From: Elusimicrobiota bacterium
Lineage (GTDB): Bacteria; Elusimicrobiota; Elusimicrobia; F11
Assembly (NCBI GenBank): GCA_046153645.1
Contig: JBJXGI010000047.1
Coordinates: 1 to 11,441 of the forward strand
DNA length: 11,441 nucleotides
Direction: 5' to 3'
Positions 1 to 11,441 of the stretch are shown here, piece after piece; the stretch's first letter is position 1, and every line of letters begins with the position of its first letter. The notes under the pieces are model-generated. The model saw only the letters and a list, made by a program, of their open reading frames with translations. It did not search any database and was not told where the DNA came from. The position numbers were made by a program, and so were the translations under genes.

Positions 1-243
1 ACCATTTCGCATCTCAGATGCTCAAAGCTAAAGAAAAACTCTTTTCTTCTCTCGGTACAACTTGATTTCTACGACGCACGGCTTGATTCTTATTTGAGGC
101 TCATTCTTGGATTGGAATATGCTGACAATTGTGATTACTTAAGGAATGACAAAGACACACTAATCCTGACTAAACTAGCATGTGCCCTTAATTTGGTCAG
201 AAATATAATTACGCAGCTTGAGCGGCTAACTTGGCGGCGGTAA
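1..243 (+). CDS. Possible 3' end of a convergent gene (frame +1 open from the window edge, 80 codons)
   Basis: Frame +1 reads TISHLRCSKLKKNSFLLSVQLDFYDARLDSYLRLILGLEYADNCDYLRNDKDTLILTKLACALNLVRNIITQLERLTWRR to TAA at 241-243. An alternative is frame +3, ending at TGA 63-65. No recognisable homology. Confidence 0.25.
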   Translation, partial: TISHLRCSKLKKNSFLLSVQLDFYDARLDSYLRLILGLEYADNCDYLRNDKDTLILTKLACALNLVRNIITQLERLTWRR

Positions 244-3200
244 TCACAAAACCAAGGTTGTGAATAGGAAGATCAGGCAGATTATTCAGGAAATCTCGTA
301 AATTAATGTATTTAATGTCATATAAAAAGGGCGGCAACGATCCTGAAGAAGAAACTAAGCTTTGAAGCAATTCTTCCGAGAAAACAAAAAGGCCGTTATT
401 TCTTCTTTCATGAATGACCGTTTCTACTACTTGGGAATTAAGTCCCGCTTCATTCAAAAGGTTATCTCGAGTGATTAATTGCACGCGTTCGTAAATTGAT
501 TCCTGTTTAAGCATTTCTTCAAACTTTTCTTTTTCTTCTGGAGATGAGTCTATAATGAAATCAATTCGAATATTTAAATGTTTTCTTAAATAGGCTTCCC
601 AGAGAGGGATATCACTTGATTTGACCACCACCTGAATGGTATGAAGCTCATCACTTGACTGGGATTGAGAATAACCACTTGATATTTTTTCAGCCAATCG
701 TACAGCTTGAGCCGGCGTTTTCCCGGAATATTTTTCATCCCACACTCTATTTAGTTCTTCACTGGTCAATTTCCAATCGGCGGGAGTCAACTCAACGCGT
801 TCAGATTGATTGGTGTCTAATTTTTGACCTATGTTTTTTAAAACAACTTCCCCCAATATTTTTTTAATCGCTCCTACTTCTCGATCAACCAACCCCAAAT
901 CTTTCCCCGCCTGGTAAATATCGCTTTTTTCTCTTAAATTTTTGGACACCAGAGGTAACACGACGGTATCGGCTAATAGTTGAGTGGTACTTAAAACAAA
1001 CAAAACAAAGGCAACAGCTTGGACGGATGTGAAATTATGTGAGAAAAGAACGGAGAAAGAAGGAAGAAAAGAATACGTTGCAATGGATAAAGCCAACAAA
1101 CTAAGCGGGCCGGCCAAACGGATCGCGGCACGAATGAAAGTTGGTGCTTTATTAAAGTCAATGTGAAGAGAACTCCACAAGCTACTTTTCGGCCAATTTA
1201 TTTTTACTCCAAAAAAAGATCCCAATACAAATACCGCTATCATGTGCGCTACCTCTTCAACAGGTGTCACAGTAAAATACCGTAGCGCTCGAACCAATCT
1301 TGATTGAGACTGACTGATGGCGTGGGCAGAGATGGAATAACTAAAATTATTTTGAGGCCCCTCAGGAGGGGACCCACGAGAATTTCTTATTTTCCTCACT
1401 ATCAAAACAAGTGCGAAAATACCCAAACTGAGCGATATCAGGAGAATCCAACGAGATTTTTTGACCTCAGGCTTTTTTTCAATTTCAACATTTTCTTGTT
1501 CAATATGATCTGATATTTCCGTACCAGAAACAGAGTAGAATGTAGACTGAAATGGGATCGCAGTTGGAGACAGTTGATTTTTAAATTGCCCACCCGATAA
1601 ACTCACGTACTGGAAACCAAACAATTGGATGGCTCCTGATTGAAGTTGAACAACAATAGATCTTTCATCAACTGAATCTTGAACAAATACTTTACCCTTC
1701 GAAAAATTATATTTTGGCAAGTTATTTGCGTCTTCTTTAAAAACATGCTCAAAGTGACCGCCGTTTAAAAACCATTTTCCGTTTGCATCTCGAATGAAAA
1801 ACAAAAATAAGGTTGATCTTTTTTCAATCGACGAATATGCCAAAGTAATATGGTTTATATCACTAGACTTTCCGGAATCTGGAATAAGTATGAACTTTTG
1901 TTCATTTAAAAGAATTTTTTTGGCATCATTTTCTGAAAATTCAATTTTATGAACGCCGCCCAATACGCTATCGAACTTATACTGTGTTTCTTTGTTGGGA
2001 CCTTCTTCCTTCGGTTTTAAGTTTTTATTTCCTTGAACCTCGCCAGGAGTTGGTTGATCTTTTGGCGCCTGAGCGGGGATGGGGTTACCGCTCATCATAC
2101 CGACAATTAACCCCACGGCAAAAGCGGGCAATAAAAAACTCGTCAATTTAACCGGAAAAAGCTCAAGTGGGTCAGAAGGTTTAAGACGATAAATTCTTAA
2201 GTTTGGGTTCTTTTTAATATCTCCTTCTTTATAATCTAAATCGTAATGGCCGTTTTTAATATCTAAATATTCAAGTGCTTTTTGTATATCAGAAGCGTCG
2301 TTTTTCCCATCAAATTCAACGCGAATAATTTTCGCACCCAATGAAATGTACAACTCTTTTAATTGATAATATTTTTTTTGATCAAGAAAATATTTTTTTA
2401 GTTTATCTTTCGTGAGATTTCTTTGAGAAAGAGACTTAATAAATTGATAAACCAAAGCCATTACTAAAACGATTAGGGAAATTAACCCAAGAACTAAAAA
2501 CACTTGAGATGCAGACAGAGAAATATTTTTAATAAGAGGAGTGGTTACAATCAACCAAGTCGCGATAAAAAAAGAAAGCGCACCCACCAAAACAACAAAA
2601 ACCTCATTTGTTTTTCGAAAAGGAACAGATACCAACTTAACATTGATCACACCAATTTTTTTACGAACCACGGCTGTTTCAAATATTTCAATTCTCCAAT
2701 TTGAATTACTGTTGAACTGAGGAGCTTTTCTCTTTAATTCGCCAAAAAATCCTTCAAAATCTCTAAGAACTTCGTCATAAGTGAACAATCGATTATTTAT
2801 AGTCAAATAAAGGGCAGTGCCGTCTTCTGAGATTTGATCGAAAATTTTCTGAACCACTTCACCAAACCACAAATTATTTTTTGGTCGATTGTATCGGTTT
2901 GCCAGCCAATAACCGATCATCCCAAACACCAGAGGAATAATAAAAACAATAAAATAAGAAATTAATTTCACTAACAATGGCGAAACATAAAAAGAAGTTG
3001 ATTCATGATAACCAAAAGCCCCTGAAGCTATAGAGGGAGTGAGCGCGACTATAATAAAGGAAATAACCGCCAGCGCCCATTCTTTTAACGTGGGCATGAA
3101 GCGAATTTTTCTTAAAGCATCGACATGAGTAATTTTCTCATGATCAACTGTGGTTGTAACAGTTGTTCCATCTGGCTCGGTGAGAATGGCACTTTGGCCG

Positions 3201-4942
3201 TTAACTTCAATTTCTGTCCCAGGAGGTATCACCGGAAGTTGTGCCATTGATTGAGCGGCATCCCCTCCCCTCACCGTTGTTTCTCCGGCAACAATTTTGG
3301 CTACCGCGTCTGGCTCAGGCATAACGCGCGGCGTTATAAATAATTTTTCTCCTTCAAATAATTTATCGAGTGGTGTTTTTTCTTGAGTGAAAACGGAAAG
3401 GTAACCGCTTCCTGATTCGTCATCTACTTTTGTGATTTTGGGTGTAAATAAAATAGTCGAAGCCCCGGCTTCCTTTAAAATCTGGCTCATACCTTCAGAA
3501 TGAAACCCTCCAGCCACAAGAACAGCAACATTGGCTTTTGATTTATCCATGGCAGACAATAAATTTTCCGCCATCGCTTGGTCTCGTTTTAAGGCTTCTT
3601 GATAAAAAGATTCAAAAGAACGAAGGAAAGCCTCGGATTTAATAGTTGCCTTTTGATATTCGTCCCACTCCTGCGAAGACAAAGAAAAGTTCACTAATTT
3701 ATTCATCAAATAAAGTTGTTTACTTTTTTGTATGAGCTTTTTCTCTTCTTTGGTTTGAAGCAATTGACTGTAGATATTTTCTTCTAAAGCGGAAACTTCA
3801 CCCAACATTTTTTCGACATTGATTTGATCACTCATCAATACATATTGAATATAAGATGCCATTGCTTTATAAGAAGAAAAATTAACCGAATGTTTCTGAC
3901 AAAGCGATTTTAATGATTCGTAAAAGTCGCCTTGCCTTATATTTCCCAATCTAAAAGCCAAACTTTCATTCACCAAGCCCTGCATTTCTTTTTTTGAAAG
4001 TTTTTCAACCAACCGAGATAACAATTGTGCGCGTTCAGTTTCAACTTGTGGTAGATGTAGCGACTTCTCCAGATGAAGTGCCGCCAAAAATATTTCAATG
4101 TCATGAGAATAGTGTGATTTAGATTGTTTCGATAAAAATTCTACGTAAGGCCCCCATGACAACTGGTTATCTCTGTAACTTTGAATGGTTCGATCAAAAT
4201 TTAAAAGGGCCGGACTAAAAACCGTCTTTTTCTCAAGCTCGACATCTTTTTTCATGTCACTTAATTTTTCTTTGGCCTGTTCTATCAAAGGTACTGATTC
4301 CTGATAGGCAGCAATATTGGCTTTATAATAAGAAGAATGATCCACACCCTCATAAACCGGAAGCTTCGAAGTGGTTGTTAACGCAGTGTAAACCGCTCCA
4401 GAAACTTTTTTCTCTCGCAATAAATAATCAGCTGTTGCTTTGACAGAAGATTGGGGACTGTAGTTTTGAAACATGGAAAAATCCATAGAGCCAAAAGCTC
4501 CCTCAAGAGCAACCAAGTCAACTTTCTTTTGTTTTATTAGTTCTTGAATTGTTTTACTGATATTTTCTTGAGCTTCGGGGTTTAAGTGAACATCTTGAAT
4601 TTGAATAATTGTTTTGGTGCTTAATTTATTGAGAGGTTTTTCAATTTTCCTCACACTCCCATAAGAAAAAGGAAGCGCTTCTAAAATTGAGGAAAAATGT
4701 TCTTTTTCGGTTGGCAGAACATTTTGATAAAGATATTGAGATAAATTTCTTGATGGTTGAATTTGTGGCAATTCTCTTGGAAGAGAAGCCAACAGAATAT
4801 TTGAATGAGAAATTTGAGCTTGATTAGCTATTCGTTTTCGATCTTTCCAAAATGTAGTTTCAGGTGTGTGTGCCCAAAGAATATTTGTCGAAAAATAAAT
4901 AAAAGTTATAAATAAAGAAAATGGTTTTAATTGATTTAACAT
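209..4942 (-). CDS. Giant (1577 aa) secreted/multi-pass membrane protein: signal peptide, EreA/ChaN/TIKI-like N-terminal domain, TM modules, M50-like module, Ala-rich C-terminal tail
   Basis: Uninterrupted 4.7 kb ORF. ATG at 4942-4940 with an in-frame TAG just upstream (4954-4952), so the start is well bounded; TAA at 211-209. Hydrophobic N-terminus and about 10 further hydrophobic segments. Confidence 0.93.
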   Translation of the reverse strand: MLNQLKPFSLFITFIYFSTNILWAHTPETTFWKDRKRIANQAQISHSNILLASLPRELPQIQPSRNLSQYLYQNVLPTEKEHFSSILEALPFSYGSVRKIEKPLNKLSTKTIIQIQDVHLNPEAQENISKTIQELIKQKKVDLVALEGAFGSMDFSMFQNYSPQSSVKATADYLLREKKVSGAVYTALTTTSKLPVYEGVDHSSYYKANIAAYQESVPLIEQAKEKLSDMKKDVELEKKTVFSPALLNFDRTIQSYRDNQLSWGPYVEFLSKQSKSHYSHDIEIFLAALHLEKSLHLPQVETERAQLLSRLVEKLSKKEMQGLVNESLAFRLGNIRQGDFYESLKSLCQKHSVNFSSYKAMASYIQYVLMSDQINVEKMLGEVSALEENIYSQLLQTKEEKKLIQKSKQLYLMNKLVNFSLSSQEWDEYQKATIKSEAFLRSFESFYQEALKRDQAMAENLLSAMDKSKANVAVLVAGGFHSEGMSQILKEAGASTILFTPKITKVDDESGSGYLSVFTQEKTPLDKLFEGEKLFITPRVMPEPDAVAKIVAGETTVRGGDAAQSMAQLPVIPPGTEIEVNGQSAILTEPDGTTVTTTVDHEKITHVDALRKIRFMPTLKEWALAVISFIIVALTPSIASGAFGYHESTSFYVSPLLVKLISYFIVFIIPLVFGMIGYWLANRYNRPKNNLWFGEVVQKIFDQISEDGTALYLTINNRLFTYDEVLRDFEGFFGELKRKAPQFNSNSNWRIEIFETAVVRKKIGVINVKLVSVPFRKTNEVFVVLVGALSFFIATWLIVTTPLIKNISLSASQVFLVLGLISLIVLVMALVYQFIKSLSQRNLTKDKLKKYFLDQKKYYQLKELYISLGAKIIRVEFDGKNDASDIQKALEYLDIKNGHYDLDYKEGDIKKNPNLRIYRLKPSDPLELFPVKLTSFLLPAFAVGLIVGMMSGNPIPAQAPKDQPTPGEVQGNKNLKPKEEGPNKETQYKFDSVLGGVHKIEFSENDAKKILLNEQKFILIPDSGKSSDINHITLAYSSIEKRSTLFLFFIRDANGKWFLNGGHFEHVFKEDANNLPKYNFSKGKVFVQDSVDERSIVVQLQSGAIQLFGFQYVSLSGGQFKNQLSPTAIPFQSTFYSVSGTEISDHIEQENVEIEKKPEVKKSRWILLISLSLGIFALVLIVRKIRNSRGSPPEGPQNNFSYSISAHAISQSQSRLVRALRYFTVTPVEEVAHMIAVFVLGSFFGVKINWPKSSLWSSLHIDFNKAPTFIRAAIRLAGPLSLLALSIATYSFLPSFSVLFSHNFTSVQAVAFVLFVLSTTQLLADTVVLPLVSKNLREKSDIYQAGKDLGLVDREVGAIKKILGEVVLKNIGQKLDTNQSERVELTPADWKLTSEELNRVWDEKYSGKTPAQAVRLAEKISSGYSQSQSSDELHTIQVVVKSSDIPLWEAYLRKHLNIRIDFIIDSSPEEKEKFEEMLKQESIYERVQLITRDNLLNEAGLNSQVVETVIHERRNNGLFVFSEELLQSLVSSSGSLPPFLYDIKYINLRDFLNNLPDLPIHNLGFVITAAKLAAQAA
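905..1290 (-). other. Peptidase M50 (site-2 protease)-like TM module with variant EExxH motif
   Basis: VEEVAH at the start of a TM helix (1244-1261), IRLAGPL (1103-1123), then TM helices, VLP and SD (Asp codon 920-922). Same order as HExxH...AGP...NxxPxxxxDG in the M50 family. Confidence 0.6.
3430..4612 (-). other. EreA/ChaN/TIKI(TraB)-superfamily-like domain with a large helical insertion
   Basis: Motifs in the expected order: IIQIQDVH (H119), DLVALEG (E147), RDQAMAENL (R453/D454), AVLVAGGFH (H481). These match the GExH / hhhE / R[DN]xxM / hhhGxxH pattern of this superfamily. Recognised by eye only. Confidence 0.6.
4871..4942 (-). other. N-terminal Sec-type signal peptide (MLNQLKPFSLFITFIYFSTNILWA|HTPE)
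   Basis: Lys-containing n-region, hydrophobic core, possible L-W-A cleavage site, followed by a long soluble region. Confidence 0.6.
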
Positions 4943-4960
4943 ACTTTCATGCTAGTGAAA

Positions 4961-4982
4961 GCACATTAAAATCGCATTAAAA
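4961..4982. repeat. 11-bp tandem direct repeat in the intergenic region
   Basis: GCACATTAAAA (4961-4971) followed by TCGCATTAAAA (4972-4982); shared core CATTAAAA one helical turn apart. Confidence 0.6.
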
Positions 4983-4993
4983 AGTTGCAACAA
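4965..4993 (-). promoter_or_regulatory. Possible sigma70-type promoter for the 1577-aa gene
   Basis: Minus strand TTGTTG (4993-4988), 17 bp spacer, TTTAAT (4970-4965), 22 nt upstream of the ATG. The AT-rich context makes a chance match plausible. Confidence 0.3.
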
Positions 4994-5016
4994 ACTTGTA
5001 AATTTTTTTGCCCCTT

Positions 5017-8000
5017 CTAAGCATGGGTCGCCGTCAAAAGAGCAATTCTAATTTGATCGAAAGTCATCCCTTGATCTACTTTTATGGCCACTAATCCCTT
5101 CATAAGTTGTGCCAACAAAAGCACTTGGACCACAGTATCACCATACTCTTCATAGAAACGATCACTTATTTCAAATGCCCCTTGAGCCGCAATAGAGAAG
5201 CGCATAAATTGCTGAGCTTTAAGCGCGGCCGCGAAAGAATCAACAATAAACACTCGCTCTTTTCCTTCTTCTTTGAAGAAAGCTTGACCATTAACAGGAC
5301 TTATAAATTTAATTCTATTAATAACTTTATCTCCTGATTTCTGACGAAGTTCCTGTAGTAGTATTTGTTTCAAATCCTCTGAAGCAGGGTTTGGAATAGC
5401 CAACAAACTATCTTCTGATTCTCCAGACATGTGGGACAAAGTTTCAACCATAATATCTATCGCGGGTTTTACATGCGCTTCTTCAGAAACAAATAAATCA
5501 CCAATAGCTAAATTTCCATTTCCAAGGAACGTTTTTAAAGGTTTAAAAAGATGAGACCGCTGAGAAGAACCACTATGACTGCGCGGTTTACTGGAAACGC
5601 CCAATTTCCCAAAGCGAGCCCACAAATCTTTTTTGCTGGCCCATGTTTCATCATCCCCACCAAAGAAGGTAGAAAATAGTATATGTGAAATTTTGGCTTC
5701 TTTATCTGTTCTAAACTCAATTCCTTCCTCAACAACCACTTTTTTACCATCTACAAAAACTTCTACCTTTCCATCTTTTTTGCCCACCGTATTGAGCGTC
5801 ACAATTTGTTCAATTTTATATTTCTGACCGGGCTTAAATGTCCAGCTTCCACGGCCAATAGATTTGCCATAACTCTTCTCTTTGGAATCTGGATCAAACA
5901 CATATAAATACAATTCGCCCTCTCCATTGGCCCGCCAATGAAGCCGCGTTGAAAAACTATTGGGAGCGCGTTGCCCTCCGCTGGCGGTTTTCCCACCAAA
6001 AAGACCTGGCAACTTCCCCCCTTTAACAAAATCAAAACCTTCTTGGAATTCAACCTCATAGGTTAAATACATTTGATCGGCTTCGGGAACTTGCATATAA
6101 AATACAGTCCCACCCATGGGCCCTTTTTTCTTTTCTGCAAAAGAAGGATCAACAGATCCTTTCGGGTATTTAATCTCAAGAACTTTCGAATTTGGATCGC
6201 GCGGATCAGCTATCACTTTCACGTTTTCTTTTCCATCAAATGCGCGTTTAGGATCAACACTGAGTGATTTTTTCCAGTCATCTGTAATTTCGAATGGTTT
6301 GAGTGAATCTTTAAAACCATCTCCCGGGTTTACAGCGGGTTCTGAGCCCTTTTCCTTTGTTTCTTTCACAACAGTTAAAACCTCAGCCGCCTTTCTCCCC
6401 AACTCAGTACCTTTCTTTTTTTCACTCAATTCTTGTAGATCTTTTTTAAGAGTCTCAATAAATTCTTTCGAAATATTTTTATTTACTCCTGAGTCAAAAG
6501 CCAACTTGGTCGTGTCGAGAGCTCTCAGTCGCAAGGTATCAAAGGGCCAATTCTTCCAAGCATTTTGTAATTCTTTTATCAGTTTTTCAGCGGCAGCCTG
6601 GTTAACGACTGATTTATTTTTATTGATCTCTGTCAGTAATTTTTCCATTTTTTCTAACACAGGTTTACGAGCGCCATCAAAAGTAGCTTTTGATAATTCT
6701 TCTGCCACAGCAGTCACTTTTTTATCAGTTTCAGAGGGCATTTTCGCCGCTGCCTTAGGTTGCCCCAAAGGTGTTTTGGGAACTTGAGTAAAACCCAAAG
6801 ATGATATTCCCAAAATAGCAATGACCGCCAAAAGAAGGGTTTTAAATCTCCGTGAAAAACCTGGTGAACGCGTCAACGGATTGGCTCCCAGTTCGCCATT
6901 TGGCCCCCAACGGAAAAATTTGAAATAATTATTAATGAAGTGCGCTGTTATACCAGAAAGCTGCCCTCCTATATAAGAAAACACACTTAAACCAACGAGG
7001 AACAAAACGGAGGGAGAAGTGCTCACCCATAACTGATAACCTATCAACCCAACAAAATAAGTGCTCACAAACCCCAAAACGGTGAAGAAAGTAAAAGCTC
7101 CATGACGCTCGCCAAGATAACGATCTAAATAATCTGATTGAGCTCCTTCTTCCAAAAAGAGGTGTTGATAGGCTGGGTTTGTTAAAAGCGGAATATGCGT
7201 TTTTCTAAATGAGGAGAAAATAAAATAAGATAAAAATATCGACACAAAAATAGAAACAAAGAAATATCCCATATGCAGAGGGTGCCCTAACGGTAATACC
7301 GCTAATAATAATGGCAAAGTGATTAATGCGTAGAACTTTTGTTCTTTGAGCGCATTTTTAATTTCTTTACCTACCAATGAAAATTCCATTTTCTTCAGTG
7401 CCTGAGGGTTCAGGTAAAAACCATTAGGCAACAATTCTTCACCATCTAATTTCATAGCTATGTGACGACCCTCAATAAATTTTATTTTAACAGCGCTAGC
7501 CAGGTAATTAATTTTATGACTTTTATTTAACTGTCCAAAAACAACGTCTAAATAATGTCGAATGGATTCTCTCCGCTTATGTTTTTGGTTGTCCCTAGCA
7601 ATATCTAACATTGAAGCGTAAGTTAACCTTCCATACTGTGATGCCCCATCTGTTACTTGGCCCATCTTTTTTTCTAGCGTCCCTTTTTTCCCAATTGAAA
7701 TATCAACCGGCATGACTTCAATTTTATTTTCAGCGGCATTATCATTAATTCGGACAAGAAAAATATCAGGGTGTTTCACATGTGAATTATTTTTTTTCTC
7801 TTCTGATATTGCGTCATCAAGAAAAACAACCACCACATCAGGAGAACTCAAAAACTCCAACAAATATTGAGTATTTTCACTGGGTTGAGAGCGGTCTCGT
7901 AAATATTTCAACGTTTTGATTGAGTTCTTCCTTAACTTCTTTAGATAATTTTTATTAGTTATCTTCTGCTTAAATTCAAAAGTAAAGGGTTCAAAGAGAT

Positions 8001-11000
8001 TTTTGATAGTTGTCTCAAAGTTTTTCCAGCTAATGCCAAATCTTTGAGGAATAAATTTTTTCGGAGTCAGCACCTGTGCCCCTTGAAGCAGAATCGAGGC
8101 TGATTTTTCTTTCGAATCAGAGAACACGACCAAAAAACGACGGAGAATTTGTCCCAAACGACCACTCACATAGGCACGTATCAAAGAAAACGTAAACGAA
8201 TTTTTACGATAACCAAACTTCTCATCAATACTTTTTTTCGTTTGAAAAAACCCCAGTCCAAAACGACCCGCTAAATAAGCCGCATTCACAGCCATAACCA
8301 TCCTTGTCGATTCAATCACAGAATCGTCATGATCCGCAGATATTCCTTCCAATTGAGCTGCGAACCGGCGCGCCAAAGTCAAACGCCAAACATTCTCAGA
8401 ATCAAAACCACTCATAAGATCCCGTTGAAGTGGCCCAAGGTTTTCCACGACAGTATCGATATGCCGCTGATATTTTTCATCGTACTTAATTCGCTTATCA
8501 ACATCTTTTGAGGTATCCTTTAAAGAATTGGTGCCAGAATCATCATCACCCGTTTCTTGAGAGGCAATCACAAAATCAAAACCAGAAACGTTCTTCGGTT
8601 CTGATTGTAACGCGGAAGGATTAAGTAAGTAACTTTGAATGAGCTGATCAGTTGGATATTGCTCACTAGCCAATGCTAAAAGAAAATTTTCCCAACGTGC
8701 CCCCAATGCTTCTTCCATGTCGTCATGATCTCCATTAACAAATGCTTTTAATAATGCGTCTAAACCCACCTGGTTCACCAGCGCCGCAACTGAATGGACA
8801 TTTTTAGGGAGAGGATGGTTCACACCAAAAGAAGAGAATGCCTTTAAAACCTCATCGGGGCTAAAATCATTCATTCCAGCGTTTTCCATCTGAATACGAG
8901 TTGACAAATAGGCCACAACGGCATCATGAAACGCTTTGTCAACAAATCCGCCTTGAGCTTCTATAAAAACAGAGAGTATAGATTGAGGACTAGATTTAGG
9001 AAAAACAATGACATTCAGAAGTCGATTAAAATAAGAAGAGGACATAGTCTTAGACTTATAAAATGTGGGAAAACTAACTTGGAAACCACCATGTTTATCA
9101 AAAAAAGACTCAACCATTCTACTAACGGTCGGATCAGGGTTGCTTCGTTTAGCGTCTGTCCCTTCAAGCTCTTCTTTTTGTAGAAGTAGTAAAGATGAAA
9201 AATCTATTTTATTTTCATCACCGTCCATTGAAAGCAAATGAATAATTTCGTCAACGGAAACTCTGTCGATTCGATAATCGTATTGAACACCATCATGCTT
9301 ATTCAGAGCTGTCCATCCTGCCACAATTATTGCTTCGTATTTTTTTCGTAACAATTCCATCTCAGCTTTTTCTGCTTCTTTTGCTTGCGTATGAAATTCT
9401 TTTGCGTAATATTTAATTTTTGCTTGCCGATCTGCTGGTTTCATTTCATTATTAAGACCTTCATCTTTACCGTTCGCCCAATTTTTTAAAGTTTCTCCCA
9501 ACGGTTTAAGAGTAGTTTCAGAAATAAGACTATTGTCTACCGCAAATTTTCGCCACGATAATAATTCGTTTTTTTCATGAACGGCTTTGAAGTGGTTTCG
9601 CGCATAAACACACCAGGAATCTCGACCGGCATGGTCGGCATTAAAACGACGGTCGAGAATAACAAGAATGTTATTTTCGTCAACTTCCATAAAAGTATTT
9701 TTTGTAACCCAGACATGATCCTTTCTTCCTTTTAAAAATTTTCTGAAATCAAAATGACCGCCTTTATTGGGCGTCAGTCCACATTCTTTGCCAATGGCAG
9801 AGATCACTTCTTTAAATTTTCCTTCGTCATGAAAACGAGCATGAGCTGTATCTGTAAATTCGTCCAAACCGTTACTAGAAATAGTGAAGTCAGTTAAAGG
9901 AGGCGTGTTTTGTGAAATAAATCCCGCTCCGGTCAATGGCGCGACGCTCAAATCAACCACCGCACGGCGGTTACGAATGGTGTGGAGAAGCTGGTACAAC
10001 CAATAGCCCAAATACCCCGCCAATAGAGCACATAACAAAGTACTTATCCCACTGGGAAAAATGTTCCATGTCCATCTTTGAAAATTAATAAATAAAGCAG
10101 AACTTACTGCCGTCGAACTAACACCATAGAAGAATAAAGGTGGCGTGATTTGTAAAAGACCCTGAGGGTTGTGCGTGCGGCGATAAAAATGAATCAATAG
10201 AATCACGAGCATGGTTGTTAAAAGCGTTAAGCTGGTCACCAAGAGAGAATTTGAAACAAGAGCAGTCGCGATCGGTGGGAGTGAAAACCAGCGTTCGTTT
10301 TTAGAGGCATTACTTATATCTTCTATTGTTAGTGGTACTCGCCCAGCCCAGATGGGGTGAGGTTTTCTTGAAATAATACTCCTATATAAATCAATCCTTC
10401 TGGCCGACCCATAATGAGGAGAGCGGGATAAAATATTAAATGTTTTTTCATATCTTCTTTCGACTCCCCCAATCAGCTTTTTATTAACTCTGCCTCTAGT
10501 TACAATTTCACGAATCTGATCAATGTCTTGCAAAATATAAAGAGCTAAATCAGCCACACTATGACTTGGGAGTAAACGAAGGCTCTCCTTATCAAAAGGA
10601 GAGGATTCAAAATTTAAATTTTTGGGTAATTTATTCTTTACGCGGTCAACCCATTGGCTTAAAGAGGCTATTTCAGGAATGAGAAACTTCAATATTTTTT
10701 TTTGATGTTTCTTGCTATTACGATGTTGATCCGATGAAAAAATGTATTTATAAACAGAAATGACCAATAAAAAAGGTTTGAGTATATAAGGAACAAACCA
10801 AAAAGCCGGAACCAGAAAAGAAGGAAAATACCTCTGAAAGAACAACCGGACATCTTCGTTAAGAAGAATATTTTTCAAAAGAAAATGTTGAACGTCATGA
10901 TGCGGCGTAAGAAGGAAGAGACGATCTAACATTCGTAACCGGCCATTTCCCAAACGAGCAAAACTCCCATCAACAAGATGAGACTTCACCAGTAATTCAA

Positions 11001-11441
11001 TCTTCCTTGAATTTCCCCAATGAATGAAAGTTGAAGTTAAAATTGGATCCATCTTAATTTTTTCTGAAAAAACAACTTGAGAAATTTTGAAGTTAACCCA
11101 TTTCGCAAACAACCCCGTGAACAGATTCGCAAACGCAAGAAGACCGAACACAGAAGAAAAAATAACTCCTGGGACGACTCCGAATGACGACGAGAAAACC
11201 CGAGGTACTAATGCCATTACCACAAAGGACATTCCCCACCAAAGATGAGAATTAGGATTAAAAGGTTGAGATGCTCTTATCTCAATGTTAACACCACGAG
11301 TAGTAACGCCTGTTAAAAGTGGCGGGGTTTTCAAGATAGAAGAAACCTTGCCTCCCACATTGGTAGCCGTAACAATAACAAGCGCTGTTTTTAATGTAGC
11401 AGATGTTTTCCCTTTCATCATGATCAAAACCTGAACAAGGG
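5017..11441 (-). CDS. Giant (>=2140 aa, probably 5'-partial) multi-pass membrane protein with a PL14 polysaccharide lyase domain and repeated CPBP-like TM modules
   Basis: Uninterrupted 6.4 kb ORF ending at TAG 5019-5017. The listed start (TTG at 11427) is preceded in frame by L-V-Q-V with no stop up to the window edge, so the true start probably lies outside the window. Confidence 0.93.
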   Translation of the reverse strand, partial: LVQVLIMMKGKTSATLKTALVIVTATNVGGKVSSILKTPPLLTGVTTRGVNIEIRASQPFNPNSHLWWGMSFVVMALVPRVFSSSFGVVPGVIFSSVFGLLAFANLFTGLFAKWVNFKISQVVFSEKIKMDPILTSTFIHWGNSRKIELLVKSHLVDGSFARLGNGRLRMLDRLFLLTPHHDVQHFLLKNILLNEDVRLFFQRYFPSFLVPAFWFVPYILKPFLLVISVYKYIFSSDQHRNSKKHQKKILKFLIPEIASLSQWVDRVKNKLPKNLNFESSPFDKESLRLLPSHSVADLALYILQDIDQIREIVTRGRVNKKLIGGVERRYEKTFNILSRSPHYGSARRIDLYRSIISRKPHPIWAGRVPLTIEDISNASKNERWFSLPPIATALVSNSLLVTSLTLLTTMLVILLIHFYRRTHNPQGLLQITPPLFFYGVSSTAVSSALFINFQRWTWNIFPSGISTLLCALLAGYLGYWLYQLLHTIRNRRAVVDLSVAPLTGAGFISQNTPPLTDFTISSNGLDEFTDTAHARFHDEGKFKEVISAIGKECGLTPNKGGHFDFRKFLKGRKDHVWVTKNTFMEVDENNILVILDRRFNADHAGRDSWCVYARNHFKAVHEKNELLSWRKFAVDNSLISETTLKPLGETLKNWANGKDEGLNNEMKPADRQAKIKYYAKEFHTQAKEAEKAEMELLRKKYEAIIVAGWTALNKHDGVQYDYRIDRVSVDEIIHLLSMDGDENKIDFSSLLLLQKEELEGTDAKRSNPDPTVSRMVESFFDKHGGFQVSFPTFYKSKTMSSSYFNRLLNVIVFPKSSPQSILSVFIEAQGGFVDKAFHDAVVAYLSTRIQMENAGMNDFSPDEVLKAFSSFGVNHPLPKNVHSVAALVNQVGLDALLKAFVNGDHDDMEEALGARWENFLLALASEQYPTDQLIQSYLLNPSALQSEPKNVSGFDFVIASQETGDDDSGTNSLKDTSKDVDKRIKYDEKYQRHIDTVVENLGPLQRDLMSGFDSENVWRLTLARRFAAQLEGISADHDDSVIESTRMVMAVNAAYLAGRFGLGFFQTKKSIDEKFGYRKNSFTFSLIRAYVSGRLGQILRRFLVVFSDSKEKSASILLQGAQVLTPKKFIPQRFGISWKNFETTIKNLFEPFTFEFKQKITNKNYLKKLRKNSIKTLKYLRDRSQPSENTQYLLEFLSSPDVVVVFLDDAISEEKKNNSHVKHPDIFLVRINDNAAENKIEVMPVDISIGKKGTLEKKMGQVTDGASQYGRLTYASMLDIARDNQKHKRRESIRHYLDVVFGQLNKSHKINYLASAVKIKFIEGRHIAMKLDGEELLPNGFYLNPQALKKMEFSLVGKEIKNALKEQKFYALITLPLLLAVLPLGHPLHMGYFFVSIFVSIFLSYFIFSSFRKTHIPLLTNPAYQHLFLEEGAQSDYLDRYLGERHGAFTFFTVLGFVSTYFVGLIGYQLWVSTSPSVLFLVGLSVFSYIGGQLSGITAHFINNYFKFFRWGPNGELGANPLTRSPGFSRRFKTLLLAVIAILGISSLGFTQVPKTPLGQPKAAAKMPSETDKKVTAVAEELSKATFDGARKPVLEKMEKLLTEINKNKSVVNQAAAEKLIKELQNAWKNWPFDTLRLRALDTTKLAFDSGVNKNISKEFIETLKKDLQELSEKKKGTELGRKAAEVLTVVKETKEKGSEPAVNPGDGFKDSLKPFEITDDWKKSLSVDPKRAFDGKENVKVIADPRDPNSKVLEIKYPKGSVDPSFAEKKKGPMGGTVFYMQVPEADQMYLTYEVEFQEGFDFVKGGKLPGLFGGKTASGGQRAPNSFSTRLHWRANGEGELYLYVFDPDSKEKSYGKSIGRGSWTFKPGQKYKIEQIVTLNTVGKKDGKVEVFVDGKKVVVEEGIEFRTDKEAKISHILFSTFFGGDDETWASKKDLWARFGKLGVSSKPRSHSGSSQRSHLFKPLKTFLGNGNLAIGDLFVSEEAHVKPAIDIMVETLSHMSGESEDSLLAIPNPASEDLKQILLQELRQKSGDKVINRIKFISPVNGQAFFKEEGKERVFIVDSFAAALKAQQFMRFSIAAQGAFEISDRFYEEYGDTVVQVLLLAQLMKGLVAIKVDQGMTFDQIRIALLTATHA
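5596..6230 (-). other. Polysaccharide lyase family 14 domain (alginate/glucuronan lyase-like beta-jelly roll) within the upstream giant CDS
   Basis: Ordered PL14 motifs: LEIKYPKGS, YLTYEVEF..GFDFVKGGKLPGLFGG (K at 6013-6015), FSTRLHWR (5932-5955), GELYLY (Tyr codons 5908-5910 and 5902-5904), GRGSWTF, LNTVGKKDG, FSTFFGG (5656-5676). Confidence 0.9.
6784..6858 (-). other. Internal signal-peptide-like segment (FSRRFKTLLLAVIAILGISSLGFT|Q) preceding the helical + PL14 cargo
   Basis: Basic n-region with an RR pair, about 13-residue hydrophobic core, small-residue c-region, then a Pro/Lys/Ala-rich linker. Confidence 0.55.
6871..7362 (-). repeat. TM module copy 2 (CPBP/Abi-like; NALKE / FRKTHIP / HFINN / PLT)
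   Basis: About 4 hydrophobic helices with motifs IKNALKEQKF, FRKTHIP (7189-7209), AHFINN (6928-6945), NPLT (6871-6882). Confidence 0.6.
7620..7850 (-). other. Possible PD-(D/E)xK restriction-endonuclease-fold segment
   Basis: HPDIFLV (Asp 7765-7767) ... VMPVDIS (Asp 7702-7704) ... EKKMGQ, in a Lys/Arg-rich soluble region. Confidence 0.4.
9931..10317 (-). repeat. TM module copy 1 (CPBP/Abi-like; NA.K.E / YRRTHNP / HTIRN / PLT)
   Basis: About 4 hydrophobic helices with motifs ISNASKNERWF, YRRTHNP (10165-10185), LHTIRN (9970-9987), APLT (9931-9942). Protein-level similarity to copy 2. Confidence 0.6.

Follow-up and report, generated by a model that had tools for sequence, protein, structure and literature searches.

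Bacterial giant membrane proteins pose a simple question: does the long chain act whole, or is it cut into separate products, and by what? The whole or cut state and the identity of the cutter are stated to be open by West-Roberts et al. (10.1101/2023.11.21.568195) and by Nielsen and Lui (10.64898/2026.06.07.730766), in work that names Elusimicrobiota as rich in very large proteins. We addressed the question with two tandem genes, A and B, both on the minus strand of a window of 11,441 nucleotides from an Elusimicrobiota bacterium (Table 1). The original prediction read their products as self-processing polyproteins with enzymatic cargo. This was borne out in part, and a head of Tiki fold and alanine C-termini, both missed by that reading, were added to it.

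A modular protein family occupying about a seventh of one genome

Genes A and B are members of a modular membrane-protein family that has expanded to about 50 paralogues in one genome. The genome contains 49 reading frames that bear a Tiki head, and these make up about 14% of it. The constant parts of the family are this head with an invariant hydrolase-type site, membrane blocks homologous to CPBP and M50 proteases, and a tail ending in alanine. Gene A is assigned to the family by its common blocks and alanine tail, and probably belongs there. As predicted, hydrophobic bundles alternate with soluble stretches in both proteins. The comparison of paralogues, a check named in advance, revealed unrelated cargo domains reshuffled around common membrane blocks, a modular rather than fixed architecture. 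Most of the recognised cargo is of cytoplasmic type, such as sigma factors, ATPases and sugar enzymes, and in several members sigma-70 domains sit between membrane blocks. Cargo is seldom common to members and often has no homologues, and the family includes broken members and IS insertions. Chain lengths range from 1.3 to 10 kaa, with short members of 1.3-2.5 kaa and one paralogue of 10,189 aa. The label "giant" was generous for A and B, which lie below the 5,000 and 10,000 aa thresholds of published work. A terminal alanine was found in 30/32 complete members of this genome and in 29/37 and 21/32 members of two further family sets, versus 91/1220 other proteins.

Contigs from four public DNA runs of one study, which may represent the source sample, matched at >=99% in 95 of 97 aligned pieces. 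Neither these contigs nor a search for contig-end overlaps extended gene A to its start. The insertion-sequence-like repeat at positions 1-124 is the likely cause of the contig break; identical matches of 123-130 bases lie at the ends of contigs C38, C6 and C91 and at C28:1191-1314. The pattern TTAA-N6/7-TTAA[GT], which was derived from the family genes themselves, lies upstream of 19/35 family genes and 32/1071 other genes.

Table 1. Features of the window (positions on the forward strand; residue numbers refer to protein A or B)
Feature	Position	Strand	Remarks
Gene A	11439..5017	-	at least 2140 aa; open at contig end, 5' end and start missing
A CPBP-like block 1 (380-490)	9970..10302	-	H423 or H417, H486, N490
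A soluble domain (505-720)	9280..9927	-	His/His/Glu/His common with one paralogue
A segment probably meant as nuclease-like (about 1195-1260)	7660..7857	-	no match
A CPBP-like block 2 (1365-1504)	6925..7347	-	E1366, H1415, H1500, N1504
A internal signal-peptide-like segment (1529-1551)	6787..6855	-	predicted cut after T1551
A PL14 polysaccharide lyase cargo (1749-1943)	5611..6195	-	Pfam PF21294
A tail (1960-2140)	5020..5562	-	amphipathic helix and Ala end
Direct-repeat element	4965..5002	-	located in the 74 bases preceding B; TTACA-like, also TTAA-N7-TTAA
Gene B	4942..209	-	1577 aa; complete member of the modular membrane-protein family
B N-terminal signal-peptide-like segment	4871..4942	-	matrix score 4.5; family motif WxxR next
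B head of Tiki/ChaN/EreA fold, including a long helical insertion	3323..4630	-	D117, H119, E147, R453, H481
B two membrane hairpins (623-674, 781-832)	2447..3076	-	outer flanks basic; both ends predicted cytoplasmic
B internal signal-like helix (929-957), weak	2072..2158	-	matrix score 2.4
B soluble cargo (958-1163)	1454..2071	-	predicted outside, from charge bias
B anchor helix (1164-1182), then basic residues and non-canonical RGSPP (1189)	1364..1453	-	
B M50-like membrane block (1228-1341)	920..1261	-	EExxH, LAGP, distal Asp; without first zinc His
B tail (about 1365-1577)	212..850	-	alpha/beta domain, no known family; amphipathic helix and Ala end
Insertion-sequence-like repeat end	1..124	.	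3' end of a gene on contig C28 labelled transposase-like by eye; outside the A/B system

The head and the membrane blocks as candidate enzymes

The five site residues of the B head are invariant in 42/42 aligned heads over 400 aa (7 fragments excluded). The model of this head (pLDDT 86.6) has a parallel beta-sheet core, and the site consists of two histidines, two acidic residues and an arginine. The top five matches of the structure search were all of the Tiki superfamily, namely ChaN (Z 9.3, rmsd 5.9, 180 aligned residues), HopBA1 (9.2), 2QGM (8.9), EreC (8.7) and Bcr135 (8.4), with scores that barely exceed those of unrelated entries at 8.4. Foldseek alone gave no match under E 0.001, and the Pfam match to PF04187 (3e-5) was under the cut-off. 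The order and spacing of the site agree with those of the Tiki protease RRSP, for which a site of two His and two Glu plus Arg is described (PMC6254334); the equivalence of residues is drawn from this order and spacing, not from residue-level superposition. The head thus has in common with the superfamily (ChaN PF04187, EreA/Bcr135/136, RRSP, HopBA1) the fold and the acid-His-Glu-Arg-His site, but differs in its leading Asp, a helical insertion of about 300 residues, an invariably N-terminal position and its occurrence in an expanded family. Judged by conservation, it is the best candidate enzyme of the family. As a single-sequence query for loci the B head found no match, whereas an alignment query succeeded; searches of PDB sequences with heads, blocks and tails returned nothing relevant. 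A signal-like segment followed by the WxxR motif is conserved at the family N-terminus.

Homology of the membrane blocks to CPBP/Rce1 proteases is supported by profile comparison. The pattern Glu..FxxxH..HxxxN/D occurs in 16/129 own and 15/129 foreign family membrane clusters and in 0/311 others. PF02517 scores above cut-off within two giant reading frames and matches 14/77 blocks, while any other Pfam family matches one at most. Against 1.84 billion proteins the block profile gave 56 matches, 47 of them head-bearing and two of them standalone Rce1-like proteins, and hhalign gave 95.7% to a canonical CPBP member that had itself been a match of a related profile. The block profile matched neither the genome's own standalone CPBP nor the CPBP sequences in the PDB, and iteration from single Pfam-matched blocks recovered 0 paralogues. 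Like the CPBP/Rce1 proteases (PF02517; MmRce1, the myxosortase MrtX, MroQ), which have a four-helix core, the blocks carry Glu, FxxxH and HxxxN/D and are predicted to form four helices. Known CPBPs, however, are small standalone proteins, whereas the family has bare cores repeated between cargo, with the second Glu and the Arg mostly absent. Among 102 aligned blocks, picked by motif and coordinates and with a mean identity of 12%, the first Glu is present in 61, the second in 43, Arg in 15, the two His in 99 and 98, and Asn/Asp in 89; the full Glu/His/His/Asn-Asp set is found in 52.

The two CPBP-like modules that had been predicted lie in A. Both carry FxxxH and HxxxN/D, while EExxxR of motif 1 is absent, with one Glu at most, and the catalytic Glu is uncertain. 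PF02517 matches neither block by itself. Block 1 was recovered by the family profile, which includes it (E 1.5e-8), and by a motif-seeded profile. It has no Glu in the catalytic-Glu column, its Glu being off register, and its model (pTM 0.44) shows three long helices and no Foldseek match. The four residues of block 2 are identical in one paralogue (42% identity); the block is absent among the listed matches of the family profile, and an Atlas look-up gave no usable match. The EE at about A 1428, probably the motif meant in the original prediction, was rejected as a catalytic motif since the paralogue has no EE there.

The predicted M50-like module survives as a block of B with an xExxH helix, a GP motif and a distal Asp, as in site-2 proteases (PF02163). 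Its Pfam score (0.027) is below cut-off, and unlike M50 proteases it has no HExxH: the position of the first zinc His is Glu or Gln in 4/4 aligned copies, the orthologues having QExxH. Of the GPxxN and NxxPxxxxDG-like motifs, GP and Asp are present, and both Asn are found in three orthologues but not in the window copy. HExxH blocks of M50 type are present in three paralogues, and in other genomes the B-type block is found again next to either an S8 protease or HTH repeats.

Cargo, internal signals and chain ends

The predicted PL14 lyase was confirmed in A by Pfam (6e-61; 206 bits vs a cut-off of 27) and by the solved alginate lyase 5GMT (2e-26), with vAL-1 also matching (2.5e-10). A second PL14 in the genome is standalone, with a lipobox-like N-terminus, on contig C16; PL14 was above cut-off in 1/12 genomes of the order. 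The other calls fared less well. The peptidase-like segment (A 505-720) could not be confirmed; it has H603, H621, E625 and H683 in common with a single paralogue, possibly as a metal site. No Pfam match or homologue was found for the nuclease-like segment. Homologue searches with A 505-720 and B 955-1190 returned self only or none, and B 958-1163 had 0 homologues among shorter proteins.

Signal-like segments had been expected directly before soluble cargo. One such segment, A 1529-1551, comes ahead of the PL14 cargo; it scored 7.5 with a G-F-T end unlike the classic A-x-A, on a crude home-made matrix in which held-out signal peptides had a median of 5.5 and about half of all helices pass; the segment in B is weak. 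No enrichment was observed in the family (6/13 vs 10/15 controls by the matrix; p=0.33 by a rule-based version). PL14 and S8 cargo come after signal-like segments. Among bacteria, an internal signal peptide is reported in Bradyrhizobium fbcH; our literature search for such precedents returned none.

The similarity claimed for the two tails extends to the amphipathic helix and terminal alanine. Their identity is 15%, and neither profile retrieves the other. The B tail has three paralogues in the genome and no match in the PDB or Atlas, and the A tail has homologues in two other Elusimicrobiota family proteins. The A tail is predicted to lie outside along with the PL14 domain, and the B tail inside.

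RAPP/RGPP motifs are over-represented in the family (observed/expected 8/1.2, 13/3.2 and 23/1.6 in three sets; 2/5.5 outside it), while A and B contain no canonical copy. The tetrapeptides are identical to those of known arrest peptides and, like them, often lie shortly downstream of a membrane helix (25/43 within 44 residues); the known cases are in the C-terminal region of small leader proteins, whereas the family motifs are internal to very long chains (PMC12992588, whose main text does not mention Elusimicrobiota). Since 20/43 lie within 9 residues before a helix, the motifs may instead have a structural role.

Whole or cut

We tentatively favor, at somewhat less than an even balance, the view that proteins of the A/B family are membrane-threaded precursors processed into pieces. 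The shuffled cargo and the profile-level protease homology agree with the self-processing originally proposed, and the degenerate blocks of the window do not. The predicted topology also counts against this view, in that an exported head conflicts with the cytoplasm-flanked helices after it and the tails of A and B would lie on opposite sides. The chain would be threaded through the producer's own inner membrane during translation, perhaps paced by the RAPP/RGPP motifs, and then cut, which would free the cargo domains. The CPBP-like blocks, which are predicted to start and end in the cytoplasm, would cut adjoining linkers and release cytoplasmic cargo such as sigma factors, ATPases and sugar enzymes. 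Exported cargo, which is rarer and includes the PL14 lyase of A, would be freed by signal peptidase I, and the Tiki head could act as an additional protease or esterase. Recognition of alanine tails reflects a preference of ClpXP, FtsH and Tsp, and the terminal alanine may mark the chain for a protease that recognises tails. Cutting of A and B themselves is more likely to occur in trans because their blocks are degenerate. No conserved cut site was identified in the family. The "effector delivery" and "surface enzymes" of the original prediction fit poorly, as most recognisable cargo is of cytoplasmic type and internal signal peptides are exceptional. A broader form of this view, which we regard as rather doubtful, is a general Elusimicrobiota polyprotein system, in which about a seventh of the genome would encode chains threaded under ribosome-arrest checkpoints, with the Tiki head and CPBP/M50 cores of the same chain then doing the cutting. 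Sigma factors, ATPases and enzymes would be set free on the inside and lyases on the outside, either in the producer or in a prey cell.

It is also conceivable, if not likely, that the proteins are left uncut and serve as multi-enzyme scaffolds anchored in the membrane, with blocks that are non-catalytic anchors or binding modules or that cut other substrates. A CPBP protein may retain both His and still be a non-catalytic scaffold, as described for CflP and Abx1 (PMC13692083); the full residue set is missing in 50/102 family blocks, the blocks of the window are degenerate, and inner-membrane-anchored enzymes are one surviving hypothesis for the Omnitrophota giants (Nielsen and Lui). However, the first Glu, the catalytic one in CPBPs (PMC13692083), outlasts the structural Glu/Arg pair in the family blocks, the blocks occur many times per chain, and sigma factors between membrane blocks would be hard to use uncut.

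MARTX toxins and viral membrane polyproteins have a constant frame with variable cargo and are cut by a built-in protease or signal peptidase. The family is comparable in its frame and cargo, with the cuts predicted here, but it has no repeats, no cysteine protease domain and no known secretion route, and it is a family of the bacterial chromosome. Delivery of this kind, with head and tail as secretion signals and the chain entering a prey or host membrane to be cut there into effectors, seems improbable. The constancy of both ends, with cargo varying between them across about 50 paralogues, and the conserved signal-plus-WxxR motif would suit it, and a simple Sec model does meet a conflict: a signal peptide should bring the head outside, whereas the helices that come next are predicted to be cytoplasm-flanked, with no extra helix between. 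On the other hand, strongly hydrophobic helices are expected to stop in the SecY of the producing cell, and those of the family (Kyte-Doolittle up to 3.0) should halt there. Of 11 T2SS/pilus ATPase matches in the genome, two are at most 410 bases away from a family gene, while 9/11 have no adjoining one. Arrest-type motifs would suit co-translational insertion in the producer, whereas the predation proposed for Omnitrophota giants by West-Roberts et al. and the Tiki fold, known in effectors too, would fit delivery.

Least likely is a gene-capture platform, in which domains become fused to a regulated head and anchors and partly decay, no dedicated processing takes place and the signal-like segments are left over from captured genes; the rarely common, often homologue-free cargo, the rarity of PL14 in the order, the broken members and the IS insertions would agree with it, but selection is shown by the invariant head site, by the His/His/Asn kept at 12% identity, by the terminal alanine and by frames intact over thousands of codons.

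The original prediction was not aware of a described processing mechanism, but cutting into smaller products by autocatalytic C39/S8 cleavage has already been proposed for Omnitrophota giants (West-Roberts et al.). The Archaeovorin and Dockerin types of these giants are likewise long membrane proteins of many helices that carry a mixture of enzymatic cargo, in which C39/S8 proteases are proposed and SecA domains are common. C39/S8 peptidase, SecA-DEAD and dockerin domains number 0 in A, B and 38 own family pieces, and one S8 domain was found among 59 scanned foreign members. The family differs further in its chains of 1.3-10 kaa, about 50 per genome, its Tiki head, repeated CPBP-like blocks and alanine ends, and A and B are shorter than the 10,000 aa or more that define the Omnitrophota giants. 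CPBP and M50 have 0 occurrences in the main texts of both studies. An NCBIfam scan of A and B gave no match, and the architecture of head, blocks and alanine end was not found in the literature searched, with subscription journals and bioRxiv supplements outside its coverage. Short members, specified candidate catalytic residues and blocks of 110 residues suited to separate expression make the question of whole or cut proteins directly testable in this family. If true, repeated cis-acting intramembrane protease cores in one chain and arrest motifs placed internally would be new uses of known parts.

The Tiki-headed family

The first 540 residues of gene B recur in 49 open reading frames of the source genome (2.63 Mb), and the family, with hand-added headless fragments included, accounts for about 14% of that genome. 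Overlaps of 127 bases at contig ends join pieces of family genes (C49-C78, C15-C74, C17-C33 and C33-C56); several fragments thus belong to a single gene, which makes about 50 members an approximate figure. The 79 loci retained from 292 confirmed relatives are all titled Elusimicrobia, Elusimicrobiota or Ca. Obscuribacterium, the last of which we take to belong to the same phylum; the host is therefore probably a member of this phylum. The C-terminal residue is Ala in 30 of the 32 complete members longer than 1000 aa in the source genome versus 91/1220 other ORFs, and in 29/37 and 21/32 proteins of the family sets from other genomes. Gene A has no head in its visible part. It shares three segments with a paralogue on contig C71, one with a paralogue on C15, and its tail type with two members from other genomes. 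Sampled relatives are annotated by their sources as hypothetical or after a single cargo domain. Elusimicrobiota are listed as rich in huge uncharacterised proteins (PMC11573180), and our literature search, supplements excepted, found no description of this family. We conclude that a Tiki-headed, CPBP-block, Ala-tailed family is real.

The head model, built from 39 paralogues, had a pLDDT of 86.6. Its five top structural matches were Tiki-superfamily proteins (Z 8.4-9.3), with unrelated folds narrowly below and RRSP at Z 6.0; Foldseek alone gave no significant match for this model. Residues D117, H119, E147, R453 and H481 are invariant in 42/42 heads, in the same order and spacing as the 2His/2Glu+Arg site of RRSP (PMC6254334). 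The head is likely to be an active hydrolase, with protease and esterase both candidates. The signal-like N-terminus of B and the WxxR after it show a conservation unusual for a signal peptide, paralogues included, and may be a dedicated targeting signal.

The window is the complete contig C39, in which 74 bases separate A from B. Public contigs from four DNA runs of one study, which may be the source sample, match it piecewise, none over its full length. Pfam passed its cut-off only for PL14 in A, which bore out the lyase originally proposed there; below cut-off, B matched ChaN/Tiki (3e-5) and M50 (0.027). A direct-repeat element upstream of B also precedes 19/35 family genes vs 32/1071 others, a comparison that is not independent since the pattern was derived from the family genes themselves. 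These repeats resemble OmpR-family operator boxes. Among 11 genes for T2SS/pilus ATPases, the two at G000:C85:89433-90521 and C23:16348-17169 have a family gene at most 410 bases away.

Features of the window
Feature	Coordinates	Strand	Remarks
Gene A	11439..5017	minus	at least 2140 aa; open at contig end
Gene B	4942..209	minus	1577 aa
Signal-like N-terminus of B	4871-4942		followed by WxxR
Repeats	4965-5002	minus	TTACA-like and TTAA, about 11-base spacing; also before many family genes
IS-like repeat end	1-124		85 bases downstream of B; repeat also ends C6, C38 and C91

Protease-like blocks

A Glu..FxxxH..HxxxN/D pattern occurs in helix clusters of the family (16/129 in the source genome, 15/129 elsewhere) vs 0/311 in other proteins. 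The block profile, run against 1.84 billion proteins, gave 56 matches, 47 of them head-bearing, and it matches in 43/401 genomes of the phylum. Homology of the blocks to CPBP is supported by three results: PF02517 exceeds its cut-off inside two giant ORFs, 14/77 blocks match it at E <=0.1, and two standalone Rce1-like proteins are among the 56 matches (19/56 scanned). A point against it is that the profile matched neither the source genome's own CPBP nor PDB sequences. The first Glu of the CPBP motif is catalytic and the second structural (PMC13692083, PMC11980579). Among 102 aligned blocks, which include 87 distinct ones with both His, the counts were 61 for the first Glu, 43 for the second, 15 for Arg and 52 for the full set. 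CPBPs retaining both His can act as scaffolds (PMC13692083), which also counts against active protease blocks. It is conceivable, if rather unlikely, that the family chain stays intact as a scaffold.

The window blocks are weaker than the best family blocks. Block 1 of A lacks Glu in the catalytic column, and its model was poor and without a structural match; block 2 is supported by one paralogue. In the M50-like block of B, Glu/Gln replaces the first His in 4/4 aligned copies, a count that omits three further loci without an aligned row; three paralogues carry HExxH versions. The CPBP- and M50-like protease modules originally recognised are supported as CPBP homology for the family, and less well in the window copies. 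A 10,189-aa paralogue (L001-L002, G000:C86:11315-41881) has eight tandem five-helix blocks, each with HExxH, as well as AAA and vWA domains.

Cargo, internal signals and arrest motifs

Pfam scans of 38 pieces from the source genome and 59/91 members from other genomes revealed sigma-70, AAA, helicase, methyltransferase, kinase and sugar-metabolism domains and a few secreted-type enzymes; many members had no Pfam match. In one genome the M50-like block of B adjoins an S8 protease, in a second one HTH repeats, so cargo is shuffled, as had been anticipated for the paralogues. Sigma-70 region 2/3/4 units sit between CPBP-like blocks (L018, L021; G000:C31, C71).

Internal signal-like segments, originally expected before cargo, precede PL14 in A and S8 cargo in another genome, but no clear one stands before GH18, GH5, M23-like or SdiA-regulated cargo, and two family-wide enrichment tests were negative. 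Internal signal peptides are occasional and no general rule. A standalone PL14 with a lipobox-like N-terminus is flanked by the tail fragment of a family member as well as by a transposase-like gene (L127, G000:C16:4500-8500; labelled by eye).

RAPP/RGPP are strong arrest motifs, strongly excluded from bacteria as tetrapeptides, according to PMC12992588. In three family sets (own genome, L041-L119 and P0004-P0059) they are 4- to 14-fold enriched (8 vs 1.2, 13 vs 3.2 and 23 vs 1.6 expected), related, non-independent copies being counted, whereas in the rest of the genome they are depleted (2 vs 5.5). Of 43 motifs, 25 lie at most 44 residues downstream of a helix, and 10/89 blocks carry one in the loop behind FxxxH. 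The motifs may instead be a structural cap. A and B contain look-alikes and no canonical copy.

Predicted topology and fate of the chain

Export of the head is what the signal-like N-terminus predicts. This prediction conflicts with the charge bias, which would place the flanks of the next helices on the cytoplasmic side, both in B and in those members whose head runs directly into a block. The tails would end on different sides, outside in A and inside in B.

Cleavage via C39/S8 domains is proposed for Omnitrophota giant proteins (10.1101/2023.11.21.568195); in the parts covered, a 2026 giant-protein catalogue (10.64898/2026.06.07.730766) mentions neither cleavage nor CPBP. For the present family, delivery of the chain into prey appears improbable, and a gene-capture platform seems more doubtful still. 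From the observed architecture and residues we tentatively infer, at somewhat below even chances, that the family chain would be inserted co-translationally into the producer's own membrane and then cut, which would release the cargo.
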